Under the pieces are notes generated by a model. It saw nothing but the letters and a program-made list of their open reading frames with translations, had not been told where the DNA came from and did not search any database. From assembly GCA_964533435.1 (NCBI GenBank), contig CAZHLU010000001.1, positions 1 through 50,368 on the forward strand: a stretch of DNA of 50,368 nucleotides. Direction: 5' to 3'. The stretch is from an uncultured Gammaproteobacteria bacterium (GTDB lineage: Bacteria > Patescibacteriota > Patescibacteriia > UBA1558 > GWA2-36-10). Positions 1-50,368 of the stretch are shown piece after piece. The position numbers and the translations under genes are program-made. Each line of letters begins with the position of its first letter. Positions within the stretch are counted from its first letter, which is position 1.

Positions 1-55
1 CCGGTTAATATTTTGTTTTTAGGCATGTTTGTTATTTAGTATTTTTATTTATTTC

Positions 56-188
56 ACCTAACAGATGAGCGTATGTGAAGATGCTTTCGCGGTGACCGTG
101 ATGTAATTTTAACATCACGGGTACAAGAAGGCAATTTACAGAAAACCAGTTCTTTTAAGATGGTTTTCTCGCATGCGTGGTGTTGCGT
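56..188. repeat. attC-like imperfect palindrome A
   Basis: Outer boxes ACCTAAC (56-62) and GTTGCGT (182-188) fit RYYYAAC/GTTRRRY. After a short unpaired spacer there is an 8-bp inner stem 70-77/170-177 with two G-T wobbles on the + strand. Internal hairpins at 95-104/112-122 and 141-148/161-168. Shares the left motif TAACAG-N3-5-AGCGTAT and right motif GGTGTTG with the other copies. Confidence 0.6.
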
Positions 189-226
189 GATGTTGTGCTT
201 CCCCTTACTTTAGGGGATTTTTGGTA

Positions 227-255
227 TTGACAAAATAGTTAAAATATGATATTAT
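227..255 (+). promoter_or_regulatory. sigma70-type promoter of G+C-rich module 1
   Basis: TTGACA (227-232), 17-nt spacer, TATTAT (250-255), TG at 247-248. AAAGGA SD-like element before the ATG at 301. Confidence 0.6.
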
Positions 256-300
256 CATATTGCCATAATGGTGTGGCGAGTACACTGAAAGGATTGGGCC

Positions 301-792
301 ATGTTGTGCATAGGACTATTCGGCACTTGCGGCAAGAGCAAGTGGCGCGCTCCCTTCATACAGCGTTACCAGTCGGAAGACATCGCCTTCTTCAACCCCC
401 AGGTCGATGACTGGAAGCCCGAATGTGCCGTCAAGGAGGCCAAGCACCTCGCCAACGACACGGTGATTCTCTTCCCCATCACCAGCGAGACCTACGCTAC
501 GGGTTCCCTGGCCGAGACTGGTTTCAGCATCCTCAATGCGATCCGTCTGGACGATCGGCGCGACTTCGTCATCCTGATCGAGCAGAATCTTGACGAAGAA
601 CTGGTCGACGAGACGGCGCGCAAGGAGAGTCTCCGGGCTCGCGCACTGGTCAAGGAGCATCTCAAGAAGCTCCGTCTGTCCAACCTATACGTCGTCGAGT
701 GCCTCGAGGAGATGCTCGAGGTCAGTATCACGCTCTACCGAGCGGCCGAGATGCGCGAACCGTTGCGCAAGTTCAATCCGCACGCCGAGTAG
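301..792 (+). CDS. nucleoside 2-deoxyribosyltransferase-like protein (G+C-rich cassette ORF)
   Basis: 163-aa ORF. IGLFGTCGKSKW...FNPQ...D...LFPI...TGSLAETGFS pattern resembles the Nuc_deoxyrib_tr / Nuc_deoxyri_tr2 fold families (from memory). G+C clearly above the flanks. Has its own promoter and terminator. Confidence 0.6.
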   Translation: MLCIGLFGTCGKSKWRAPFIQRYQSEDIAFFNPQVDDWKPECAVKEAKHLANDTVILFPITSETYATGSLAETGFSILNAIRLDDRRDFVILIEQNLDEELVDETARKESLRARALVKEHLKKLRLSNLYVVECLEEMLEVSITLYRAAEMREPLRKFNPHAE

Positions 793-828
793 TCGGCGCC
801 AGACCTGAGCAAGTCTCAAGAACTGCTT

Positions 829-862
829 GCCCGCCGCATCACGCGACGGGCTTTTCTTTTTT
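829..862 (+). terminator. rho-independent terminator of module 1
   Basis: GCCCG-c-CGC / GCG-a-CGGGC stem (829-851) followed by a T-run (852-862). The loop carries CATCACGCGAC, complementary to 182-192. Confidence 0.6.
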
Positions 863-932
863 CTCAAAAAATTACAAAACAAAAAACAATTTCTAAAAGA
901 TTGTTTATTTAATGAATAGAAAATTCGATTTT

Positions 933-1006
933 ATATAACAGCCCAGCGTATCTGAAATCCCGGGCGACCATTAACTTAATAGGCGAGGGATTTGGGCAAG
1001 CGGACT
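933..1006. repeat. attC-like element B (short/truncated copy)
   Basis: Left end ATATAACAGCCCAGCGTATCTGAAATCCC is near-identical to the left end of element D. 7-bp stem 955-961/987-993. No GGTGTTG right end. Confidence 0.45.
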
Positions 1007-1009
1007 AAA

Positions 1010-1339
1010 TTATTTTAATACAATGATAGAGATTCTCCTAATAATTGTCACTGCTGCACCCCAAGCCATTGGCGCCCATAATGGTAATCCAAAAAATGTT
1101 GGATTGGTATATTGCCAAGCGCCTTGGTATATCGTCAAGCTCTCTCCTATTGGTCCAAGTATAAAAGCAGTAAAATAATAGGACACATCTTCTTTATCGT
1201 GCCATTTTAAAAATATAAGAACTGTGATTACTATAAAAGCTATTGTTAACCAAGTATTATTATGGTAAAGGTAGGTGATAGCCACTACACAAACTGCAAA
1301 TAGTATAACTGCTAATAATAATTCTTTTATTTTATTCAT
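1010..1339 (-). CDS. small integral membrane protein, unknown function
   Basis: 109-aa ORF with 3-4 hydrophobic helices and AT-rich native-like composition. No family recognised. Confidence 0.55.
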   Translation of the reverse strand: MNKIKELLLAVILFAVCVVAITYLYHNNTWLTIAFIVITVLIFLKWHDKEDVSYYFTAFILGPIGESLTIYQGAWQYTNPTFFGLPLWAPMAWGAAVTIIRRISIIVLK

Positions 1340-1424
1340 AACTGTATTATGGAATATTTTTATTTATTCCGGACCTGTCCGCCTTTGGCGTAAACCAAAT
1401 ACGCGGTGCGAGATGTTTATAAAA

Positions 1425-1712
1425 TTATTGTTTAATTGGCTCGCACCATCCGAAGGAACTTGCGCACTCCAGGCCATTTCCTTGAAATCCATCGGGGCAG
1501 CCATCATCAGGAATAAGTTTATAGTTTCCTCGTTTCATTCTTTCTACTGAGTTTATACAACAGTCGGTCTTTTTTTCACATTGATCAGCTAATTTTTGAT
1601 AGTAATCAATAGTGATTAATTTTGCATCTTGATTATTTGAGTTAAAATAGGCGATTAATCCTATTAGTAGAATAACTGTAATTATTCCAGTTGTTAATTT
1701 TATTTTTTTCAT
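1425..1712 (-). CDS. small secreted/anchored Cys-rich protein
   Basis: 95-aa ORF. N-terminal hydrophobic signal/anchor (KLTTGIITVILLIGLIAYF) and 7 Cys in the C-terminal half. Confidence 0.5.
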   Translation of the reverse strand: MKKIKLTTGIITVILLIGLIAYFNSNNQDAKLITIDYYQKLADQCEKKTDCCINSVERMKRGNYKLIPDDGCPDGFQGNGLECASSFGWCEPIKQ

Positions 1713-1741
1713 ATGGTATTTTAATAGTTTTAATAAATTTT

Positions 1742-1950
1742 GTCTAACAGGCCAGCGTATGCTACGTTACGAGCGAGCTTTGCGGTAAAATATTTGCGGA
1801 GCAAACCGCAAAGGCGAACGAGTAATGTAGGTCTTAGCTTACACCTATCATAGGTTAAAATTAAAAGTGTCTAAGCTAATTTAAGCACTTTTAACTATAA
1901 ATTTCAAATGTAGCATTGGTGTAAGCTAAGTCGCATACGCGGTGTTGTGG
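1742..1950. repeat. attC-like imperfect palindrome C
   Basis: GTCTAAC (1742-1748) / GTTGTGG (1944-1950). Perfect 8-bp inner stem GCGTATGC/GCATACGC (1755-1762/1933-1940). Internal hairpins at 1778-1785/1806-1813 and a 15-bp stem at 1831-1845/1918-1932. Confidence 0.6.
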
Positions 1951-1968
1951 GATGTTTTGGCTTATTAC

Positions 1969-1997
1969 TTGACAAATATCTTATTATATATTATATT
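1969..1997 (+). promoter_or_regulatory. sigma70-type promoter of G+C-rich module 2
   Basis: TTGACA (1969-1974), 17 nt, TATATT (1992-1997). AAGGAGG lies 6 nt before the ATG at 2040. Confidence 0.6.
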
Positions 1998-2039
1998 AGC
2001 GATGGCAATACCGCCAAAAACTCTTTAAGGAGGTAGCCA

Positions 2040-2225
2040 ATGCTAATAGTCTTTTATGTGAAGTTTTCCGACATCGATCGCCTGCGAAAAGGTGAGGCGG
2101 TCCCTGCGATGGAAAGTCAAACAAACGATTTCTATCGCATAGAGGCCGAAGTCGAAGAAGTGAAGATCTACCAAGATCCCAACGTCAGCTCGCGTCGGTT
2201 GGTGAAGAAGCTCCATCAACGCTAG
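2040..2225 (+). CDS. hypothetical 61-aa protein (G+C-rich cassette ORF)
   Basis: ORF directly preceded by a strong SD (AAGGAGG) and a consensus promoter, and followed by a hairpin terminator. No family recognised. Confidence 0.5.
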   Translation: MLIVFYVKFSDIDRLRKGEAVPAMESQTNDFYRIEAEVEEVKIYQDPNVSSRRLVKKLHQR

Positions 2226-2264
2226 TCCGACGAGTGCGGTCGCTGACTGACAGCTCCCCACAAC

Positions 2265-2311
2265 ACCGCCTTATCGAAAGCCGCACGGCTTCGGTCGGGC
2301 GGTTTTCATTT
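2265..2311 (+). terminator. hairpin terminator of module 2 (possibly also a mini attC-like site)
   Basis: ACCGCC...GGCGGT long hairpin (2265-2303) followed by TTTTCATTTT. Immediately preceded by CCCACAACACCG (2257-2268). Confidence 0.5.
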
Positions 2312-2332
2312 TATATGCCTGCCCAAACCAAA

Positions 2333-2468
2333 ATTTAACAGGACAGCGTATCTGAAGTTCCGAAGCGAGTGGCGTGGTAAAATTGCGCGGCTTGCCAGCC
2401 GTAACTTTAGCGAAGGTTGGAGCGCACCACGCAAACGAGCGAGGGATGTAGAGGAGTGAGCGTTAAAG
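2333..2468. repeat. attC-like element D (left end plus conserved internal hairpin)
   Basis: ATTTAAC (2333-2339), then AGGACAGCGTATCTG. Stem 2372-2378/2426-2432 flanked by AGCGAG / GGTAAAAT / AACGAG...GATGTAG blocks shared with element C. TTTAAC/GTTAAA (2334-2339/2462-2467) are complementary. Confidence 0.55.
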
Positions 2469-2486
2469 AATAAAATTATTTAAAAA

Positions 2487-2990
2487 TTAAAGTTTTTTTA
2501 TTCTTTTTAATATAAACCAAGAAAAATGATTGCCATATCTTTGATGTAATGTTTTTAATTTCCAGTCATTACCAGTTATTATTTTTCTACAATATTTACT
2601 GCCACACTCACATTTTAGCTTATAGGGGTAAGTAGTGATAGTGGCATAATCAACAGTAATTTCCTCACCCTTTTTAATATTTTTTAATGCCACAAAAGTT
2701 ATTTCTCCATCTGGTCCAGCGTTTGGTTGGCAAGAGTGGTTAAAACTAACAACTAAGTTTTTGATTTCATCTTTTCTTATTGGCGCAAGAAAGAATTTAT
2801 CAGAAATTTGTACCTCAAAATCTCCGACTTCTTTGTGACAACGCATTGCTTCTTTAAAATTTACAATATGCCCCATTTTTATAAAGACCACCTCACCTTT
2901 TTTAATATTAGTTTTAGCAAATAATCCTTTTCCGCCGATTTTGCTTGTTTTAACTATTGTCTTTGGTGAGCGGTAACATTTAATTTTCAT
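2487..2990 (-). CDS. SET-domain protein (putative lysine methyltransferase)
   Basis: 167 aa. Has FNHSCQPN, EEITVDY and a post-SET CxCxxxxC (CECGSKYC), the classic SET signatures. Confidence 0.8.
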   Translation of the reverse strand: MKIKCYRSPKTIVKTSKIGGKGLFAKTNIKKGEVVFIKMGHIVNFKEAMRCHKEVGDFEVQISDKFFLAPIRKDEIKNLVVSFNHSCQPNAGPDGEITFVALKNIKKGEEITVDYATITTYPYKLKCECGSKYCRKIITGNDWKLKTLHQRYGNHFSWFILKRIKKL

Positions 2991-3014
2991 ATATTTTTAA
3001 ATAATTTTATTCTA

Positions 3015-3055
3015 GCTCGCTCCTCGGATATCCGGTGTTGGGCGAAACGTGGGTT
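3015..3055. repeat. attC-like right end (GGATATCC-GGT-GTTGGGC) plus left arm of the module 3 inverted repeat
   Basis: GCTCGCTCCTC (3015-3025) is inverted relative to GAGGAGTGAGC (2451-2461). GATATCC (3027-3033) can pair with GCGTATC (2346-2352). GTTGGGC (3037-3043) fits GTTRRRY. Positions 3035-3055 are complementary to 3428-3448. Confidence 0.5.
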
Positions 3056-3094
3056 AAATTTTTTATTTTATTAAAATATTAGTTTTTATAGTTA

Positions 3095-3123
3095 TTGACA
3101 GGTATTGTTATGTGTTGTATTAT
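3095..3123 (+). promoter_or_regulatory. sigma70-type promoter of G+C-rich module 3
   Basis: TTGACA (3095-3100), 17 nt, TATTAT (3118-3123). AAGGAGG precedes the ATG at 3154. Confidence 0.6.
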
Positions 3124-3153
3124 ATCTAGTTCCCCAAAAGGAGGTGTGTCAGC

Positions 3154-3351
3154 ATGTCACTGAAACGTCAGTTCATTCGAGGTCAGGTTGTGGTTTTCCT
3201 TCTCAGTCTGCTCGTGTGGTATCTCTTTACTCCGAGGCCGATCTTTTCAACACAAGGGGTGACGATTTTTGTGGTCAGTCTCGCAATTCTGGAGGCGATG
3301 TTTCTCATTCTGCGGGCTGATGAGCAGAGGTCAAGGACACAACCCAAATAG
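3154..3351 (+). CDS. small two-TM membrane protein (G+C-rich cassette ORF)
   Basis: 65 aa with two hydrophobic helices (VVVFLLSLLVWYLF, VTIFVVSLAILEAMFLIL) and a charged tail. Strong SD, own promoter and terminator. Confidence 0.55.
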   Translation: MSLKRQFIRGQVVVFLLSLLVWYLFTPRPIFSTQGVTIFVVSLAILEAMFLILRADEQRSRTQPK

Positions 3352-3376
3352 CATCTTCACGATGCACGATTCTCTG

Positions 3377-3415
3377 AAGGCGGTGCTGGTTAGTTCCAGT
3401 GTCGCCTTTTCTATT
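3377..3415 (+). terminator. rho-independent terminator of module 3
   Basis: AAGGCGGTGCTGG / CCAGTGTCGCCTT stem (3377-3408) followed by TTTTCTATTT. Confidence 0.6.
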
Positions 3416-3439
3416 TGTTTAAAAATGAACCCACGTTTC

Positions 3440-3493
3440 GCCTAACACTGTGTTGACGCACCTGTTGACATCATAGCCAAAATTAGCTAAAAA
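3440..3493. promoter_or_regulatory. candidate attI-like junction and recombinase promoter
   Basis: GCCTAAC (3440-3446; GTTAGGC on the minus strand), then two direct TGTTGAC repeats (3451-3457, 3463-3469). The second repeat overlaps TTGACA (3465-3470), followed by 17 nt and TAAAAA (3488-3493), upstream of the ATG at 3524. Confidence 0.4.
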
Positions 3494-3523
3494 GTAAATA
3501 ATAAACATTAATCACAAACTATT

Positions 3524-4390
3524 ATGAAAAGCGATTTTAAGGCCTTAAGAAAGCCTCAGTTTTTGGTCAATAACCATCCTTTAGACAGTCTAGCTCAAGA
3601 GCTTATAATTAGGGGATTTTCTCGGCGGACTATCCAGAGCTATTTATCTCACAATCAGCGATTTTTGGACTTTAGTGGCAAATCAGCCAGAGCCGTCGAT
3701 AGTCAGGATGTCAAAAATTATTTGCTTTATCTTAAGAGTCAAAATTATACCAACACCTCTCTCAATCAAGTTATTTCAGCTCTTAAGTTTTATTACGGAC
3801 AGATTCTAAAAAGGAAGCTGTTTTTTAGTATTCGGCGGCCTAAGAAAGAAAAGTTTTTACCAACTATTTTGACAAAATCTGAAATTATAAAAATAATAAA
3901 TTGTTCACATAACCTAAAACACAAATTACTTTTGTCTTTAATGTATGGTTCGGGCCTAAGAGTGTCAGAAGTGATTAAAATAAAAATAAATCATTTGGAT
4001 TTAGGTTCTAAAAGCTTATTAGTCAAAGATGCTAAAGGGCAAAAAGATCGTTTTACTTTATTAAGTGCTATTAGTATCAAATTATTAAATCTTTATTTAC
4101 CAAAATTGTCGAGTGAGCAAAAATATTTATTTTCTGGGCAAAATGGTATGTCTCATCTTAGTCAACGTAGCGCACAAAAAATATTTGAAATTGCTTTGCA
4201 AGAATCAAGTATAAAAAAAGATGCTACCTGCCATAGTTTGCGCCATAGTTTTGCTACTCACTTATTGGAGAGTGGAGTTGATATTCGTTATATCCAAAAA
4301 TTATTAGGCCACCAAAATATCAAAACTACAGAAATTTATACGCATGTAGCTAGAAGTTTTTTTAATAATATCAAAAGCCCACTAGACTAA
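3524..4390 (+). CDS. tyrosine recombinase, IntI/Xer-related (integron-integrase-like but without the IntI-specific insertion)
   Basis: 288 aa. Catalytic signature GLRVSE, KGQKDR, HSLRHSFATHLL, LLGHQN, EIYTHV. ALKFYYGQIL and the C-terminal IKSPLD resemble IntI1 ALLFFYGKVL and VRSPLD (from memory). The segment between DRFTLL and KYLF is short. Confidence 0.85.
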   Translation: MKSDFKALRKPQFLVNNHPLDSLAQELIIRGFSRRTIQSYLSHNQRFLDFSGKSARAVDSQDVKNYLLYLKSQNYTNTSLNQVISALKFYYGQILKRKLFFSIRRPKKEKFLPTILTKSEIIKIINCSHNLKHKLLLSLMYGSGLRVSEVIKIKINHLDLGSKSLLVKDAKGQKDRFTLLSAISIKLLNLYLPKLSSEQKYLFSGQNGMSHLSQRSAQKIFEIALQESSIKKDATCHSLRHSFATHLLESGVDIRYIQKLLGHQNIKTTEIYTHVARSFFNNIKSPLD

Positions 4391-4403
4391 AAAACAGTCC
4401 TTT

Positions 4404-4805
4404 TTAGGACTGTTTTTTAATTAATTTTTTTAAATTTTCTTTTACCCTATATTTTACTATTTTTTTGATTAAGCTTAGGGGCAGTTTTTTGTCCAAAGGA
4501 AATTGGACAGCGCCTTTACTAGTTTTGTATTTAGTTAGTTCTTTTTTAAAGGCCTTGATACCACTAGGAGTAGGGTAAAAGCCAATGTGATTTTTGTAAG
4601 CAGCAAAATGAACTAAATTACCATTTAAATAAAAAGTCGGCATTTGGTAACTAATTTTTTCTTGCGCTTGAGGGGCTGATTTTTTGATCGCCAGTCGTAA
4701 CTCAATTAATTTTGCTTGAGTATCTTTGGGAAATAATTTTAGATATTGATTTATAGTTTTGAGTTCAGTTTTTTGCACAGTAATAATTTTATTTAATCTT
4801 AGCAA
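4404..4805 (-). CDS. DUF1801 (YdhG-like) domain protein
   Basis: 133 aa. ISYQMPTFYLNGNLVHFAAYKNHIGFYP matches the DUF1801 pattern (from memory). Confidence 0.6.
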   Translation of the reverse strand: MLRLNKIITVQKTELKTINQYLKLFPKDTQAKLIELRLAIKKSAPQAQEKISYQMPTFYLNGNLVHFAAYKNHIGFYPTPSGIKAFKKELTKYKTSKGAVQFPLDKKLPLSLIKKIVKYRVKENLKKLIKKQS

Positions 4806-6006
4806 ATTTTCTTTTACCAGCTTGAATTACATCACCTGATTTTAGATTTAAATCTTGATCCCAATTCTCTACCTTGATTTGATTAAGTTTTAAGCCACCG
4901 CCTTCAATTAAACGGCGAGCTTCGGATTTGGAGTTTACTAATTTTATTTCCATTAACAAATCAACGGGATTAATTTTATTTTTGCTAATCGTAAACTCCG
5001 GCATATCGTCTGGATTTTCTTTTTTAGCAAAGACTTTGTCAAAATTTTCTTGGGCTAATTTTGCGTCTTTTTCAGAGTGGTACATTTTGACAATTTCATA
5101 AGCCAAGCGAACTTTTAGGTCGCGGGGATTGGTGCCAGCTTTCATTTGGGCTTCTAAGTCTTTTATTTCGGCTAGACTTAAATAAGTGCAGTCAATAAAG
5201 CATTGAATAATAGCTTCATCTGGTAAAGCCATAGTTTTACCAAACATATCAGTAGGATTTTCATCTAAACCAATACCAGTACCCAAACTTTTGCTCATTA
5301 ATTTTTCGCCAGTTACGGGATTTTCCAAGAGAGTAGTAGTGACCACAATCTTCTCACGATTTTGGTAAATTTTGGCTAAAGTACGACCAGCTAACATGTT
5401 AAAAGTTTGGTCAGTGCCACCAATTTCAACATCAGCTTTTAAAGCAACCGAGTCATAGCCTTGCATTAGTGGATAAAAAAATTCATGAACATATAAAGGT
5501 TTTTGTTCTTTTAGTCTTTTTTCAAAATTATCACGCTCTAACATTCTTTGGACAGTAAAGTGCGAAGCTAAATCAACCAAGTCAGCAAAATTTAATTTTT
5601 TTAGCCACTGGGAATTAAATTTAAATTCAATTGGATTTTTTTTGTCAGAAAAATTTAAAATTTTGCCAATTTGTTTTTTAAAATGTTTTAGATTTTCTTG
5701 TACTTGTTTTTCACTTAAACGTTGTCGAGCTGAGTTTTTGTCACTAGGATCGCCAATCATAGCAGTAAAATCGCCTATTAAAACAATGATTTTATGTCCT
5801 AAATCGTGCAGTCTTTTTAGGATAATATAGTTGGTAGCATGTCCCAAGTGAGCATAAGTAGCCGTAGGGTCAATACCCATATAAATTCGAAGTTGTTTAC
5901 CAGAATTTAAAAGTTTTTCCAAGGACTCTTTATTTGGATAAATGGTATCAATTGACCTAGTTAACAATTCTTGAATTTTGGCTTGATCTGTGTTAATTTT
6001 AGACAT
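4789..6006 (-). CDS. tyrS: tyrosine--tRNA ligase
   Basis: 405 aa. HLGH (HIGH motif), KLMSKSLG (KMSKS motif) and a C-terminal S4-like domain. Confidence 0.9.
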   Translation of the reverse strand: MSKINTDQAKIQELLTRSIDTIYPNKESLEKLLNSGKQLRIYMGIDPTATYAHLGHATNYIILKRLHDLGHKIIVLIGDFTAMIGDPSDKNSARQRLSEKQVQENLKHFKKQIGKILNFSDKKNPIEFKFNSQWLKKLNFADLVDLASHFTVQRMLERDNFEKRLKEQKPLYVHEFFYPLMQGYDSVALKADVEIGGTDQTFNMLAGRTLAKIYQNREKIVVTTTLLENPVTGEKLMSKSLGTGIGLDENPTDMFGKTMALPDEAIIQCFIDCTYLSLAEIKDLEAQMKAGTNPRDLKVRLAYEIVKMYHSEKDAKLAQENFDKVFAKKENPDDMPEFTISKNKINPVDLLMEIKLVNSKSEARRLIEGGGLKLNQIKVENWDQDLNLKSGDVIQAGKRKFAKIK

Positions 6007-6097
6007 ACTCTTTACAAAAATTTAAAATTTAAGCTTATTAATAGATATTCAAATTATAGCTTATTTTTGCTATAATTCAAATACTATATATATTTAC

Positions 6098-9007
6098 ATG
6101 CCAATACCTCAACTTAAATCAATGCGAGACAATAATGAATCAGGATCTAGCTTTAGTTCCCGCCCTTTGGGCCAGGGTAAAAAGAGTAGGTTTTTAAAAC
6201 CAAGACTATTTTTTGCCCAAAGGCCAAAAAATAGCAAACCTAAAAAAGGTCGCTTATTTAAGCGTTTGTTGCCAACTTTTTTATATTTATGTTTGATTGG
6301 TGGCATTTTTTTAATCGGGCTGATTGCTTATTATTCTAGTGGTTTACCTGAACCAGGAAAAATTATGGATCGTTCGGTGCCATTAAGCACCAAGATTTAT
6401 GATAGCAAGGGTGAGACTATATTATATGAAGTCCACGGCTCAGAGCAACGTACTTTGATCGATATTAATACCTTGCCTAAGTATGTTATTAATGCCACCA
6501 TTGCTGTAGAAGATAAAGATTTTTATAATCACTCCGGAATTTCCATTCGGGGTATTATCAGAGGTGTTTTTAAACAATTGTTAATGGGAGAAAGAGTCCA
6601 AGGTGGATCTACACTTACTCAACAGTTTGTTAAAAATGCGATCTTAACAGATGAACGCCGTGTATCTCGAAAAATAAAAGAATGGGTTTTGTCTTATCGC
6701 ATTGAAAAAAAATATAGTAAGCAAGAAATTTTAGGATTTTATTTTAATGAAATACCTTATGGTAGTTCCGCTTATGGTGTTGAATCAGCAGCTCATTATT
6801 ATTTTGATAAAGCCGCCAAAGATCTTACTTTAGCTCAAGCTACAATTTTAGCGGCTTTACCACAAGCACCTAGTTATTATTCACCTTATGGTAGTCATAA
6901 GGACGCTTTGATTGGTAGACAACGCTTGGTTTTAAAATTAATGGTTGAGCAGGGCTATATTACTCAAGAGGAAGCAGATCAAGCTAAGCAGGAAGAATTA
7001 ACTTTTAAAAAACGAGCTGAAAATATCAAGGCCCCGCATTTTGTGATGTATGTTAAAGAATTATTAGAACAAGAATACGGAGTTTTAAATGTTGAACAAG
7101 GTGGTTGGAAAATTATTACTTCCTTAGATTGGGACTTGCAGCAGCAAGCTGAAAAAGCCATACTCGAACAAGTAGAAAAAAATAAAGAAAAGTATGACGC
7201 CGGAAATGCCGCTCTAGTTGCTATTGATGTAAATACCGGTCAAGTTAAGGCCATGGTTGGCTCTAAGGATTATTTTGATGATGATATTGATGGTCAGGTA
7301 AATGTAGCTGTGGCTCCTCGTCAGCCTGGTAGTTCTCTAAAGCCATTTGTGTATTTAACAGCTTTCACTAGGGGTTTTCGTCCTGATACTATTTTGTTTG
7401 ATTTAAAAACTAAGTTTGGTATTAAATCGGACGGCACGCCTTATGAGCCACAAAACTATGACGGCGCTGAACATGGTCCAGTGACTATGCGTCAGGCTCT
7501 GGCTGGCTCTTTAAATATTCCAGCTGTTAAAACTTTGTATTTAGCTGGTCCTAATAATGTTTTAAAAACTGTATCCGATTTTGGCTATACTACTTTTAAA
7601 GCAGATAATCCTTGCGGTTTGTCTTTAGTTTTAGGTTGTGCTGAAGTTAAATTATTAGAGCATGCTAATGCTTATGCAGCCTTGGCTCGCGAAGGTGTTT
7701 ATCAGGATAGCATCTCTATCTTAAAAGTAGAGGATGCCAAAGGTAAGGTAATTAAAGAAAATAATGATGTAAAAGGTCGTCGTGTAATGGACAAGAAATA
7801 TGTTCATATGCTTACTGACGTTATGTCTGATAATTCAGCACGTGCTTATATTTTTGGAGAAAATAATTATTTGACTTTAGGTGATAGACCCGTAGCTGCT
7901 AAAACTGGTACTACTAATGATTATCATGATGCTTGGACAATGGGTTTTACGCCTGATTTGGCAGTTGGTGTCTGGGTTGGTAATAGTAATAATAAGGCTA
8001 TGAAAAAAGGAGCCGATGGTTCAGTGGTAGCAGCTCCAATTTGGAATAAGTTTATGCGGGAAGCAACTGCTAAAATGCCAGTAAGTGATTTTAAAAAAGA
8101 AGCACTTGAATCTTGTGATAAGCCAATGGTGTGCGGTACCTTAGGCAAAGAAACCATTGTTAAAGTTAATAAACAAAATGGTAAATTAGCAAGTGAATAT
8201 ACGCCTTATACCTTGATTGAAGAACGAAAATATAATGAAGTGCATAATATTTTACATTATGTAAATACCAATGATCCAATGGGTGCGCCACTTGATAATC
8301 CAAGTTCTGATCCGCAGTATGCTTCTTGGGAAGCACCAGTAAAAGTTTGGGCAGAAAAAGAAGGTTATATTAATAGTCAGCCACCAACGGAAGTTGATGA
8401 TGGTTTTACAGCAGCTAATCAGCCTAGCATTTCTTGGCTCAGTCCTAGTGCTGGCCAGGCTTTAAATCAGGTGCCAATTAATTTAAGTGTTCAAGCTAGT
8501 GGCCCTAATGGCATTGCAAGAGTAGAATATTTTATTGATCAGCAAAAAATTGGAGAGAGTTTTGCAAGTCCTTATAGTTTATCTTGGACACCGAATTCTT
8601 TTATTGCCAATGGTCAACATAATTTACGAGCCATTGCTTTTGATAGTAGTGAGAATTTTAAAGAAACAATTATTAATATTGATTTGCAGATTGCTAGTAA
8701 TAATCGTTCTTATGATTTGAAATTTGTAGAACCAGTAAGTCAAAGTACAATAGAATCAAGCTCCTTGCCAGTCAATATTAAATTATCTTTAGATAGACCA
8801 AGTGCAGTTAAAAAAATTGATTTCTACTATCAGTTTAATGGTGGTTCATCACAATGGTTTAACTATTTGGAAAATCCTAGTGATACTAATCTAGTGGTTT
8901 CCTGGGGCCAGGGTTTAGCCAAAGGCAATTATCAGCTATACATGATAGTGCTTGATAGTTCTGGTCAAACAGCTACTTCACCAGTTTTAAATCTAACGAT
9001 TCAATAA
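6098..9007 (+). CDS. penicillin-binding protein 1A (bifunctional transglycosylase/transpeptidase) with C-terminal Ig-like extension
   Basis: 969 aa. EDKDFYNHSGI and RKIKE (GT51 motifs), SSLKP (SxxK) and KTGTT. N-terminal TM anchor. Confidence 0.9.
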   Translation: MPIPQLKSMRDNNESGSSFSSRPLGQGKKSRFLKPRLFFAQRPKNSKPKKGRLFKRLLPTFLYLCLIGGIFLIGLIAYYSSGLPEPGKIMDRSVPLSTKIYDSKGETILYEVHGSEQRTLIDINTLPKYVINATIAVEDKDFYNHSGISIRGIIRGVFKQLLMGERVQGGSTLTQQFVKNAILTDERRVSRKIKEWVLSYRIEKKYSKQEILGFYFNEIPYGSSAYGVESAAHYYFDKAAKDLTLAQATILAALPQAPSYYSPYGSHKDALIGRQRLVLKLMVEQGYITQEEADQAKQEELTFKKRAENIKAPHFVMYVKELLEQEYGVLNVEQGGWKIITSLDWDLQQQAEKAILEQVEKNKEKYDAGNAALVAIDVNTGQVKAMVGSKDYFDDDIDGQVNVAVAPRQPGSSLKPFVYLTAFTRGFRPDTILFDLKTKFGIKSDGTPYEPQNYDGAEHGPVTMRQALAGSLNIPAVKTLYLAGPNNVLKTVSDFGYTTFKADNPCGLSLVLGCAEVKLLEHANAYAALAREGVYQDSISILKVEDAKGKVIKENNDVKGRRVMDKKYVHMLTDVMSDNSARAYIFGENNYLTLGDRPVAAKTGTTNDYHDAWTMGFTPDLAVGVWVGNSNNKAMKKGADGSVVAAPIWNKFMREATAKMPVSDFKKEALESCDKPMVCGTLGKETIVKVNKQNGKLASEYTPYTLIEERKYNEVHNILHYVNTNDPMGAPLDNPSSDPQYASWEAPVKVWAEKEGYINSQPPTEVDDGFTAANQPSISWLSPSAGQALNQVPINLSVQASGPNGIARVEYFIDQQKIGESFASPYSLSWTPNSFIANGQHNLRAIAFDSSENFKETIINIDLQIASNNRSYDLKFVEPVSQSTIESSSLPVNIKLSLDRPSAVKKIDFYYQFNGGSSQWFNYLENPSDTNLVVSWGQGLAKGNYQLYMIVLDSSGQTATSPVLNLTIQ

Positions 9008-9079
9008 TAATTTAGCCCCGCAGTAGCGGGGCTTTTTATGCTTGCCAAAAGGCACAAAAAACAGTATGATAATTTAATT

Positions 9080-11044
9080 ATGGATTTTAAATTAGTTTCT
9101 AAATTCAAGCCCGCTGGCGATCAGGAACAAGCTATTAAAAGTTTAGTAGCTGGTTTAAAATCGGGCTATAAAGAGCAGACATTGTTGGGCGTTACTGGCT
9201 CCGGCAAAACTTTTACTATGGCCAATGTCATTAATCAGGTGCAACGGCCAACTTTAGTAATATCTCATAATAAAACTTTAGCTGCGCAACTGGCTTCTGA
9301 GTTTCAAGATTTTTTTCCAGATAATGCTGTACATTATTTTGTATCTTATTATGACTATTATCAACCAGAGGCTTATTTGCCAGCTTCGGATACTTATATC
9401 GAAAAAGAAACACAGATTAATCAAGAAATTGATCGTTTGCGTCATGCTAGTACACAGAGTCTACTAACTCGACGCGATGTTTTGATTGTCGCTTCGGTTT
9501 CTTGTATTTATAACCTAGGTAATCCAGCAGCCTATCAAGAATTTAAAATTGATTTAAGTGTTGGCAGAGAATATAATCGTTTTAAATTATTAAAAAATTT
9601 AAATAATTTACAATACAGTCGCAATGACTTAGTTTTAAGTAGGGGCAACTTTACAGTTAAGGGTGAAATTATTGAAATCTTTGCTTCTGGAGAGGAACAC
9701 GAGTTTTATCGCCTTAGTTTTTTTGGTGAAAAGTTAGAGAGTATTGAACTGATAAATATTTTTAGTCATCAAGTAGTAGCTTCTCTTGCTCAAGCTTATA
9801 TTTTTCCGGCCAAACATTTTATTGCTCAGCCAGAAGATGTTAAGGGGATTTTAGACAATATTCACCAGGATGCAGATAAAGAAGTAGCGGCCATGAAAAA
9901 ACAAGGAAAGATTTTAGAAGCCGAACGTCTAAAAATCAGGGTTAATAATGATTTAGAAATGATTCAAGAAACCGGTTATTGTAATGGTATTGAAAATTAT
10001 TCTCGTTATTTTGATGGACGTAAAGTAGGTGATCCACCGAATAGTTTACTTGATTATTTTCCAGATGATTTTCTATTGATGATTGATGAATCGCATATGA
10101 CCTTGCCTCAAATTTCTGGTATGTACAACGGTGATAAGGCGCGTAAAGCAAATTTAATTGACTTTGGTTTTAGGTTAAAAGCTTCTTATGATAATCGTCC
10201 TTTAACTTTTCAGGAGTTTGAAAATAATATTAAGCAAGTAATTTATATGTCGGCTACACCAGCTGAATATGAGCTTACTCGCTCTCAAAATATTGTTGAG
10301 CAATTGATTCGGCCTACTTATATTTTAGATCCTAGCGTAGAAATCAGAAAAACCGCTGGTCAACTTGATGATTTGGTAAAAGAAGTAAAAGCCGTAGTTG
10401 CCAAAAAACAAAGGGTTTTAATTACAACTTTAACCAAGCGTTTATCTGAAGATTTAACAGAAATATTACTGGCTAAAGATATTAAAGTACAATACTTGCA
10501 TTCAGAAGTTAAGACTCTAGATCGGATTCAAATCTTACATGATTTACGCAGCGGTAAATATGATGTTTTGATTGGTGTTAATTTGTTGCGCGAAGGTTTA
10601 GATTTGCCAGAAGTTTCCTTGGTGGCTATTTTGGATGCTGACAAAGAGGGTTTTTTGCGTTCACGATCTTCAATGATACAGGTAATGGGCAGAGCTGCTC
10701 GTCATCAAGATGGTCGGGTCATTATGTATGCTGATAAAATAACCGGCTCAATGCAAGCAGCTATTGCCGAAACTGAGCGTCGCCGTAAATTACAGTCTCA
10801 ATATAATCAAGAACACGGAGTAAAGCCCCAGTCAGTGAGTAAGAGTCTAAAAGACGTCAGCTTAAAAGAATTAGACAAACAAGCTAATTTTAGTGATCAG
10901 ATTAAAAATTTGGATAAAAAAGCCAAGGCAATTTTAGTCAAAGACTTAAAACAGGAAATGGAGTTAGCAGCGGATAATTGGGAATTTGAAAAAGCTATTG
11001 AACTTAGGGATAAATTAAATATTTTGACGGCTAAAAATAAATAA
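9080..11044 (+). CDS. uvrB: excinuclease ABC subunit B
   Basis: GVTGSGKTFTMA Walker A, helicase motifs and a C-terminal UVR motif (EFEKAIELRDKL). Start placed at MDFKLVS, which matches the usual UvrB N-terminus; the ORF is open from 9038. Confidence 0.9.
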   Translation: MDFKLVSKFKPAGDQEQAIKSLVAGLKSGYKEQTLLGVTGSGKTFTMANVINQVQRPTLVISHNKTLAAQLASEFQDFFPDNAVHYFVSYYDYYQPEAYLPASDTYIEKETQINQEIDRLRHASTQSLLTRRDVLIVASVSCIYNLGNPAAYQEFKIDLSVGREYNRFKLLKNLNNLQYSRNDLVLSRGNFTVKGEIIEIFASGEEHEFYRLSFFGEKLESIELINIFSHQVVASLAQAYIFPAKHFIAQPEDVKGILDNIHQDADKEVAAMKKQGKILEAERLKIRVNNDLEMIQETGYCNGIENYSRYFDGRKVGDPPNSLLDYFPDDFLLMIDESHMTLPQISGMYNGDKARKANLIDFGFRLKASYDNRPLTFQEFENNIKQVIYMSATPAEYELTRSQNIVEQLIRPTYILDPSVEIRKTAGQLDDLVKEVKAVVAKKQRVLITTLTKRLSEDLTEILLAKDIKVQYLHSEVKTLDRIQILHDLRSGKYDVLIGVNLLREGLDLPEVSLVAILDADKEGFLRSRSSMIQVMGRAARHQDGRVIMYADKITGSMQAAIAETERRRKLQSQYNQEHGVKPQSVSKSLKDVSLKELDKQANFSDQIKNLDKKAKAILVKDLKQEMELAADNWEFEKAIELRDKLNILTAKNK

Positions 11045-11045
11045 G

Positions 11046-11813
11046 ATGTCAGTAGCGGATTTTTTAAATAATTTTTCTAAAGAGAAGTTGGAAAATATTT
11101 ATAATGATCCAAGGGCAGCTTTTTATTTGGTGAATAAGTCAAAAGGCCAACACTCATTTAAAATTGTAGCTACTCTGCGCCAGCTTTTGGGTATTAAAAA
11201 AGTTGGTTTTGCCGGTACCTTAGACCCATTAGCCTCTGGTTTGATGATAATAGCTGCAGGGCCCGCTACTAAATTATTAGATCTATTTCATCTGCTACCT
11301 AAGACTTATCAAGTTAGTATAGTTTTTGGGCAAACTTCAGCTAGTTTTGATTTAGAACAAGATGTAATAATAAATTCCAATGCCAAAGAATTTACTAGAG
11401 AGGATCTAGATAAATATTTAAATAATTTTTTAGGTAAACAAGAACAAGTAGTGCCAATTTATTCAGCTAAAAAAGTAGCTGGTAAAAAATTACATGAGTT
11501 AGCCAGGCTTGGGCAGACTTTAGAAAATTTGCCCAAGAATAAAATTGAAATTTATAGTTTAAAAGTTTTATCTTTTTCTTATCCAAATTTAGATTTAGAG
11601 GTCAGCTGTTCGGCCGGTACTTATATTCGTAGTTTGGTAAGTGATTTGGGTCATTTAAGTAAAAACGGCGCCGTTATGTCTGATTTAAAAAGAACTGAAA
11701 TTGGCCCCTGCTATTTAAATCAAGCTATTGATATGAAAGATTTATCAGTTATTGAAATAAAAAAACAAGCCTTAAGTGTTAAAGAGATGCTTGCTTCTTT
11801 GTCTAAATTTTAG
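11046..11813 (+). CDS. truB: tRNA pseudouridine(55) synthase
   Basis: 255 aa with the GTLDPLASGLM catalytic-Asp motif. Confidence 0.85.
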   Translation: MSVADFLNNFSKEKLENIYNDPRAAFYLVNKSKGQHSFKIVATLRQLLGIKKVGFAGTLDPLASGLMIIAAGPATKLLDLFHLLPKTYQVSIVFGQTSASFDLEQDVIINSNAKEFTREDLDKYLNNFLGKQEQVVPIYSAKKVAGKKLHELARLGQTLENLPKNKIEIYSLKVLSFSYPNLDLEVSCSAGTYIRSLVSDLGHLSKNGAVMSDLKRTEIGPCYLNQAIDMKDLSVIEIKKQALSVKEMLASLSKF

Positions 11814-11874
11814 TTAGTTTTTATTTGTGAGCTTAACTATCAGTGCCTTTAATTTGGTCACTGATTTTTTTTAA
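11761..11874. repeat. direct repeat copy 1 (truB 3' end plus intergenic region plus relic of the convergent gene's 3' end)
   Basis: About 113 bp, near-identical to 14164-14276 except for a 13-nt variable block and one extra T in a T-run. Confidence 0.85.
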
Positions 11875-12622
11875 TATTTTTTAAGTAATTTTCAGCTTTT
11901 AGTGATACATCCCAAATTATTTCAAAAATGGAATGGAAGACTTCGGCCAGTGTTGAATCACTGATGATTAATAAGTATCTATGTTCGAATGAGTAAAGGG
12001 CAACATTATTTTCCCATAGGGATAAATCGTAGTTAAAATGGTGTCCGCGGGGCATAACACGCATTTGTATGCGCATTTTTTTTGAATTATTTAGTAGATT
12101 CAAATTAACGTCATCGTGTGAAATTAATCCACGGGTTTTTTGAAATTTATCAATACTGAATCTTTTTTCCAAAGTTTCAAAAAGATTTGGGAAGTGTTCT
12201 AGCCATTTAACATGATTAGATATAAAGTCATTTTTTTTTGCATACCCGATTTCTTCTAACCAGACTTTTTCCATGTCTTCGCGATGATCATAATATCTAA
12301 TCACGGGTTTATCTTTTGGTTGATGTGTAAAAGATTTAAGTAAAGGTAAAATTTCTAAAGCAGTCTGTTCTTGCTCTCTAATATGACGTAAAAAGCGACT
12401 AGGCGGATCCGCATTATAAAAAGTTTTTTTACCCTTAAAGGTTAATCCGGCTAGTTGTTTCCGTCTTAATTCTTCTAATACTAAATAAACAGTTGGCCTT
12501 TTTAAGCCCGTTTTGTTGGCAATAGCTAAAGGAGTTGTTTTACCTAACTCTAATAAAGTAAGATAAACTTTGGCTTCTCGCTCGGTTAAATTTAATTTTT
12601 GTAGATTTTTAATAATATCCAT
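11858..12622 (-). CDS. TrmB-family transcriptional regulator
   Basis: 254 aa. N-terminal wHTH LTEREAKVYLTLLELGKTTPLAIANKTGLKRPTVYLVLEEL is typical of TrmB (PF01978). The stop codon lies inside the direct repeat. Confidence 0.75.
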   Translation of the reverse strand: MDIIKNLQKLNLTEREAKVYLTLLELGKTTPLAIANKTGLKRPTVYLVLEELRRKQLAGLTFKGKKTFYNADPPSRFLRHIREQEQTALEILPLLKSFTHQPKDKPVIRYYDHREDMEKVWLEEIGYAKKNDFISNHVKWLEHFPNLFETLEKRFSIDKFQKTRGLISHDDVNLNLLNNSKKMRIQMRVMPRGHHFNYDLSLWENNVALYSFEHRYLLIISDSTLAEVFHSIFEIIWDVSLKAENYLKNIKKNQ

Positions 12623-12825
12623 ATTCTTAATATACGATAAAATAAAAAAATGTCAAGAATTATAACATAATTTTTAAATTTTATATATTTTTGGCTAATA
12701 TTAGAGAATAAAAAGCTATTTTACTATTTTAAATAGTGACAATTTTTAGATATAAGATAATCTTAAATTAAGACAGTACTTTAAAAATTAATTTATTGGC
12801 CTTAAATTGTGAATAGAGGTGCGTT

Positions 12826-13092
12826 ATGAATAAGAATACTGCGTTAGCCCCAGTTTGTTTAAATGTGATTTGCGGTATTTATAATTGCCCACACTATCCT
12901 AATTTGAGCAAGACGACAGCTAATATTTATTGGCAAATACCACCTTGTCATATTGATATGGCTCATTCCTATTGTGCTGTATTTAAGGTTAATAGTGGTC
13001 ATTGTGGAGAGTGTGGCATTATTGTTTGTCAGCAAAATAATTTGCTTGACAACACGATGACACAAATTGCAGAGGAAGGGGAAAAGCCATGA
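12826..13092 (+). CDS. Cys-rich 88-aa protein, unknown function
   Basis: AGAGGTG SD 5 nt upstream. 8 Cys including HCGECGIIVC. Stop overlaps the protease start (ATGA). Confidence 0.45.
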   Translation: MNKNTALAPVCLNVICGIYNCPHYPNLSKTTANIYWQIPPCHIDMAHSYCAVFKVNSGHCGECGIIVCQQNNLLDNTMTQIAEEGEKP

Positions 13093-14069
13093 AGAAATTC
13101 GTGACTTGTGTGCTAGTTGTGCTAGCGAGTTGTTTGCTGGTATTAGGGTGTGATCGACAAGCAGGCGATCCTGTTAATCCGGATTTGCTTGATGGTAGTG
13201 ACGGGTTTAGTGATTTTAATCCAGTGGATGTTGATAGTCAGTATACGCAGGATGAGCTTGATAGCATGTTTGCTGATACTATCAGGGAAGACAATTATTC
13301 ATCTTTGACAATTTCTGACTATTTGGCAGCCGAAAAGATGATGATTACTGATTTTCCGGACAAGGCTTTGAATTTGCGAGGAAGGACAGTGATTAGCAAT
13401 ACGACTTCTTCGCCGGCGCGTTTTGTTGGCATTATTACCTCTTTTTGGCCTAATGGTAGGATGACCACTGGTAGTGGTTATATGGTTGGGTCTAAGCATG
13501 TGTTGACTGCTGGTCACAACGTTTATTTCGCCCAATTTGGTGGTTATGCTCGCGCTATTCTTTTTTCACCTGGTCTTAATAGGGATGTTTTTCCTTATGG
13601 CACGTCTAATGTAAACGCTAGTCGTACGCCACGAGCTTGGATTACTAGTGCAAATAAAGAAGCAGATGTCAGTGTTTTGCGTTTGCAACATTCCCTTGGT
13701 TATAGAACTGGTTGGATTTATCTGGAAGCGTGGTATAGTAGCGATACAAGTTCCAGGAGCTGTAGAATGAATGGTTATGATGGTGATGCTTTCTCTTATT
13801 ATGGTAAGCCAGTACAAATGACTCGGTCTGGGACCGCTGATGTTTTGAAAGATTGGGCATTTAGAGCTACTAATAGGTATGCTGCTAATTTTTATGCTCC
13901 TGCTGGTTCTAGCGGTGGTTTGCTTTGGCGCGTAGCCTCAGGAGGTACTCCAGTTGCTATCGGCGTCAGTACTGATGGAAATGCTTTTGGACTTTCCCGT
14001 TCTCAAGGTGTGCGAATGACTCCTGCCTTGACCGATTTGGTCAGAGCATTTAAGGCTGATTATCCGTAA
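13089..14069 (+). CDS. secreted lipoprotein, trypsin-like (V8/Glu-specific-like) serine protease
   Basis: Lipobox LVLGC. Catalytic triad context TAGHNV (His), EADVSVLRL (Asp), GSSGG (Ser). G+C above the neighbours. Terminator hairpin at 14081-14115. Confidence 0.8.
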   Translation: MKKFVTCVLVVLASCLLVLGCDRQAGDPVNPDLLDGSDGFSDFNPVDVDSQYTQDELDSMFADTIREDNYSSLTISDYLAAEKMMITDFPDKALNLRGRTVISNTTSSPARFVGIITSFWPNGRMTTGSGYMVGSKHVLTAGHNVYFAQFGGYARAILFSPGLNRDVFPYGTSNVNASRTPRAWITSANKEADVSVLRLQHSLGYRTGWIYLEAWYSSDTSSRSCRMNGYDGDAFSYYGKPVQMTRSGTADVLKDWAFRATNRYAANFYAPAGSSGGLLWRVASGGTPVAIGVSTDGNAFGLSRSQGVRMTPALTDLVRAFKADYP

Positions 14070-14163
14070 TTACATTTTTGGGATCCAGTGTATTTATGCA
14101 TTGGATCCCTTTTTGTATAGTTGTTATTTTTTTATTTTATCTGAGGAATATAAATTTTTTTCT

Positions 14164-14276
14164 AAAAACAAGCCTTAAGTGTTAAAGAGATGCTTGCTTC
14201 TTTGTCTAAATTTTAGTTAGTTTTTATTGGCAAGTTTAATTATCAGTGCCTTTAATTTGGTCGCTGATTTTTTTAA
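14164..14276. repeat. direct repeat copy 2
   Basis: Duplicates the last ~50 bp of truB (no truB body upstream) plus the intergenic region. Overlaps the genuine 3' end of the 14236-14487 gene. Confidence 0.85.
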
Positions 14277-14487
14277 CAGCGTCATGTTCTATGTGTCCAG
14301 CATCGGCTAGTTTGTGTAAATGACCGATAAATTCAGTATGACTCATCTCTGCGTGCCCAAAATGAATACCTAAAGATTCAGAGGCCTTATTTAAGTGCTC
14401 TAAAGCTTGTTGAGAATCAAAGGCATGGGGTACTAATTCTTTAGCAAAATGTAATTGTTCACTACCAGTGATGTGTGTATTTAGCAT
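14236..14487 (-). CDS. His-rich hypothetical protein
   Basis: 83-aa ORF with native composition. No family recognised. Confidence 0.5.
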   Translation of the reverse strand: MLNTHITGSEQLHFAKELVPHAFDSQQALEHLNKASESLGIHFGHAEMSHTEFIGHLHKLADAGHIEHDAVKKISDQIKGTDN

Positions 14488-14567
14488 TGTTAGGACTTGA
14501 CTTAATTATTAATTTATGTTAATATTTTTTGGTCTTTATAATATAATTTTAATCTAAATTCAGTATT

Positions 14568-14849
14568 ATGCCAAATAAGAAAGCTGCTATTAAGCACTTA
14601 CGCCAGACCAAAAAAAGAACTTTAGTTAATGCTATTGTTAAAAGGCGTATCAAAAATTTAGTAAAACAAGGCCAAAAAGCTATTGCTGATGGTTCTATTA
14701 AAGAAAAACATCAGGCTTTAAGTCATGATTTACAAAAAACCGTAGATAAGGCTGTTAAAAAAGGTTTAATTAAACCTAATGCTGGTAACCGTAAAAAGGC
14801 TAGATTTATGAAAAGTATTAATAAATCTTTAGCTAGTAGTAAGAAATAA
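14568..14849 (+). CDS. rpsT: 30S ribosomal protein S20
   Basis: MPNKKAAIKHLRQTKKRT..., basic, 93 aa. TTGACT-17-TAATAT promoter upstream. Confidence 0.9.
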   Translation: MPNKKAAIKHLRQTKKRTLVNAIVKRRIKNLVKQGQKAIADGSIKEKHQALSHDLQKTVDKAVKKGLIKPNAGNRKKARFMKSINKSLASSKK

Positions 14850-14909
14850 TTTTTGCTTTATTTTATCTTAAAATAATACAGCCCTGCACCGTACGGTGCA
14901 GGGCTGTAT

Positions 14910-15860
14910 TTATATTTGGCCAATAATTTTAACAAAGAGTAATTGGGGGTCTAGACTACTGGTTTTAAGTTTAGTATCCAGGATTAATAATTGTTGGTAG
15001 ATATTTTTTAGTTGTTCTAGGCTATAGTTGCGAGTTTGTTTAAAAGTTTTTTCTGCTAGCCAAGGCTGTATTTTTAAGGCCTGCGCTAAGGCGCCGGGGT
15101 AATCAGCTTGTTTAGTAATTAATTTAGCTTTTAGTAGTAAACGATATTGACGGATGATCATGCTTAATAAATATTGAGGATTGGCACCACTATTCATTTG
15201 CTCGTTTAAAAGTTGTAGTGCTAGAGCCTTGTCTTGATTGCCTAGGGCATCAATAAAGTTAAAGATATTTTCATCTAGTTTAGCGTTTACGAGCTCTTTA
15301 ACAGTATTTTCTTCAATATCAGTTTGGCTGTAGTTTGTTAATTTATTTATTTCTTGACTTAAAGCCCATAAGTCATTACCAACATAAGCAATTAATAAAC
15401 GGATAGCTTGAGGGCTAATATTTTTTTTATTTTTTTGACATTGTTTTTTTACCCAAATTTCTAGTTGGCTGCTAGAAAGTTTGGCAAACTCTTCAACATA
15501 TTTAAAAGTTTTTAATTTTTTATAAAGTTTAAGTCTGGCATCAGGCTTATTTGTTTCCCAAAAAATTAAGTAATTTTCTTCTGGGCTATCATTTTGTTTT
15601 TGTAAAAAATTAAGCAGAGCATCTTGCCAACTGGCTAGCTTTTTATTACTAAAAATATTTTTAATAATAATCAATTTTTTACTAGCCAAAAATCCAGTCA
15701 CCGAAATAGCCTGAAAAAAATCGTCAGCTTTAATAGCTTCACCATCAAGATGAAGGATATTATGTCCGCCCGGATCAATTTCGCTTTTAAATTTTTTGGC
15801 AATAGCATCAATTTTATTTTTAGCTAGCCAAGAATTTTCGCCGTAGTAAAAGAATATCAT
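14910..15860 (-). CDS. holA: DNA polymerase III subunit delta
   Basis: 316 aa. N-terminal FYYGENSWL and overall HolA-like pattern. Adjacent to polA. Confidence 0.7.
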   Translation of the reverse strand: MIFFYYGENSWLAKNKIDAIAKKFKSEIDPGGHNILHLDGEAIKADDFFQAISVTGFLASKKLIIIKNIFSNKKLASWQDALLNFLQKQNDSPEENYLIFWETNKPDARLKLYKKLKTFKYVEEFAKLSSSQLEIWVKKQCQKNKKNISPQAIRLLIAYVGNDLWALSQEINKLTNYSQTDIEENTVKELVNAKLDENIFNFIDALGNQDKALALQLLNEQMNSGANPQYLLSMIIRQYRLLLKAKLITKQADYPGALAQALKIQPWLAEKTFKQTRNYSLEQLKNIYQQLLILDTKLKTSSLDPQLLFVKIIGQI

Positions 15861-15861
15861 G

Positions 15862-18585
15862 TTAATTTAAATCTTTTAATTCACCCCAATTTTTACCAAT
15901 TTCCAGATCAGCAATCAAGGGTATATTTAGACGATGAATATTTTCCATAGTGTTTTTTACAAATTCAGCCACCTTTTTTACATCATTATCAGGCACCTCG
16001 ATTACTAATTCGTCGTGTACTTGTAGTACTAGTTTAGATTTTGGACTAATACTGTTTAGTTTTTGATGAATAGCAATCATGGCCATTTTCATTAGGTCAG
16101 CCGCTGTGCCTTGTAAAGGCATATTAATAGCCATGCGTTCAGCAGCACTTTTGAGCATGGGCATAGAAGAGTGAATATCCGGTAAATAGCGACGCCTACC
16201 AAAAATAGTTTGAGCATAACCATATTTACTAGCAAATGTTTTGGTATGGTCTAAATACTCTTTTATTTTTTTATAAATACTAAAATATTTATTAATAAAT
16301 TCCTTAGCTTCATTTCTATTTAAACCTGTGCGCTGGGCAAGACCTAAAGAGCCTAGTCCGTAGAGTACACCAAAGTTTACTTCTTTGGCTGTGCGCCTGA
16401 TTTCTTTAGTGACTTGTTCTAAAGGAATTTTATGAATTTCAGCAGCGGTGCGAGCATGAATATCTTCGCCTTTTTTAAAACTAGCCATCATCTTAGGGTC
16501 TTGCGATAAAGCAGCGGCTAGTCTTAGTTCAATTTGAGAATAATCAGCCGATATTAAGCTAAAGCCAGGTGGAGCAATAAAAGCTTGTCTGATTTTTTTA
16601 CCAAGTTCAGTACGTATGGGGATGTTTTGTAAATTAGGATCAGAAGACGATAAACGACCAGTAGCAGTAACAGTTTGATTAAAACTAGTATGTAAACGGC
16701 CACTATTTTTATCTACTAGCAGGGGCAAGGCTCTAATATAAGTGGTTTGTAATTTAGTTAGTTCGCGGTACTCAGAAATCAAAGGAATAATAGGATGTAG
16801 ATCCATCATTTTATCAAGTTCGGCAGCTGCGGTTGAAATTCCAGTTTTAGTTTTTTTAATACCAGCGACACTAATCTTTAAATCTTCAAATAATATTTTT
16901 TTAAGCTGTAAAGGTGAGCTAATATTAAATTGGCTACCGGCTAGTTTAAATATTTTTTCACTAATTTTAGCAATATCCTGATCAAATTTTTTCTCCATAA
17001 TGTGCAAAAATTTTTGATCTAGTAGTACGCCATTTATTTCCATGTCAGCCAGAGTGGTTACTAGGGGCATTTCAATATTTTGTAATAATTCTAAATTTTT
17101 ATTATCTTTAATAATTGGTAATAGTTTTTGGTAAAGTCTTAAAGTAATATCAGCGTCTTCAGCTGCGTACCAACCCAATTTATCCAAAGGAATATTAGCA
17201 GTGACAATTGTTTTTTTCTGCTCAGCCTCTGACACCAAATCATTTAATTTTAATTTACGATAGCCAAGGTAGGAAAAACTTAATTCTTCTAAACGTAAAC
17301 CGCGGTTAGGGTTGATTAAGTAGGCGGCGATCATGGTATCGAAATATAAGCCTTTAGTTTCTATGCCTAATAATTTTAAGACCTTAAAATCAAATTTTAT
17401 ATTATGACCAATTTTTTGAATTTTATCATCTTCTAAAATTGGTTTTATGTCTTTTAGTACCTGTTGTTTAAATTTTTCTTCTGTTAAGGAAATAAAATAA
17501 GCAGTCCCTGAGGTCCAAGCTAAAGATAAGCCTAGAATTTTTTCTTGGAAAATATCTAAACCAGTAGTTTCAGTGTCTAGAGCAAATATTTTTTGCGTTT
17601 TTAATTCAGTTAATAGTTTTTGCCACTCAGTAAGAGTGGTAATTATTTTATAATTTTCGCTAGTAGTTTTAGCTTGGCTATGGATGCTAAAATTTAGCTG
17701 TTGGTTTAAAGGAATTTTTTTGAGTAAAGAACTAAATTCAAATTTTTGAAAAATTTTATAAACCTCATTAGCATCGTATTGATTCCATGTGGCCTTGTTC
17801 AGGTCTATTTCAATCGGTACGTCAGTAACAATGGTGACTAATCTCTTGCTTAGAGTTGCTTCGGTCTGATATTTGATTAATAATTCCCGGGTACGATCTT
17901 TGATGCTAGGGCTATTTATTTTTTTGTAAAGATTTTCAAGGCTCACAAATTCTTTGATTAAATCACTGGCCCCTTTTTCACCAATGCCTTTGACACCCTT
18001 AATATTATCAGAGTTATCTCCTTGTAAAGCTTTAAAATCAATTAGCTGTTCTGGTTTTAAACCGTAGCGCTCTATTACAGCTGCTTCATCGTAAATAACA
18101 GTATCATTAAAACCTCTTTTTAAAGTTAAAACTTTTGTTCGCTTATTTACTAATTGGAGAGCATCTAAATCACCAGTAACAATAATAGTTTGTACTTCTG
18201 GATTTTTTTCATAAGTAGTTTTAGCAATAGTACCAATGACGTCATCAGCCTCAAAGCCTTCTTTAGTAATAACCGGTATATGAAAAGCCTCCAAAACCTC
18301 CTTGGCTAGTGGTATTTGATCATAAAACTCTTGCGCTTGTTTTACGCGTTGCGCTTTATAGTCTGTATATTCATGGTGACGAAAAGTTTTACCAGCCAAA
18401 TCAAAAGCAGCGATAATATAATCTGGTTTAAGCTCAGTTATGATTTTTAATAACAGCGAAGTAAAGCCATAAACAGCATTTACCATTAAACCGTCTTTGG
18501 TAGATAGTGCGGGAATAGCATGCCAGGCACGATGCATTAAGGCATTGGAGTCGATAATTACTAGTTTTTTGTTATTTTTGGCCAT
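15862..18585 (-). CDS. polA: DNA polymerase I
   Basis: 907 aa. 5'-3' exonuclease N-terminus, DYSQIELR (motif A), RRTAKEVNFGVLYG (motif B), QVHDELV (motif C). Confidence 0.95.
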   Translation of the reverse strand: MAKNNKKLVIIDSNALMHRAWHAIPALSTKDGLMVNAVYGFTSLLLKIITELKPDYIIAAFDLAGKTFRHHEYTDYKAQRVKQAQEFYDQIPLAKEVLEAFHIPVITKEGFEADDVIGTIAKTTYEKNPEVQTIIVTGDLDALQLVNKRTKVLTLKRGFNDTVIYDEAAVIERYGLKPEQLIDFKALQGDNSDNIKGVKGIGEKGASDLIKEFVSLENLYKKINSPSIKDRTRELLIKYQTEATLSKRLVTIVTDVPIEIDLNKATWNQYDANEVYKIFQKFEFSSLLKKIPLNQQLNFSIHSQAKTTSENYKIITTLTEWQKLLTELKTQKIFALDTETTGLDIFQEKILGLSLAWTSGTAYFISLTEEKFKQQVLKDIKPILEDDKIQKIGHNIKFDFKVLKLLGIETKGLYFDTMIAAYLINPNRGLRLEELSFSYLGYRKLKLNDLVSEAEQKKTIVTANIPLDKLGWYAAEDADITLRLYQKLLPIIKDNKNLELLQNIEMPLVTTLADMEINGVLLDQKFLHIMEKKFDQDIAKISEKIFKLAGSQFNISSPLQLKKILFEDLKISVAGIKKTKTGISTAAAELDKMMDLHPIIPLISEYRELTKLQTTYIRALPLLVDKNSGRLHTSFNQTVTATGRLSSSDPNLQNIPIRTELGKKIRQAFIAPPGFSLISADYSQIELRLAAALSQDPKMMASFKKGEDIHARTAAEIHKIPLEQVTKEIRRTAKEVNFGVLYGLGSLGLAQRTGLNRNEAKEFINKYFSIYKKIKEYLDHTKTFASKYGYAQTIFGRRRYLPDIHSSMPMLKSAAERMAINMPLQGTAADLMKMAMIAIHQKLNSISPKSKLVLQVHDELVIEVPDNDVKKVAEFVKNTMENIHRLNIPLIADLEIGKNWGELKDLN

Positions 18586-18696
18586 TATTTTTAAATAAAT
18601 TCTTATTTTATAATAGCATTTATAGGGGTTTAGACAAGGGCGTAAATATTGACTTTTTATGATTTTATTATATAATAGGGTAGTTATTTAAAATGA

Positions 18697-18773
18697 GCGG
18701 GTGTAGTTCAGTTGGCTAGAACGTTTCCTTGCCAAGGAAAAGGTCGCCGGTTCGAACCCGGTCACCCGCTCCA
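18697..18773 (+). tRNA. tRNA-Gly (GCC)
   Basis: Manual cloverleaf: acceptor GCGGGTG/CACCCGC, anticodon loop TTGCCAA, T-loop TTCGAAC, encoded CCA. Confidence 0.9.
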
Positions 18774-18894
18774 ATTTTCGATATGCTCAGGTTGTCGATT
18801 ATATCTTAAATAACGTTATAAATTGGTTAAACATGGCTTAAGCAAGCGGAGCGCGCCGAAGGGTCACTTCGCTCCAATTTATGTAACTTAGTTA

Positions 18895-18981
18895 GCCGGC
18901 GTGGTGAAATTGGTAGACACGCAGGACTTAAAATCCTGTACCCGTAAGGGTGTGTCGGTTCGATTCCGACCGCCGGTACCA
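18895..18981 (+). tRNA. tRNA-Leu (TAA)
   Basis: Acceptor GCCGGCG/CGCCGGT, anticodon loop CTTAAAA, long variable arm TACCCGTAAGGGTG, T-loop TTCGATT, CCA. Confidence 0.9.
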
Positions 18982-19428
18982 CTCGATTCGTCTTTTGTAA
19001 AACAAAAGACTCACTCGTGGTTTCGGGTGTTTATAAAACACCCTCAACCATTAATCAACAAAAATTGAGTGTCCTGAGCGAAGTCGAAGTACATAAACGA
19101 ATTATAAAGAAGCCTTTGGGGCTTTTTTTGTTTGTCTTGACAATATTTAGATAAATTGTTATGGTAAAAATATAAGTAAATATTATGAATAATTTAAATC
19201 GTTTAGCTAATTATTGGGCTCATCCCACTATGAAATCCGGTTTTGAAGACCAGGGCGTCATTTTAGCTTTGTTTAGCCTAGGCGGTTTTAAGATGAATTG
19301 TTAAATATTATATAATAATTGCATTTAAAGAACGCCTTGGCTAGCTAAAGTCCAAGGCGTTTTTGTATAAACTCAAGGCTTAGCTAGATTTGTACCTTGA
19401 CAATGCAAAGGCGGAAAGGGGAAAACTT

Positions 19429-20619
19429 ATGGTAAACAGGACAATCAAAATTTATTTACTACTTGCTTTTGCCAGTAAGCTTAGTGTAGCGTTTAGCTTT
19501 ACTACTTATGTGATGTTTTTGCTTAGTCGTGGTTTAAGCATTTTTGAAACCAGTCTAGTTAATATGGTTTTTTATGCAACTTTGTTTATTTTTGAAATTC
19601 CAACCGGAGCTCTGGCTGACGTTTTTGGTCGTAAATTTTCTTTTGTGCTATCTTGCTATTTGACAGCCTTGGGTTTATTTTTCTATTACCTATCGGGGTC
19701 ATTTTGGGGTTTTGCGCTAGCAGAGGCAACAATTGCTATTGGTTATACTTTTGCCAGCGGTGCTTTTCAAGCGTGGTTGGTAGATAAACTAGGTTATCAT
19801 GATTTTAATGGTGAGTTGAAAAAAGTTTTTGCTAAAGAACAGGTGCTTAGTAATAGTGCTGTAATTATTGGTGGATTGATTGGTGCTTATGTTGGTAAAT
19901 TAAATTTGGCTTGGCCTTGGTTAGTGGCTGCTTGTGGTATGGCAGTAGTTGGTGTTAGTGCACAACTGCTTATGAAAGAAGAATATTTTAAAAAACAAAA
20001 AATTTCTTGGATCTTAGGTTGGCAATCATTAAAACAAGTAGTGCAATCTAGTTGGCAGGCTGGAGTAAAGAGTAAGCCAGTTAGATTCTTGATCCTTTTG
20101 GGGACAGTGCAATATTTTGCTGTGCAAGCTCCTAATATGCAATGGCAGCCTTACTTTTCTAGAACTTTTCATATTAGTAGTCAGTATTTAGGCTGGATTT
20201 TTAGCGGGGTTTCAATTTTTATGATGCTTGGATCATTACTAGCTCCTTATTTTGCTCATCGGGTTAAGCAAGAAAAAAGAGTTTTGTTATTGTCACAAGC
20301 CATGATTGGCACTAGTTTGATTCTAGCTTCGTTTACTCAGATGTTTAGTACAGCTTTATTGTTTTTTTGGCTGCATGAATTTGGGAGAGGCTTATTTAAG
20401 CCCTTAAAAGATCAGTATTTAAATGATGCTATTGAGTCGCCACAATTAAGAGCAACACTTATTTCTTTTGAGTCAATGTCACATCATATCGGCGGTCTAT
20501 TTGGGTTGTTTGTAGGTGGTTTGTTAGCTCAAGTTTTTGGAATTCAAATAGCTTGGTTAGCCTCAGGTTTACTACTATTAAGTATGTCCTGGTTGTTATC
20601 AAAAAACGGCCACGCCTAA
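19429..20619 (+). CDS. MFS transporter
   Basis: About 12 predicted TM helices with a GALADVFGRK motif between TM2 and TM3. Start placed at the ATG after GGAAAGGGG; the ORF is open from 19390. Confidence 0.8.
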   Translation: MVNRTIKIYLLLAFASKLSVAFSFTTYVMFLLSRGLSIFETSLVNMVFYATLFIFEIPTGALADVFGRKFSFVLSCYLTALGLFFYYLSGSFWGFALAEATIAIGYTFASGAFQAWLVDKLGYHDFNGELKKVFAKEQVLSNSAVIIGGLIGAYVGKLNLAWPWLVAACGMAVVGVSAQLLMKEEYFKKQKISWILGWQSLKQVVQSSWQAGVKSKPVRFLILLGTVQYFAVQAPNMQWQPYFSRTFHISSQYLGWIFSGVSIFMMLGSLLAPYFAHRVKQEKRVLLLSQAMIGTSLILASFTQMFSTALLFFWLHEFGRGLFKPLKDQYLNDAIESPQLRATLISFESMSHHIGGLFGLFVGGLLAQVFGIQIAWLASGLLLLSMSWLLSKNGHA

Positions 20620-20623
20620 GAAG

Positions 20624-20655
20624 CAAGCGGGGAGATTACATCAAACCGCTTTTTA
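20624..20655. repeat. terminator-hairpin direct repeat, copy 1
   Basis: CAAGCGGGGAGATTACATCAAACCGCTTTTTA. 31/32 identical to 21539-21570. Confidence 0.8.
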
Positions 20656-20739
20656 AATTGACAAAAATGTGTAGTGATAATATACTAGGGCATAACTTTG
20701 TTCACTGACAAGTTACTTAAAAACCTAGGAGGTAGGACA

Positions 20740-21503
20740 ATGAAATGGCCACAATCCTTGATTTTGATTAGGCACGATGTATCAAGTTATAATATTTTGA
20801 AACAATTGAAAGAGAACGATCCCTTGTATCAAGAGTTTGTAAGATCTTTTGAAGCTAATTCTAATTGTAAGAAGACGCGCAGACTTGCTAGGAAAGTAGC
20901 AAGTAAATTTGCCTTGGGTGTTAGTGATCAGGATACTACTTTAGCATCAGAAGATGATAGTCGGGGCTTGCTAGTTGGACAAGCTTTACGTGCTAGCAAT
21001 CCGTTGCCAGATATCGTATATCTTTCGCCCTATGCGCGGGTACTTGCTACTTTTGAACGCATTTGTCAGAGTTGGCTAGTGTTGCTCGTTTGGAAGATGA
21101 GCGTTTGCGCGAACAAGAGCATGGCTTGGCTACGCTTTATAATGACTGGCGAGTGTTTCATACTTTTTTCCCAGAGCAGGCAAAATTTTATGCTATGCAA
21201 GGATCCTATTGGTATCGTTATCCGCAAGGTGAAAATATTCCCGATGTTCGTTTGCGTAATAATATTTGGATCAGTACTTTGATCAGAGAGTTTTCTGAAA
21301 AACGTGTCTTGGTCGTTACTCATCATTTGAATATTTTGGCAACACGAGCCAATCTAGAGAGATTGTCAGCTGACGAATTTATTTCTTTGGATGAAAATGA
21401 AAAACCAATCAATCTGGGTGTTACTACTTATTGTGGCAATCCTAATATTGGTCGCGATGGCCGTCTGGAACTAGCAAGTTACAACCAGGCTCTATGGAAA
21501 TGA
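20740..21503 (+). pseudogene. histidine phosphatase (phosphoglycerate-mutase family), interrupted by a frameshift near 21057-21072
   Basis: LIRHDVS (RHG motif) in frame 1 continues as LEDERLREQEHG...VVTHHLNI in the -1 frame. Frame 1 turns Cys/Trp-rich nonsense after ATFERI. Has TTGACA-17-TATACT (20658-20686) and an AGGAGG SD. Confidence 0.7.
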
Positions 21504-21538
21504 TTTTTTAGGAAAGGTTTTTGAGAGACAAGATCTAA

Positions 21539-21570
21539 CAAGCGGGGAGATTATATCAAACCGCTTTTTA
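21539..21570. repeat. terminator-hairpin direct repeat, copy 2
   Basis: CAAGCGGGGAGATTATATCAAACCGCTTTTTA. Confidence 0.8.
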
Positions 21571-21579
21571 TTTTTTTAA

Positions 21580-21690
21580 AACAAAAAACAACCTAGTACT
21601 AGATTGTCTATTGGAGACCGCTCTTCAATCCGTCTCCGCCAGTGGGCGGATGGTGGATTTAGGGCAAGCTCATTAAAAATTTAGTTTTTT
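21580..21690. repeat. att-like direct repeat (distal copy) of the tRNA-Cys island
   Basis: AACAAAAAACAACC...GTCTATTGGAGACCGC...GGGCAAGCTCATTAAAAATTTAG aligns with 24522-24612. Carries an extra G+C-rich hairpin at 21629-21657. Confidence 0.7.
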
Positions 21691-21700
21691 AATGTTAATA

Positions 21701-22006
21701 TTAGATTTGATCTTTTACTAAGTTTTCTAATAAAGGTTTTATTATTTTTTCTAATATGTCTTCATCAGAAAACATTTCTCCCAATTTTTGCAAAAATTCT
21801 TGTCTTTCTATTTCATTTATTTCTTCCCAAGGGTTGAATTTTAGATGTTTTTCAAGCTCAATAGGTGTATCAATACTTTTTTGATCAAAATCAATTCTAA
21901 TACATTTTACTTCGAGCGCTCTTTCTTTACCAATGTAAGGGATGTCATCTTTATTTATTAGTAAAATTTGTTGCGACAGTTTTGCTATAGGGTAAATTTC
22001 ATTCAT
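21701..22006 (-). CDS. small acidic protein (immunity-like), unknown function
   Basis: 101 aa. Starts 1 nt after the stop of the upstream 440-aa gene. Last gene of the island operon. Confidence 0.55.
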   Translation of the reverse strand: MNEIYPIAKLSQQILLINKDDIPYIGKERALEVKCIRIDFDQKSIDTPIELEKHLKFNPWEEINEIERQEFLQKLGEMFSDEDILEKIIKPLLENLVKDQI

Positions 22007-22007
22007 A

Positions 22008-23330
22008 TTAAAATTCGATTAATTCAATTTTTGATTCTGGATGTTGTTTTTTATATTCATTAAAAATACGGCGTATTTCTTGTATTTGTTCTGGAGTTAA
22101 ACTGTTATTAACAGAGATATGTATAGATTCAATATCTTCCATAGTTAACTGATTGTGAAATTGAGCTTCAGTATAATCATAAGCCCAGACGCTAGACCTG
22201 ACAAGGTTTTTTCCTTCGGGGTCAACTAGTTTTTTATAGTCAAAATAATAACTTTCTATATCTAAACTCGTAAAGTGTGGTTTAATAGCCGGTGTTGGTG
22301 GCCAATGGTTTTGAGGGCCAAGGCTATCATGAAAGGTGATAGTTGCCTTTTTTAGGGCATTTGATTTTTTGATCTTAAAATTTATAGCTCCGTACCAATT
22401 GACATTTGTAGGAGGTGGTATTTTGCCAACTCCATTAATAGCGCCGTGTGTTTCATCAGAAAAATAACCATAAATTGGTCGATGTTCTTTATCTTTTTCT
22501 AAGTCATCAAGAAAGCCAAACATGGCATTTTCCGCCCTAGCTCTATATTCTGGATTAAGTGTTCCTTGGCTAGTATGAGTTTCAAATTGGCTTTTCCAAC
22601 GACCATCAACATTTAGTATTCTTTCGAAAACATTAAAATGAGTAGCTCTAAAAAAGTCTGATTGCCCAACCATTTCTTCTACTTTAGCTTGTAGAATAGT
22701 TTTAAAATCTTCAACACTAATACCAAGATCAGCGGCAGCTCTTTCATAGGCTCTAGCATGTCTTTTTTCGGCAGCTAGTATATTTTGGCGGATCGTTTCT
22801 TTTAATTCGGCGTTACCCTCAATTTCTAAATCATCCCAATTTTCAAAATAATTATAGGTAGCAATAGATTCATAATTTCCACGATCAGTTTTTTCCGCAG
22901 TAGTGTTATTTGTGTCTGCTATTTCAGTCATAGTAGCGGAGACGCTTGATTCAGCTATTTCTTCAGCAATTTCAGCTAAGACTGTACTAACGCTCGGTTC
23001 AATCTTTTTTGGTTTTTGAGTCTTGGTCTCTTCTTCTGGTTTCATATCGGCTTCTATCTCGGCAATTTTAGCTAAGATAGCGGAGGCGCTGGGCTCTACT
23101 TCTTCGTCTGTTCTGGCTTCAACGTTTTTTTCAGAAGTAGTATCATCTAAGTCTGCTATTTCAGTTATAGTAGCAGAGGCGCTTGGTTCAGCTATTTCTT
23201 CCTCTGTAGTATGTCTTACGTCACTAATTTTAGCCCTAAAGGCTTTTAGTATTCCTCGAGCTAAACGATCAATCTCAGTAGTCTTTATTTTAGTATCTAC
23301 AGTTTTTGGTAGAGCAATTTTTTCAAGCAT
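22008..23330 (-). CDS. repeat-containing protein with DUF3626-like C-terminal domain
   Basis: 440 aa. Four acidic EPSASA(T/I)xxEIA-type repeats. The C-terminal ~290 aa has KSQFETHTSQGTL, RPIYGYF and TFHDSLG, recalling the DUF3626 signature (from memory). Confidence 0.6.
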   Translation of the reverse strand: MLEKIALPKTVDTKIKTTEIDRLARGILKAFRAKISDVRHTTEEEIAEPSASATITEIADLDDTTSEKNVEARTDEEVEPSASAILAKIAEIEADMKPEEETKTQKPKKIEPSVSTVLAEIAEEIAESSVSATMTEIADTNNTTAEKTDRGNYESIATYNYFENWDDLEIEGNAELKETIRQNILAAEKRHARAYERAAADLGISVEDFKTILQAKVEEMVGQSDFFRATHFNVFERILNVDGRWKSQFETHTSQGTLNPEYRARAENAMFGFLDDLEKDKEHRPIYGYFSDETHGAINGVGKIPPPTNVNWYGAINFKIKKSNALKKATITFHDSLGPQNHWPPTPAIKPHFTSLDIESYYFDYKKLVDPEGKNLVRSSVWAYDYTEAQFHNQLTMEDIESIHISVNNSLTPEQIQEIRRIFNEYKKQHPESKIELIEF

Positions 23331-23334
23331 ATTT

Positions 23335-24468
23335 TTATCTATAAGTGATTTTCCAGCCCATTACATAAGAGGTGTCAGCTCTTGATTCTAATATTAATTC
23401 ATCATCGGCTTCAATTTTTCCATTTTCAAGATGAGGCCCACCAGCGATTATGCCTTGGGGAGGTATATTTGCATTTTTTATAAACCATTCAGTGTTATTA
23501 TTTTTTGCTCTTTTTAATCCCACCCAAAGTTTTGCCCATCCTAAGCGAGTGTTGCGGTAAGTTTCCGGGTTAAGGTGATCCAAGTATTCAGTATCGCCAA
23601 TAGCAATTTCCACGTTTAGTAATTCTTTGCCGGGCTCTAATTTTATAATTAGTTTACCATTTTCTATTCTAGCATCTGGTCCAGGATCGCTAGCAGTTTC
23701 AAATAAAGGAGGCTTTGTTTGATTTAGAGGTATAGAGCCTACATATCTTCCTTCATTAAATTCACCAGCTCCATATCTTGGTAGTAATTCGTTTTTTTGT
23801 AAATCTACAAATTTAGTCCCTTCTGTATATATGCGTTGGTTAGAATCAACTGACTCAACATCTGGGTAGAATACTACTTCAATTCCATGTATATTGGACA
23901 CGCTGTATTCGGGACTCTTGCCTACATTAGTAAGCCGAACAGCGTCGGCCATAATTTTACCAACTGTTGCTATCCAATCATGTAAAACTTCTTCTTCGGG
24001 GTTACCTGCTTCTCTGGTCTCGGCAAATTTATCAGTTCTGTATCCAGCTGGGTCTTTCCATTCTAGCCATCTTTGTTCGTTAATATCGTGTAATTCTACA
24101 CGACTATAAGCTCCATTTGGGTCATATCCATCTGGACCGATATCTACAGTATATTTATGATTTTTTCTATGTCTCAAAATCACATCTCTAATGATGCGTC
24201 TCTTAAATTCAGCTGGTATTTTAAAAAGTAATTGGCGACCAGGCTTTAATTCTCGGCCTTCATATTCTGGCACTGGGAAAGAAATTCTAGTGTATGAGTC
24301 AATTTCTGGTTTATCAAAAACCAAATCAATGCTTGGATCATTAAATTCGGTAGCCTCTAAAGCGGCCTTAGTTTTATCTGATAGGTCATCTAAAATATTA
24401 GCAAAAGACTGGTCTTTTGGAGATAGGCCTGCTTGTATTTTGATGCTATCTGGCATTTCAGTGCTCAT
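23335..24468 (-). CDS. hypothetical 377-aa protein
   Basis: First gene of the island operon. TTGCTT-17-TATTAT promoter on the minus strand at 24483-24511. No family recognised. Confidence 0.55.
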   Translation of the reverse strand: MSTEMPDSIKIQAGLSPKDQSFANILDDLSDKTKAALEATEFNDPSIDLVFDKPEIDSYTRISFPVPEYEGRELKPGRQLLFKIPAEFKRRIIRDVILRHRKNHKYTVDIGPDGYDPNGAYSRVELHDINEQRWLEWKDPAGYRTDKFAETREAGNPEEEVLHDWIATVGKIMADAVRLTNVGKSPEYSVSNIHGIEVVFYPDVESVDSNQRIYTEGTKFVDLQKNELLPRYGAGEFNEGRYVGSIPLNQTKPPLFETASDPGPDARIENGKLIIKLEPGKELLNVEIAIGDTEYLDHLNPETYRNTRLGWAKLWVGLKRAKNNNTEWFIKNANIPPQGIIAGGPHLENGKIEADDELILESRADTSYVMGWKITYR

Positions 24469-24521
24469 AAGCGTGTGTATATATAATACAAATGTTTTAA
24501 ATTTTAAGCAAATATTTATTT

Positions 24522-24612
24522 AACAAAAAACAACCCTATTCAGGATGTCTATTGGAGGCCACCCTTCGACTTCGCTCAGGGCAAGCTCGTAAAAAATTTA
24601 GTTTATTTTTAA
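24522..24612. repeat. att-like direct repeat (proximal copy) with a tRNA-Cys 3'-end duplicate
   Basis: CTATTGGAGGCCAC (24549-24562) is identical to 24647-24660, the tRNA-Cys 3' end plus 4 nt. Confidence 0.75.
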
Positions 24613-24650
24613 TAAAAAAGTTATTGTTTTATTTTTGGCATTATTACTAT

Positions 24651-24724
<74 letters not shown>

Positions 24725-24766
24725 TTATTCTATTTTAGTGCAGGTAATTTAGCAGATTTTTATATT

Positions 24767-25555
24767 TTAAGCAACCTTAAGCTTTTTAAGTTCTTTAAGT
24801 AATAATGGATTAAGCTGTCTATTGCTAGCTAAAACTGAAGTAGAATCTTTAGACCAGGTTTTGCCCTGCCAATCAGTAATCATACCACCGGCCGCTTTAA
24901 CTAACATGATACCAGGAGCAACGTCCCAAATTTTTGGTCCAGAAACAATTAAGCTATCAATATTACCACTAGCTACCATGGCTAGTTCTAGGCTAGTGCT
25001 GCCAAAGTGTCGACAGTCATGCGTATTTAAATGATAGTATTCGTAAGCTTTAAAAGCTTTTTTATTGTCGGCTAAAGAACTGCCGTGGCAATAACACATA
25101 AAAATATCTTTAGTATTTTTATGTTTAGCAACTTCTAATTTATGTCCATTTTTGTAAGCTTTTTTATGTGTAGCCCAATATAATTCTTTTAGCATTGGCA
25201 CATAGATAACGCTCATGACTAATTTGTGATCATGCATTAAAGCGATGGCTACAGTAAACAAAGGATTATGAATAGCAAAATTATTAGTACCATCTAATGG
25301 ATCGATAATCCATTGATATTCTGAAGACTGATGATTGGCACCAAATTCTTCTGATAAAAAATTTATTTTAGAAAAACGTTTTTTTAATGTAGTTAAAATA
25401 ATTTTTTCAGATTGTTTATCGCATTTGGTGACTAGTTCGTGGCGGCTTTTATGAGTAGCATTGTTGCGTTGAAATTTATTAAATTCTTTAGCTAAATATT
25501 CACCAGCTTCTACGGCGGCATATTTGGCTTGTTCTAATTCTAACTTGTATATCAT
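24767..25555 (-). CDS. inositol monophosphatase family protein
   Basis: WIIDPLDGTNNF and GSTSLELAMVASG motifs. Confidence 0.85.
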   Translation of the reverse strand: MIYKLELEQAKYAAVEAGEYLAKEFNKFQRNNATHKSRHELVTKCDKQSEKIILTTLKKRFSKINFLSEEFGANHQSSEYQWIIDPLDGTNNFAIHNPLFTVAIALMHDHKLVMSVIYVPMLKELYWATHKKAYKNGHKLEVAKHKNTKDIFMCYCHGSSLADNKKAFKAYEYYHLNTHDCRHFGSTSLELAMVASGNIDSLIVSGPKIWDVAPGIMLVKAAGGMITDWQGKTWSKDSTSVLASNRQLNPLLLKELKKLKVA

Positions 25556-26046
25556 ATTATTTCGTTTAACAAAATTAATTGAGCTTTTAGATTATCTAAG
25601 TTTATTATAGCAAAAGTTGGGTTATAGCGGATATTGGCAACATTACCAGGATTTAGTATTTTAGTATTTTGAAATTTTTCTTCCCAGGGTTGATGACTAT
25701 GTCCATGTAGGGCTAAGTCGTAATATTGTGGTTTTTGTTCTAGTATCTTTTTTAGTATTTCTGGATAGTGGGAAAAGATTATTTTTTTGCCGTTAAGCTC
25801 AATTTCACCAAATACTTGCCAGATTTTAAGTTTAGAAAATATACTTAGATCCAGGCCATCATCAGCGTTTCCTTTGACTGCAAATACAGGTAGATTTAGT
25901 TTATCAAGTTCAGCCCAGGCTTCCTTAGTTTGTAAATCACCAGTACAAATTAAATAATCAATTTTGTTATTTTGGATATAATTTAAAGCCTTGCTTAAAT
26001 TGGCTAAATTATCGTGAACATCAGATATTACTGCTAAACTTGGCAT
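25552..26046 (-). CDS. metallophosphoesterase (YfcE/MJ0936 family)
   Basis: 164 aa with VISDVHDN, GDL, GNAD and HGHSH motifs. Confidence 0.8.
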   Translation of the reverse strand: MPSLAVISDVHDNLANLSKALNYIQNNKIDYLICTGDLQTKEAWAELDKLNLPVFAVKGNADDGLDLSIFSKLKIWQVFGEIELNGKKIIFSHYPEILKKILEQKPQYYDLALHGHSHQPWEEKFQNTKILNPGNVANIRYNPTFAIINLDNLKAQLILLNEII

Positions 26047-26124
26047 AGTATAGACATTATAACATAAGCTAAGCTCGTGAAGAAAGTCTTGACAGTTAAA
26101 ATATTAGAGAGTTAAAATATAAGT

Positions 26125-26399
26125 AACGATGATTGTGTGAAAGCCCGCGAAGGCCTAAACAACAGTTGTGTTGTAGCCAGCTGGTCAGTAAAAATCTGGG
26201 TTTGTACACCAGAACCAGTGCCGATCACGCACAATGGTGATCTAGCGGACGAGAAGGTCGCACCCCGACCTGTAGCTAAGGCGGAATCAAGAAGGTTCCC
26301 GCAAAGATGGCAACATTGCCGAAGCTCAGGGTGGCTGGGTTGCTTCAATCCAGAACACGGTAACACGATCAATCGTGCCTTGCTTCGGCAAGGCTTTTT
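26125..26399 (+). ncRNA. orphan G+C-rich structured RNA, class not recognised
   Basis: TTGACA (26089-26094), 18 nt, TAAAAT (26113-26118). Multiple hairpins closed by GATTGTGT/ACACGATC (26131-26138/26363-26370). Terminator GCCTTGC-TTCG-GCAAGGC plus T5 (26377-26399). No SD or plausible ORF. Confidence 0.6.
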
Positions 26400-26405
26400 C
26401 TTTAT

Positions 26406-27647
26406 CTATAAATATTTTTTGGCCGGAAAGTCATCTGGCCAATGTTGTTGTTTTTTAATTTCTTCGCTACTGGCATTAGGAGCATATTTATAATTTTTCC
26501 CATAACCAAAGTCTTTCATTAGTTGGCTGGGAGCATTGCGCAGTACTAAGGGTACGCCTAAATGACTAGTGGTTTTAGCATCAAGCGCTGCTTTAGCATA
26601 GCTAGTGTAAATAGCATTTGATTTTGGTGCTTGCGCTAAATAAACTACCAGTTCAGCCAAAGCAAGTTTACCTTCAGGCATACCGATAAAATGCACAGCA
26701 TCTTTAGCAGCAGTAGCAAGTATTAGGGCTTGTGGATCAGCTAGGCCAACATCTTCAGAAGCAAAGCGAATTAGGCGTCTAACAATGTATAAAGGATCTT
26801 CGCCGGCCTCTAGCATGCGGGCTAGCCAATAGAGAGCAGCATTAGGATCAGAGTCACGTAAACATTTGTGCAAAGCCGAAATAATATTATAATGTTCTTC
26901 TCCATTTTTATCATAATAAAGTACAGAACTTTGAATAGCCTCGCGAATATCAGCTTCGGAGAGCTCGCAATTTTCTTTGACTGAGGCAGCAATTTCTAAA
27001 GCAGTGAGTAATTTACGAGCATCGCCACCAGCAAAAGAAAGTAGTATTTTTTCAGCAGCTTCATTTAGAGTTATTTTTTGTTTACCCAAGCCCTGATCTT
27101 CGTCTGTTAAAACTTGTTTTAATATTTTTTTTAAATCAGTAGTGGTTAAAGATTTTAGGGCTAATACACGGCAGCGAGAAAGTAAGGCCGAATTAATACT
27201 AAAAGAAGGATTTTCAGTAGTAGCACCAATTAAGGTTAAAGTACCATTTTCAACATAAGGTAAAAGTACATCTTGTTGAGCTTTATTAAAGCGGTGAATC
27301 TCATCTAAAAATAATAAAGTTTTAGTTTTTAAAAAATCAGCATCTTGGCGAGCGACGTCGGCAATTTTTTTGATTTCAGGCGTGCCAATCAAGACGGCGC
27401 TAGTAGCGATAAATTTATAATTTAATTCTTGACTTAAAATTTTAGCTAAAGTTGTCTTGCCTACACCTGGTGGTCCCCAAAAAATTAAGGAGCTTAAACT
27501 TTGGTTTTTAACCATTTGGCTTAAGATTTTATCTGGTCCTAAAATATGCTCTTGCCCATAGAATTGGGAGAGTTTTTTAGGGCGCGCCCGGTCAGCTAAA
27601 GGTTTATTATCGCTCATAAATTTGACTTTATTTAGGCATCTTAACAT
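26406..27647 (-). CDS. rarA: replication-associated recombination protein A (AAA+ ATPase)
   Basis: GPPGVGKTTLA Walker A, LFLDEIHRFNK, and an MgsA C-terminal domain. Confidence 0.9.
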   Translation of the reverse strand: MLRCLNKVKFMSDNKPLADRARPKKLSQFYGQEHILGPDKILSQMVKNQSLSSLIFWGPPGVGKTTLAKILSQELNYKFIATSAVLIGTPEIKKIADVARQDADFLKTKTLLFLDEIHRFNKAQQDVLLPYVENGTLTLIGATTENPSFSINSALLSRCRVLALKSLTTTDLKKILKQVLTDEDQGLGKQKITLNEAAEKILLSFAGGDARKLLTALEIAASVKENCELSEADIREAIQSSVLYYDKNGEEHYNIISALHKCLRDSDPNAALYWLARMLEAGEDPLYIVRRLIRFASEDVGLADPQALILATAAKDAVHFIGMPEGKLALAELVVYLAQAPKSNAIYTSYAKAALDAKTTSHLGVPLVLRNAPSQLMKDFGYGKNYKYAPNASSEEIKKQQHWPDDFPAKKYL

Positions 27648-27703
27648 TCTTAAGTAAAAAAATAAACCCGGCCGCGTAAAACGCGGCCGGGTAAGAAATA
27701 AAA

Positions 27704-28984
27704 TTATTTAATAATAGTATCACTTATCAACTTCATTACTTTTTGATTTACTAAAGCATTACGTAAGTATTCTTGGTATTGAGGTAGACGCATATTTTCT
27801 AATGCTTCTGGATGATCTTTATACATTAGTTCTTCTTTAGCTATTTCCGCTTTTAGCTCTTCTGGGCTTACTTCTGTTTTTTCTTCTTGAGCTATTTGTC
27901 TTAAGGCTAAAGCAGCCTTAACTCTTTCTAAAGCTGGTGTTTCAAAATCTTTGTGTAAGTCGTCATGAGTTTTGTTGATTGATTTTAAATAACCAGCCAT
28001 ATCTAGACCTTGTTGCTCTAAATCACCTTCAAGCTCATGAATCATCTTATGGATTTCATTATCAACTAGAACTTCAGGTATGTCTTCAATTTGAGATTGA
28101 GCGATAATAGCTTTTATGGCTTCGTTTTCATTTTTTTGTTGAGCTCTTTTGGCCTTGTCTTGTTCAATATTATTTTTTATTTGCTCTTTTAGTTTATTTA
28201 GGTCATCAAAAGCAAATTTTTTAGCCAAATCATCATTAAGTTCTGGTAAATTTCTTTCGTAGACTTGGACAACCTTTACTTTAAAAGTGGCTAATTTACC
28301 AGCTAGTTTTTTTTGAAAGTATTTATCAGGAAATTTTAATTCAAATTCTTTAGTATCTCCATTTTTTAAGCCAAGAATTTGTTCTTCAAAACCAGGAATC
28401 ATTCGTTCTTCGCCAAGTATAATTGGGTATTTATAATTTTTACCACCTTCAATAACTACTTTGTCAATTAAAACTTCAAAATCAAGCTCAACCTTGTCAT
28501 TGTTTTGAGCAGGTCGATCAACTGGTTTTTCTTGAGCATTAAGTTCTTGCAATTGTTTTAAGGTTTTATCAATATCGGCTGCTTCAACCTTAATCTCTTC
28601 TTTGGCAATTTTTAATTCTTTCCAAGCACCCAAAGTTATTTTAGGTAGCAAAGCAACCTTTGCTTTATATGTAAGGGGATTACCAGGGGCCATTTTTTCT
28701 ATATTAATATCAGGTCGACCAACGGTTATTAATTTTTCTTGATTTACAGCTTCAAAAAAACTTTGACCGATAATATCGTCTAAGGCATGTTGCAATATAG
28801 CCATTTCACCAAAGCGATTTTTTACGGTCTCATAAGGTGCTTTGCCGGGTCTAAAACCAGGAATTTGACTGGTTTGTGATAATTTATTGGCAGCCGTCTT
28901 TAAATGAGGTTCAACTTCATCGGCCGTTAGTTCAATTAACAGTTCAATTTGATTTTTGCCTAGGTCATTTTTAGTAATTTGCAT
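27704..28984 (-). CDS. tig: trigger factor
   Basis: 426 aa. N-terminal ribosome-binding GFRPGKAP motif, central FKBP-type PPIase region, and a terminator hairpin at 27668-27692. Confidence 0.9.
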   Translation of the reverse strand: MQITKNDLGKNQIELLIELTADEVEPHLKTAANKLSQTSQIPGFRPGKAPYETVKNRFGEMAILQHALDDIIGQSFFEAVNQEKLITVGRPDINIEKMAPGNPLTYKAKVALLPKITLGAWKELKIAKEEIKVEAADIDKTLKQLQELNAQEKPVDRPAQNNDKVELDFEVLIDKVVIEGGKNYKYPIILGEERMIPGFEEQILGLKNGDTKEFELKFPDKYFQKKLAGKLATFKVKVVQVYERNLPELNDDLAKKFAFDDLNKLKEQIKNNIEQDKAKRAQQKNENEAIKAIIAQSQIEDIPEVLVDNEIHKMIHELEGDLEQQGLDMAGYLKSINKTHDDLHKDFETPALERVKAALALRQIAQEEKTEVSPEELKAEIAKEELMYKDHPEALENMRLPQYQEYLRNALVNQKVMKLISDTIIK

Positions 28985-29145
28985 AGTATAGATTTGTAAA
29001 ATTTAGCAGACGCAGTATACCCTGAAATAGCTCCAAAGTCAATTGTAAAATGCTTATTTATAAAATTTTTATTTTTAGTGAAAAAATGTTATAATATAGT
29101 CATATTAAATTAATAAAGCGGTTTAAATTTTTAGAGTTATAGTTT

Positions 29146-30879
29146 ATGGCTTCAAGTTTGCCAATAAGTCAAGAAGAACTTAAATCTATCTTAATCACTG
29201 CTGGTGTAATCAAGGAAAATGATTGGGTAGAAGCAGAAAGAAACGCTGCTAGACGACGTCGAGGAATCGAAGAAGTCTTGATCGAGCGTGGTTTTTTTAA
29301 TGAACGCTATCTTTATGAATTAATTGGTGACGCTATTAAGATCCCTTATGTTAATTTACGTAAGCGTCGTATTGATCCAGAAGCAATTGTTTGTCTAGAT
29401 GCTAAAATTGCAGAAGAAATTCAGGCCATACCTTTTAGTTTAGACAATGATATTTTAAAGATTGCTTTTGTTGATCCTCGCAATCAAGAGCATATAGAAG
29501 CAGTGCAAGCTAATGTCAAATACAAGTTTAAGCCTTTTATGACTAGTGCTCGTAATTTTGCTTTTGCTTTTAGGTTGTATCAAAGAAATATCAAAGAAGA
29601 ACTTTATAATATTATTAATAGCGTTTCTGGTGATAATAGTAATGTTGAACATAATCAATTAGATACGCCAATTATTAAAATAGTCGATTCTATTTTAGAA
29701 TACGCTATGTTTGAGCAGGCTTCTGATATTCATATTGAGGCTTTGCCTGATGCCGTGGTGGTGCGTTTTAGGGTTGATGGTGATTTACATGATGAAGTGG
29801 AGTTGCCGGTGACCATGCACGACGCTATTATTGCTCGCATTAAAATTTTATCTAATTTAAGAATTGACGAACACCGTATTCCGCAAGATGGACGTTTTTC
29901 CTTTAGAATTGCCAATGAAGAAGAGTCAGTGCGTGTTTCTATTATCCCAGCTTTTTATGGGGAAAAGATAGTTATGCGTTTACTTACAGATGAAGCGCAA
30001 AACTTGAGTTTAGAAGATATTGGTTTTTCCGAAAAACACGTTAAAATCATGAATAAACAGGTGGAAAAACCATACGGTATGATTTTGGTGGTAGGTCCTA
30101 CTGGTTCTGGTAAGACTACGACTTTGTATACAGTTTTAAATATTTTAAACACCGAAGATGTAAATATTTGTACTATTGAAGATCCAATAGAATATGGTGT
30201 TCATCGTGTGAATCAGACTCAGGTAAACAATCAAGCCGGCTATACTTTTGCCAATGGTTTACGTTCTTTATTAAGGCAAGATCCTGATATTATCATGATC
30301 GGAGAAATTCGTGATAATGAAACAGCTCAAATTGCCGTGCGTGCTGGTCTTACTGGTCATTTAGTTTTATCTACTTTGCATACTAACAATGCTTCGGGTG
30401 CTCCACCGCGTTTGCTGGATATGGGCGTAGAACCATTTTTAGTTTCTTCTACTTTAAACGTTGTTATTGCTCAACGTTTGGTTAGACGTATCTGTCAGGA
30501 TTGTATTTATAGCTTTAAATTAAATAAGGATGAAATAAAGAGTTTAAGTTCAGAAATGGACTTAGACTTTATGCTTAAACGTTTTCATGAATTAGGCGTT
30601 ATTAAAGAGGATTATAAAAATTTTTCCGATTTAACCTTTTATAAAGGTAAGGGCTGCAGTCGTTGTCACGGCACTGGTTATTCTAAGCGTATTTCAGTAA
30701 TGGAAATTTTAGAAAACACAGAAGCCATTCAAAAGTGCATTGCCAGAAATGCTACTTCTAGTGAGATTTTAAAAACAGCTATTGAGCAGGGCATGGTGAC
30801 CATCTTTGAAGATGGTATGCAAAAAGCCTTACTAGGCATTACCACTATTGAAGAGGTTTTAAGAGTAAAACGTGAATAA
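29146..30879 (+). CDS. pilB: type IV pilus assembly ATPase (GspE/PilB family)
   Basis: 577 aa. GPTGSGKTTT Walker A, Asp/His boxes, tetracysteine CQDC...CSRC, and a GSPII_E N-terminal domain. Confidence 0.9.
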   Translation: MASSLPISQEELKSILITAGVIKENDWVEAERNAARRRRGIEEVLIERGFFNERYLYELIGDAIKIPYVNLRKRRIDPEAIVCLDAKIAEEIQAIPFSLDNDILKIAFVDPRNQEHIEAVQANVKYKFKPFMTSARNFAFAFRLYQRNIKEELYNIINSVSGDNSNVEHNQLDTPIIKIVDSILEYAMFEQASDIHIEALPDAVVVRFRVDGDLHDEVELPVTMHDAIIARIKILSNLRIDEHRIPQDGRFSFRIANEEESVRVSIIPAFYGEKIVMRLLTDEAQNLSLEDIGFSEKHVKIMNKQVEKPYGMILVVGPTGSGKTTTLYTVLNILNTEDVNICTIEDPIEYGVHRVNQTQVNNQAGYTFANGLRSLLRQDPDIIMIGEIRDNETAQIAVRAGLTGHLVLSTLHTNNASGAPPRLLDMGVEPFLVSSTLNVVIAQRLVRRICQDCIYSFKLNKDEIKSLSSEMDLDFMLKRFHELGVIKEDYKNFSDLTFYKGKGCSRCHGTGYSKRISVMEILENTEAIQKCIARNATSSEILKTAIEQGMVTIFEDGMQKALLGITTIEEVLRVKRE

Positions 30880-30893
30880 AAATTAAAACAAAT

Positions 30894-32096
30894 ATGGAAT
30901 ATTTAAACATCAAACACCAAAAGATTGATGATACTAATAAAGCAAAAAATGCTAGCAAACTAGGTTTAGTTGTTAAGGATGCTGACAAAACTAAAGCAAA
31001 GCTGGCAGCTAAGAAAAATAAGAAAATCAGTAATAAAAAGCACTCTTTTTTTGGTCGTGTTACTTCTTCTGATCAAATGTTATTTTTAGGGAATTTAGCC
31101 ACTATGTTGAAAGCTGGCTTGGCTTTGGCGCCAGCCTTGGTAACTCTAACCAAAGAAACTAAAAATAAATATTTTCGTGCTGTTCTCCAAAATTTATATC
31201 AATTAATAGAAAATGGTCAAACCTTATCAGATGGCATGAAACAATATCCTAATGTTTTTCCAGAGATGATTATTTCAACCGTTGAGGTAGGGGAAAATAG
31301 TGGTTCTTTGTCTGAGGCTTTAGCACATCTAGCTGATATTTTAGAATCGCAAAAAAAATTAAAAAGTAAAGTTGTCGGCGCTTTAGTTTATCCAATTGTG
31401 GTAATAGTAGCCGTGATAGGCGTTAGTTTATTTTTAGCTTTTTTTGTATTTCCGCAATTGGTTGCAGTTTTTGAAGAGGCGGAAGTAAAACTACCTGCAA
31501 TTTTAGTGGCAGTTAATTTTATTATCAATGCAATTCAAAACTACGGCTATTATGTGGCACTCGGGTTTTTATTTTTTATATTAATACTTTTTTTATTGTG
31601 GCGCATACCAAAAGTAAAACTAGCTTGGAGTATTTTTTCTTTAAAAATTCCTTTTGTTGGTAATTTAATCAAAGAGTATTGCATGTCTCGTTTTGCTAGT
31701 AATTTAAGGGCTTTATTTGCTTCTGGTTTGCCCATTGTTCGTTCTTTAGAAATAGTAGCTAAAACTGTGCCTAATTTAAAATACCGCCAGGAGATTTTTG
31801 AGATGGCTAAAGAATTAGAAAAGGGTCACTCTTTATCAGAGGCAATGGCTGATAGACCTAAACTATTTAGTTCTATTTCTGTGCAACTATGTCACGTTGG
31901 TGAACAGACCGGTGAGCTTGATGGAATTTTAGAAAAAATTGGTGCTTATTATGAAGATAGAGTTAATAATGTTTTGACTAATTTGTCAGCTATTATTGAG
32001 CCAATTTTATTAGTTACAGTCGGAATTGCGGTCGGCTTTATTGCTTTATCAGTTATTTCACCAATGTATGAACTTACTCAAAGTTTTGCTGAATAA
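30894..32096 (+). CDS. pilC: type IV pilus platform protein (GspF/PilC family)
   Basis: 400 aa with two GspF repeats and three TM segments. Confidence 0.9.
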   Translation: MEYLNIKHQKIDDTNKAKNASKLGLVVKDADKTKAKLAAKKNKKISNKKHSFFGRVTSSDQMLFLGNLATMLKAGLALAPALVTLTKETKNKYFRAVLQNLYQLIENGQTLSDGMKQYPNVFPEMIISTVEVGENSGSLSEALAHLADILESQKKLKSKVVGALVYPIVVIVAVIGVSLFLAFFVFPQLVAVFEEAEVKLPAILVAVNFIINAIQNYGYYVALGFLFFILILFLLWRIPKVKLAWSIFSLKIPFVGNLIKEYCMSRFASNLRALFASGLPIVRSLEIVAKTVPNLKYRQEIFEMAKELEKGHSLSEAMADRPKLFSSISVQLCHVGEQTGELDGILEKIGAYYEDRVNNVLTNLSAIIEPILLVTVGIAVGFIALSVISPMYELTQSFAE

Positions 32097-32571
32097 TTTA
32101 AAGTTTAAAAATAGCGGCGTTACCATGATAGAGTTAATAATGGTAATAGCTGTTGTTTCTATTTTATCGGTAGCTAGTATTGGCTCTTATCATACTTGGC
32201 AAAAACACGTAATGCTTGTTAATGCTACTGATGAATTAAAAAGTGCTTTTAATTTAGCCCAAGGTCAAGCAATTTCGGCTGCGCAAAGTAATAATTGGGG
32301 CGTTCATTTAGAAGCTGATTATTATGTTATTTTTCCGGGTAGTTTTTATGATGAGAATAATGTAAACAACCAGCGTCGTAATTTTAGTGGTATCAATATA
32401 ATTAATTTAGATTCAGCTATATCAGATGGGGTTGGCGCTTATACTAAAGACGTAATTTTTGCTAAATATACAGGCAATACAGTTAATGTTGGAACTTTAT
32501 TTTTAGCTGCTACTTCTAATTATAGTCATACCAAATCAATTACTATTGATTTGAATGGTCAAGTACAATAA
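32086..32571 (+). CDS. prepilin-type N-terminal cleavage/methylation domain protein (pseudopilin)
   Basis: KNSG/VTMIELIMVIAVVSIL class III signal. Start uncertain: TTG at 32086 gives a short basic leader, while the ORF is open from 32026 inside pilC. Confidence 0.7.
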   Translation: MLNNLKFKNSGVTMIELIMVIAVVSILSVASIGSYHTWQKHVMLVNATDELKSAFNLAQGQAISAAQSNNWGVHLEADYYVIFPGSFYDENNVNNQRRNFSGINIINLDSAISDGVGAYTKDVIFAKYTGNTVNVGTLFLAATSNYSHTKSITIDLNGQVQ

Positions 32572-34475
32572 TGTCTATTTATAATAAACAAGCGGGATTT
32601 TCATTAATTGAGCTGATGATAGCCATTGCTTTTATCGCTGTCACAATTGTCTCAATTTTTAGGGTTAGTGCTTTTAATAGTTATATTAGGAAGACAAATA
32701 CTGCTAGAACTCAAGCTATATATCATGCTGTGCAAGGCTTAGAGGCTAGTCGCTTGATTATTTGGAGTGATTTAACAACTGGTGACCATGGTTTGGTTCA
32801 GGAAAATAATACCTGGCATTTAACCAGTCAGCCTGATCTGCTTGATGGTAAATATTTACGTACTATTAGAATTGAAGATGTTTATCGTGCTAATATTAGC
32901 AATGGTAATGTCTACGGTAATATTAGTTCAAGTTCTAATTTAGATCCGGATAGCAAAAAGGTGATAGTAACAGTCAGTTGGACTGGATATGGTGGTAAGC
33001 ATAAAGAAGAAGTATTGGAAACATATTTACATCGTTTTCGAGCCAACCGTTGGTCACAGATAGATTGGTCTGGCGGCGCCGGGCAAACAAATTGGGCCGA
33101 TAAAACAAAATTTGACACTAAAAATGCTGGTATTGATGTGACCATACCAGGCGTTTCTACGCTTATTGCTGGATTTTTGGATTGGAATGAAGCAACTACT
33201 ACTGCTACTTATAGCACCTCGGGCACTTCTGATGATAATGATGTCTTTGAGCTTAATGGTCGGGCTTATGTAGTAACAGATAATAACTCAAGTGGTCCGG
33301 AATTTTACATACTAAATGTTAATAATATTCGTAGTCCGCAGTTACTAGGTTCATTTAATGTTGGTGATGGCGTGACCGCCGTAGTGGTTCAGGGTAATTA
33401 TGCTTATATTTCTACTCGCGCCAATAGCGGTGAGTTTCAAGTTTTGAATATTTCTAATCCTAGCAATATCCAAAGGGTGGCTACTATAAATCTGACAGTT
33501 AGTGGTACTAATGATGCAAAAGATATTGTGGTAAATAATAATCAGGCCTATATTGTTCAAGGTAATACTTTATATTCTTATAATATCACTAACCCCAATA
33601 GCCCTCAGCCGTTAGATAATGTAAGTATAAGTTATACCGGTAATGAAATTTTTGTATCAGAAAATTATGTTTATGTAGCCACAGAAGACTCTAGTAAAGA
33701 ATTACAAATAATTGATATTACTAATCCAGCTAACATTTTTTTAGCCGGGCAATATAATCTGTCTGGCTCTTTGCAGGCCACCGATGTTAATGTTCGTGGC
33801 AGCCGTGCCTATGTGTCTACACGTGTTAACTCTAATGCCGAATTTTATATATTTGATTTAGAAGACCCGATTGATCCGCAGTTAATAGGCAGTTATGAGA
33901 CTGGTTATGATATCAATGCTTTTTCGGTAGTCGGCCCTTATGCTTTATTAGGCGTAGCCTTAAGTTCAGAAGAATTAAGAGTGATTGATATTTCTTTTCC
34001 AGCTACTATTAATAAAGTATCAGGTTTTGATTTGTATGGTTCTATTTTAGGCATGTCAGCTAATTGTGCGGTTATTTATGCGGCCACTACTGGCGATGCT
34101 GGTGAATTTACTATTATTTCTACAGAAGCAACAAATTGCCAGTATGCCTCTTCTGGTACTTTGACTTCCTCAGTTTTTGATACTGGTAGTGATCAGGTAG
34201 TTTATAATTGGATAAAATGGAGTGGTATTGCCCCACAAAATACTTCGATTAGATTCCAGCTAGCCAGTAGCAATAATATTGCTGGTCCTTGGAATTTTGT
34301 CGGCCCAGATGGAACGGCTAGTACTTTTTATACCAATGGATCAATAGATTATATTAATTATAATTTTCATGCTAATCAGCGCTATCTGCGCTATAGTCTC
34401 TATTTAGATACTAGTTCGGAATTACAAGTCCCAGTTTTAGAAGATGTAACTATTAGTTATTCCACCTATCCATGA
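32571..34475 (+). CDS. large pilin-like protein with LVIVD-type beta-propeller repeats
   Basis: 634 aa. N-terminus QAGFSLIELMIAIAF. Repeated units such as YAYISTR...FQVLNISNPSNIQ and YVYVATEDSSKELQIIDITNPANI resemble LVIVD repeats (from memory). Confidence 0.75.
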   Translation: MSIYNKQAGFSLIELMIAIAFIAVTIVSIFRVSAFNSYIRKTNTARTQAIYHAVQGLEASRLIIWSDLTTGDHGLVQENNTWHLTSQPDLLDGKYLRTIRIEDVYRANISNGNVYGNISSSSNLDPDSKKVIVTVSWTGYGGKHKEEVLETYLHRFRANRWSQIDWSGGAGQTNWADKTKFDTKNAGIDVTIPGVSTLIAGFLDWNEATTTATYSTSGTSDDNDVFELNGRAYVVTDNNSSGPEFYILNVNNIRSPQLLGSFNVGDGVTAVVVQGNYAYISTRANSGEFQVLNISNPSNIQRVATINLTVSGTNDAKDIVVNNNQAYIVQGNTLYSYNITNPNSPQPLDNVSISYTGNEIFVSENYVYVATEDSSKELQIIDITNPANIFLAGQYNLSGSLQATDVNVRGSRAYVSTRVNSNAEFYIFDLEDPIDPQLIGSYETGYDINAFSVVGPYALLGVALSSEELRVIDISFPATINKVSGFDLYGSILGMSANCAVIYAATTGDAGEFTIISTEATNCQYASSGTLTSSVFDTGSDQVVYNWIKWSGIAPQNTSIRFQLASSNNIAGPWNFVGPDGTASTFYTNGSIDYINYNFHANQRYLRYSLYLDTSSELQVPVLEDVTISYSTYP

Positions 34476-35023
34476 TAATAAATAAATTAAAAAATAAACA
34501 TTTTAATCAAAAAGGTTTTACAATGATTGAAACCTTAGCTTATTTATTTATTACAAGCTTGTTATTGATATTAATTATCAGCTTGATTACTAATATTTTT
34601 AATGCTCGTCGTCAATTTAGGGTAGCGGAACTTGCTGATCGTAATGCCCGTTATATCATGAGTTTTGTTTTAAATAAAGTTCATAATGTTGATTTGATTG
34701 ATCAGACGGGTACAAGTTCTAGTGATATTTATTTTTATGATTTGCCAGACAAGCGTTTTAATTTTTCATTAGAATCAGGTAATTTAGTCTTTCGTTTAGT
34801 AGAGGATAGCGGCACAGGCTTTCCTGAACAAAGCACAGCTATAACACAAAATTTGAATTTTAATGGAGTTGAAGTTAGTAATTTTTCTCTAAGTAATCTA
34901 GAAGACAATTTTGGTCGCGAAAACCAAGGTGTTCATTTTACTTTTACTTTACGAGTTGGTACTAGTAGTGATCGTTATGGTTTTATAGAGGAAGATTTTA
35001 GTACTTTTTTTAGTATACGTTAA
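34472..35023 (+). CDS. prepilin-type N-terminal domain protein (minor pilin)
   Basis: KGFTMIETLAYLFITSLLL motif. ATGA overlap with the upstream gene. Confidence 0.75.
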   Translation: MIINKLKNKHFNQKGFTMIETLAYLFITSLLLILIISLITNIFNARRQFRVAELADRNARYIMSFVLNKVHNVDLIDQTGTSSSDIYFYDLPDKRFNFSLESGNLVFRLVEDSGTGFPEQSTAITQNLNFNGVEVSNFSLSNLEDNFGRENQGVHFTFTLRVGTSSDRYGFIEEDFSTFFSIR

Positions 35024-35024
35024 T

Positions 35025-35993
35025 ATGAAAATATATTTAGAAATTTTTAAAAAATTAAAGAGCTCAGACGGTTCCGCGGCCCTAGTGGCTTCAATGATGG
35101 TTTCGGCAGTGGTTTTATCTGTAATATTATCAGTTTTAATTTTAAGTTTAAATGCGCGTGCCGGTGTACAATCTTTTGTTGATTCGGTACAGAGTTTTTA
35201 TGCGGCTGAGGCTGGAGTTGGTGAATCATTATTTCAACTTAGGAAAGAGCCTGATAATTTTTCCTTTGATCAGTTGATAGTTGGACATGTGCCAGTCGAT
35301 AGCCAGTTTGTAGAAGTAGCTGGTACTTGCGATCCGCCAGCGCAGTGTCAATTTTTGCCAAATTCTGGTTGGTGGGGTGAATATTTTAATTATTCTGTTA
35401 GTCATCCTGATATGGAAGTTAATCCTTATCCAGGACCCACTCCTACTCCCACTGAACATGATTGGTATGATGATACCTATAAAACTCATGAACAGATAGA
35501 TGCTAATTTACTTTTGCCAAATAGTATGTGGTTTCCTTATGATGGCACGCAATGGGAAAATAAAGAGGGCTATGCCCATGATTATCATTTTGGTATGCAT
35601 TGGCGTGCTAAAGTAACAGCACCCCTAGAAGGTAATTATAGCTATTCTCTAGCCTCAGATGACGATTCCTGGGTTTTGCACAATGGTATTGTGATTGTAA
35701 ATAATAGTGGTACTCATGCAGCCTTTGTAAAAACTGGTAATATTTATCTGACGGCTGGTGATAATTTGATTGATATCTATTTTGCAGAAAGGCATACAGT
35801 TGAATCTGGATTTAGATTCTTTTTTGATAATAGTAATTTGATTATTACTCCTTGGCCAGAAGGTTGTGGTGAAGATTTTCAATGCAATTCTCATATTGAA
35901 TCAAATGCCAGTACAACTAAAGCAATGCGCAAAGTGCGCTATACTTGTAATCAAGCAATTGAAAATTGTGGCTGGAGCGAACTTATTCCTTAA
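35025..35993 (+). CDS. PilX-like N-terminal anchor protein with PA14 domain
   Basis: Hydrophobic N-terminus. WWGEYFN...WRAKVTAPLEGNYSYSLASDDDSWVL...IYLTAGDNLIDIYFAERH fits the PA14 pattern. Confidence 0.7.
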   Translation: MKIYLEIFKKLKSSDGSAALVASMMVSAVVLSVILSVLILSLNARAGVQSFVDSVQSFYAAEAGVGESLFQLRKEPDNFSFDQLIVGHVPVDSQFVEVAGTCDPPAQCQFLPNSGWWGEYFNYSVSHPDMEVNPYPGPTPTPTEHDWYDDTYKTHEQIDANLLLPNSMWFPYDGTQWENKEGYAHDYHFGMHWRAKVTAPLEGNYSYSLASDDDSWVLHNGIVIVNNSGTHAAFVKTGNIYLTAGDNLIDIYFAERHTVESGFRFFFDNSNLIITPWPEGCGEDFQCNSHIESNASTTKAMRKVRYTCNQAIENCGWSELIP

Positions 35994-36010
35994 ATAAAAT
36001 ATTAAATAAA

Positions 36011-36066
36011 AAACCGTCCATCTCCGCTGTCCGCCAATTGGCGGAGGCGGATGGTGGACGGTTTTT
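36011..36066. terminator. bidirectional G+C-rich palindrome (TCCGCC-N4-GGCGGA family)
   Basis: CCGTCCATCTCCGCTGTCCGCCAATTGGCGGAGGCGGATGGTGGACGG flanked by A-runs and T-runs, between convergent genes. Confidence 0.7.
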
Positions 36067-36076
36067 GTTTACTTGT

Positions 36077-38110
36077 TTATAGCATCATTGAGATTAATAG
36101 CAATGCTACTACGTTTAAAATTTTAATCATGGGGTTAATAGCTGGACCAGCAGTGTCTTTGTAGGGGTCACCAACTGTGTCACCAGTAACAGCTGCTTTA
36201 TGAGCATCTGATCCTTTGCCACCGTGGTTGCCTTTTTCAATATACTTTTTAGCATTGTCCCAAGCGCCACCACCAGAGGTCATAGAAATAGCGACAAATA
36301 AACCAGTAATAATACTACCAACTAAAGTACCGCCTAAAACAGCAAAGCCGTTTGATTTAAAGATAATTACTATTAAGATTGGAATTAAAACAGGGATTAA
36401 AGCAGGTATAATCATTTGTTTAAGAGCACCTTTGGTAACAATATCTACAGCTGAACCGTAATCTGGTTTATCAGTACCAGTCATAATACCTGGTTTTTCT
36501 TTAAATTGACGACGTACTTCTTGGACAATATAGCCAGCAGTTTTGCCAACAGCTTCCATTGATAGGGCACCAAAGATATAAGGTAAAAGAGCGCCGATAA
36601 ATAGGCCAGATAAAACAAAAGGATCATCTAGTCTAAAGATAATATTTTTACCAGCAGTTTCTAGCTCTTGAGTATAGGCTGAAAATAATACTAAAGCAGC
36701 AAGGCCAGCAGAAGCAATGGCATAACCTTTAGTAACAGCTTTGGTTGTATTACCAACGGCATCTAATGGGTCAGTAATATTTCGGACGCTTTCTGGAAGT
36801 CCTGCCATTTCGGCAATACCACCAGCGTTATCAGTGATTGGACCATAGGCATCAATAGTAACAATCACACCAGCCAAAGATAACATGCTCATAGCAGCCA
36901 CAGCAATGCCGTAAAGTCCGGCCCAGTGAAAGGCTAAGATAATACCGGCAACAATGACAATGACTGGCCAAGCAGTTGATTTCATAGAAATAGCGAGTCC
37001 TTGAATGACATTGGTACCATGGCCAGTTTCAGAAGCCTTAGCAATTGATTTTACAGGAGAGTATTTGGTAGAAGTATAATATTCGGTAATCCAAACAATT
37101 AAAGCAGTTACACCAAGACCAACTAAAGCAGCATAAAAAATATTAGTATATTTATAACTGATTAAGTCAGACATTAAAGCTTTAGTTACGAAGTAAAAAC
37201 CAATCATAGCAAATACACCGGCAGCAATTAAACCTTTGTAAAGAGTATTCATTATTAAACCTTTTTTCTCTATTTCTTCTACGTTATGTTTTTTGTCTAG
37301 TTTTATAAAGAATAAACCAAATAAGGAAGCAATAATAGCAACAGCGCCTAGAGCTAGAGGATATTGGATAGCTTTTTCGGTGTGAGGGAAAGTTAGGTAG
37401 CCCAAAAGCATTGCCGCTACTAAAGTAACGGCGTAAGTTTCAAATAAGTCAGCAGCCATACCAGCGCAGTCACCAACATTATCACCAACATTATCAGCAA
37501 TAACAGCTGGGTTTCTTGGATCATCTTCAGGAATACCAGCTTCTACTTTACCGACTAAGTCAGCACCAACATCGGCAGCCTTGGTAAATATACCGCCCCC
37601 CAAGCGAGCAAAGACCGATATTAAACTACCTCCAAAACCTAGACCAACTAAATGTTTAACAGTAATAAAAGGTAGCGCATAGAGTCCAGCAACACCCAAA
37701 AGAGCTAAGCCAACTACAAGCATACCAGTTACTGATCCGCCTAAGACAGCTACTTTTAGAGCAGATTGAATATCTTTTTTTGCAGCTTCAGCAGTGCGAA
37801 CATTAGCACGAACAGAAACATTCATACCAATAATGCCAGCAGCAGCTGAAAGTACAGCGCCAACAATAAAGGAGAAGGCTGTTGCCCAATCAATAGCAAA
37901 ACCTAAGATAATAAATAGAGCAACAGCTAAGTAGGCAATAGTGCGGTATTGACGAGTAATATAAGCTTTAGCGCCAGTTTGAATTGCTTTGGCAATTTCT
38001 TGCATTTTTTCATCGCCACTGGGAAATTTTAATATTTTTTTGATCATCAAAGCCCCAAAAGCAATAGAGATCAAGGCAGCGACAATGGACAAAATTGTGA
38101 TAGTATCCAT
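36077..38110 (-). CDS. hppA: membrane-bound proton/sodium-translocating pyrophosphatase
   Basis: 677 aa, polytopic. [20 protein letters not shown] and DNVGDNVGD motifs. Confidence 0.95.
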
Positions 38111-38131
38111 ACTTTTTTAAAAATTAATTAA

Positions 38132-39424
38132 TTATTCTGATTTTTTAGTTTTTTTAACTTTAGGAGCAGCTTTTTTCTTTTTGCTATCATTATCTTCAGT
38201 AGTTTCATTTTCAGCTGCTGTATTTATTTCGACCTCTTCATCTTCTTTGCTAATTTCATCTTCATCTTTTTCTTTAGTTTCGGCTTTTTCTTTTTTGCCG
38301 TCACTAGGAATAATATCTATTTTCCAGCCAGTAAGCTTTGCAGCTAGGCGAGCATTTTGTCCACTTTTACCAATAGCTAGTGATAGTTGATCTTCAGCTA
38401 CTTTGACAGTAGCAGCCTTGGCTTCTTCATTGATATTAATAGAAGTAATATTAGCTGGACTTAAAGCGTGGGTGATAAATATTTTTGGATCAGCACTCCA
38501 TTCAATAATATCAATTTTTTCACCACCTAATTCGGAAATAACAGTTTGGACGCGAGCACCGCGTTGGCCAACGCAAGAACCCACTGGATCAATATTGCTT
38601 TCAGAGGAACTGACAGCAATTTTAGAACGAGCACCAGCTTCACGGGCAATTGCTTTTATCTCAACTGTGCCGGCTGCAATTTCAGGAACTTCAGTAGCAA
38701 ATAACTCGCGGACAATATCAGGGTGGGTACGTGATAATACAATTTCTGGTCCTTTATTACCCATACCAACAGCTACTATATAAAAATTTAATCTAGAACC
38801 AATATTGTATTTTTCAAAACGAATTTGTTCTTCGGGTGGTAAGACACCACTAGCTTGTCCTAAGTCCACGATATAGCGACGGCCTTCACTTCTTTGGATG
38901 GTTCCTAAAACTAGTTCGCCTTGCTTGTCTTGGTATTCACTGAAAATATGATCACGTTCAGCTTCGCGTAAACGTTGGATAATTACCTGTTTAGCAGTTT
39001 GAGCGGCCATACGGCCATATTCTTCTGGTACAGGTAATTTTGTTTCGATTACATCGCCAATCTTGTAATCAGGATTAATAGTTCTTGCTTCGGATAGCAT
39101 GATTTCAGAACGAGGATTAAATTTTTTGATAATATCCTCTTCTGCTATTTCAGCGCCAGCTTCTCTGCTTAGACGTTGTTCTTCCCACTGGGCTTCTTGA
39201 GCCTCAATATCAACATCTTCTACTACAGTTTTAACATCAAAAACAGCAGTTTGGCCATTGTCGGCGTTAAAAACTACTTTGATGTTTTGGTTTGGTGTAC
39301 CAAACTCTTTGCGGTAGGCAGCAGCTAGAGCCGCTTCAATTGCTCCAATAACAGCTTCCATAGACAGATTTTTTTCTTGGCAAATCTGCCGGATGGCTGT
39401 TAGGAGGGTATTGTTTTGTGCCAT
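38132..39424 (-). CDS. nusA: transcription termination/antitermination factor NusA
   Basis: N-terminal domain, S1 and two KH domains (GxxG), with an acidic/Lys-rich tail. Confidence 0.9.
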   Translation of the reverse strand: MAQNNTLLTAIRQICQEKNLSMEAVIGAIEAALAAAYRKEFGTPNQNIKVVFNADNGQTAVFDVKTVVEDVDIEAQEAQWEEQRLSREAGAEIAEEDIIKKFNPRSEIMLSEARTINPDYKIGDVIETKLPVPEEYGRMAAQTAKQVIIQRLREAERDHIFSEYQDKQGELVLGTIQRSEGRRYIVDLGQASGVLPPEEQIRFEKYNIGSRLNFYIVAVGMGNKGPEIVLSRTHPDIVRELFATEVPEIAAGTVEIKAIAREAGARSKIAVSSSESNIDPVGSCVGQRGARVQTVISELGGEKIDIIEWSADPKIFITHALSPANITSININEEAKAATVKVAEDQLSLAIGKSGQNARLAAKLTGWKIDIIPSDGKKEKAETKEKDEDEISKEDEEVEINTAAENETTEDNDSKKKKAAPKVKKTKKSE

Positions 39425-39532
39425 GATTTTTTAGCTTAATTAACAATTTATAAAAATAAGCTAGTTTAATAATAAACTAGCTTACAACAATAGTAGTATA
39501 CTCTTTTTGTCAATTTTGGTCAAGGGGGAGCA

Positions 39533-39889
39533 CTAGATCATAAAGCGTTGTAGTTTAGCCTTTTTGCCACTTATTTGTATTGAACAAATTTCAATACTTA
39601 CTAAAAGATTAGGATAATTGTATTTATTTTGAAGCCACTGCCAGGAATTTTCAATTGCTCTAATTTTTTGTTTACTAATGGCTTCTTCGGGTAGTCCTAA
39701 ATACTTGCTGGTACGAGTTTTTACTTCGACAATAATAATGTGATTATTTTTTATTAATAATAAGTCAATCTCGCCATAAGGAGTGTTTAGGTTTTTGCCT
39801 AATAATTCATAGGCTAAATTTTGGTAGTAGGTGCTAGCTAATTTTTCTCCTAGATGACCTAGTTTGTTGTTAGATATTTTTTTAAACAT
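39533..39889 (-). CDS. YraN-family (UPF0102) endonuclease
   Basis: 118 aa with the GEIDLL...VEVKTR motif. Confidence 0.8.
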   Translation of the reverse strand: MFKKISNNKLGHLGEKLASTYYQNLAYELLGKNLNTPYGEIDLLLIKNNHIIIVEVKTRTSKYLGLPEEAISKQKIRAIENSWQWLQNKYNYPNLLVSIEICSIQISGKKAKLQRFMI

Positions 39890-39934
39890 AAAAAAACAGG
39901 TAAGTAAATTAAGCCTGTTTTTTTGTTATAAAAT

Positions 39935-40363
39935 TTATTTTTTACTTTGAGGTAACCATTTATCAAATTCAGCTTTGGCAGCTATTGCAGATTGTTTTTT
40001 AGGTAAATCTTTACGCCAATAAATGATAATAGTTATTAGCCAAGCAAAAATAATTATTAACCAAACGAGCAACAATAAGCGTGAAGCTAAATAAATAGCC
40101 TGAACTTCTCTAAAGAATACTAGTAGTAGACCAACAATACCAGTACTAAAGCCCCAGGCTCTAATTTTTTTAAGTAAGGTTTTTTTAGGGCCTTGGCTAC
40201 TTTTAATTTTACGGTAGCATAATATTGCAAGGATTATGGCTCCCAAAAATATTACTAATAAAATTATGCGCATTGGCCAAGAAAAGCCAACGGGAGCATA
40301 TCTTTGCCAAAGGTAGGACCAATGTAGAAATTGAGTTAAATTCATAATTATTATTTTATGCAC
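39935..40363 (-). CDS. membrane protein, unknown function
   Basis: 142 aa with about 4 TM helices. Confidence 0.5.
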   Translation of the reverse strand: MHKIIIMNLTQFLHWSYLWQRYAPVGFSWPMRIILLVIFLGAIILAILCYRKIKSSQGPKKTLLKKIRAWGFSTGIVGLLLVFFREVQAIYLASRLLLLVWLIIIFAWLITIIIYWRKDLPKKQSAIAAKAEFDKWLPQSKK

Positions 40364-40450
40364 ATATATTAGATAATTAATCAGATAAAGTCAACCCTTT
40401 TTTAAAACTCCCCAAGCAAGGAGAGTTTTAAAGATTTTTATAAAATTAGT

Positions 40451-41032
40451 TTATTTTTTAGTAAATAAGAGTCCAAAGTGATAACGACCAGCATTAAATT
40501 CTTTGGCTAAATTTAAATCTAATTGTTGGCCAATTTCTATTATTTTTTGAGGTTCGATAATAAGTTCAGGAGGTGGCCCAAAACTTAACTCATTTTTTGA
40601 CCAATCAACAACTAAAAGTCGACCGCCACTTTTTAATAATCTAGTAGCTTCGGCTAAGATTTCATAATGTTTTTTTGATTGGTATAAAACATTGACTAAA
40701 ATACTAGCATCAAGCGTGCCTTCGCTTATTTTGGTAGCGCCAACAATTTCTAAATTACTCCAAACAGTTTTGATGTTGTTAAGATTTGCCAGCCTAGCTT
40801 TTGATTCAATTTCAGACAAGATGTTTTTTACTACATCAACAGCATAGACTTGTCCAACATCACCAACTAATCGAGCTGATTCTAATAAAAATAAGCCACC
40901 GCCAGCACCAAGGTCTCCTACCATTTCGCCTCGCTTGAGCTGTAGGATATCTTTTAAAATTTGGCCAGCATCTAGAAGCTCGCTACGTCCAGAATTACTA
41001 GTTTGGCTATTGTTATTTGTGTTATTAGTCAT
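40451..41032 (-). CDS. class I SAM-dependent methyltransferase
   Basis: VGDLGAGGG motif I and LLVVDW motif. Confidence 0.75.
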   Translation of the reverse strand: MTNNTNNNSQTSNSGRSELLDAGQILKDILQLKRGEMVGDLGAGGGLFLLESARLVGDVGQVYAVDVVKNILSEIESKARLANLNNIKTVWSNLEIVGATKISEGTLDASILVNVLYQSKKHYEILAEATRLLKSGGRLLVVDWSKNELSFGPPPELIIEPQKIIEIGQQLDLNLAKEFNAGRYHFGLLFTKK

Positions 41033-41146
41033 ATTTTTTTGTCTAAATATATTATAACAAAAATAGCAGTTTTAGGCTATGGATTTGGTAATTGCCAAGT
41101 AGATATTAAAGCCCTATAATAGGCTAATAAGCCTTAAGATAAATTT

Positions 41147-42946
41147 ATGTGTGGAATAATAGCCTACATTGGACCAAGACCGCTAGCGCCAATACTTTTA
41201 GACGGCTTGGCTAAGTTAGAATATCGTGGTTATGATAGTGCGGGTTTGGCTGTCTTAGATGGTGCTAATTTAAAAACTATCAAACAAATAGGTCGTATCA
41301 AAGAATTATCTCAACATCCAGATATCAAAGATATAGGCTGTGGTTTAGGTATTGCTCATACACGTTGGGCAACACATGGTGAGCCTAGTGAAATAAATGC
41401 TCACCCGCATCTAGATTGTAGTGGTGAAATCGCCATTGTCCATAATGGTATTATTGAAAATTATACAGCGCTTAAGGAGATTTTAGTTCAAGAAGGACAC
41501 ATAATAAAATCAGCAACTGATTCAGAAATTTTAGCTCACTTAATTGAAAAGTTTTATCAAGGCGATTTAAGTATGGCTATTCGTCAAGCTTTAAAATTAG
41601 TAGAAGGAGCTTTTGGTTTGGCTGTAATTAAGAAAAATGAAAATAAAATAATTGTTGCTCGTCGCGGTTCTCCCTTGGTAATTGGCTTAGGGCAAAATGA
41701 AATGTTTGTTGCTTCTGATATTCCGGCAATTTTAAATCATACTAGACAAGTCATTTATTTGCAGGACAATGAAATGGCAGTAGTAACTAGTGACAATTAT
41801 GAAATTACTAATTTAGACGGCGAAATTCTTTCTAGGCAAGTAGAAGATATTAAATGGTCAGTTACGGAGCTTGAGAAAAAAGGCTTTAAGCATTTTATGC
41901 TTAAAGAAATTGTTGAACAAGCAGAGGCTCTTACTAATGTTTTGCGAGGACGTGTCAAGAATGGGCAAATAAAATTATCAGTTAATTTTGAGCCGGATAA
42001 GATTAAGAGAATTATTATTACGGCTTGTGGCACTAGTTGGCATTCGGCTTTAGTTGGTAAATATTATTTAGAAGCTTTAACTCAAATTCCAGTTGAAGTT
42101 GATTATGCTTCCGAATTTCGTTATCGTAATCCTATTTTGGGAGCCCAAGATTTAGTAATTGCAATTTCTCAATCAGGGGAAACAGCCGATACTTTAGCGG
42201 CTATTAAAGAGGCTAAAAATAAACAAGCAAATACTTTGGGTATAGTAAATGTAGTTGGTTCTACCATCACCCGTGAAGTTGGTTCGGGTATTTATTTGCA
42301 TATTGGTCCAGAAATTGGCGTGGCTAGTACCAAAGCTTTTACCGCTCAGGTTTTGACTTTATTATTGTTAGCACTATATTTAAGGCAGCAACTAGGTTGG
42401 CCTTTGCCAGCGCAGATCTTAGAAGAAATAGAAATTTTACCAGGCTTTATTAAGCAGACTTTAGATAGTGATAAATTAACCCAACGTTTAGCTGGTATTT
42501 TTAAAGATGCTAATAATTTTTTATATTTAGGGCGAGGCTTAAATTTTCCAGTTGCTCTAGAGGGTGCTCTAAAGTTAAAAGAAATATCATATATTCATGC
42601 TGAGGGTTATCCGGCTGCTGAAATTAAACATGGACCAATTGCTTTGATAGACAAAAATATGCCCGTAGTTTTTATTGCTACTAAAAATACTCTAACGCAA
42701 AAGATATTAAGCAACATGCAGGAGGTAAAAGCTAGGGGCGGTACCATTATAGCAGTGGTTAACGCTGACCAAGAAGATATTTATAAGGTGGCAGATTATA
42801 CTATTATTGTGCCGACTGTTAGTGAGATGTTGTCTCCTATTGTTAATACTATTCCTTTGCAGCTTTTGGCCTACTATATTGCCGACGGTAGGGGTTTGGA
42901 TGTTGATAAACCAAGAAATTTAGCTAAATCAGTGACGGTCGAGTAG
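41147..42946 (+). CDS. glmS: glutamine--fructose-6-phosphate aminotransferase
   Basis: MCGI N-terminal nucleophile, two SIS domains, C-terminal KSVTVE. Confidence 0.95.
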   Translation: MCGIIAYIGPRPLAPILLDGLAKLEYRGYDSAGLAVLDGANLKTIKQIGRIKELSQHPDIKDIGCGLGIAHTRWATHGEPSEINAHPHLDCSGEIAIVHNGIIENYTALKEILVQEGHIIKSATDSEILAHLIEKFYQGDLSMAIRQALKLVEGAFGLAVIKKNENKIIVARRGSPLVIGLGQNEMFVASDIPAILNHTRQVIYLQDNEMAVVTSDNYEITNLDGEILSRQVEDIKWSVTELEKKGFKHFMLKEIVEQAEALTNVLRGRVKNGQIKLSVNFEPDKIKRIIITACGTSWHSALVGKYYLEALTQIPVEVDYASEFRYRNPILGAQDLVIAISQSGETADTLAAIKEAKNKQANTLGIVNVVGSTITREVGSGIYLHIGPEIGVASTKAFTAQVLTLLLLALYLRQQLGWPLPAQILEEIEILPGFIKQTLDSDKLTQRLAGIFKDANNFLYLGRGLNFPVALEGALKLKEISYIHAEGYPAAEIKHGPIALIDKNMPVVFIATKNTLTQKILSNMQEVKARGGTIIAVVNADQEDIYKVADYTIIVPTVSEMLSPIVNTIPLQLLAYYIADGRGLDVDKPRNLAKSVTVE

Positions 42947-43002
42947 TTATAAACCTTGACTTTTTGGTTTATTTTTGTTATTCTACTTACGTTTTTCGCC
43001 AT

Positions 43003-43077
43003 GGCCCTATCGTCTAATGGTTAGGACACCAGGTTTTCATCCTGGCAATCGGGGTTCGATTCCCCGTGGGGTCACCA
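43003..43077 (+). tRNA. tRNA-Glu (TTC)
   Basis: Acceptor GGCCCTA/TGGGGTC (two G-T pairs), anticodon stem CCAGG/CCTGG, loop TTTTCAT, T-loop TTCGATT, CCA. Confidence 0.85.
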
Positions 43078-43125
43078 AAAAACACCCAAAGTAAATTTGA
43101 GTGTTTTTTGTTTGTTTAAAGTTTA

Positions 43126-44538
43126 TTAATTTTTAGCTTGTTTATATTCTGGACTTTCTTTCCAAATTTTCCAAGGCACAGATGAGTTAATAACTCTAGT
43201 ATTGCCTTTGACAGCTAGTCTAATATCTTCAACTGGGTAACCACCAAAGACATAGGCATTAACTAATAAATTCCAATTTTGAGGAATAGATTTACGATAT
43301 GGTAACCAAGCAAATAATTGTTTGGCAGTTTTGGTTTCCATACTTCTTTTGTTAACCAAGGCCTTTTGAATTTGGATTAAAGTTCGGCCATAGCCTAAGG
43401 GGTTAAAATTATTATCAATTTCTTGTTTGTCATAAAAACCATCGCCATCGCTATCAGCTGAAATTGGGTTAGTGCCATAGGCTGATTCTTGATTATCAGT
43501 TAGGCCATCATTATCACTATCAAGCCTAGCCGCAGCTTGAGTTTTGATTATTTTTTCGCCTAAGATTATTTTTTGAAGTTCAGCTTGACTTAGCGGTTTA
43601 GTAATAAAGTTTTTTTCTTCAGTAACTACATATTGGTAATAAAGAGTGTCGTATAATTCGATTTTATAATAATAATTAGTATTAGCTTGTAGATCGGTTA
43701 AGGTTATTTGATGATTTAAACTAGCCTGTGGGCTAACATTTAGTCTAGTATAAAGTTGGCCAGGATTTAGACCATAATAAATATTAGCTTTGGCCACTAA
43801 GTTGGTTTTCCAACTAATAGTTATTTGATTAGACTTGATCAAGTCACTAGTGATACTTATAGGTTGTAATTCAGTGATATTAATTGTAGGGTTAACATTA
43901 GGGTTGGGATTACGTAAAGTATTAAAAGCAGCACTAGCAGTTCTATGGCCACCAGTTTCACTTTCAGCGTCAATAACTATAGTATAGTGTTGTTCGGGTA
44001 ACAAATAATAAATATAAAGATTTTGTTCAGTAGCATAACTCCAAACATTAGCTACTTGCTCGCTACCACCATTATAGTAGTAAGTTATTTTAGCTCTAGT
44101 GGCTATATCAGTAGACCAAGTAATGGCTACAGCGTTATTAGTAACTTGTCTAATAGTTATTTGAGGCACGCTTGGTATTTTTACAGTTTCAGTCATTTCG
44201 CCAGTATTAAAATTTTGTACAAAAGATTCCGAGCGTTGACCGCTGGCATTAATGGCAACTATTTTATAGTAGTAAGTAGTTCTTTTAGCTAAACCAGTAA
44301 TAGTAGTGGCGTGTATTGTTTCTACAGCCATGTGATCAACTACTTGGTTTAGATTATTTATACTAGTACCATAATAAACTAAGCCACGACTTGGTTCAGA
44401 GCTGTGCCAGTTGATTTTGGCGCTACTATTTTGAATATTAGAAACACTAATAAAATCAATACTAAGTTGAGCCTGCGCTGGCAGGGCTAAACAAAAAATA
44501 AACAGTATTAAAGCCTTAATTGTTAGCTTTTTTAACAT
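43126..44538 (-). CDS. secreted protein with FN3-like repeats and TSP3-type calcium-binding repeats
   Basis: Signal peptide. Three or four repeats of the INWHS..A.I.YG...YYYKI type. DSDNDGLTDNQE...DSDGDGFYDKQE. Confidence 0.6.
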   Translation of the reverse strand: MLKKLTIKALILFIFCLALPAQAQLSIDFISVSNIQNSSAKINWHSSEPSRGLVYYGTSINNLNQVVDHMAVETIHATTITGLAKRTTYYYKIVAINASGQRSESFVQNFNTGEMTETVKIPSVPQITIRQVTNNAVAITWSTDIATRAKITYYYNGGSEQVANVWSYATEQNLYIYYLLPEQHYTIVIDAESETGGHRTASAAFNTLRNPNPNVNPTINITELQPISITSDLIKSNQITISWKTNLVAKANIYYGLNPGQLYTRLNVSPQASLNHQITLTDLQANTNYYYKIELYDTLYYQYVVTEEKNFITKPLSQAELQKIILGEKIIKTQAAARLDSDNDGLTDNQESAYGTNPISADSDGDGFYDKQEIDNNFNPLGYGRTLIQIQKALVNKRSMETKTAKQLFAWLPYRKSIPQNWNLLVNAYVFGGYPVEDIRLAVKGNTRVINSSVPWKIWKESPEYKQAKN

Positions 44539-44597
44539 ATTTTTAATTAATATGATATTATTACATAAAATTAAACATTTGTCAATACTGATTGGTT

Positions 44598-45254
44598 TTA
44601 TAAGCTAGCCTTTAAGTAGTAAATATCTTTGTTTTGTTTACGGTAGATATTTTCATAAGTAGTGGTAATTTTGAGCTTGGTTTCGGTATTTTCATCTAGG
44701 TTTATAGAATTAGCTGTTAAAATTTTTCCACCCTGCTCTTTAATACTTTCTTGAGAATAAACAAATAAATTATAGTTATCAGTTTTTAAATTAATAAGCC
44801 CATTAACGCTTAGAATATTTTTGTAAATTTTTAAAAAACGTGGACTACTTAAACGTTTTTTAATTTTTCCTTTTTTGCTTTGCGGGTCAGGAAAAGTAAG
44901 CCAAATTTCTTTGATGCTATGCTTTGGAAGAAATGCAGCTATATTTTCTACAGGCATTCTTAAAAACAAGACATTATCAAGCCTTTTGTTTAAAGCTTCG
45001 CTAGCACCATGCCATAAACGTTCACCTTGAATATCAATGCCAATAAATTTTTCTTGCGGGTATTCTTGAGCCAGGGCTAGAGTATATTCAGCTTTGCCAC
45101 AACCAAGTTCTAAGGTAATTTTTTTATTATGGCCAAAAAAATTAGCTAATTTATTTTTTAAATTAGGGTCGTTTATTTCAATAACATTATCTAAGTGATG
45201 TAAGGCTTCTATTTTTTGTAGTTTTTTACGAGGCATATTTTTATCATAAAACAA
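44598..45254 (-). CDS. trmB: tRNA (guanine-N7)-methyltransferase
   Basis: LELGCGKAEY SAM motif with TrmB-like length and pattern. Confidence 0.8.
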   Translation of the reverse strand: MFYDKNMPRKKLQKIEALHHLDNVIEINDPNLKNKLANFFGHNKKITLELGCGKAEYTLALAQEYPQEKFIGIDIQGERLWHGASEALNKRLDNVLFLRMPVENIAAFLPKHSIKEIWLTFPDPQSKKGKIKKRLSSPRFLKIYKNILSVNGLINLKTDNYNLFVYSQESIKEQGGKILTANSINLDENTETKLKITTTYENIYRKQNKDIYYLKASL

Positions 45255-45328
45255 AAATTAGCTGATGTATAGGCCAATTGACAAGACAGTCATTTTTAAT
45301 TAAAGTATATTACTGATATAATACATAA

Positions 45329-46378
45329 ATGATTAAGATTTTAGCTATTGAAAGTTCTTGCGACGAGACTGCTATTGCTTCTCTAGGGGCTAGTGAGGAC
45401 TCTTTGCTTTTGCAAAAAAATTTAATTCATTCGCAAGTAGATATTCATAAAAAATACGGTGGTGTTATACCGGAACTGGCCGCTCGACAGCATTTGCAGA
45501 ATATTTTTCCTTTGCTTGATGAAGCTTTAGGTGATCAAAAAATAAATGATTTTGATTATTTAGCAGTAACACAGGGTCCCGGCCTTATTACTTCTTTATT
45601 ACTAGGTATTAACGTAGCTAAGACATTGGCTTATGCTAGTCAAAAGCCATTGATAGCAGTTAATCATTTAGAAGGACATATCTATTCAAATTGGTTAAGT
45701 CATGATATTTTAGTAAAAAATAGCAAATCGTATTTTCCTAGCGTTGTTTTAATTGTTTCTGGTGGTCATACAGAATTAGTGTTAATGAAAAATCATGGCG
45801 ATTATCAATTGTTAGGTCAGACTTTAGATGATGCTGTTGGTGAAGCTTTTGATAAGGTAGCTAAGTTATTACTTTTAGGCTATCCAGGCGGTCCAATTGT
45901 TAGCGCTAAGGCACTGAAAGGTAATCCTAATAATTATGTTTTGCCTCGGCCAATGCTCAATAGTCAGAATTTTGATTTTAGTCTCTCTGGTTTAAAGACA
46001 GCTGTTTTGTATAGTTTAGAAAAGCAGGGTGATATAGATGAACAATCAGTAGCTGATATTTGCGCTGCCTTTGAAGCAGCAGTGATTGAAGTATTGGTCA
46101 AAAAAACAATGGCGGCTGTGAAAAGTTTTGGCGCTAAATCTATCATGCTGGCTGGTGGTGTGGCAGCTAATAAAAAATTAGCCGCTAGTCTGCAAGCTGC
46201 AGCCCAACTTTTAGGTTTGCCGTTTTTTGCCCCAGAGCAAAAGTTTACCGGGGACAATGCCGCTATGATAGCAGCGGCTGCTTATTATCAAATAATTAGT
46301 AAAAAAATGAATGTCATGGCTGGTTCAGAATTATTAAATATGGAACCGCGGGCTAATTGGCAATTAACTGTAAAATAA
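45329..46378 (+). CDS. tsaD: tRNA N6-adenosine threonylcarbamoyltransferase
   Basis: ILAIESSCDET, HLEGH and GGVAAN motifs. Confidence 0.9.
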   Translation: MIKILAIESSCDETAIASLGASEDSLLLQKNLIHSQVDIHKKYGGVIPELAARQHLQNIFPLLDEALGDQKINDFDYLAVTQGPGLITSLLLGINVAKTLAYASQKPLIAVNHLEGHIYSNWLSHDILVKNSKSYFPSVVLIVSGGHTELVLMKNHGDYQLLGQTLDDAVGEAFDKVAKLLLLGYPGGPIVSAKALKGNPNNYVLPRPMLNSQNFDFSLSGLKTAVLYSLEKQGDIDEQSVADICAAFEAAVIEVLVKKTMAAVKSFGAKSIMLAGGVAANKKLAASLQAAAQLLGLPFFAPEQKFTGDNAAMIAAAAYYQIISKKMNVMAGSELLNMEPRANWQLTVK

Positions 46379-46409
46379 CTTATAATTATTCTAAAGATAA
46401 AAATAAAAT

Positions 46410-46832
46410 ATGACAGAATATACTAGTCTTAATCCTCAAGAAACAGAGCAAATAGCCATTGATTTAGTTAAAAATTTATCAAGTGGAGCGGTTTTGGCTT
46501 TGGCAGGAAATTTAGGGGCTGGTAAAACTGTTTTTGTAAAAGGTTTAGCAAAAGCTTTGGGTATTGAAGATAGGGTAAATAGTCCAACTTTTGTTTTATT
46601 AAAAGTTTATAATACCAATCATCCTAGAATAAAAAGATTAATTCACGTTGATTGTTATCGTTTAGAAGGGCAGGAAGATTTACAAGATATTGGTTTGACA
46701 GATTTTTTGGATGATCCTGCTAATTTAGTAGTCATTGAGTGGGCTGATCGTATTAGTAATTTGCCAGCCGGCACCAAGCGTATTGAAATAACTTATTTAG
46801 AAGAAGATAAAAGAAAAATAGTGATCGAATAG
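46410..46832 (+). CDS. tsaE: tRNA threonylcarbamoyladenosine biosynthesis ATPase
   Basis: GNLGAGKT Walker A, SPTF motif, 140 aa. Confidence 0.85.
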   Translation: MTEYTSLNPQETEQIAIDLVKNLSSGAVLALAGNLGAGKTVFVKGLAKALGIEDRVNSPTFVLLKVYNTNHPRIKRLIHVDCYRLEGQEDLQDIGLTDFLDDPANLVVIEWADRISNLPAGTKRIEITYLEEDKRKIVIE

Positions 46833-46836
46833 TTTT

Positions 46837-49401
46837 ATGCCAGAGGAAAATATTGATATTTTAGCCAAAGCTTATGAGCCACAGGCCTATGAGGCAGAAG
46901 TGTACCAACAATGGTTAGATGGTAATTATTTTAATCCTGATAATTCTCGCAACGAAGGTCCGTTTTTTAGTATGGCCATGCCTCCGCCAAATGCTACGGG
47001 CATTTTGCATATTGGTCATGCAGAAATTTTATCTATTGAGGATATTATTATACGTTATAAACGTTTGCAGGGTTATCGTGCCTTATGGTTGCCCGGTACT
47101 GATCATGCTGCTATTGCTACTCAAACTAAAGTAGAAAAAATATTAGCTCAAGAAGGAACAGATCGCTATACTTTGGGTCATGATAAATTTATTGCCAGAG
47201 TAAAAAGTTATGTAGCTGATTCTCAAAGCACAATTAGAGAGCAGATTCGTAAGGTTGGTTGTAGTTGTGATTGGTCACGTGAACGTTATACTTTTGATGA
47301 TGGTTTATCACAAGCGGTAAATACTGCCTTTGTACGCATGTATCAAGATGGCTTGATTTATCGTGGTTTAAGAATAGTAAATTGGTGTCCACGTTGTGCT
47401 TCTACTTTGGCTGATGATGAAGTTGAATACAAAGAGCAAGATGCTAAATTTTATTATATCCAATATGGACCAATAGTAATTGCTACTACTAGACCAGAAA
47501 CAAAATTAGCAGATACTGGCGTAGCAGTGAATCCCAATGATGTTCGTTATCAACAATATATCGGGCAAACTTTAGACATTGATTTAGCTGGACATAAAAT
47601 AAAAGTGAAAGTTTTTGCTGATCTTAGTGTTGATCCAGAATTTGGTACTGGTGCCATTGGCGTGACGCCAGCACATAGTTTAGTAGATTATGACTGGGCT
47701 CAGAAAAACAATTTGGAGATTATTAAATTAATTGATGAGCAGGGTAAACTTTTAGCTAGTGGCGGTAAATATGAAGGTCTAGATGTTTTAGCAGCACGCG
47801 CGGCCTTTGTAAAAGATTTAGAAGCAGCTAAACTTTTAGTTAAAGTAGAGGATATAAAAAATAATTTATCACTTTGTTATCGTTGTGGTACAGCTATTGA
47901 ACCTTTGCCATCTGAACAATGGTTTGTGGCAGTTGAAAAAGAAGTGCCGGGTCGTGGTAAGAGTCTAAAACAACTAGCACAAGAGGCAGTTCAGAGTGAA
48001 GATATTAAAATTATTCCTAAGCGTTTTATTAAGACTTATAACAATTGGTTAAACAATTTGCATGATTGGTGTATTTCTCGTCAAATTTGGTGGGGGCACC
48101 AATTACCAGTTTGGTACGATGAAGCTGGTAATGCTATTGTTGCTCTTGATGAGGCGTCTGCTCAAAAACAGGCTCCTAATAAAGTATTACGTCGCGATCC
48201 AGACACATTAGATACTTGGTTTTCTTCTTCATTATGGACTTTTTCTACTTTGGGTTGGCCAGCTAAAACTAAAGATTTAGAAAGATACCACCCAACTACA
48301 GTGATGCAAACTGGCTATGATATTATATTTTTTTGGGTAGCCAGGATGATAATCATGAGCGAATATCTCTTACAAGAAAAACCATTTAGTATTGTTTATT
48401 TGAGTGGTTTAGTGAGAGACAAGCAAGGTAAAAAAATGAGTAAGTCATCTGGTAACGGTTTAGATCCGATTGAAGTTATTAATGAATACGGAGCTGATGC
48501 TTTGCGCTTATCATTGGTAGCTGGTACTACTCCGGGAGCTGATTTTAGAATTTATCCAGAAAAAATTGCCGGTTATCGTAATTTTGTTAATAAGCTTTGG
48601 AATATTGCTCGCTTTATCTTTTCTTCAGTAGCAGTAGTGCAAAGAGTCAAGGTGCGTCCACAGGCAGTTAGCTTAGCAGATGCTTGGATTTTGTCAGAAT
48701 ATGATCTTTTAGTAAAAGAGATTACTTCAGATTTTCATAATTGGCGCTTGGCTCCTGCTATTGAAAAATTATATAATTTTACGTGGTCAAAATTAGCGGA
48801 TTGGTATTTAGAAGTTGTTAAAATTGAAAAAAATATTAATCCAGCTTTAGTTAAAACTAAGGACGAAATTCTTTTATATTTACTAGAAGGCTTATTAAAA
48901 TTGTGGCATCCTTTTACTCCTTTTGTGACTGAGGTATTGTGGCGCCAGTTTAAGCCAGAACATCTTTTGGTAATAGAACATTGGCCAAAAGCTGAAGAGC
49001 CTAAACAAGAAAGTATTAAAAATTTTACTGAATTGCAAGAATTAGTTACGCAGATTCGTAATTTAAAAGCAGCTAATAAAATAGCACCACAACAAAAACC
49101 ACCTTGTCAGTTGTCTAGTATAATTTTATCCAAAACCGACCTTGAAGTAGTTGCTCGTTTGGCTAGAGTAGAATTGGTATCCGATTTAACAAATGCTCAG
49201 ACAATAAATATTGGCCAGAGCACTATTATAATTGATTTAAACCAAGGTTTAAGTGATAAAGAAAGACAGTCTTTGACAGATTATTGTGCTAAATTAAAAA
49301 TACAATTGTCTAATAAAGATTTTATAAATAATGCACCTCGGCAAGTAGTTGATGATTTAAAGGAAAAATTAAAGCAAGCTGAAAAAAAATTAAGTAAATA
49401 A
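46837..49401 (+). CDS. valS: valine--tRNA ligase
   Basis: PPPNATGILHIGHA (HIGH), KMSKSSGN (KMSKS), C-terminal coiled coil. Confidence 0.95.
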   Translation: MPEENIDILAKAYEPQAYEAEVYQQWLDGNYFNPDNSRNEGPFFSMAMPPPNATGILHIGHAEILSIEDIIIRYKRLQGYRALWLPGTDHAAIATQTKVEKILAQEGTDRYTLGHDKFIARVKSYVADSQSTIREQIRKVGCSCDWSRERYTFDDGLSQAVNTAFVRMYQDGLIYRGLRIVNWCPRCASTLADDEVEYKEQDAKFYYIQYGPIVIATTRPETKLADTGVAVNPNDVRYQQYIGQTLDIDLAGHKIKVKVFADLSVDPEFGTGAIGVTPAHSLVDYDWAQKNNLEIIKLIDEQGKLLASGGKYEGLDVLAARAAFVKDLEAAKLLVKVEDIKNNLSLCYRCGTAIEPLPSEQWFVAVEKEVPGRGKSLKQLAQEAVQSEDIKIIPKRFIKTYNNWLNNLHDWCISRQIWWGHQLPVWYDEAGNAIVALDEASAQKQAPNKVLRRDPDTLDTWFSSSLWTFSTLGWPAKTKDLERYHPTTVMQTGYDIIFFWVARMIIMSEYLLQEKPFSIVYLSGLVRDKQGKKMSKSSGNGLDPIEVINEYGADALRLSLVAGTTPGADFRIYPEKIAGYRNFVNKLWNIARFIFSSVAVVQRVKVRPQAVSLADAWILSEYDLLVKEITSDFHNWRLAPAIEKLYNFTWSKLADWYLEVVKIEKNINPALVKTKDEILLYLLEGLLKLWHPFTPFVTEVLWRQFKPEHLLVIEHWPKAEEPKQESIKNFTELQELVTQIRNLKAANKIAPQQKPPCQLSSIILSKTDLEVVARLARVELVSDLTNAQTINIGQSTIIIDLNQGLSDKERQSLTDYCAKLKIQLSNKDFINNAPRQVVDDLKEKLKQAEKKLSK

Positions 49402-49446
49402 AAAAATAGTCCGCCATCCGCCAACCGGCGGAAGCGGACTATTTTT
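49401..49446. terminator. bidirectional G+C-rich palindrome (TCCGCC-N4-GGCGGA family)
   Basis: AATAGTCCGCCATCCGCCAACCGGCGGAAGCGGACTATT flanked by A-runs and T-runs, between convergent valS and the pilB-like gene. Confidence 0.7.
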
Positions 49447-49450
49447 AAGT

Positions 49451-50368
49451 TTAATCTTTTACTTTGCTCCAAACTTCATCAATAGAAGTGATGCCTTCCA
49501 GGGCTTTTAGCAAGCCATCTTGTAGCATAGTGATCATACCACTTTCTATAGCCATTTTTTCAATTTCATACTCAGAGACATTGCCGGACAAAATAATTTT
49601 TTCAATTTCTGGGGACATTATGAATATTTCATAAATACCAGTTCGGCCCTTGTAGCCTAAATTATGGCATTCATTACAGCCAGTGGCTTTATAAAATTTT
49701 AAATTATTTAAATCAGTAGATGTTTGACCTGATTCTGGTTTAATTAATTTTAAAGTATTTAGAATATCAGTCATTTTAGTATTATCAATCGTGTTGTCTT
49801 CTATTTTACAATGAGGACAGAGTTTACGCACTAAACGTTGACCAATAATTGCATTAAGTGCTGGTGCTAGTAGAAATGATTGTACTCCCATGGCGAGTAA
49901 TCTAGGGATAGTAGCAGCAGCCGAATTAGTGTGCATACTGGTTAGCATCAAGTGTCCAGTTAAAGCTGCATTGATAGCGGTATCGGCAGTTTCTAAGTCT
50001 CTAACCTCACCAACCATGACAATATCAGGATCTTGTCTTAAAATCGCTCGCAAGCCTTTGGCAAAAGTATAGCGGGTGGTACCTTCTTTTTCTTTGTCTT
50101 TACTGGCTTCAGAGCTACTTTTATTTTCAACTTGGCTTTGAACTATACCGGGTAATTTGTATTCAATTGGATCTTCTAAGGTTATAATTTTTGTCTCTGG
50201 TTTATTTAATTTATTTAAAATCGCATACAGGGTCGTTGTTTTACCAGAACCAGTAGGACCAGTAGCTAAAATCATGCCATTAGGTTTGCTCATCTGGTTT
50301 TGTAGATCGTTAAAAGATTTGCCTCGTAAACCTAGAGCTTCAAATTGTAAACCAACGCTAGAAGAGCG
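49451..50368 (-). CDS. second GspE/PilB-family ATPase, C-terminal part (runs off the window edge)
   Basis: The frame stays open upstream of the tracked Met (..LGLRGKSFNDLQNQMSKPNGMILATGPTGSGKTTT). Has Walker A, Asp/His boxes and CPHC...CNEC. Confidence 0.85.
   Translation of the reverse strand, partial: RSSSVGLQFEALGLRGKSFNDLQNQMSKPNGMILATGPTGSGKTTTLYAILNKLNKPETKIITLEDPIEYKLPGIVQSQVENKSSSEASKDKEKEGTTRYTFAKGLRAILRQDPDIVMVGEVRDLETADTAINAALTGHLMLTSMHTNSAAATIPRLLAMGVQSFLLAPALNAIIGQRLVRKLCPHCKIEDNTIDNTKMTDILNTLKLIKPESGQTSTDLNNLKFYKATGCNECHNLGYKGRTGIYEIFIMSPEIEKIILSGNVSEYEIEKMAIESGMITMLQDGLLKALEGITSIDEVWSKVKD

Follow-up and report, generated by a model that had tools for sequence, protein, structure and literature searches.

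Integrons hold gene cassettes in one-directional arrays, and in IntI1 the I2 domain has been reported to be necessary for cassette capture (PMC7790495). Integrase-less attC clusters (CALIN) occur commonly across bacteria and archaea (PMC9668308). Single-strand IMEX elements of the CTX phage type would use a hairpin of single-stranded DNA with an insertion-less Xer-type recombinase, the hairpin, imperfect at its centre, being partnered with a duplex chromosomal site (described in part in PMC3442271). On Acinetobacter plasmids, pdif modules place one or a few genes between oppositely oriented recombinase sites and are reassorted between replicons (PMC7399989). Archaeal XerA acts on a dif site in chromosome resolution. 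Here, we analyze a 50,368-nt stretch of DNA (the window) that probably carries, judging by sequence, an integron-like platform for gene cassettes on a Patescibacteria chromosome, with a Xer-type enzyme in charge. The absence of the I2 domain from that enzyme counts against an integron-like reading. We found no description of such a platform, nor of a cassette array beside XerA or "Cand" proteins, in the searchable literature.

Results

The features lie within the first 4,390 nt of the window, and the basis of each assignment is given in parentheses.

1-61, minus strand: start of cassette 5, with a minus-strand ORF from an ATG at 26 (ORF runs past the window edge)
51-80, plus strand: 5' half-site A1, ATTTC-ACCTAAC-AGATG-AGCGTATG (nhmmer E = 1.8e-9)
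62-938, minus strand: cassette 4, outer slot with predicted promoter and nucleoside 2-deoxyribosyltransferase-like gene (301-792, plus); attC-like hairpin 56-190 empty (PF15891, promoter match)
169-190, plus strand: 3' half-site B1, CGCATGCG-TGG-TGTTGCGT (repeat search)
928-961, plus strand: 5' half-site A2 (nhmmer E = 1.2e-8)
939-1747, minus strand: cassette 3, outer slot with 95-aa ORF (1425-1712, minus) (gene recurrence, fold in related locus L110)
1394-1416, plus strand: 3' half-site B2, degenerate, AAATACGCGG-TGCGAG (nhmmer E = 0.023)
1737-1766, plus strand: 5' half-site A3 (nhmmer E = 2.2e-9)
1748-2338, minus strand: cassette 2, outer slot with predicted promoter and 61-aa ORF (2040-2225, plus); attC-like hairpin 1742-1952 empty (fold, promoter match)
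1931-1952, plus strand: 3' half-site B3 (nhmmer E = 3.3e-6)
2327-2360, plus strand: 5' half-site A4 (nhmmer E = 1.3e-8)
2339-3445, minus strand: cassette 1, with ends at G/TT, outer slot with predicted promoter and 65-aa membrane ORF (3154-3351, plus) (inverted repeats, promoter, fold)
3024-3045, plus strand: 3' half-site B4, TCGGATATCC-GG-TGTTGGGC (same arm in related loci L004, L107, and L110)
3436-3462, minus strand: attI-like site, with L-like box GCGTCAACA, CAG, and R box TG/TTAGGC, then the first cassette (conservation across loci)
3463-3523, no strand assigned: conserved leader with TTGACA at 3465-3470 (block conservation; promoter function inferred)
3524-4390, plus strand: 288-aa tyrosine recombinase of the XerA/"Cand" type without the IntI I2 insertion (family models, PDB matches, alignment, tree)

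The recombinase is Xer-like. The 288-aa ORF encodes an intact tyrosine recombinase with domains PF13495 and PF00589 (HMM search), and the R-K-HxxR-H-Y signature read in it earlier is indeed invariant in 24/24 homologs (R146, K171/K174, H237, R240, H263, and Y272). The protein scored 227 bits against the NCBIfam XerA model NF040815, above the cutoff of 220, and 186 to 189 bits against XerC/D models; against the integron-integrase model TIGR02249 it scored 210 bits in two stretches, below the cutoff of 265. The top PDB match was XerA (4a8e), collinear and without an insertion. IntI4 (VchIntIA, 2a3v) was also best ranking, but its alignment was split, with query 26-181 on chain 12-170 and query 210-287 on chain 240-317, and thus IntI4 has about 41 extra residues. 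Moreover, in an alignment of 113 proteins, the stretch 176-215 spans 40 residues in the clade of the recombinase and 79 to 86 in 25 true IntIs. We conclude that the insertion of about 40 residues present in the IntI controls is missing, as the earlier note had proposed, and the tree placed the recombinase outside the IntI clade. ALKFYY, HSLRHSFATHLL, and C-terminal SPLD, which that note took for IntI-like segments, also occur in insertion-less XerA-like relatives from other phyla; they are common to the whole XerA/IntI-like group and thus are no evidence of IntI affinity. No second recombinase homolog was found in the 50-kb window.

Between the recombinase and the array is an attI-like site that is kept in 13 loci, with a conserved recombinase side, a variable cassette side, and a constant distance of 80 to 82 nt to the recombinase start codon in 9 loci. 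The leader, from its sequence probably the recombinase promoter, carries a block, CACCTRTTGACA-N17-TAAAAAGTAAATA, that is kept in all relatives. A weak outward promoter-like site (TTTACT-17-TATGAT, 9/12 match) is predicted on the minus strand at 3498-3470. Distant Patescibacteria relatives (40 to 48% identity) retain an ATTTC-RYYYAAC box upstream.

The boxes of the array occupy, on the minus strand, the positions given for them in the earlier note: outer boxes GTTAGGC (3446-3440), GTTAAAT (2339-2333), GTTAGAC (1748-1742), GTTATAT (939-933), and GTTAGGT (62-56), and partner boxes GCCCAAC (3043-3037), CCACAAC (1950-1944), and ACGCAAC (188-182). With the additional degenerate 3' half-site at about 1394-1416, four 5' and four 3' half-sites with RYYYAAC/GTTRRRY R boxes alternate strictly on a single strand upstream of the recombinase. 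TAACAGNNCAGCGTAT matched four times, always on the plus strand and within 1-2400, where 0.34 matches were expected (0/100 shuffles), and TCGCATRCGYGGTGTTG matched three times against 0.10 expected. No half-site repeats were found in the remaining 46 kb of the window. The array goes on beyond the window, as the earlier note had suggested, because the minus-strand ORF from 26 is cut short by the left edge.

The attC-like sites are imperfect inverted repeats in which an R box (RYYYAAC and G/TTRRRY) is followed by an asymmetric unpaired spacer (5 nt versus 2 to 3 nt) and a 9-bp L helix. The L helix covaries: 8/12 pairs are changed on both sides, and the covariation score was 0.32, compared with 0.17 in shuffles (0/500) and no more than 0.08 with the partner slid. 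Complementarity of arms was greater for partners than for nonpartners (0/5000 permutations). The 9-bp L helix, we propose, is recognized through shape and not sequence. On the plus strand, G.T is more frequent than A.C, 27 to 5 and 35 to 8, a bias that points to folding of one strand. Folding recovered long hairpins around ORFs (z = -3.7 and z = -2.8); two of the short sites in the window gave unremarkable z-scores. The suggestion that the sites are attC-like holds for the R boxes, but these are not canonical attCs: genes occupy half of the hairpin loops, stems run past the R boxes, and an extrahelical base is missing from the L helix. Our own attC-like model matched canonical attCs via the R boxes only (E = 0.4 to 8).

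What the cassettes carry differs. In cassette 1, a SET-domain gene (2487-2990, minus; PF00856, 3e-16) lies in the loop of hairpin 2333-3045, accompanied by inverted repeats of 28 nt (3035-3062/3421-3448) and 30 to 38 nt (2449-2487/2993-3030), a predicted promoter (3095-3123, 11/12 match), and a predicted terminator (3376-3409); its predicted fold retains the ORF-closing stem. The hairpin of cassette 2 (1742-1952) had a folding z-score of -5.7 on either strand, and its predicted promoter lies at 1969-1997 (11/12 match). In cassette 3, the 3' half of the hairpin (933-1416) is degenerate and the loop encloses a 109-aa membrane ORF (1010-1339, minus); the L110 counterpart of this hairpin is predicted at z = -3.7. 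In cassette 4, the gene at 301-792 is 59% GC (PF15891, 5.6e-7) behind a predicted promoter at 227-255 (11/12 match), and the terminator-side end also occurs on unrelated cassettes in loci L002 and L091.

The same arrangement lies upstream of homologous recombinases on more than 15 Patescibacteria contigs, and in the window and nine nonredundant related arrays the half-sites are confined to that region, on one strand, with 5' and 3' alternating. Most assemblies have a contig break just upstream of the recombinase. A 170-nt unit occurs twice in one array and forms a junction with the attI-like site in another genome; its three copies are identical up to TTATCAG, beyond which stand two different L boxes or attI. 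Moreover, the variable R-box positions (2, 5, 6, and 7) match the following site better (0.88, 0.83, 0.88, and 0.79) than the hairpin partner (only 0.59, 0.68, 0.55, and 0.45). Comparative sequence evidence thereby places the crossover at G/TT on the minus strand (AA/C on the plus strand), and the canonical geometry described earlier, with the recombinase divergent from the cassettes, is borne out, attI adjoining the gene. The 109-aa cassette gene occurs in three arrays (window, L110, and L004) with the same arms, 87 to 91% DNA identity, and different neighbors in each, and L110 shares downstream tyrS, PBP1A, and uvrB with the window but differs in its array. Thus, the comparison of sibling genomes proposed in the earlier note gave module-level polymorphism, and the region is not invariant. 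The cargo is of the usual accessory kind (GNAT, glyoxalase, methyltransferases, restriction-modification genes, and SET). Boundaries between arm and ORF are further places where similarity breaks off, and the 109-aa module shows reassortment at either end; a G/TT crossover alone explains neither.

Discussion

How the cassettes move can be outlined. The earlier reading, an integron run by a Xer-like enzyme or a distinct cassette system, is supported; the system is conserved across Patescibacteria and its arrays are polymorphic. The XerA/"Cand"-type recombinase would recombine the attI-like site, about 81 nt upstream of its own start codon, with the attC-like sites at cassette ends, and given a crossover at G/TT, cassettes would be excised in circular form and inserted at attI, as happens in integrons. 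Of the two strands, the plus strand is the likeliest to fold; it corresponds to the bottom strand of integrons and is here the lagging-strand template. The resident recombinase is presumably the catalyst and folded single-stranded DNA the substrate, and one strand exchange would be followed by replicative resolution. We infer the mode of cassette expression as well. Genes sit on both cassette arcs, in an outer slot between sites and an inner slot within the hairpin loop, which sets the locus apart from integrons; plus-strand genes of the outer slot come with their own predicted promoter and terminator, inner genes are nearly always co-oriented with the array, and extra ORF-specific stems close every loop. 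Loops of 0.4 to 1.2 kb, however, are demanding for single-strand folding and count against the platform.

The recombinase may instead be the cell's own Xer, or serve as both. Were it a housekeeping Xer and the adjoining site its dif, the array would be a pile-up of Xer-exploiting modules (IMEX-like or Acinetobacter pdif-like), set between inverted Xer sites and moved through double-stranded Xer recombination. Where a single Xer is used, as in the XerS and XerH systems, dif adjoins the xer gene, which speaks for this account, as do the XerA equivalog cutoff passed, the window without a second homolog, the alternating sites that put each ORF between inverted copies like pdif modules, and the 109-aa module that assorts independently on either side. 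Moreover, Xer-related recombinases of candidate phyla fall in the "Cand" subgroup and are thought to replace Xer (Smyshlyaev et al. 2021). We nevertheless consider it unlikely that the array is such a pile-up, as no single junction has a two-armed core of about 28 bp, the arms being covarying half-sites 0.1 to 1.2 kb apart, and the excess of G.T over A.C favors single strands that fold. Either side of the L110 locus (1.7 kb only on the far side) has positive GC skew, as does the downstream side in 7/7 loci, and thus a terminus switch is absent; the loci examined by GC skew showed no dif-like terminus position. Finally, dozens of direct-repeat dif copies would be a hazard for dimer resolution. 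It is possible that the enzyme has a dual role, in which case the housekeeping and cassette readings are compatible.

Alternatively, the array might be a CALIN on which a true IntI acts in trans, encoded elsewhere or by other organisms, with the Xer-like neighbor a bystander. R boxes that match the integron consensus and the commonness of such clusters fit this idea, but we think it improbable: every locus examined has the adjacency, the orientation, and the conserved attI-like site at a spacing of 80 to 82 nt, downstream genes vary between lineages, relatives of 40 to 48% identity retain the upstream ATTTC-RYYYAAC box, and the extrahelical L-box base read by IntI is absent from the sites. It is hardly credible that ordinary intergenic repeats (REP-like elements, terminators, or MITEs) account for the palindromes, with no connection to the recombinase. 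Intergenic hairpins are common and two of the short sites fold unremarkably, but copies are missing from the other 46 kb, strand and order are fixed, variable R-box bases obey the cassette rule, and arrays have units in common that end at the R box.

Thus, a cassette platform with a Xer-type recombinase remains our preferred reading, and it has features of several known systems. It differs from single-strand IMEX in having no phage genes, in its many small tandem cassettes, in a site placed beside the recombinase gene and not at the dif of the terminus, and in R boxes of the integron consensus. In pdif modules each site is a whole 28-bp duplex core for XerC/XerD, whereas a junction here has one half of a hairpin site that is split and whose arms covary, and the array is chromosomal and anchored to a recombinase gene. 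Archaeal XerA and "Cand" proteins offer the best sequence-family match (NF040815) and the collinear fold (4a8e), but XerA serves chromosome resolution at a dif site. Integrons are like this locus in a one-directional array with a divergent recombinase; an attI that adjoins the gene and in which 3 nt separate an L-like box from G/TTRRRY; cassette ends of RYYYAAC...GTTRRRY; an L region conserved in structure and not sequence; a first TTRRRY of the cassette that matches its own R''; some cassettes without an ORF; site arms homogeneous around unrelated genes, as in species-specific attCs; and accessory cargo with a promoter on some cassettes. Unlike in integrons, the enzyme has no I2 domain and falls outside the IntI clade, no bulge interrupts the L helix, spacers are 5 nt versus 2 to 3 nt, sites span 122 to about 1190 nt with genes within the loop, and inverted repeats enclose every ORF, the outer genes included because stems run on past the R boxes. 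A Patescibacteria array with integron-style hairpin sites and a Xer-like recombinase that lacks a supposedly essential integrase domain bears on the origin of integrons.

Layout of the array

The window has a low GC content (~34%) and comes from a Patescibacteria chromosome. In positions 1 to 3450, conserved elements of two kinds, both on the plus strand, lie between short genes, and the features are as follows:

3524-4390, plus strand: tyrosine recombinase, 288 aa, with PF13495 and PF00589 domains
3436-3462, minus strand: attI-like site
starts at 51, 928, 1737 and 2327, plus strand: 5' half-site A, ATTTC-RYY-TAACAG-NNN-AGCGTATCTG
169, 1394 (degenerate), 1931 and 3024, plus strand: 3' half-site B, CAGATACGC-GG-TGTTGGGC-GATGT

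A and B are mutual inverted copies, follow one another in the order A, B, A, B, occur well beyond chance and are absent from the remaining 46 kb of the window. Every box that the earlier note had read as attC-like lies in the sequence where the note had placed it, and the R-box forms GTTRRRY and RYYYAAC hold up in aligned site pairs. An extra 5' half-site considered at 2431 was rejected, being part of a conserved side hairpin also found in the related locus L004.

Homologs of the recombinase at 60-93% identity are common in Patescibacteria, and the arrangement was compared in relatives that included 21 metagenome loci. Profiles of A and B matched only upstream of the recombinase, only on the plus strand and in alternation. 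A B-type half-site was also noted downstream of the recombinase in locus L092 (2614-2649). The gene 3' of the recombinase is a housekeeping gene whose identity varies by lineage. Upstream lie small genes on the opposite strand, mostly unannotated or accessory, and the cargo includes GNAT, glyoxalase, pyrophosphatase, HAD, methyltransferase, SET, 2'-5' RNA ligase and restriction-modification genes. Thirteen loci have, after the last A-type box, TGTGTTTGYGCACCTRTTGACA-N17-TAAAAAGTAAATA and then the recombinase start codon, and nine have 80-82 nt between this box and the start codon. Read on the minus strand, the attI-like site consists of an L-like box, 3 nt and TG|TTAGGC, followed by the first cassette; a canonical attI likewise has an L-like box, 3 nt, a G|TT box and the first cassette. 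Its palindrome is limited to 5+1+5 (AACAC-T-GTGTT). As on an integron platform, the recombinase adjoins a cassette array and diverges from it with an attI-like site in between, and the geometry first claimed from the window is borne out by the attI spacing in nine loci.

Distant relatives (40-48% identity; Peribacteria, Gracilibacteria and others) retain an upstream ATTTC-RYYYAAC box. Three relatives from outside Patescibacteria that lack the IntI insertion (L006, L007 and L013) had no comparable upstream arrays and carry a different N-terminal extension, and the claim is therefore limited to Patescibacteria. In L006, L007, L009 and L098, all non-Patescibacteria and insertion-less, the frame runs on upstream of position 10001; this extension has a W-x-I-P-like motif and is absent from the Patescibacteria proteins. 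L092 (321-491) and L094 (205-375) have ~140 nt extra between the ATG of the conserved leader and the aligned recombinase start, perhaps through an inserted element or as an N-terminal extension. Upstream of another insertion-less relative (39% identity), in the Clostridia member Oceanirhabdus (L015, 2480-8880), four direct repeats of ~300-400 nt at a spacing of 1.5-2.3 kb may be a different kind of array.

The arrays differ between related genomes. The gene for a 109-aa membrane protein (window 1010-1339) recurs with its arms in L110 and L004 at 87-91% DNA identity, and its neighbors on both sides differ in all three. Downstream, L110 matches the window (tyrS, PBP1A, uvrB, truB, rpsT); its 8-kb array otherwise holds different genes and ends at housekeeping genes. 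Moreover, L004, L089, L088 and L001 share a first cassette, and L087 has another at the same junction. Such module polymorphism between related genomes is what the proposal of a cassette platform had led one to expect. Together with the shared and duplicated units, it gives indirect evidence that cassettes may leave as circles and insert at attI. Contigs very often stop a few hundred bases upstream of the recombinase yet run for kilobases downstream, as expected if arrays vary within populations. Examples ending 60-650 nt upstream of the start are L001, L005, L008, L012, L017, L087 and L093-L096, and this repeated pattern could serve as an assembly signature for finding such arrays.

Other variation was noted nearby. 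The stretch from the recombinase 3' end to tyrS (window 4391-4805) also varies among syntenic genomes, with only DUF1801 in the window and Methyltransf_21 plus other small ORFs in L001 (1021-2949) and L110 (10887-12228). A SET-domain cassette (eukaryote-type lysine methyltransferase fold) occurs in the window (2487-2990) and in L108, a Nomurabacteria array (543-1064), where a perfect 527-nt tandem duplication takes in this gene and one for a 2'-5' RNA ligase. In three relatives (L004 5968-7300, also L086; L108 8455-9839; L109 1647-3031), array and attI/recombinase are separated by a diversity-generating retroelement (bAvd plus reverse transcriptase), accompanied in L004 by a target-like repeat pair (5407-5532 and 5817-5941); the window has no such element. 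The retroelement's reverse transcriptase as an inner gene of L089 was considered and rejected.

The recombinase

The recombinase is an Xer-family sequence. The full R-K-HxxR-H-Y signature attributed to it is real: R146, K171/174, H237, R240, H263 and Y272 do not change across 24 homologs, and the set aligns with those of XerA and IntI4. The protein passes the NCBIfam model for archaeal XerA (NF040815, 227 bits against a cutoff of 220) and fails that for integron integrases (TIGR02249), where its 210 bits, split over two stretches, fall short of the 265 required. With the same models, two true IntIs scored 482 and 408 bits on TIGR02249, each in a single stretch, and five insertion-less relatives scored like the window protein. 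No second recombinase homolog was found in the 50-kb window.

The closest solved structure is Pyrococcus abyssi XerA, with which the recombinase is collinear. The match to VchIntIA (IntI4, PDB 2a3v) falls into two pieces: between query positions 181 and 210 the IntI has ~41 residues more, this stretch being 29 residues long in the window recombinase and 70 in VchIntIA. In an alignment of 113 proteins, the patch III stretch measures 40 residues in the window clade versus 79-86 in 25 IntI controls. Relatives at ≤45% identity, among the matches listed in a recombinase-alignment search of genome contigs, served as IntI and non-IntI controls but did not help in comparing arrays. Thus, the I2 helix, the insertion of IntI that the earlier note had judged missing, is indeed absent. 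In a neighbor-joining tree, which is distance based only, IntI forms a separate clade that excludes the window protein, whose nearest kin are other Patescibacteria proteins without the insertion.

A probable folded site

Each A half-site was paired with the next B, and 25 such partner pairs were trimmed and aligned. The R helix (AACA/TGTT) is near-invariant. The L helix has 9 bp, with double changes at seven of nine positions and hardly any unpaired cells, as in GCGTATCTG/CAGATACGC, GGATATCCGA/TCGGATATCC, CCATATGCG/CGCATATGG and GGATTGCCGA/TCGGCAATCC. The covariation score was 0.32, versus 0.17 for shuffled pairs (reached in 0 of 500) and ≤0.08 with the partner slid, and complementarity was higher for partners than for nonpartners in all 5,000 permutations. 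The sites therefore have features of the attC type: R'' is RYYYAAC, R' is GTTRRRY, the L boxes pair, and structure is kept rather than sequence.

The strand that folds appears to be the plus strand. There, the R/L cores have 27 G.T pairs and 5 A.C mismatches, and the outer stems have 35 and 8; from base composition alone, G.T would be favored only ~1.5-fold. Such an excess is predicted by selection for one-strand folding. The plus strand, the bottom strand in integron terms, is most likely the folding strand. GC skew downstream of the recombinase was positive in all seven loci checked, which suggests that the folding strand is the lagging-strand template.

A home-made covariance model of the 25 trimmed hairpins lacked sensitivity. 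The loops are longer than its search window, so that it failed to find even the full-length sites from which it was built, and it touched canonical attCs only via the R boxes (E = 0.4-8); its outcome counts neither for nor against the reading. An Rfam scan of 1-4500 returned a single chance snoRNA match, and Rfam contains no attC family.

Position of the crossover

The R box varies at position 2 (T or A) and in RRY. At these positions, B sites show pairing of 0.88, 0.83, 0.88 and 0.79 with the A site that follows but of only 0.59, 0.68, 0.55 and 0.45 with the hairpin partner. In the classical cassette signature, a cassette's first TTRRRY belongs with its own R''. That the variable bases match the next site and not the hairpin partner indicates exchange between G and TT. 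Moreover, a 170-nt unit (a short hairpin plus 90 nt, no ORF) present twice in L004 and once in L087 is identical in all three copies through ...CACTTATCAG, after which come two different L boxes or, in L087, attI. This sequence pattern places the crossover at G|TT of the R box, as on an integron platform.

Genes in both arcs

Genes lie both inside the hairpins and between them. The 25 A-to-B intervals, which form the loops, hold a minus-strand ORF in 13 cases and a plus-strand ORF in 2, and 10 are empty (122-200 nt). The 22 B-to-A intervals hold minus-strand ORFs in 13 cases and plus-strand ORFs in 5, and 4 are empty. Stems specific to the ORF adjoin enclosed genes (GCGGACTAAAT/ATTTAGTCCGC for the 109-aa gene; ~38 nt for SET), and folding recovers the long-range helices that close ORFs. 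The outer intervals are closed too, by inverted repeats reaching 20-30 nt past the R box.

The three plus-strand genes of the window each have an 11/12 match to a sigma-70 promoter, a strong ribosome-binding site and a GC content above that of the host. A foreign, high-GC origin was rejected for ORF 301-792, a pan-Patescibacteria gene whose homologs (70-99% identical) always exceed their host in GC; elsewhere they stand alone, with their own promoter and no sites. Outer-slot plus-strand cassettes share a promoter-side end (70-77% identical) and a terminator-side end (86-96%) around unrelated ORFs, as if these were swapped within a fixed expression frame (window 170-960, L002 8070-8830, L091 60-860, L110 5555-6455).

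Near-identical hairpin arms also surround unrelated inner genes, namely, GrpB, a 183-aa ORF, a UbiE-type methyltransferase and SET. The shared A arm spans ~130 nt at 88-95% identity, the shared B arm is TTCTAGCTCGC.CCTCGGATATCCGG, and some similarity breakpoints coincide with arm/ORF boundaries. Crossover at G|TT alone does not have the power to produce this pattern. Homologous arm exchange, both-strand reactivity with crossovers at B too, or a further cassette-building step are possibilities. As sources of the loop genes, crossover at 3' half-sites only and inversions between sites were each worked through on paper, and neither produced the observed order.

Discussion

The reading as an integron-like platform has one serious alternative, namely, that the recombinase is a housekeeping Xer acting at dif and that the modules exploit it. 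It may be partly true, as a dual-role enzyme is possible. Modules of the pdif type have inverted flanking sites, and the arrays resemble them in their strict A/B alternation and in having all ORFs within an inverted repeat. Each pdif flank, however, is a complete duplex XerC/XerD core, whereas here the R and L arms are split, covary and lie 0.1-1.2 kb apart. That split covarying site speaks against a duplex dif-type mechanism alone, and so do the excess of G.T over A.C on one strand and the fact that the skew does not switch at L110. No single ~28-bp two-armed dif at a GC-skew switch was seen, skew being positive on both sides of L110 and downstream in the seven loci; this sample is weak, and a dif may lie elsewhere. 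Two further rivals, a CALIN on which a distant IntI acts and ordinary repeats, agree poorly with the constant linkage to the recombinase and with the cassette rule.

We conclude that the system probably works like an integron and that its recombinase lies outside the IntI family. A bolder reading is that a widespread integron-type system operates in Patescibacteria without I2, having either survived from a time before I2 or been invented independently. Folded single-stranded sites would be recombined by an Xer-like enzyme, which may be the only Xer in the cell. Hairpins with one gene per loop would form side by side along the lagging-strand template, their bases meeting precisely at the points of cleavage, AA|C and G|TT. 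Single-stranded DNA taken up by naturally competent, host-dependent Patescibacteria might then be captured directly. Taken jointly, these elements make a tentative account, somewhat likelier to fail in some part than to hold in all.

Why an integron-like system without I2 matters follows from the role assigned to that helix, held to be the innovation that turned an Xer-like ancestor into an integron integrase. I2 has been described as necessary for cassette capture, found in no other protein and without known intermediates (Escudero et al. 2020, PMC7790495). The IntI domain is present in all archaeal integrons described in 2022. For candidate phyla, a subgroup of Xer-related recombinases named 'Cand' has been described and assumed to substitute for Xer (Smyshlyaev et al. 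2021). In full-text literature searches, nothing was found that describes cassette arrays or attC-like sites next to a recombinase without the insertion in Patescibacteria. A natural platform with integron-type sites and no I2 makes the necessity claim directly testable, and would supply either the intermediate that is missing or a solution reached by convergence. It also offers a concrete mechanism of gene flux for Patescibacteria, whose small genomes rely on acquired accessory genes. This whole class of arrays will escape surveys that rely on the IntI C-terminal profile and on attCs of ≤200 nt, and the arrays also break up metagenome assemblies.

The sites and arrays nonetheless differ from those of integrons. 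A canonical attC has extrahelical L-box bases, a near-symmetric unpaired spacer and a length of ~57-141 nt; in a class 1 aadB attC examined as a control, the spacers were 5 and 6 nt and L'' was one base longer than L'. In contrast, the Patescibacteria L helix has neither bulge nor extrahelical base, the R-L spacer is 5 nt on the A side versus 2-3 nt on the B side, and the sites are 122-1187 nt long, with an ORF in 15 of 25 loops. The likeness of the hairpin arms recalls how uniform attCs are in any one chromosomal integron, but in Patescibacteria it extends to both flanks. Finally, unlike an integron, the Patescibacteria arrays carry genes in both arcs.

Follow-up and report, generated by a model that had tools for sequence, protein, structure and literature searches.

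Among the closest described systems are the integrons (IntI, attI and attC), including sedentary chromosomal ones such as the Vibrio VCR arrays and the archaeal integrons (PMC9668308), in which, as here, the recombinase gene diverges from the cassette array. XerA enzymes, for their part, resolve chromosome dimers at dif (PMC8138268), and no association of these enzymes with a cassette array or a structured repeat family was found in the searchable literature. In a 50,368-nucleotide stretch of a Patescibacteria chromosome (the window), a family of structured repeats was found beside a XerA-type recombinase gene. We read the repeats, with a probability of about two in three, as cassette recombination sites, analogues of attC, of an integron-like platform. 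This platform is integron-like in its working while its parts differ; the resemblance is functional, and it is not a canonical member of the integrons. No description of such a cassette system was found in the literature searched.

The four-cassette array occupies positions 44 to 3447 and is minus-oriented, running leftwards from an attI-like junction (TAAC, 3443-3446) located 77 bp upstream of the divergent tyrosine recombinase gene (3524-4390). The exact motifs were confined to bases 1 to 3447. Thus, TAACAGNNNAGCGTAT occurred exactly four times in the 50 kb (59, 936, 1745, and 2336), always on the plus strand, and right ends reading ATAYSCGGTGTTG were located at 173, 1935, and 3028. At each cassette boundary, the left junction (YAAC-AGNNNA-L box) has a right junction (L box'-GGT-GTT) as its pairing partner, and a conserved two-helix module, Pa/Pb, sits behind the left junction. 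A cassette was defined, from the indels between strains described below, as the DNA from one left-junction AAC to the next AAC, which places cassettes 1 to 4 at 2339-3445, 1748-2338, 939-1747, and 62-938. Cassette 4 (minus orientation, AA/C to AA/C, left-junction spacing of 877) contains site A plus a GC-rich outer cargo.

All the coordinates of a preliminary description of four repeat copies, here sites A to D, matched the sequence (site features are on the plus strand). Sites A and C are compact. Site A (44-201; covariance-model match at 47-148, 69 bits), which has no inner cargo, begins with the R arm and TAAC (44-62), the spacer AGATGA (63-68), and L'' (69-77), followed by Pa (78-84/131-137) and Pb (96-103/113-120), with a deviant −10-like motif, TGATGTAAT, at 99-107; its right side comprises L' (170-178), GGT (179-181), and GTT plus flank (182-201). 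It showed 87% identity with positions 3891-4024 of a related locus, L016. Site C (1733-1962; match at 1733-1839, 93.6 bits) has TAAC at 1745-1748, the spacer at 1749-1754, L'' at 1755-1763, Pa at 1764-1770/1822-1828, Pb at 1778-1786/1805-1813 with the motif CGGTAAAAT at 1783-1791, a GCGGAGC mini-hairpin at 1796-1802, and a third helix, P3, at 1833-1845/1918-1930, ending in L' (1932-1940), GGT (1941-1943), and GTT plus flank (1944-1962). It was ∼80 to 90% identical to copies in L014 (2416-2625 and 4893-5104), L021 (5452-5659), and L042. The inner boxes pair as had been described, perfectly for 1755-1762 (GCGTATGC) and 1933-1940 (GCATACGC) and with two T·G wobbles for 70-77/170-177, and so do the hairpin stems CTTTGCGG (1778-1785) and CCGCAAAG (1806-1813) of site C and GCGTGGT (2372-2378) and ACCACGC (2426-2432) of site D.

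Site D (2324-3058; match at 2329-2460, 63.4 bits) contains inner cargo. Its left side carries TAAC (2336-2339), L'' (2346-2354), Pa (2355-2361/2443-2449), and Pb (2372-2378/2426-2432) with the motif TGGTAAAAT at 2375-2383; P3 (2451-2487/2993-3024) encloses a SET-domain open reading frame (ORF) on the minus strand (2487-2990), and L' (3025-3033), GGT (3034-3036), and GTT plus flank (3037-3058) complete the right side. The positions given earlier for this copy stood, but not its unity, since the left L box (GCGTATCTG) mismatches the right L box (GGATATCC), making site D a chimera that joins two types of site. Site B (924-1410; 47.5 bits) had been called shorter. In fact, it extends from its left module (924-1004, a subtype without the −10-like motif, with TAAC at 936-939 and L'' at 946-954) to a decayed right junction at 1396-1410, CAAATACGC-GGT-GCG, in which GCG replaces GTT, and it encloses an inner cargo ORF on the minus strand (1010-1339). 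Its orthologs in L016 (2605-3094) and L157 (1119-1608) keep an intact right end.

The repeat family goes well past what chance would produce. When the left module was modeled by covariance, the search yielded 130 matches in related Patescibacteria loci and only four in the window (47-148, 924-1004, 1733-1839, and 2329-2460), whereas 132 kb of unrelated viral contigs gave no match. Among 123 distinct copies, Pa/Pb pairing was intact in 97.1% of cells and compensatory changes on both sides were observed in 15 of 15 pairs; the covariation values observed were reached by none of 500 shuffles. The selection on structure that had been proposed from the covariation of the window copies was thus borne out. 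The L boxes fell into at least 7 sequence types and kept their complementarity, true partners pairing at 8.81 of 9 positions versus 7.77 for permuted ones (maximum of 8.11 in 1,000 permutations). In the R stem, the 8 distal nt behaved differently: 6.3 of 8 positions were paired when the ends of a single outer module were compared, as expected if the crossover lies in AAC, whereas the two flanks of one site paired at the random level (2.35 of 8). The outer stem earlier assigned to a single copy therefore requires amendment, its distal part pairing across the neighboring cargo segment rather than between the copy's own flanks. Empty sites were 124 to 214 nt long.

The window recombinase (288 amino acids [aa], plus strand) is of the XerA type and IntI related. 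It scored 227 bits against NCBIfam NF040815 (cutoff, 220), aligned end to end with Pyrococcus abyssi XerA (PDB 4a8e; E value, 2e-42), and showed the catalytic R..K..HxxR..H..Y residues in the alignment. It does not contain the ∼40-aa IntI-specific insertion, having 28 residues where IntI4 has 69. In IntI, the IntI-specific domain contacts extrahelical bases. The enzyme could primarily be the cell's Xer/dif recombinase. The attI-like junction (3443-3470, plus strand) comprises TAAC (3443-3446), the constant ACTGTGTTGACGCACC, and TTGACA (3465-3470), which is likely the −35 element of the recombinase gene. The attI region was conserved, and in 9 of 9 evaluable loci (orthologous ones plus the window) sites were found only upstream of the recombinase gene and only on its strand.

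The cargo is accessory and diverse, including SET, nucleoside 2-deoxyribosyltransferase-like, GrpB, and Fic proteins, an Eco47II restriction enzyme with a C5 methylase, and a Z1/ResIII ATPase. A cargo ORF was enclosed by 36 of 54 sites, the L boxes then lying 0.4 to >1 kb apart. As for the outer cargo, cassette 4 carries a 163-aa nucleoside 2-deoxyribosyltransferase-like ORF (301-792, plus strand) that is antisense to the array and has its own promoter (227-255) and terminator. Cassette 3 contains a 95-aa ORF in the sense orientation (1425-1712, minus strand), and cassette 2 a GC-rich 61-aa ORF (2040-2225, plus strand) with its own promoter (1969-1997). The outer module of cassette 1 (3037-3446, plus strand) encodes a GC-rich 65-aa membrane protein (3154-3351, plus strand) between a promoter (3095-3123) and a terminator (3376-3409), and is flanked by a 28-nt inverted repeat (3035-3062/3421-3448).

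Leftward of base 3447, metagenome variants departed from the window, and contigs with a 100% identical recombinase diverged from it exactly at TAACA (3443-3447). Two related loci, L004 and L158, contained an extra cassette at the attI-like junction. Similarly, L099 and L046 differed by a 1,803-bp unit, consisting of an inner plus an outer module, between two TAAC junctions, with flanks 100% identical over 122 and 1,322 nt. The strain-level indels (window versus L004 and L046 versus L099) were bounded exactly by the left-junction AAC. Between species, homologous inner modules kept the same outer neighbor in 0 of ∼12 evaluable cases, and so exchange also takes place either in the vicinity of right junctions (or at them) or through homologous recombination between the 30-nt junction sequences, which are conserved.

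The plus strand had been proposed as the folding strand, and both fold energies and wobble pairs agreed. Of 105 left modules, 99 folded more stably as the plus strand under DNA parameters and 100 under RNA parameters, as did sites A, C, and D; thus, the suggested two-strand folding favored it with both parameter sets. G·T pairs exceeded A·C pairs in Pa/Pb (39 versus 6) and in the outer stems (104 versus 16), one G·T pair being nearly invariant (113 of 117). The plus strand is therefore the bottom strand relative to the sense cargo ORFs, as in an integron. The preliminary description had left two readings of this strand, an attC bottom strand or a plus-strand RNA, of which the former is now favored. 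Structured RNAs, acting as small RNAs or antisense regulators of cassette genes and transcribed from the TGnTAwAAT motif as an extended −10 element, would suit the near-invariance of that motif and its fit to the sigma-70 consensus, the G·U wobbles, the wider gap in stability between strands with RNA parameters, and the terminator-like P3 that ends some compact copies, such as L021 9165-9288. We consider them improbable. This sole promoter-like motif lies inside Pb, and a transcript begun there would miss the 5' strands of helices that all covary, namely, Pb, Pa, and the L and R stems; besides, the upstream cargo units are closed by terminators. The predicted apical loops were DNA-type C(GNA)G mini-hairpins (triloops in 40 of 70, versus 2 GNRA tetraloops) rather than GNRA or UNCG tetraloops, and the hyperstability of C(GNA)G in DNA is much reduced in RNA (PMC13037366). 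Furthermore, the pairing spans whole cargo genes, up to >1 kb, and becomes complete only from one cassette end to the other, the indels at AAC would be left unexplained, and Rfam gave no match.

Somewhat less remote, although still unlikely, is an array of pdif-like modules, in which unfolded, double-stranded core sites of the Xer type, inverted in alternation, would allow each inner or outer segment to be swapped independently by double-strand Xer recombination. The XerA-type enzyme, the strict L-R-L-R alternation of sites, the matching half-sites at both ends of each segment, and the reassortment of inner and outer modules between species are all in agreement with it, and the left junction can be read as a core site, TTCGCCTAAC-AGACAAG-CGTATGCGAA, whose arms match as inverted repeats at 7 of 10 positions. 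However, the spacer measured 6 nt at the left junction and 3 nt at the right one in 54 of 54 pairs, and right-junction centers 3 nt shorter are incompatible with equivalent double-stranded sites. Such a mechanism also leaves unexplained the strand-biased G·T wobbles, the fold asymmetry, and L boxes that vary while remaining complementary; the inner ORFs lay on the minus strand in 36 of 36 cases, and 3 of 3 strain-level events ended at left junctions or attI, with inner plus outer module as the unit. Most improbable of all, the outer segments would be nonautonomous, MITE-like transposable elements with 20- to 28-nt terminal inverted repeats (GTTGGGCGATGT.. / ..ATTTCGCCTAAC), inserted in a hairpin target of which the sites would be remnants. 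Terminal inverted repeats matching at 16 to 19 of 20 positions do occur in nearly every outer segment, as in the window at 3035-3062/3421-3448, but neither a transposase nor target-site duplications were present, each genome contained a single array in one orientation beside one recombinase, and the unit gained or lost was inner plus outer module, bounded by AAC, and not the repeat-bounded segment alone.

Under the cassette-site reading, the plus strand of each site would fold with the R stem (..YAAC/GTTR..) outermost, reaching ∼20 bp only when the two ends of the cassette itself are together, as in an excised circle. Beyond it, the predicted fold has an internal loop that is asymmetric (AAC arm, 6 nt; other arm, 3 nt), a 9-bp L stem, and a junction carrying Pa/Pb, with P3 closing either a whole cargo ORF or only a short loop. 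The R and L stems may form a pseudo core site to which the neighboring recombinase binds, cleaving the plus strand near AA/C, and exchange of the cleaved strand with attI or another site would insert or excise a cassette. With 0.4 to >1 kb between L boxes, folding should be slow unless long stretches are single stranded.

As regards known systems, the window protein passes the family cutoff for XerA and "Cand" Xer-related recombinases (NF040815; 4a8e; PMC8138268) and keeps their catalytic residues. The pdif modules of Acinetobacter plasmids (XerC/XerD sites) share alternating inverted sites, matching half-sites, and an implicated Xer-family enzyme. Here, in contrast, spacer length differs by 3 nt between the junction types, pairing covaries and is strand biased, the array lies in the chromosome with a polarity and is attached to a recombinase gene, and indels are two-segment units. 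The Pb hairpin, with its near-invariant TGnTAwAAT bulge and GNA mini-hairpins, resembles RNA-polymerase- or primase-dependent single-strand initiation signals (the M13 minus-strand origin, ssoA of rolling-circle plasmids, F Frpo, G4 and RSF1010 ssiA, and N4 vRNAP hairpin promoters): the T at −12 is paired, −11 to −7 of TAwAAT are single stranded, and GCGNAGC-type caps are common to both (PMC13037366). A role of this kind is putative; no −35 element is evident, and the hairpin belongs to a recombination site instead of the origin of a replicon. CTX-phi and other IMEX provide a precedent for a Xer-type enzyme (XerCD) that recombines a single-stranded DNA hairpin with a double-stranded chromosomal site, beside which arrays form; they are phage genomes at dif, whereas the present cassettes are 0.6 to 2 kb long without replication or morphogenesis genes.

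The likeness to integrons covers several features. Both have imperfect inverted-repeat sites with outer (R) and inner (L) boxes and a conserved AAC...GTT, an unpaired asymmetric spacer, a variable terminal structure, structure kept over sequence, and one favored folding strand. In both, the crossover, placed here by prediction, lies in AAC, so that the cassette start pairs with its own R'' box, new cassettes are found at the recombinase-proximal junction, promoterless and promoter-bearing cassettes coexist, and the cargo is diverse, accessory, and defense related. The parts differ, however: the recombinase is XerA-type by score and without the IntI-specific domain; the extra bases are three contiguous ones on the AAC arm, versus the T and G bases on the opposite arm in canonical attC; empty sites measure 124 to 214 nt, against 57 to 141 nt for attC; and the Pa/Pb module, a complete cargo ORF between the L boxes of most sites, an R stem of ∼20 bp, and a host in the Patescibacteria are features of the present system.

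The left motif TAACAGNNNAGCGTAT, on which the preliminary description had built a family of four repeat copies, occurred exactly at 59, 936, 1745 and 2336, always on the plus strand and nowhere else in the 50 kb, and right ends of the form ATAYSC-GGT-GTTG were found at 173, 1935 and 3028. Direct reading also confirmed that the proposed stems are complementary (1755-1762/1933-1940, 70-77/170-177, 1778-1785/1806-1813 and 2372-2378/2426-2432). Two long inverted repeats that had been seen only partly were recovered with a repeat finder: 2458-2487/2993-3022, which encloses the ORF at 2487-2990, and 3035-3062/3421-3448, which encloses the last GC-rich segment. Bases 1 to 3450 consist of AT-rich and GC-rich segments in alternation. 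The AT-rich segments carry minus-strand ORFs (1010-1339, 1425-1712 and 2487-2990, the last encoding a SET domain), and the GC-rich units carry plus-strand ORFs (301-792, NDT-like; 2040-2225; 3154-3351) with plus-strand sigma-70-like promoters (227-255, 1969-1997 and 3095-3123; 11 of 12 positions matched in each). Terminator-like hairpins follow the first and third GC-rich units, at 3376-3409 for the third and by sequence reading for the first. Counted from AAC to AAC, the cassettes span 62-938, 939-1747, 1748-2338 and 2339-3445, in agreement with the repeat spacings of 877, 809 and 591. Locus L001 shows galT, a terminator and an OmdA gene on the minus strand upstream of the window, and thus the array is bounded on both sides.

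The three GC-rich cargo units (189-932, 1951-2332 and 3044-3440) have a GC content of about 0.45 to 0.6, versus about 0.33 for the genome, and all point toward the recombinase gene (3524-4390, plus strand), in antisense to the array. Units of this class also occur in related arrays, where they often encode small membrane proteins and have flanks of the CATACAAC type, not of the CGCCTAAC type.

Each site has a left junction (YAAC-AGNNNA-L box) and a right junction (complementary L box-GGT-GTT) enclosing an inner segment. Alignment of 27 diverse left modules revealed two helices behind the L box: Pa, of 7 bp with one nearly invariant G.T pair, and Pb, a hairpin whose stem sequence varies. In this seed alignment 95.5% of the cells pair, with double changes in 92 cells versus 33 in shuffles, and slid controls gave 31 to 43% pairing. 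A covariance model derived from this seed recovered 130 copies in 396 kb of related loci, just the four known copies in the window and none in 132 kb of unrelated viral contigs. The covariation first claimed for two hairpins held across 123 distinct sequences, in which 97.1% of the cells pair, compensatory changes occur in 15 of 15 pairs and none of 500 shuffles equalled the observed value; since this alignment was fitted to the model its pairing is somewhat inflated, and the unfitted seed alignment agrees. A third helix, P3, covaries by eye (GCGGACT/AGTCCGC, GCGAGCT/AGCTCGC, GGAGCGAGC/GCTCGCTCC, AAAAACAGCC/GGCTGTTTTT); it closes a short loop or, as in D and some others, the inner ORF, and elsewhere (for example L014 480-1646) the ORF precedes an intact P3 hairpin. 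The family is real, non-random and structured. Its copies were rejected as remnants of a duplicated gene, being non-coding, flanked by unrelated genes and covarying.

Two sites of the window deserve separate description. Site D (2336-3039) is a chimera of two site types: its left part (L box GCGTATCTG, GAAGTTCC...) is of the type seen in the related loci L094 and L101, and its right part (GGGATGTAGAGGAG..., L box GGATATCC) of the type of L016 1167-1858 and of the extra cassette of L004; the two parts join near AACGAGCGAGG (2433-2443), and the Pb apex has an insert of 30 nt. In the right junction of site B (1396-1410), GCG replaces GTT, and L016 and L157 have intact orthologous sites, so that cassette 3 may have become immobile.

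The geometry of the junctions was analyzed in 54 distinct left/right pairs, in which left and right junctions alternate strictly. All 54 have the form YAAC...GTT, with AAC-N6-L box on the left arm versus L box-N3-GTT on the right arm, so that three extra nucleotides sit on the AAC arm in every pair. The 9-nt L boxes fall into at least seven sequence types and are still complementary (8.81 of 9 positions paired between true partners versus 7.77 between permuted partners). Eighteen inner segments are empty (124 to 214 nt), and the other 36 hold exactly one ORF, on the minus strand in 36 of 36. The outer segments, from a right junction to the next left one, always bear cargo and are bounded by inverted repeats of about 20 nt, the distal 8 nt of which are specific to the segment, with 6.3 of 8 positions paired across it versus 2.35 of 8, the random level, between the two flanks of one site. 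One outer module (L021 5648-7889) contains a complete restriction-modification pair, an Eco47II-type endonuclease and a C5 cytosine methylase with a MerR/HTH N-terminus, and thus a cassette can hold multi-gene defence systems.

As to the unit of mobility, homologous inner modules sit between unrelated outer modules when species are compared, with neighbours conserved on neither side, and mosaic breakpoints also fall inside sites. Mosaicism thus dominates the between-species comparison, which gives no position for the crossover; module linkage was treated as uninformative, and the placement of the crossover rests on strain-level indels. L046 and L099 have flanks 100% identical over 122 nt and 1322 nt, and the 1803 extra bases of L099 start right after one TAAC and end with the next. 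This extra unit comprises one inner module (L boxes GGATATCTG/CAGATATCC) and one outer module (flanks GTTGGACGCCGTTTGTCTTA / TAAGACAAATGGCGTCTAAC). All recent events seen, that is, this indel and the variants at the attI-like junction, are bounded by the left-junction AAC and none by the right junction. This is the integron pattern, in which crossover takes place within the R' box, a cassette consists of its cargo and a site, and the first cassette bases pair with the cassette's own R'' box. A shufflon-like inversion system was discarded given the uniform minus-strand orientation of the 36 inner ORFs.

The attI-like junction of the window is TAAC at 3443-3446. Metagenome contigs with an identical recombinase are the same as the window rightward from about 3443 and different to the left, the divergence point lying exactly left of TAACA (3443-3447). 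In L004 and L158, ..CGCCTAAC-A is followed by a new left junction, AGgctAGGATATCC, by a Pb hairpin whose stem has a third sequence (GCGGTGCTAT/ATAGCACCG) and by a minus-strand ORF; in L009 a Z1/ResIII ATPase gene, apparently defence-related, occupies the attI-adjacent position, and L010 and L011 have other cassettes there, ending in ..TTTCGCCTAAC. Variable cargo to the left of a constant recombinase-side sequence amounts to attI-like behaviour, and the region is kept in 10 orthologous loci. In several genomes (L009 1-1200; L014, L015, L016, L017 and L019) the junction reads TATC instead of TAAC, which may reflect a fixed first cassette or a native attI half-site. For a Pc promoter directed into the array, the one candidate, at 3498-3470 on the minus strand, is weak (9 of 12 positions matched). 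A second GTTGAC at attI was considered as a direct repeat of the site, but the -35 element of the recombinase promoter is the better reading of it.

The 288-aa recombinase scored 227.4 bits against the XerA model NF040815 (cut-off, 220), which covered residues 24 to 278, so that by sequence it classes as an XerA-type enzyme; against the integron-integrase model TIGR02249 it reached 210 bits (cut-off, 265), in two stretches. Against solved structures, its alignment to Pyrococcus abyssi XerA (4a8e) was collinear (E value, 1.9e-42), whereas that to Vibrio IntI4 (PDB 2a3v) fell into two blocks separated by 28 query residues (182-209) versus 69 in IntI4 (171-239). As judged from these alignments, it thus lacks the IntI-specific insertion around patch III; this additional domain is what defines IntI (PMC9668308). 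For the 'Cand' subgroup of Xer-related recombinases, the one role known is that of a presumed Xer substitute (PMC8138268). As regards a dif site at the replication terminus, on which XerA-type enzymes act, no sign change of GC skew was found at 3.4 kb within the window.

A scan of species-representative genomes yielded orthologs of the recombinase 76 to 90% identical in Patescibacteria MAGs, and a metagenome scan with the right-end pattern about 40 further array-bearing loci. In all nine evaluable loci (orthologs with at least 600 nt of upstream sequence, the window included), the sites lie upstream of the recombinase gene, on its strand and nowhere else. Many MAG contigs (L012, L015, L017, L018, L020, L022, L024 and L027) have one of their ends no more than about 250 nt upstream of this gene; short-read assembly thus fails systematically at these arrays, and MAGs probably contain too few of them. 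The title 'uncultured Gammaproteobacteria', borne by several of these Patescibacteria-like MAGs, looks like a labelling mistake. In L104 (700-1513), a recombinase only 52% identical to that of the window has model matches upstream on its strand, so the system may extend well outside the close clade. Around more distant homologs, of at most 49% identity, a pattern search found no sites (L023, L025, L026 and L030), and the model scan, which took in L023 and L025, gave no match. The pattern YTAACAGNNNAGCGTAT has 13 specified bases. In collections of mobile elements, the 17-base right-end pattern occurred in 15 viral contigs, none with a covariance-model match, so these occurrences are chance; nor was any similarity to site C found in plasmid and phage collections. 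The family has thus not been seen on known mobile replicons.

Folding of both strands bore out the preliminary claim of a plus-strand bias. The plus strand was the stabler one for sites A, C and D with both DNA and RNA parameters, in 99 (DNA) and 100 (RNA) of 105 left modules, and in 17 (DNA) and 19 (RNA) of 19 compact sites. Wobbles pointed the same way, G.T exceeding A.C by 39 to 6 in Pa and Pb (the invariant G.T pair excluded), with 104 versus 16 in the outer stems. It is thus the plus strand that has been selected to fold, and the earlier suggestion that it is the attC bottom strand of a minus-oriented array is supported, indirectly, by this fold bias and by the large excess of G.T over A.C.

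Whether this strand acts as DNA or as RNA was weighed on several grounds. CGNAG occurs at the Pb apex in 59 of 106 cases, and of 70 predicted apical loops 40 are C(GNA)G triloops and only 2 GNRA tetraloops. In DNA the GCGNAGC 'mini-hairpin DNA' motif has an extraordinary stability, far above that in RNA (PMC13037366; PMC3201870). These predicted apexes, the pairing around whole genes, an outer stem that is complete only between cassette ends, and the position of the sole promoter-like element within the fold itself all argue for a DNA rather than an RNA structure. The Rfam gathering scan of the window returned tRNAs only, and the E-value scan of bases 1 to 3600 only snR87, a yeast snoRNA (1972-2068; 27 bits; E value, 0.08), a match that covers the promoter and start of ORF 2040-2225 and is almost certainly chance.

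Alignment columns 57 to 65 of the left modules spell the extended -10 consensus TGnTAwAAT, with [T79/C26] G105 n T106 A106 [A60/T35] A106 A102 T108. Of 106 copies, 105 have the T at -12 paired; the bases from -11 to -7 always form a bulge or loop, and the GNA mini-hairpin follows. The motif is absent from 16 of 123 copies, window copy B included, and deviant in copy A (TGATGTAAT); the left modules without it have a short hairpin, CCATTAA..TTAATGG, in place of Pb (window 924-1004, L055, L083 and L140 5785). The Pb arrangement resembles single-strand origins that depend on RNA polymerase (the M13 minus-strand origin, ssoA and Frpo among them). Mini-hairpins also mark the complementary-strand origins of G4, St-1 and alpha3, the RSF1010 ssiA signal and the single-stranded promoters of N4 (PMC13037366). 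From this resemblance of bulge and mini-hairpin comes the tentative proposal, which we consider rather doubtful, that each site carries a single-strand initiation signal. Plainer alternatives are that Pb is an ordinary promoter for an antisense or plus-strand RNA, with which the consensus itself would agree, or that it presents a protein-binding bulge. A reading of TAAAAT as the U-tract of a minus-strand terminator (1812-1793) was not retained as the main one, since none of the bases T, A, A, A and T nor the upstream G varies.

The favoured and probable reading is that of an integron-like system. The plus strand would be the bottom strand of a minus-oriented array and would fold when single stranded, the R stem, the asymmetric bubble and the L stem together imitating a core site. 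The neighbouring recombinase, an Xer-type enzyme without the IntI domain, would then perform structure-specific recombination of single-stranded DNA, cleaving near AA|C and swapping one strand with attI or another site. An excised circle would have the junction ..ATTTCGCCTAA|CAGNNNA-L box, uniting both ends of one cassette. This recombination scheme is drawn by analogy with attC x attI recombination and with XerCD, which acts on folded CTX-phi DNA; the structure, strand bias, linkage and indels are what was observed. A bolder reading, to which we give a probability of about one in four, is that of an independently evolved system of this kind in which each site also carries such an initiation signal. 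In Pb, the paired -12 T and bulged -11 to -7 positions, like a promoter fork junction, and the GCGNAGC cap might bring RNA polymerase or primase to a plus strand that has been excised or exposed, and the recruited enzyme could prime the complementary strand or the replication that resolves a one-strand exchange. Each cassette would then amount to a miniature mobile unit of single-stranded DNA that has two cargo bays, inside and outside the hairpin.

If the integron-like reading is true, gene capture by way of folded single-stranded sites is not bound to the IntI lineage or to its extra domain, and the integron principle also operates in the candidate phyla radiation, whose tiny genomes are believed to gain genes by few routes. 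The sites provide a signature of sequence and structure, in the form of the covariance model, for finding hypervariable loci; these loci contain accessory genes, restriction-modification genes among them, and metagenome assemblies break at them just upstream of the recombinase gene. Since bulges lie on the other arm, cargo lies inside the hairpin, and a promoter-like bulge is combined with mini-hairpins, the architecture bears on how tyrosine recombinases read DNA structure and choose a strand, and it may also show how replication completes one-strand exchanges. Neither in Patescibacteria/CPR nor with XerA-type enzymes were integrons or cassette arrays found to be described in the literature, the coverage of which was incomplete; an earlier description may thus exist, and novelty is provisional.

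Among known systems, pdif modules share the alternating orientation and the Xer-type enzyme. Their equivalent double-stranded core sites (two 11-bp arms and a 6-bp centre) differ from the present junctions, the right ones being 3 nt shorter in every pair; the pdif model thus fails on site equivalence, and it also fails on the strand bias. Measured against the canonical integron (IntegronFinder; Messier and Roy; Ghaly 2022), the array has its attI-like junction next to the recombinase gene and diverges from that gene, and its sites are attC-like imperfect inverted repeats with AAC/GTT in which structure is conserved over sequence. The recombinase differs from IntI in lacking the specific domain. 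In the canonical attC geometry, which MacDonald in 2006 and Bouvier in 2009 are said to have described, the extrahelical bases reportedly lie on the '' arm opposite the cleaved AAC, whereas here they lie on the AAC arm itself. Canonical attC sites are about 57 to 141 nt long, whereas here the empty sites measure 124 to 214 nt and 36 of 54 enclose an ORF. The likeness to the integron lies in the way the array works.

Follow-up and report, generated by a model that had tools for sequence, protein, structure and literature searches.

Why do three G+C-rich genes, each with its own promoter and its own pair of inverted repeats, lie on one strand of an AT-rich array whose other genes occupy the opposite strand? 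Positions 1-3448 of the window (the whole 50,368-nt stretch of DNA analyzed here) raise this question. The account that we favor, and that we consider probable when taken as a whole, is that the region is an integron-type cassette array in the chromosome of a Patescibacteria (CPR) bacterium, and that the three genes are recently imported, self-promoted cassettes lying in reverse within it.

An array of attC-like sites beside a tyrosine recombinase

The region adjoins a recombinase gene and is divided by attC-like sites, some of which enclose genes.

55-185, unstranded: attC-like palindrome A, putative recombination site of the module-1 cassette
849-944, unstranded: conserved AT-rich trailer, running from a T-run through a second hairpin to an ATAA|CAG box
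932-1420, unstranded: attC-like site B/C, with ORF109 between its two halves
1010-1339, minus strand: ORF109, AT-rich, inside site B/C
1425-1712, minus strand: AT-rich cassette ORF of 95 aa, in the predicted array sense orientation, GC3 0.25
1741-1951, unstranded: attC-like palindrome D, fold -39.5 kcal/mol, z = -6.1
2333-3040, unstranded: attC-like site E/F, with a SET-domain gene enclosed by a 30-nt inverted repeat
2487-2990, minus strand: the SET-domain gene, AT-rich, inside site E/F
3443-3500, unstranded: attI-like insertion region, exactly where population variants L004, L035 and L036-L041 diverge
3464-3469: TTGACA of a candidate recombinase promoter, in the attI-like region
3498-3470, minus strand: candidate Pc promoter, 9/12 match, in the attI-like region
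3524-4390, plus strand: Xer/IntI-like tyrosine recombinase, 288 aa

All array sites match one common template. By reading, palindrome A has the left box CCTAA|CAG-ATGA-GCGTATG, two inner hairpins and the right box GCATGCG-TG-GTG|TTG, and its single-strand fold has z = -4.2 against shuffles. Palindrome D is bounded by TCTAA|CAG-GCCA-GCGTATGC on the left and GCATACGC-GG-TG|TTGTGGG on the right, and the right box of site E/F, GGATATCC-GG-TG|TTGGGCG, is the start of the module-3 repeat. The ‘empty’ sites A have just a 26-nt hairpin where the SET and ORF109 units sit in other sites.

Sites and units have been reshuffled between related arrays. Beside recombinases that are 75-86% identical, attC A, the ORF109 unit, the SET flanks and the 849-944 trailer all recur with other neighbors: 52-185 matches L047 3891-4024 at 87% identity between differing neighbors, unit 985-1371 (ORF109) is found again in L047, the trailer follows unrelated G+C-rich ORFs on their 3' side in L052 and L051, and the flanks of the SET gene hold a GrpB gene in L047. 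Because the same flanks enclose GrpB there, they are a property of the site rather than of the gene inside it.

Junction comparison of population contigs places the crossover at 3445|3446, in the sequence TAA|CACTGTGTTGACG. Five different sequences adjoin CACTGTGTTGACG in contigs whose recombinases are identical or >99% identical, and module 3 is neighbored either by attI or by a complete attC and another cassette. The array junctions are reproduced at 99.9-100% identity in 16 contigs from at least nine samples (ENA, Logan, JGI). This attI is the sole mapped population junction and is positioned at the R box; no excised circle was seen, nor any array variant without module 1 or module 2.

According to the favored account, the recombinase would insert cassettes at TAA|C (3445|3446), the minus strand would be the array sense strand, and cassettes would span conserved CTG|TTA crossovers, giving four of them (3445-2339, 2338-1748, 1747-939 and 938-62). 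Each G+C-rich ORF would then be the cargo of one cassette, coded against the array direction. About 40 aa of the IntI-specific domain are missing from the recombinase, so the recombination chemistry may differ, for example by being Xer-like on double-stranded DNA.

Three G+C-rich genes with their own expression signals

227-255, plus strand: module-1 promoter, TTGACA-17-TATTAT, 11/12, with a TG extension
301-792, plus strand: ORF1, 163 aa, nucleoside 2-deoxyribosyltransferase-like (PF15891), TIR/flavodoxin-like fold
829-863, plus strand: module-1 terminator, hairpin GCCCG...CGGGC (829-851) and T-run
1969-1997, plus strand: module-2 promoter, TTGACA-17-TATATT, 11/12
2040-2225, plus strand: ORF2, 61 aa
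~2265-2302, plus strand: module-2 terminator, hairpin CACCGCC...GGGCGG and TTTT (2257-2306 including the right repeat arm)
3095-3123, plus strand: module-3 promoter, TTGACA-17-TATTAT, 11/12
3154-3351, plus strand: ORF3, 65 aa, two hydrophobic helices
3376-3409, plus strand: module-3 terminator, 14-pair hairpin, then T-run

The preliminary description had called these ORFs foreign in composition, and they are: GC3 is 0.80, 0.60 and 0.55 in ORF1, ORF2 and ORF3 (z = 14.6, 9.3 and 8.0) against 0.242±0.038 in 38 host genes (maximum 0.40). The window's AT-rich ORFs have host-like GC3 (0.23-0.26), and no 492-nt window above 45% G+C occurs in 3500-50368. The G+C-rich ORFs also show codon-position G+C periodicity. 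An overall G+C content of 55-60%, which had been estimated for all three, applies to ORF1 (58.5%) but is too high for ORF2 (48.4%) and ORF3 (48.5%). The gap between a GC3 of 0.55-0.80 and one of 0.24 suggests recent import from a G+C-richer gene pool.

Each ORF lies in a complete antisense transcription unit, as had been proposed. Just three 11/12 matches to a sigma-70 promoter occur in 1-3600, all on the plus strand, AT-rich, and directly upstream of ORF1, ORF2 and ORF3. Strong ribosome-binding sites (by reading, GAAAGGA, AAGGAGG and AAGGAGG, respectively) stand 7-9 nt 5' of the ATG, and terminator hairpins were located for all three modules, those of modules 1 and 2 having large loops that a simple hairpin scan missed. 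Each module would thus be self-sufficient, and with a promoter and terminator of its own it is predicted to be expressed anywhere in the array, independent of the array promoter. The strand bias extends to six arrays of the recombinase clade (the window and five others), in which 11 of 12 plus-strand ORFs and none of 18 minus-strand ORFs are G+C-rich, defined as GC3 > 0.4 (Fisher 2e-7).

The three genes differ in how widely they are distributed. ORF1 has ~950 close homologues across Patescibacteria, its promoter and 5' UTR are kept with the gene in a different context (L046), and in L043, an unrelated attC array, its homologue is a self-promoted cassette. It represents a conserved CPR family whose promoter travels along with the gene. 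Homologues at non-array loci had been named beforehand as evidence against imported modules, and for ORF1 this partly applies, as most of its homologues are at such loci and have no flanking repeats. ORF2 has two remote homologues (55% and 38% identity) and is a real but rare family; one of the two, on a 46% G+C contig outside any array, has its own promoter and terminator. A search for ORF3 homologues found none. ORF2 and ORF3 are near-orphans, and the donor suggested beforehand, a high-GC host of an episymbiont, is not supported. In the ORF1 and ORF2 families at least, promoter, ORF and terminator would move as one.

Bracketing repeats and competing accounts

182-192 (left, plus strand) and 837-847 (right, CATCACGCGAC): module-1 repeat, 11 nt, one mismatch
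1940-1951 (left, end of palindrome D) and 2257-2268 (right, CCCACAACACCG): module-2 repeat, 12/12
3035-3055 and 3428-3448: module-3 repeat, extending to 28 nt at 89% (3035-3062/3421-3448)

These repeats lie where they had first been placed, the module-3 pair being even longer than described. Shuffles produced an equally good repeat in 179/20000 cases for module 1, 0/20000 for module 2 and 0/5000 for module 3. In module 1 the left arm coincides with attC A's R' box, G|TTGCGTGATG, and the right arm lies inside the terminator loop; the module-2 right arm runs into the terminator hairpin; and the module-3 right arm (3421-3448) ends in GCCTAA|C, with which the cassette is predicted to begin when read on the minus strand (G|TTAGGCGAAACGTGGGTT).

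As had been proposed, the repeats are an extension of the integron rule by which a cassette opens with bases complementary to its own R'' box; where the box GGTG|TTGNGNGATGT has variable positions, the arms change along with them. They do not, as had also been suggested, set the G+C-rich modules apart: the AT-rich SET gene is bracketed by a 30-nt repeat at 87% (2458-2487/2993-3022), and an AT-rich PP2C cassette in L052 by one of ~20 nt (by reading). G+C-rich units in related arrays each have their own 20-25-nt repeat at 96-100%. Judged from these comparisons, the repeats appear to be an extended R'/R'' box complementarity common to all cassettes of the array family. They would pair the bases that open the cassette (R' side) with the inverse core (R'') belonging to the cassette's own attC-like site. 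The box of this site family measures at least 15 nt and complementarity reaches 11-28 nt into the cassette (a perfect 20-25 nt in relatives), presumably zipping both half-sites together in a folded or synapsed substrate. In modules 1 and 2 the cassette boundary that CTG|TTA predicts lies 73-92 nt beyond the right arm, and unless 849-938 and 2265-2338 are left over from older cassettes, the canonical rule does not fit them.

Textbook cassette exchange leaves unexplained both genes inside attC and scaffolds with swapped ORFs. The former would be accommodated if the gene units, G+C-rich and AT-rich, formed a second mobile layer closed by its own perfect inverted repeats and inserted at a fixed point in the attC hairpin (replacing the second stem-loop) or beside the R box, the repeats being ends of hairpin-enclosed cassettes and not ordinary R'/R'' boxes. 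We regard this as unlikely. Some G+C-rich units of L050, L052, L051 and L047 do sit inside one attC hairpin, between ATTTGGGTG or ATTTKCAG and CCAGATAYSC-GG-TGTTG, each closed by its 20-25-nt repeat, and one unit inside such a site is a 2.6-kb diversity-generating retroelement. The SET and ORF109 units fit the same template, at the place of the 26-nt hairpin, and SET and GrpB share flanks whose homology stops at the start and stop codons. However, modules 1-3 are located between sites and not within them, there is no target-site duplication and no element in two copies, no empty/filled pair of one site was found within one population, and the only mapped population junction, attI, is at an R box.

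The swapped ORFs suggest a different history, in which foreign ORFs are placed into conserved AT-rich expression scaffolds, with the R' box, leader, promoter and 5' UTR before the ORF and the T-run and trailer to the R'' box behind it; the G+C-rich coding sequence would then be a graft delivered by homologous exchange between scaffolds, secondary-site recombination or reverse-transcribed mRNA. Between the modules of L051 and L052, ~165 nt of 5' scaffold match at ~80% identity and ~85 nt of 3' scaffold at ~97%; the intervening sequence, which starts near the ribosome-binding site and ends at the terminator hairpin, is unrelated. The window's 849-944 trailer is the same 3' scaffold, with homology beginning at 847|848, right beside the right arm, and the exchange of SET and GrpB at start and stop codons fits as well. 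These scaffolds are what stands of the earlier view that host-style signals surround foreign coding sequence; against it, ORF1 brings its own promoter and 5' UTR into L046, and the homologue of ORF2, which lies outside any array, is equipped with signals of its own. One related array, L047, encodes a reverse transcriptase, but this is the enzyme of a diversity-generating retroelement, with its own template and variable repeats, and neither an intermediate nor a mechanism for grafting is evident. We consider this history improbable.

It is very unlikely that each module is a phase-variable segment flipped by the neighboring tyrosine recombinase acting as a DNA invertase. Inverted repeats of 11-30 nt do surround promoter-bearing segments beside this enzyme, whose profile matches to tyrosine-type invertases are weak and fall far short of the cutoff (E 1e-15 to 1e-13); yet every segment has the same orientation in 16/16 population contigs, arm sequences are not the same between modules, and the variation observed is insertion or replacement at attI. 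Flipping would also leave expression unswitched, because the segment contains the whole unit from promoter through ORF to terminator. That chimeric assembly, spurious ORFs or coincidental repeats produced the pattern is scarcely credible despite the lack of ORF3 homologues and a module-1 repeat that is only moderately unlikely alone, being refuted by the same junctions in independent assemblies, and opposed by the ORF1 and ORF2 homologues, the codon periodicity and the same pattern in five other arrays. The observation in the preliminary description is confirmed, then, and its interpretation partly supported.

Comparison with known systems

If the locus is an integron-like array of reversed, imported cassettes, its closest parallels would include the sedentary chromosomal integrons, such as the Vibrio superintegron with its VCR attC sites. 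These likewise have a tyrosine recombinase gene adjoining the insertion site, a short-ORF array split by related imperfect palindromes with AAC...GTT boxes, strain-variable cassette content at the insertion site, cassette starts that complement their own inverse core, and mostly promoterless, co-oriented cassettes. In contrast to them, the window's recombinase is without the IntI-specific domain, sequence conservation of the sites covers 130-210 nt and their R boxes measure at least 15 nt, complementarity continues into the cassette for 11-30 nt where 6-7 nt is usual, a site can contain a gene, ~40% of ORFs are antisense, and the host is a CPR bacterium. A literature search for integrons in CPR bacteria found no paper describing them.

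IS1111-attC insertion sequences and group IIC-attC introns are elements that insert into attC sites. Like them, the enclosed units (L050, L047, L051, L052, SET and ORF109) are DNA in fixed orientation inside attC, but they consist of ordinary genes, each unit closed by a perfect inverted repeat specific to it, and they have neither a transposase nor the intron ribozyme or reverse transcriptase of such elements. The pdif (Xer) modules of Acinetobacter plasmids are likewise gene modules bounded by inversely oriented Xer-type recombinase sites. No 11-6-11 dif-like site was recognized by eye in the array, which differs from pdif modules in its long structured palindromes with integron-like boxes, its chromosomal setting and its dedicated adjoining recombinase.

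Classical integrons are known to include cassettes whose promoters are internal or antisense, among them toxin-antitoxin, ereA, cmlA, qnrVC1 and gene-less promoter cassettes (PMC11014356). They resemble the modules described here in having their own promoter, sometimes opposite to Pc, and the predicted expression here would be similarly independent of position. The modules differ in being single small genes, mostly orphans, each with a terminator, and not toxin-antitoxin pairs, and in standing apart by composition (GC3 0.5-0.84) as a class whose members are antisense throughout the six arrays. The IntI-specific domain is held to be necessary for integron recombination, and archaeal integrons are platforms for cross-domain transfer (PMC9668308). 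Like the present array, archaeal integrons occur in little-studied lineages and hold genes of foreign origin; they have a canonical IntI with the additional domain that is missing here, and a single cassette orientation, whereas the foreign-looking genes of this array are reversed and self-promoted.

Cassette turnover beside the recombinase gene

The window is a complete contig of 50,368 nt at 35% G+C, whose proteins recur in metagenome-assembled genomes of Patescibacteria (Candidate Phyla Radiation, CPR), and which carries housekeeping genes past position 4400, tyrS, PBP1A, uvrB and truB among them. Positions 1-3448 hold seven short ORFs with palindromes between them, and this array stops 75 nt short of a recombinase gene. 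In further contigs from this population the sequence continues past the left end, with only one more small ORF (OmdA, minus strand) and then a GalT/glycosyltransferase block.

3524-4390, plus strand: tyrosine recombinase gene, 288 aa
Window 3443-3460; L004 4826-5137; L035 405-727; L038-L041, 5' of the recombinase: strain-variable junctions, breaking at TAA|CACTGTGTTGACG

To the left of CACTGTGTTGACG, contigs that encode the same recombinase differ: five sequences occur there, one of them (L038, L041) a cassette encoding at least 384 aa whose first bases are AT in place of TT. In the window, the G+C-rich unit that we call module 3 adjoins attI, the insertion region next to the recombinase gene; in L004 and L035, from the same population, we find a complete palindrome/attC and another minus-strand cassette there, with divergence beginning immediately after GCCTAACA. 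The divergence point in these two contigs and the five left partners, of which this attC with its cassette is one, place the crossover at TAA|C (3445|3446). This junction reads G|TTAGGC on the minus strand, making minus the sense strand of the array, and G|TT is the classical integron crossover position. This change of cassette content from strain to strain, at precisely TAA|CACTGTGTTGACG, is direct evidence of an active array. The opposite polarity, with plus-strand cassettes beginning at GGTG|TTG, is rejected for attI because CACTGTG is kept in all variants and the divergence lies to its left.

As in integrons, an attI adjoins the recombinase gene and cassettes are inserted there. Integron cassettes are mostly promoterless and co-oriented, and are transcribed from a Pc near attI. 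In the array the AT-rich ORFs share the minus strand, and it is the three G+C-rich cassettes that depart from the integron pattern; the one Pc candidate, at 3498-3470 on the minus strand, is weak (9/12).

The recombinase does not carry the additional domain around patch III that marks IntI integrases. It aligns end to end with archaeal XerA (4A8E), and scores 149 bits to XerA and 141 bits to VchIntIA. The alignment with VchIntIA (2A3V) is split, query residues 181-210 spanning chain residues 170-240, so that the IntI-specific insertion is short by about 40 aa. The protein falls below the cutoff of the IntI model TIGR02249 (210 bits against 265, with the match in two pieces) and passes NF040815, the NCBIfam model for XerA/integron integrases (227 against 220). 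Inspection of attI by eye found no dif-like 11-6-11 Xer site. The IntI-specific insertion is held to define integron integrases, and to be necessary for them (PMC9668308). Our literature search on integrons in the Candidate Phyla Radiation yielded no paper that describes any.

Two compositional classes of cassette

Modules 1, 2 and 3 are built around the plus-strand ORFs ORF1 (301-792), ORF2 (2040-2225) and ORF3 (3154-3351). A preliminary description had singled out these three ORFs as foreign-looking coding sequence within host-style signals; the observation as a whole is confirmed, and the interpretation placed on it is supported in part. GC3 is 0.80, 0.60 and 0.55 in ORF1, ORF2 and ORF3, against 0.242±0.038 (maximum 0.40) in 38 host genes (z = 14.6, 9.3 and 8.0), overall G+C is 58.5%, 48.4% and 48.5%, and each ORF has coding-type position periodicity. 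Host-like GC3 (0.23-0.27) characterises the recombinase gene and the AT-rich ORFs of the array, and the signals around the G+C-rich ORFs are indeed AT-rich, the non-coding 5' parts of the modules being 26-37% G+C. The near-consensus promoters are the sole three 11/12 matches in 1-3600, and all stand on the plus strand directly upstream of the three ORFs; the AT-rich ORFs, as described, lack such promoters (all minus strand, best match at most 10/12). Ribosome-binding sites lie 7-9 nt 5' of the ATG in all three modules, and the terminators are also present, as a 14-pair hairpin in module 3 and as large-loop hairpins followed by T-runs in modules 1 and 2. A further terminator-like hairpin at 200-217 (TCCCCTTACTTTAGGGGA then TTTTT), just 5' of the module-1 promoter, may insulate module 1 from read-through; its motif GGGGAATTTTTGG has been kept in the leaders of two related arrays, L051 and L052.

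A metagenome scan with the window recombinase recovered arrays beside 75-86% identical enzymes, with G+C-rich islands in them. Across the window and four of these arrays (L047, L050, L051 and L052), GC3 exceeds 0.4 in 11 of 12 plus-strand ORFs and in none of 18 minus-strand ORFs (Fisher 2e-7; Mann-Whitney 5e-6), a count whose lone AT-rich plus-strand entry is the L047 reverse-transcriptase region, counted out of frame (24 internal stops), and which includes L051 6254-6688, one frame off from the correct 6252-6686 and so only provisionally G+C-rich. The G+C-rich proteins of the window and the related arrays match no Pfam family except in the case of ORF1; among the AT-rich proteins are GrpB, SET, an N6-methylase, PP2C, bAvd and a deoxyribosyltransferase.

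A structured or known non-coding RNA in the G+C-rich islands is rejected: Rfam searches of 1-3600 gave nothing better than E = 0.08, five related loci are without a match, and coding is supported by ribosome-binding sites, ATG starts, codon periodicity and protein homologues. A toxin-antitoxin cassette is likewise rejected, the modules being single ORFs rather than two-gene operons with a recognisable toxin or antitoxin; ORF2 and ORF3 have no Pfam, NCBIfam or PADLOC match, and no defence system, toxin-antitoxin or known domain was found in them. Between CGCCTAAC and TTATCAG boxes, L047 carries twice (2445-2600 and 3735-3900) a G+C-rich element, about 160 nt long and ORF-less, which resembles a gene-less cassette and is without an Rfam match.

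Sites, inverted repeats and enclosed units

Conserved CTG|TTA boxes at 61|62, 938|939, 1747|1748 and 2338|2339 divide the array into four predicted cassettes. The attC sites of integrons, where the folded bottom strand is what recombines, are imperfect palindromes marked by R''/L''/L'/R' boxes (RYYYAAC...GTTRRRY) and able to fold when single-stranded. Palindromes A and D of the window have YTAAC and GTTG outer boxes, GCGTATGC/GCATACGC inner boxes, two inner hairpins and asymmetric spacers (5 vs 2 nt), and as single strands they fold far better than shuffles (z = -4.2 for A, -6.1 for D). Sites B, E and F are composite, and the array sites are conserved in sequence, not in structure alone; F as a minimal attC is rejected, being unable to fold. 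Site C (1366-1420) is a degenerate right half-site, with ATACGC-GG-TGCGAG instead of TGTTG, and the two AT-rich genes on either side of it, ORF109 (1010-1339) and ORF95 (1425-1712), are therefore probably locked into one cassette.

The inverted repeats said to bracket the modules are where they were described, at 182-192/837-847, 1940-1951/2257-2268 and 3035-3055/3428-3448, and dinucleotide shuffles yield pairs as good in 179/20000, 0/20000 and 0/5000 cases for modules 1, 2 and 3. Their left arms start in GGTG|TTG, a box kept in relatives as GGTG|TTGNGNGATGT, and the right arms complement it, variable positions included (GCGT in module 1, GTGG in module 2, GGGC/AGGC in module 3). As had been proposed, this extends an integron rule, the complementarity between the first bases of a cassette and its own inverse core; here the box is far longer, and the arms co-vary with it. 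Complementary ends of this kind close module 3 (28 nt, the full reach of its pair), the cassette of the minus-strand SET gene 2487-2990 (30 nt), units of L051, L052 and L047, and the PP2C cassette of L052 (about 20 nt); in modules 1 and 2 the right arm is internal, at a distance from the predicted cassette start of 92 nt and 73 nt respectively. In the related arrays, each G+C-rich unit is bracketed by a 20-25-nt repeat of its own (78-100%). Such repeats are not peculiar to the G+C-rich modules, the SET and PP2C pairs belonging to AT-rich cassettes. A MITE or other TIR transposon is rejected, because the arms differ unit by unit and no direct (target-site) duplication adjoins them in the window or the related arrays.

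The SET repeat (2458-2487/2993-3022) recurs in L047 (1253-1299/1807-1864) around a GrpB gene. Both SET flanks, 2442-2488 and 2987-3045, recur there, and homology reaches no further than the start and stop codons, which assigns the flanks to the site rather than the gene. Judged from the sequences, SET/GrpB is a precise gene swap inside conserved flanks.

Larger units and shared flanks occur in the related arrays:

Window 849-944; L052 752-843; L051 6725-6815: conserved trailer, about 90 nt, 85-97% conserved 3' of three unrelated G+C-rich ORFs
L047 4838-7290: complete diversity-generating retroelement within a single attC-like site, with a 25-nt inverted repeat closing it
L047 about 5390-5520: variable repeat of the G+C-rich retroelement target gene
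L047 about 5790-5930: retroelement template repeat, with adenine-specific differences
L047 5954-6217, minus strand: bAvd
L047 about 6340-7290: retroelement reverse transcriptase, with an LGxxxSQ motif

Four G+C-rich units lie inside one attC-like site, in L050, L052, L051 and, as the 2.6-kb retroelement, L047; they sit between ATTTGGGTG or ATTTKCAG and CCAGATAYSC-GG-TGTTG, where 'empty' sites have a small hairpin, and in the window SET and ORF109 match the same template. The modules of L051 and L052 share their 5' scaffold over about 165 nt and their 3' scaffold over about 85 nt, around unrelated ORFs. One alternative is that the gene units form a second layer enclosed by the recombination hairpin, which we regard as unlikely. 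Somewhat less probable still is that unrelated ORFs are loaded into conserved scaffolds. The conserved trailer consists of a T-run, a second AT-rich hairpin and a TAACAG box, and its homology starts at 849, directly beside the module-1 right arm; the simplest reading of 849-944, on sequence grounds, would be a remnant of an earlier cassette. In L051 and L052 the trailer is an inverted repeat of the leader 5' of the promoter.

The repeats would also suit invertible switches, but this is very improbable: the 16 contigs of the population all align to the window in one orientation, without a flipped copy, and with promoter, ORF and terminator all inside the repeats nothing outside the gene would be switched. 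An artefact is hardly credible, as the array region is reproduced in 16 contigs from at least nine samples, and an assembly chimera is rejected because independent assemblies are identical.

Cargo, origin and relation to known integrons

ORF1 belongs to PF15891 (nucleoside 2-deoxyribosyltransferase-like). It has no match among PDB sequences, and a search with its model (pLDDT 85) gave weak TIR/flavodoxin-like fold matches only (TM 0.45-0.53), so its function is a family-level guess. About 950 homologues at 70-99% identity occur across Patescibacteria, often G+C-richer than their flanks. Most lie outside arrays, which tells in part against the preliminary description, and 24 genome loci hold no recombinase and no attC motif, so ORF1 does not usually occur as a cassette. 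Between class- or phylum-level CPR lineages, the cultured Minisyncoccus archaeiphilus included, its identity is about 70%. The pattern suggests that this small, predicted TIR/NDT-like enzyme has spread horizontally and repeatedly.

At 21 loci outside the window array, ORF1 homologues are without a meaningful flanking repeat, except for a shared attC R box in the L043 array. In L046, an 89% identical (aa) homologue shares homology from the -35 box to the stop codon, with GGTG|TTGG 5' of it; the promoter thus travels with ORF1. A second G+C-rich ORF (773-949), with its own ribosome-binding site, begins 20 nt past that stop and replaces the terminator, so the module can be a two-gene operon elsewhere. 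An 81% homologue in L043, likewise provided with a promoter, is flanked by attC sites belonging to another family. In this unrelated array, with 110-nt attC sites (GTTCTAAC...GTTAGAAC), one attC (3300-3700) is split by an insertion of about 300 nt with a 76-aa minus-strand ORF, located between GCTGGCTC and GGCTCCGG.

Word-seeded searches with ORF2 and ORF3 returned self matches only, and hence no homologue of ORF3. An exhaustive search gave two remote homologues of ORF2, one of which, in a contig of 46% G+C and without an attC, carries a promoter and a terminator of its own. Searches with the three ORFs point to no particular donor lineage; the donors are G+C-richer organisms and, for ORF1, plausibly other CPR bacteria.

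The window thus holds an integron-like array whose recombinase is not an IntI and whose cassette ends are complementary over very long stretches; one class of its cassettes stands apart as foreign, reversed and, by prediction, self-expressed. More tentatively, and as a possibility that we rate as less likely than not, these features would make up a distinct integron-like system of Patescibacteria, with a recombinase from an Xer-like clade without the IntI domain, two cassette classes, repeat-closed units and reloaded scaffolds. One class would be AT-rich, promoterless, in sense orientation and of known families; the other would be G+C-rich, mostly orphan and always antisense, with its own promoter and terminator. 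Unit-specific inverted repeats of 20-30 nt would close the gene units, some of which may sit inside the recombination hairpin, and unrelated foreign ORFs would be reloaded into conserved AT-rich scaffolds. In the mechanism that we propose for the array itself, apart from this wider reading, the recombinase moves cassettes at the G|TT of the boxes, and we infer that long terminal complementarity stabilises half-site pairing. The G+C-rich cassettes are self-sufficient units, with antisense orientation and terminators that would insulate them from array transcription, and are therefore predicted to be expressed at any array position.

CPR bacteria have tiny genomes and depend on gene flow, which makes an integron-like array in them of interest. 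Here an active cassette system is driven by a recombinase without a domain thought essential for integron recombination, and native-looking cassettes are cleanly, and with strong statistics, split from foreign-looking, reversed ones that are predicted to be self-expressing. The array offers a defined substrate on which cassette creation and loading, a matter on which conserved scaffolds with swapped ORFs and genes inside attC bear, as well as the actual contribution of the IntI-specific domain, become testable. If the two-class reading is true, genome-reduced episymbionts would have a route to capture G+C-richer genes with immediate expression; if the repeats are just long R boxes, the array is an interesting yet ordinary variant of integron anatomy. 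In their predicted self-expression, the window's G+C-rich cassettes resemble the promoter-bearing cassettes known in Vibrio superintegrons (PMC11014356).

Follow-up and report, generated by a model that had tools for sequence, protein, structure and literature searches.

How did a small, three-gene islet come to lie between truB and a conserved 83-aa gene in an uncultured wastewater Patescibacteria bacterium, and is it still able to move? Patescibacteria have tiny genomes and few recognized mobile elements, and their gain of accessory genes is largely unexplained. We analyzed a 50,368-nt stretch of this genome (here called the window; all positions are counted from its first nucleotide) and compared it with related genomes, metagenomic assemblies and metatranscriptomes. 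The features discussed below are listed in Table 1.

Table 1. Features of the truB islet and its flanks
Feature	Position	Strand	Basis or content
truB, tRNA pseudouridine-55 synthase, left target	11046..11813	+	Pfam TruB_N 2e-46; TIGR00431 193 bits, over cutoff
DR-L (left direct repeat)	11761-11871		real truB 3' end 11761-11813, spacer, orphan 83-aa-gene 3' end 11833-11871
TrmB-type HTH regulator, 254 aa	11858..12622	-	PF01978 E = 1.4e-14
Divergent control region, AT-rich (~21% G+C)	12623..12825		base composition
88-aa protein, 8 Cys	12826..13092	+	ORF; stop overlaps protease start (ATGA)
Lipoprotein serine protease, S1B (glutamyl-endopeptidase-like), 326 aa	13089..14069	+	PDB 1p3c E = 6.7e-8
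Intrinsic terminator of peptide-protease operon	14080..14117	+	13-bp stem then T-tract
DR-R (right direct repeat)	14164-14274		orphan truB 3' fragment 14164-14216, spacer, real 83-aa-gene 3' end 14236-14274
83-aa gene, conserved, His-rich, right target, intact	14236..14487	-	adjoins truB in all empty-site relatives

A repeat search of the window detects a 111-nt direct repeat whose two copies are identical at 105 of 111 positions (95%), with a spacing of 2403; allowing for a slip of 1 nt in the T-run at its end stretches the match to ~113 nt. No other direct repeat in the window is as long, the runner-up being an intragenic repeat of 76 nt, and it is the only repeat family that the search reports at the island, at the ends of which the same search found no inverted repeats. 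Each copy comprises the final 53 nt of truB, the spacer between the two genes, and the final 39 nt of the 83-aa gene, which is convergent with truB. The preliminary description had reported near-identical direct repeats of ~113 bp with this content, a real truB at the left copy only, and a real 83-aa gene at the right copy only, and all of this agrees with our coordinates, the counterparts being the orphan fragments in Table 1. Since DR-L contains the genuine truB 3' end (stop codon TAG at 11811-11813), truB is intact. Its position is syntenic in relatives L001, L016, and L023. The 83-aa gene has no family match in Pfam or NCBIfam profile searches. Both are housekeeping genes that are still intact beside the island.

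The two copies agree completely over their initial 64 to 65 nt; the 6 mismatches are confined to the right half. In DR-L the right half matches the single copy of L023 and L024 exactly and is therefore in the ancestral state, while in DR-R it has 6 clustered derived substitutions, which are also present in runs X6 and X11. The left edge of the repeat falls in a run of 5 to 7 A residues (11759-11765 and 14164-14168) and the right edge in a run of 7 to 8 T residues (11865-11872 and 14268-14274). In a genome of 31% G+C, chance alone may place repeat edges in A/T runs, and a repeat that restores both flanking genes exactly has the look of attL/attR; each of these is a counterpoint to illegitimate insertion. 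The junction of truB and the 83-aa gene is not unusually conserved: it is conserved at the same level as the rest of truB, and we rejected the idea that it shows the extra conservation of a recombinase site.

In five relatives, truB and the small gene face each other directly, and the repeat is present only once. These are L023 and L024 (each ~93% identical in DNA to the window), L001 (86%), L016 (84%), and L002, which has 58% TruB identity. Because five relatives have a single repeat copy, we conclude from this comparison of empty and filled sites that the 2,292-bp (~2.3-kb) interior is an insertion that duplicated its target. The insertion with a ~113-bp junction duplication proposed in the preliminary description is thus supported by the uninterrupted genomes that it had suggested looking for, and the opposite possibility, that all relatives carry the duplicated arrangement, is contradicted by the same five genomes. 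An invariant 24-mer of the truB end has 0 matches in the JGI metagenome collection, which evidently does not contain these samples.

The repeat is genuine and is not an assembly artifact, a possibility that the preliminary description had also raised. The left junction is present in 3 independent ENA assemblies (L017 to L019), and the right junction is present in 5 ENA contigs and in one JGI contig of a 93% strain. A Logan contig in run X2 spans 11796-14193, starting within one repeat and ending within the other. In run X1, the 65-nt unitig shared by both copies has a depth of 20.9, compared with 12.9 and 11.4 for the flanks, which is an approximately twofold difference, and the left repeat is spanned by an RNA contig from a metatranscriptome (11708-11902).

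The cargo is as the preliminary description had it: a TrmB-type regulator whose frame terminates in the repeat, a Cys-rich peptide, and a secreted, trypsin-like lipoprotein protease of higher G+C content. The regulator has an N-terminal winged-helix DNA-binding domain that matches PF01978 with 54 bits against a cutoff of 25.6, while its C-terminal two thirds match no known family and the full-length NCBIfam equivalogs score far under their cutoffs. A promoter for this gene is predicted at 12656-12629 on the minus strand (TTGACA-16-TATATT, 11 of 12 matches). The TGA stop and the last 4 codons fall within DR-L, the stop being due to the A/G mismatch at 11860. A homologue, P0272 (81% amino acid and 74% DNA identity), can be aligned with it down to the T-run and ends in a native Lys-rich tail, ...YVKQKKIKLKKKKR, whereas the window protein ends in ...YLKNIKKNQ. 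The window regulator has thus lost the native Lys-rich tail at the repeat edge, and its C terminus is a junction chimera. The P0272 gene lies in another genomic context without flanking repeats, and the L010 locus has no long flanking repeats. We also looked for distant TrmB homologues beside similar proteases or in repeat-bounded islands, and this was not the arrangement found; their divergent neighbors are unrelated secreted proteins or lipoproteins.

The 88-aa protein has no Pfam or NCBIfam match, but all 8 of its Cys residues are kept in the 93% strain L004, with a pN/pS of 0.40, and it is translationally coupled to the protease. Its similarity to the small Cys-rich neighbors of the P0272 homologue is merely suggestive (BLASTP E = 0.13). 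The protease has a lipobox (...LVLGC, Cys21) and catalytic residues H143, D193, and S275, which are invariant among 7 aligned homologues. Its 2,632 homologues are all distant, with top identities of 36 to 44%, and no Pfam model matches at threshold, Trypsin_2 included. Like the S1B glutamyl endopeptidases (the V8 family and the Bacillus intermedius enzyme, PDB 1p3c), it has a trypsin fold, as predicted from its sequence, it has His-Asp-Ser in conserved motifs (TAGHN, D193, and GSSGG), and it is secreted; it differs from them in having only ~25 to 30% identity, a lipoprotein anchor, and an acidic N-terminal extension of ~95 aa. With a pN/pS of 0.07, the protease is under purifying selection. 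The protease region has a G+C content of 42 to 45%, compared with 30 to 34% in the flanks, and its GC3 is just moderately elevated (0.32 versus 0.23 to 0.25). In metatranscriptomes, all three cargo genes are covered, and coverage drops to 0 just past the terminator; the cargo genes are transcribed.

The preliminary description had stated that no integrase or transposase is present. This is correct for the island, in which Pfam and NCBIfam profile searches of the three ORFs found no recombinase or transposase domain, but it does not extend to the window as a whole, since a tyrosine recombinase gene is present at 3524-4390, 7.4 kb upstream of the island. That gene is missing at the corresponding position of L001, which has the empty site. 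A nearby integron-like region has a repeat motif, TAACAGNNCAGCGTAT, of which 4 copies lie in 1-2400 and none near the island, and attC-like hairpin folding in that region gives z-scores that are not significant, with the exception of one element. The suggestion that the same cargo might be found flanked by other host sequences is not borne out: neither the island nor the protease was found at a second locus, the protease being confined to this one in a search of 5.8 billion proteins (a collection that does not contain the proteins of L023 and X6). No relatives of the island were found in IMG/VR or in phage and plasmid collections.

The island does not correspond to the common classes of mobile DNA. 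A transposon or insertion sequence was rejected since there is no transposase, there are no terminal inverted repeats, and the duplication is 111 bp rather than a short one of 2 to 15 bp. An integron gene cassette was rejected since the TAACAGNNCAGCGTAT motif is absent near the island and the island has its own promoter, regulator, and terminator. Considered as a site-specific integrative island, it has flanking repeats that are single copy in the empty sites, but it has no internal integrase and was not found elsewhere in the protein, viral, phage, and plasmid collections.

The synonymous divergence of the island between the window and L004 is 0.15 to 0.19, and that of truB between the window and L023 is 0.20; island divergence between strains equals host divergence. 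The left 64 nt, identical in both copies, have 4 derived states in common relative to L023, L024, and L001. The right copy of L004 is ancestral at 3 of these 4 derived sites and derived at the fourth. Identity of the left half could stem from recent excision and re-integration instead of gene conversion. In run X3, depth over the island unitigs is ~55% of that over the flanks (7.1 versus 12.7 and 11.5), which could point to a mixture of filled and empty cells and hence to continuing mobility or loss; the runs consist of k=31 contigs, in which the 64-nt identical block hides empty-site and junction k-mers. In the diverged strain X6, a 4,389-bp contig spans the island, but positions 11651-11981 (331 nt) are replaced by 310 letters that give no alignment at 80%. 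Since the left junction of X6 is unalignable, the history of the locus is more complex than one event. A 30-nt loose-end piece from X6 translates as RQMRVIPSGY, which fits P0272 better than the window regulator. We had considered that empty strains might be nested among filled ones, as expected from precise loss, and dropped this claim; the left-flank variants of X6 match L023 at only 2 of 35 sites. Within the right flank (260 bp), sites informative for the grouping of filled and empty strains split 3 versus 2.

Based on these results, we consider it somewhat better than an even chance that the islet was acquired horizontally, either by a one-off, duplicative illegitimate insertion or by a Campbell-type single crossover, and that vertical descent followed, during which conversion acted on the two repeats. 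A self-contained cassette of foreign origin, consisting of a TrmB regulator with its promoter, a divergent Cys-protein/protease operon, and a terminator, would have entered the 19-bp convergent junction of truB and the 83-aa gene a single time, in an ancestor of the ~93%-related strains. Entry duplicated 111 to 113 bp of the target and thereby left each flanking gene with a complete 3' end. We infer that joining took place without an island-encoded or dedicated recombinase. DNA that had been taken up may have been joined at A/T-run microhomologies, with a replication or repair end switching back ~112 bp; alternatively, a circularized fragment bearing a copy of the junction may have integrated by a single Campbell-type crossover. 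After entry, the islet would have been passed on with the chromosome, host recombination between the repeats would have homogenized their left half, and the right half would have received an imported patch. The repeats could also allow precise loss. The islet is real and expressed, yet looks ordinary and non-self-mobile, both its present immobility and its mode of joining being drawn from these comparisons.

Three other explanations must be weighed against this one. The repeats may be attL and attR of a site-specific element that has lost its integrase or is mobilized in trans (CIME- or satellite-like) and that still excises as a circle and re-integrates, a reading that we regard as unlikely. 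It would account for direct repeats that restore both target genes, for empty sites in close relatives, for left halves that are identical between copies despite ~7% strain divergence, and for the low island depth in X3, and a candidate enzyme would be the tyrosine recombinase at 3524-4390, missing from the matching place in L001. However, that recombinase adjoins an unrelated repeat motif of its own that does not occur in the island; the island itself encodes neither integrase nor excisionase, occupies one locus only, has a protease found nowhere else, has no viral or plasmid relatives, and has co-diverged with its host. The repeat also greatly exceeds the usual length of att identity blocks and has homopolymer runs as its edges, and the chimeric regulator C terminus likewise argues against an att site. 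The islet might instead be integrase free and mobile through host recombination, either RecA independent or RecA dependent, cycling at the same site and leaving hybrid repeats, as in the microcin H47 island, which has the same anatomy: direct repeats that are long and imperfect, and no recombinase encoded within the island (PMC3191183, PMC5426353). The mosaic of an identical and a diverged block and the possible mixture of filled and empty cells in X3 are consistent with this, but the 3-versus-2 split of sites between filled and empty strains speaks against it and vertical co-divergence requires no mobility, and we consider it very improbable.

The idea that the duplicated arrangement is ancestral and the empty sites are deletion derivatives, or that it is an artifact of assembly or binning, is scarcely credible. 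Recombination between the repeats would give exactly the empty site, and contigs in several assemblies do break within the island; nevertheless, outgroups down to 58% TruB identity are all empty, the orphan gene-end fragments are necessarily derived, and both junctions recur in independent ENA, JGI, and Logan assemblies of DNA and in RNA assemblies, with double depth of the shared unitig. The broader proposal that the junction of truB and the 83-aa gene holds an actively mobile, recombinase-free CPR element, driven by host recombination on the ~111-bp att-like duplication or by a tyrosine recombinase in trans, such as the one of the nearby integron-like region, with the mosaic repeats and the possible mixture of filled and empty cells as footprints of its cycling, seems distinctly unlikely to us.

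Among known systems, the closest analogue of the islet appears to be the integrase-less microcin H47 island. In Escherichia coli H47, this island is bounded by direct repeats of 148 and 144 bp with 76% identity and has no island integrase or excisionase (PMC3191183, PMC5426353), and its excision and integration have been shown experimentally and are RecA independent (Azpiroz, Bascuas and Lavina 2011, PMC3191183; Azpiroz and Lavina 2017, PMC5426353). The truB islet also has long imperfect repeats (111 bp, 95%), no recombinase, and a mosaic of identical and diverged segments. In contrast, the H47 island is 13 kb with a bacteriocin cargo in a proteobacterium, while the truB islet is 2.3 kb with a regulator and a protease in Patescibacteria, has repeats that demonstrably duplicate two convergent gene ends, and is known from sequence alone. 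Tyrosine-recombinase islands, integrative mobilizable elements, and CIMEs insert at the 3' ends of genes. The dusA-specific islands are an example of such gene-targeting islands (PMC4482086). The truB islet resembles them in restoring its target by a duplicate end, in its flanking repeats, and in the empty sites of relatives, but it has no integrase, its identity block is longer and covers two gene ends, and no other site and no other host was found to carry it. Homology-facilitated and double illegitimate recombination have been described in natural transformation (PMC3240628). These processes join incoming DNA through short microhomologies and need no dedicated recombinase; at the truB islet, both joints fall in A/T runs, one of them truncating the tail of the incoming gene, and the host genome carries type IV pilus genes like those that serve in DNA uptake. 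Illegitimate recombination events usually delete or replace recipient DNA, whereas the 111-bp duplication at the truB islet would call for a circular intermediate, a staggered break, or an additional switch of template in the backward direction.

The locus is a clean, strain-resolved case in which filled and empty alleles are found within ~7% divergence and in which a regulator-protease cassette was acquired without a recognizable recombinase, leaving two housekeeping genes undisrupted. If the repeats are inactive, this would be an ordinary genomic islet that arose by illegitimate recombination; if they are recombinationally active, it would extend the "parasitic" mobility of the H47 type to a very distant phylum. 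The regulator plausibly controls a surface-displayed lipoprotein protease with a role in peptide scavenging or in interaction with host cells. This surface protease, which is transcribed and strongly conserved, could plausibly serve an episymbiotic lifestyle by scavenging nutrients or by aiding attachment to the host.

The truB/83-aa-gene junction is duplicated as a direct repeat of 111 nt in which 105 of 111 positions are identical and the start-to-start spacing is 2403 nt (coordinates are in the table below). A one-base slip in the terminal T-run brings the match to the ~113 nt of the preliminary description. A scan of all 50,368 bases detected no comparable repeat, the second longest being 76 nt and inside a coding region. 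When the copies are aligned, the first 64 to 65 nt are identical and all six mismatches fall in the right half, and both edges of the repeat lie in homopolymer runs (A5-7 and T7-8). The open reading frame map confirms that each copy joins the end of truB to the end of the convergent 83-aa gene, and that the TrmB-like reading frame terminates inside the repeat: its last four codons and TGA stop are in the left copy, and the stop is created by the A/G mismatch at 11860.

Features of the island, its junctions and other parts of the window
Feature	Position	Strand	Remarks
Repeat, left copy	11761-11871
Repeat, right copy	14164-14274
truB	11046-11813		TIGR00431 above cutoff; 3' end inside left copy
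Orphan end of 83-aa gene	11833-11871		In left copy
TrmB-family winged-helix regulator	11858-12622	minus	PF01978, E = 1.4e-14
Predicted TrmB promoter	12656-12629		Near-consensus
Intergenic region			203 bp, G+C about 21%
88-aa protein			Eight cysteines; TGA overlaps ATG of protease gene
326-aa protein			Lipoprotein signal …LVLGC, Cys21
Predicted terminator	14080-14117		13-bp stem
Orphan truB end	14164-14216		In right copy
Conserved 83-aa gene	14236-14487	minus	3' end inside right copy
Tyrosine recombinase	3524-4390	plus	288 aa
28-nt inverted repeat	3035-3062 / 3421-3448		Holds GTTGGGC and GCCTAAC; encloses small high-G+C ORF
ORF	301-792		About 60% G+C; nucleoside deoxyribosyltransferase-like domain
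ORF	2487-2990		SET domain
21-nt inverted repeat	12636-12656 / 14121-14141		90% complementary
43-nt direct repeat	20624-20666 / 21539-21581		86% identical; hairpin-plus-T-run shape (CAAGCGGGGAGATTA.ATCAAACCGCTTTTT); flanks roughly 900-bp segment with histidine-phosphatase-like ORF

The repeat is real and is not a product of assembly. Three independent ENA assemblies (L017 to L019) contain the left junction; five ENA contigs and one JGI contig, the latter from a strain that is 93% identical (L004), contain the right one. A Logan contig from sequencing run X2 (11796-14193) extends from inside one copy to inside the other, and a 65-nt unitig common to both copies in run X1 has a depth of 20.9, about twice that of its neighbors (12.9 and 11.4). 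A metatranscriptome contig of 195 nt (11708-11902) also spans the left repeat.

The bacterium belongs to the Patescibacteria (Parcubacteria-like) and comes from wastewater and activated sludge; a search for related genomes with the uninterrupted arrangement found five. In L023 and L024 (each ~93% DNA identity to the window), L001 (86%), L016 (84%), and L002 (58% TruB identity), truB directly faces the small gene, with rpsT, holA, and polA next, in the order of the window. In L023, two BLAST segments overlap by exactly the repeat, so there is one repeat copy there, and therefore 2,292 bp (11872-14163) plus one repeat copy are derived. This demonstrates that the island is a duplicative insertion, as first proposed, and that it left both neighboring genes intact; the duplicated arrangement is not a property of all relatives.

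The neighborhood is variable on the uvrB-truB side too: these two genes are direct neighbors in the window, but L002 has two additional genes there (676-2650), one for a secreted repeat protein of 472 aa and one for a protein of 140 aa. L023 (1518-1640), L024 (570-692), and apparently X6 have an additional 123 to 124 bp in the gap that separates the 83-aa gene from rpsT (about 14497-14501); this segment is missing in the window, in L001, and in L016, and in L023 it extends the small ORF to 99 aa. The rpsT gene with its upstream region (14492-14720) is 100% identical to L001 (9045-9273), with flanks of 80 to 93% identity, and the S20 protein is identical in the 93% strains as well, which suggests either recent recombination import or extreme constraint. 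In the rpsT-holA gap, a 33- to 36-nt stretch (14875-14911) matches itself in inverted orientation and is found on short, higher-depth unitigs with different continuations in several runs; it is probably a bidirectional terminator common to other genomes.

By its predicted signals, the island is a complete expression unit, and the cargo of TrmB-type regulator, Cys-rich peptide, and secreted lipoprotein protease of higher G+C is as originally described. Although the 326-aa protein has no match in Pfam, it matches the Bacillus intermedius glutamyl endopeptidase 1p3c (E = 6.7e-8), and an exhaustive HMMER search found 2,632 distant homologues (best, 36 to 44% identity). In an alignment with 7 homologues, His143, Asp193, and Ser275 are invariant. 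By sequence, it is an S1B-type serine protease. Between the window and L004, pN/pS is 0.07 for the protease and 0.40 for the 88-aa protein, which keeps all eight cysteines. The protease gene has 43.6% G+C versus 31 to 35% in neighboring genes but a GC3 of only 0.32 versus 0.23 to 0.25; it looks foreign in composition, but its arrival was not recent. In two wastewater metatranscriptomes, regulator, small protein, and protease are covered at roughly half the depth of truB, and coverage falls to zero directly downstream of the predicted terminator and is zero over the 83-aa gene, a pattern that speaks against mere carry-over of DNA. At its right end, the island has, as part of the 21-nt inverted repeat, a sequence close to the −35 region of the TrmB promoter (TTGACATTTTTTTATTTTATC versus TTGTTATTTTTTTATTTTATC); this may be a second operator, or the resemblance may be accidental in DNA so rich in A+T.

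In a set of 5.8 billion clustered proteins, the protease occurs at this locus only, and no second location of the island was seen; the known copies are that of the window, a 97% variant in L004, and one Logan variant. No island relatives were found in IMG/VR or in phage or plasmid collections. A TrmB homologue, P0272, is 81% identical and has another genomic setting, between three small Cys-rich ORFs, preceded by an exonuclease III-like gene, and a DUF4015 gene, with no long flanking repeats. At the DNA level, homology between the regulator genes (74%) begins 70 nt before the start and extends to 11864, the T-run at the repeat edge. P0272 ends in …YVKQKKIKLKKKKR with a terminator next, and the window TrmB ends in …YLKNIKKNQ, its last residues being antisense of the duplicated 83-aa-gene fragment. 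One repeat edge is thus a chimeric joint within the tail of the incoming regulator gene.

Changes in the repeats were polarized with the empty-site sequences. In its right half, the left copy does not differ from the single copy of L023 and L024 or from L004. The right copy of the window carries six derived changes, of which five are clustered in 12 nt, and these changes are found in runs X6 and X11 too; this looks more like an imported or multibase patch than like gradual decay. In the left halves, which are identical, the two copies have four derived states in common when compared with L023, L024, and L001. At three of these positions the L004 orphan truB fragment is ancestral, at the fourth (A at 11781/14184) it agrees with the window, and it has four further changes that are private to it. 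Because silent-site divergence between strains is ~0.19, zero differences in 64 nt between a coding and a noncoding copy are unexpected, and they suggest that the repeats underwent gene conversion with each other or that the island reintegrated recently. Silent divergence of the island (window versus L004, 0.15 to 0.19) equals that of truB (window versus L023, 0.20), and therefore the island is about as old in these lineages as their separation. Among the ~93%-related lineages, at least three are filled (window, L004/X8, and X6/X11) and one is empty (L023/L024). The empty lineage may be basal or may have lost the island: only 2 of 35 X6 flank variants match L023, and informative sites on the placement of empty versus filled strains divide 3 against 2. 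In run X3, island unitigs have ~55% of the depth of identical flanks, which, unitig depth being noisy, is compatible with coexisting empty cells. A 4,389-bp Logan contig from X6, from a roughly 93 to 94% related strain, contains the island, but 310 letters with no alignment at 80% replace 11651-11981 (160 nt at the 3' end of truB, the left repeat, and 124 nt at the 3' end of the TrmB gene), and the translation of a 30-nt piece immediately to the right of 12040, RQMRVIPSGY, resembles TrmB of the P0272 type more than that of the window. The left junction is therefore different in this strain.

As the preliminary description stated, the island contains no recombinase or transposase, and it has no terminal inverted repeats. 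We infer a single illegitimate insertion, guided by microhomology, of foreign DNA that would have been taken up by a cell whose genome encodes type IV pilus components. The duplication may have arisen by a backward template switch or staggered break of ~112 nt, or by one crossover of a circular intermediate that carried a copy of the junction. Today the repeats would be substrates of host recombination, giving conversion and possibly precise deletion. The main rival explanation is that the repeats are att sites on which a recombinase acts in trans. A candidate exists in the tyrosine recombinase gene 7.4 kb upstream, which is missing at the matching position of the empty-site L001, but this gene adjoins a repeated motif of its own that does not occur in the island, and housekeeping genes separate the recombinase gene from the island.

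The recombinase belongs to an integron-like region (1-4400). Among NCBIfam models, "XerA / integron integrase" fits the protein best (227 bits; cutoff, 220); with the integron-integrase subfamily, its score is 210 (cutoff, 265). Upstream of the gene, the motif TAACAGNNCAGCGTAT occurs four times (59, 936, 1745, and 2336), where chance predicts 0.34, and the rest of the window has no copy. Cassette-like ORFs that differ greatly in G+C alternate through the region. The single-strand folds of the repeats are mostly not significant, and the region is therefore an integron only by hypothesis.

The feature is a small genomic islet made by target duplication, which is a known kind. It differs from integrase-bearing islands in having no integrase and no recurrence elsewhere, and it is neither a transposon nor an integron cassette. 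The closest described analogue, the microcin H47 island of Escherichia coli, has 148/144-bp direct repeats of 76% identity and no recombinase, and its excision and integration were obtained experimentally without RecA or any of 16 K-12 site-specific recombinases (PMC3191183, PMC5426353). The islet has the same anatomy, with a mobility that is hypothetical. Its value is a clean filled/empty pair in a phylum in which gene gain is poorly understood, with a cargo that is an expressed, conserved protease of predicted surface placement.

Follow-up and report, generated by a model that had tools for sequence, protein, structure and literature searches.

Ribosomal protein L20, whose globular domain binds the junction of helices H40 and H41 of 23S rRNA, represses its own operon by way of mRNA structures that mimic this binding site (PMC1865079, PMC1888825, PMC2672003). 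The known L20 leaders, namely the rpmI-rplT operator of E. coli, the infC leader of Bacillus (RF00558) and a motif of Deltaproteobacteria, all imitate the same H40/H41 junction, and share with the rRNA site two consecutive G-C pairs and an AA dimer (PMC7247131). Each of these leaders is a short cis element of the infC-rpmI-rplT transcript that reproduces the junction only, and in the Bacillus case the imitation is followed by a terminator. A search of the literature found no description of free-standing copies of rRNA domains, and to our knowledge rRNA mimicry is known only in the form of short cis elements in ribosomal-protein mRNAs. A free-standing RNA that imitates the nucleic-acid ligand of an abundant protein, and so sequesters that protein, is 6S RNA. 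The ligand in that system is the open promoter DNA bound by RNA polymerase, and with its other fold, its near-universal distribution and the absence of any RF00013 match to the RNA described here, 6S RNA offers an analogy only. The RNA described here likewise imitates the H40/H41 junction and, as in the Bacillus leader, is then followed by a terminator, but it is free-standing, copies a whole sub-domain, has no ribosomal-protein gene attached, does not lie in the 5' leader of an infC-rpmI-rplT transcript and carries no RF00558 score.

The gene lies in a window of 50,368 nucleotides (the whole stretch of DNA that was analysed) from a tiny Parcubacteria (CPR) bacterium, whose assembly amounts to 0.93 Mb in 96 contigs and is 91% complete. 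The plus-strand segment 26126-26376 is a real structured, non-coding RNA gene and a separate transcription unit, with a promoter and a terminator of its own, situated between protein genes and outside any 23S rRNA gene (Table 1). Its product is a free-standing RNA of about 250-275 nt, sigma-70-promoted and terminator-ended, whose transcription, judging from the sequence, probably starts at about 26124-26126, at the foot of the closing helix P1. A sequence-only reading of the window had proposed a TTGACA-18-TAAAAT promoter, a G+C-rich and highly structured segment, a canonical terminator and a position between two minus-strand genes, and all four are borne out. The promoter layout is kept in the homologue carried by the related genome G034; the RNA segment has a G+C content of 52% versus 35% for the genome, and its plus-strand fold of -104 kcal/mol (z = -4.7) was matched in stability by none of 200 shuffles; an intrinsic terminator of the same kind closes every member of the family; and the flanking genes are indeed those for a metallophosphoesterase and for RarA/MgsA. 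The same reading had called the RNA an orphan of unrecognised class. In agreement with this, a search of the region with the Rfam models gave no family at gathering score and none at E <= 10 within the gene, the matches at E <= 10 being chance ones (for example rhtB and SNORD69) that lie outside the gene or antisense to it. No second copy of the RNA gene and no flanking repeat was found in the genome. Another orphan RNA is present in the same genome (C2:35955-36295, minus strand), with no 23S likeness by blastn-short.

Table 1. Elements of the RNA gene and of its surroundings in window coordinates, with their counterparts in 23S rRNA.
Feature	Position	Strand	Counterpart or basis
Metallophosphoesterase gene, YfcE-type	25552-26046	-	Flank on the 5' side of the RNA gene
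Strain-variable segment (promoter, RNA gene and terminator)	26048-26412		Contigs and sister species
-35 box TTGACA	26089-26094	+	Seen in the sequence; same box and 18-nt spacer in G034 and G191
-10 box TAAAAT	26113-26118	+	Seen in the sequence; 18-nt spacer to the -35 box
P1, 5' strand (ACGAUGAUUGUGU)	26126-26138	+	5' strand of 23S H36; pairs with 26363-26376
Junction GAAA	26139-26142	+	Same four bases follow H36 in 23S rRNA
Small hairpin GCC-CGCGAA-GGC	26143-26154	+	Occupies the position of H37; weakly conserved
Two variable hairpins, ACAACA/UGUUGU and CUGGU..UCUGG/CCAGA..ACCAG	26159-26218	+	At the place of the long H38
Hairpin GAUCAC/GUGAUC	26223-26242	+	At the place of H39, assigned by colinearity with 23S
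Conserved UAGCGGAC-GAGA	26243-26254	+	End of H39 and J39/40 (gguC-gAgA in 23S); alignments and 23S structure line
H40-like mini-hairpin (A)GG-loop-CCC, then junction CGA	26255-26268	+	H40; alignments and 23S structure line
H41 copy, 5' strand CCUG-U-AGC-UAA-GGC(G)	26269-26283	+	Architecture of 23S H41; covariation
Variable cap	26284-26316	+	Replaces H42-H44 (L10/L11 stalk base)
H41 copy, 3' strand (U)GCC-GAA-GCU-CAGG	26317-26330	+	H41
Hairpin abutting H41: 3-bp base GUG/CAC and CUGGGUUG-CUU-CAAUCCAG	26331-26358	+	H45-like
Junction GGUA	26359-26362	+	Same four bases precede the 3' strand of H36 in 23S
P1, 3' strand (ACACGAUCAAUCGU)	26363-26376	+	3' strand of H36
Intrinsic terminator GCCUUGC-UUCG-GCAAGGC and U5	26377-26399	+	7-bp G+C-rich stem, UUCG loop
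rarA/mgsA	26406-27647	-	Flank on the 3' side of the RNA gene

The RNA belongs to a family of 13 members in Parcubacteria/Minisyncoccia. The homologue in G034 is syntenic with that of the window and keeps its promoter layout, terminator and helices, with compensatory changes in the latter, and further members were recovered by covariance models from seven genomes (G068, G011, G026, G191, G097, G052 and G044) and four contigs (L023, L044, L053 and L056). In 12 of the 13 members, aligned to the full-length model R3, standard pairs occupy 97.6% of cells, the shuffles giving 82.7% and slid partners 28-45%, and 15 of the 25 pairs have changed on both sides, values that none of 500 shuffles reached, although all these figures lean towards structure because the alignment was fitted to the model. 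MAFFT and RNAalifold, used independently of R3, gave the same helices. The conserved core of the family reads GAC-GAGA-GGG(U)-loop-(A)CCC-AGA-CCAG-U-AGC-UAA-GGY ... RCC-GAA-GCU-CUGG, and leads directly into a hairpin, after which come GGUA and the closing helix's 3' strand. A protein-coding reading was rejected. Two frames in the window are free of stops, but neither is kept in relatives or has a Pfam match; indels between the window and G034 break any reading frame, no frame is conserved across the family, and in most members stops interrupt all six frames. Set against the grounds for refutation named with the sequence-only reading, the comparison with Rfam returned no known housekeeping RNA, the relatives a covarying family, and the frames none that is conserved.

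The core of the RNA is a colinear miniature of the sub-domain of 23S rRNA domain II that is closed by H36 (about positions 812-1195 of E. coli 23S). Its elements follow one another in the order P1 (equivalent to H36), GAAA, variable hairpins at the place of H37-H39, GAGA, H40, AGA, H41 with its UAA/GAA, H45, GGUA and the 3' strand of P1, so that H40, H41 and H45 as well as the junctions GAAA, GAGA, AGA and GGUA are all found colinear with 23S. The covariance model R2, which was built from the orphan family alone, has H40-H41 as its single top match in each of four 23S genes: those of G026 (36.4 bits, E 1e-7), G034 (27 bits, E 1.7e-5) and G001 (17.6 bits, E 0.003), and rrlH of E. coli K-12 (28.2 bits, E 2e-6, 23S positions 957-1166, with the next-best match there at E 0.5). 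The next-best matches in the four genes have E > 0.1, and H40-H41 is detected in the 23S of the three relatives although the H42-H44 insert of about 146 nt must be skipped. The full-length model R3 aligns H40-H41-H45-GGUA colinearly with 23S (16.3 bits, E 0.0013). The likeness is seen by structure-aware models alone, as blastn-short and nhmmer gave nothing significant against 23S. Over the region, neither L20_leader nor LSU of Rfam scores at E <= 10.

The agreement extends to the details of individual elements. According to the Rfam LSU lines for the 23S of a relative, H41 is built exactly as its counterpart in the orphan RNA, with 4 bp, a 1-nt bulge, 3 bp, UAA/GAA (3x3) and a further 3 bp, and the element CCTGTAGC, which the sequence-only reading had found faintly reminiscent of SRP Alu domains, is really the 5' strand of this H41 copy. 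The two G-C pairs beside UAA/GAA show no variation in any of the 12 members, whereas neighbouring pairs covary; UAA itself is likewise invariant (12 of 12), GAA is present in 11 of 12, and AGA is nearly invariant. As the junction after H40 the window has CGA, where 23S and every other member have AGA. In both RNAs gAgA precedes H40, AGA follows it, and H45 abuts the 3' strand of H41; all three pairs at the base of the H45-like hairpin covary, and the alignment of R3 with 23S spans H45. The H40-like helix itself, whose GGG and CCC barely vary, offers no covariation for or against it. P1 has compensatory changes in 7 of its 11 modelled pairs and holds the same place relative to GAAA as H36 does in 23S, where the Rfam LSU structure line gives CUCccC-GAAA and E. 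coli has CUCCCC-GAAA. The long-range closing helix that had been proposed from the sequence (26131-26138/26363-26370) accordingly exists and covaries, as one part of P1. GAAAG after the 5' strand of P1 is invariant in ten aligned sequences; the pairing given for the stretch that separates it from H40 is provisional.

The variable hairpins are less uniform. The small hairpin in the H37 position forms inconsistently among distant members, and those at the place of H38 differ among members in both number and sequence, whereas the hairpin at the place of H39 has compensatory changes, for example between G011 and L053 (GAUCGG/CCGAUC versus GCUCGG/CCGAGC). Among the hairpins predicted in the sequence-only reading, ACAACA/UGUUGU, CUGGU..ACCAG and GAUCAC/GUGAUC are present, but GGUCG/CGACC and GGCA/UGCC compete with the comparatively supported helix in which CCUG-U-AGC-UAA-GGC pairs with GCC-GAA-GCU-CAGG. 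Three other interpretations of the conserved stretches were considered and abandoned: an RNase P-like reading of GAAAGUC...CGGUA, the bases of which are the H36 junctions of 23S; a sarcin-ricin-loop reading of GACGAGAGG, a stretch that is the end of H39 with J39/40; and a circular permutation relative to 23S, which was prompted by the likeness of the 5' GAAAGCCUGUGAAGG of some members to the E. coli H46 stretch AAGCCUGUGAAGGU and was rejected in favour of plain colinearity, although colinearity does not account for that likeness.

Relative to H36-H45 of 23S, the orphan RNA is distinct in being a separate gene of about 250 nt that has its own promoter and terminator and is accessory rather than universal. 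H42-H44 have been cut out and capped, the cap measuring 31 to about 125 nt in the family versus about 146 nt for H42-H44 in 23S; what remains is the surroundings of the GTPase-associated centre without the centre itself. One or two short hairpins stand where 23S has the long H38, H40 has a smaller loop, and the helices differ in sequence from those of 23S and covary on their own. The orphan sequence is no closer to the 23S of its own lineage than to that of E. coli. The 23S genes of the carriers G026 and G034 are complete in the region (346.9 bits, model positions 949-1344), and around H39-H41 the 23S sequence of G034 does not differ from that of G001, a non-carrier. Since the carriers' 23S is intact at the site, the orphan RNA is not a replacement for a missing piece of rRNA. 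What agrees with the rRNA sub-domain is the sequence and the secondary structure; a shared three-dimensional fold, with the UAA/GAN cross-strand stack, is a prediction.

That the RNA is none of RNase P RNA, SRP RNA, tmRNA or 6S RNA had been suspected from the absence of their motifs, and the models, the relatives and the missing SRP proteins all agree. The RNase P RNA of the genome (RF00010) is encoded on contig C62 with 215 bits, and the model has no match in the region. The tmRNA model (RF00023) likewise has none there, and ARAGORN made no call in the genome; in five relatives tmRNA lies elsewhere, with canonical genes (105-121 bits) in G026, G011 and G034, which also carry the orphan RNA. 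The fold is branched, not the long rod with a central bubble of 6S RNA, and RF00013 has no match in the region or in 5 genomes. Neither SRP RNA model (RF00169 and RF01854) has a match at E <= 10 in the region or any match in 41 genomes of the order. The Ffh M domain (SRP_SPB) was not found in 41 genomes of the order, a true SRP54-type GTPase is absent from 5 close relatives and from 121 genomes across the class, and in the genome of the window (G000) the DTAGR motif occurs only in L31. In these genomes the lineage has no Ffh or FtsY to bind an SRP RNA, and an SRP identity is excluded outright.

The gene is accessory and varies between strains. Among 86 genomes of the order 7 are carriers, as are 2 of 150 others sampled from the class, counts that derive from genome samples and from searches whose filters drop weaker matches. 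The closest species, G001, whose flanking proteins are 87% and 93% identical to those of the window, has 51 bp in place of the RNA gene, and the gene is also absent from the same site in the sister species G022 and G029 (18-51 bp in the three species). The more distant G034 (76% and 87% identity for the flanking proteins) has the RNA at this site, and in G003 the site is occupied by an unrelated, self-promoted, G+C-rich ORF cassette. In a wastewater metatranscriptome run, X9, a contig joins position 26047 to 26413 of the window through 32 other letters, and a second run, X5, has matching loose ends; the X9 contig indicates that a very close strain without the RNA gene co-occurs. Contigs of four metatranscriptome libraries cover the RNA gene, and one of these, 189 nt long and obtained in a separate study of sediment, falls entirely within it. 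Such contigs from RNA libraries are compatible with transcription, short of proof. Fixed DNA patterns searched for in genome, metagenome and viral collections returned mostly chance matches and few true members.

What such an RNA might do is suggested by the site that it copies. The reading that we prefer, with a probability of roughly 0.45, is that it acts in trans and off the ribosome as a decoy or sponge for L20, with or without L13 and L21. L20 is singled out as the primary binder known for the junction that is copied; L13 and L21 are its neighbours on the surface of the ribosome, and all three are early proteins of 50S assembly. In the proposed mechanism the RNA would fold, off the ribosome, like the rRNA sub-domain; L20 would be captured at the H40/H41 copy, with L13 and L21 bound alongside; and the free pool of the three proteins would be tuned, and with it their autoregulated synthesis and the assembly of the 50S subunit. 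The rRNA-like fold and the binding of L20 are predicted from the invariant G-C pairs together with the near-invariant UAA, GAA and AGA, and the invariant nucleotides of the family coincide with those named for L20 recognition. The L20 gene, rplT, lies downstream of the RNA on the same strand at a distance of 2 kb in G026 and 5 kb in G011, whereas in G191 and G044 the distance amounts to hundreds of kb, and in G097 rplT is on a different contig. The linkage in the first two genomes speaks weakly for the L20 reading, and may be a single inherited accident. Two features fit the proposal less well: the copy greatly exceeds every L20 operator in size, and its real ligand may be a set of proteins or a different factor; and a sparse, strain-variable presence is odd for the regulator of a universal protein. 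The silence of the L20_leader and LSU models, the failure of a sequence-only profile to find 23S significantly, the lack of covariation in H40 and the fitting of the alignment to the model count against it too.

These same features lie behind an alternative that we regard as unlikely but as the most serious of the competitors, namely a decoy for a ligand other than L20, in which the H36-H41/H45 surface would trap or divert a factor that recognises this part of 23S, and the gene would be an accessory element of defence or conflict. Such a factor might be a toxin or nuclease directed at rRNA, a modifying enzyme, a helicase or some assembly factor, or a phage-encoded protein aimed at the ribosome. 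A patchy, strain-variable gene in the form of a self-contained promoter-terminator module is what such an element might look like, and the occupation of the same intergenic site by a different self-promoted cassette in G003 is consistent with it, as is the extent of the copy, which exceeds the minimal L20 site by H45, the GAAA and GGUA junctions and the end of H39. Against it, the nucleotides that are invariant match those for L20 recognition, no protein-coding neighbour is conserved in the context of any member, no member was found on viral contigs in the viral collections searched, and we know of no toxin or enzyme that targets H40-H41/H45.

If the ligand is L20, the RNA could in principle still act in cis, as a ribosomal-protein leader or attenuator in which L20 controls read-through of the terminator. 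The H40/H41 mimic does stand directly 5' of an intrinsic terminator, as in the L20 leader of B. subtilis (PMC1865079), a same-strand gene lies 3' of the RNA in G026, G011, L023, G052 and G044, and in the first two of these rplT follows at the distances given above. However, the gene that comes next is convergent in three loci (the window, G034 and L044), leaving nothing to regulate. Neighbouring genes differ between members, and those downstream vary (smpB, mfd, a clpB-like gene and one for a membrane protein), none of them being infC, rpmI or rplT; the remoteness of rplT in G191 and G044 also argues against control in cis, and no alternative antiterminator pairing was seen. We consider this explanation improbable.

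It is more improbable again that the RNA is a decaying fragment of 23S, that is, a functionless pseudogene or horizontally acquired scrap. Similarity to 23S rRNA and a variable intergenic location are what such a fragment would display, but compensatory changes keep the helices across several families of the class, H42-H44 and H38 are replaced by neat capping hairpins, and a new closing helix, promoter and terminator are kept in all members, while the RNA resembles in sequence the 23S of E. coli at least as closely as that of its own lineage. Very little weight attaches to the notion that the RNA is a functional part of the ribosome provided in trans, within a fragmented or specialised 23S: the whole sub-domain is copied colinearly with its native junction nucleotides, yet the 23S of G026 and G034 is complete in the region, the copy is without the essential stalk base, and the gene is dispensable between strains. 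A divergent housekeeping RNA (SRP RNA, tmRNA, RNase P RNA or 6S RNA) is the least credible of all. SRP RNA, tmRNA and 6S RNA went undetected in this 91%-complete assembly and the size is near that of Bacillus-type SRP RNA, but the evidence above on RNase P RNA, tmRNA, the SRP proteins and the branched fold already refutes it, and the gene is missing from most relatives.

A strain-variable gene that copies a whole sub-domain of 23S rRNA would be a trans-acting form of rRNA mimicry. As a separately transcribed gene it represents a new variant of such mimicry, with a fair chance of being a new class of accessory ribosome-site decoys. We put forward, slightly more tentatively than the L20 decoy itself, the wider idea that CPR/Patescibacteria carry undescribed accessory genes that are free-standing miniature copies of single protein-binding 23S domains, the orphan RNA being a copy of the L20/L13/L21 platform (H36-H41/H45). 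If this is true, such RNAs would capture ribosomal proteins or ribosome-directed factors in trans, and bacteria with tiny genomes would gain a swappable way to throttle or protect the assembly of their ribosomes. At about 250 nt, the RNA would in addition offer, in compact and natural form, a model of an rRNA sub-domain that folds autonomously and carries its L20 platform. The finding bears on how many of the structured RNAs classed as orphans in metagenomes are unrecognised copies of rRNA domains beyond the reach of family libraries, on whether decoys of ribosomal sites serve generally as accessory or conflict tools, and on how ultra-small CPR bacteria balance their ribosomal proteins against a single rRNA operon.

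The lineage of the window's own genome (G000) and its relatives seems to lack the entire SRP pathway. Neither the small nor the large SRP RNA model finds a match in 41 genomes of the order, nor was the Ffh M domain found in those 41 genomes. A true SRP54-type GTPase, whether Ffh or FtsY, was likewise not found among five relatives and 121 genomes sampled across the class, where the best matches reach about 29 bits and are confined to the P-loop. Within G000, the DTAGR motif occurs only in L31. No statement that the SRP pathway is absent from this lineage was found in the papers searched.

Four genes, those for 23S rRNA, tmRNA, SmpB (smpB) and ribosomal protein gene rplT, were not found in the 91%-complete, 96-contig assembly of G000; all are possessed by its close relatives, and in G000 they probably lie within the unassembled parts. 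In two carriers of the orphan RNA (G026 and G011) and in the closest species (G001), which lacks the orphan RNA, rplT lies ~0.85-1 kb downstream of the tmRNA gene and is encoded on the same strand; in G026, smpB immediately precedes the tmRNA gene. In both carriers the orphan RNA is found in the same orientation, further upstream of tmRNA-rplT. In the carriers G052 and G044, the RNA gene follows immediately after a tRNA-Ala(GGC) gene with its own terminator.

G000 also possesses a second orphan structured RNA, which has its own promoter and terminator, has a cold-shock gene on one side and a zinc-ribbon gene on the other, and shows no resemblance to 23S by sequence-only blastn-short.

Coordinates of loci in G000 and related genomes
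Feature	Genome	Location	Strand	Description
tmRNA-rplT locus	G026	C1:510339-513005
tmRNA-rplT locus	G011	C10:4724-10190
tmRNA-rplT locus	G001	C1:31674-33343
tRNA-Ala(GGC)-adjacent loci	G052 and G044	L083:1310-1400; L084:1700-1780
Second orphan structured RNA	G000	C2:35955-36295	minus	~340 nt
Module in metallophosphoesterase-rarA gap	G003	L077:2060-2480		TTGACA promoter, G+C-rich 106-codon ORF, hairpin terminator

Two contigs with family members, L023 and L039, carry the title 'uncultured Gammaproteobacteria bacterium'. Of these, L039 is identical to contig G068:C57, and the genome collection assigns G068 to the window's own order; thus the bin of this contig is probably mislabelled.

In the window itself, the listed rarA ORF (26406-27647) begins 10 codons upstream of the start common to relatives (M11), and the gene is likely to be, more exactly, 26406-27617. 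The gap between the metallophosphoesterase gene and rarA in another genome, G003, is syntenic to window 26047-26405 and is occupied not by the orphan RNA but by a different self-contained module. Because G003 possesses a different module at this site, the metallophosphoesterase-rarA gap is a hotspot for swappable expression modules.
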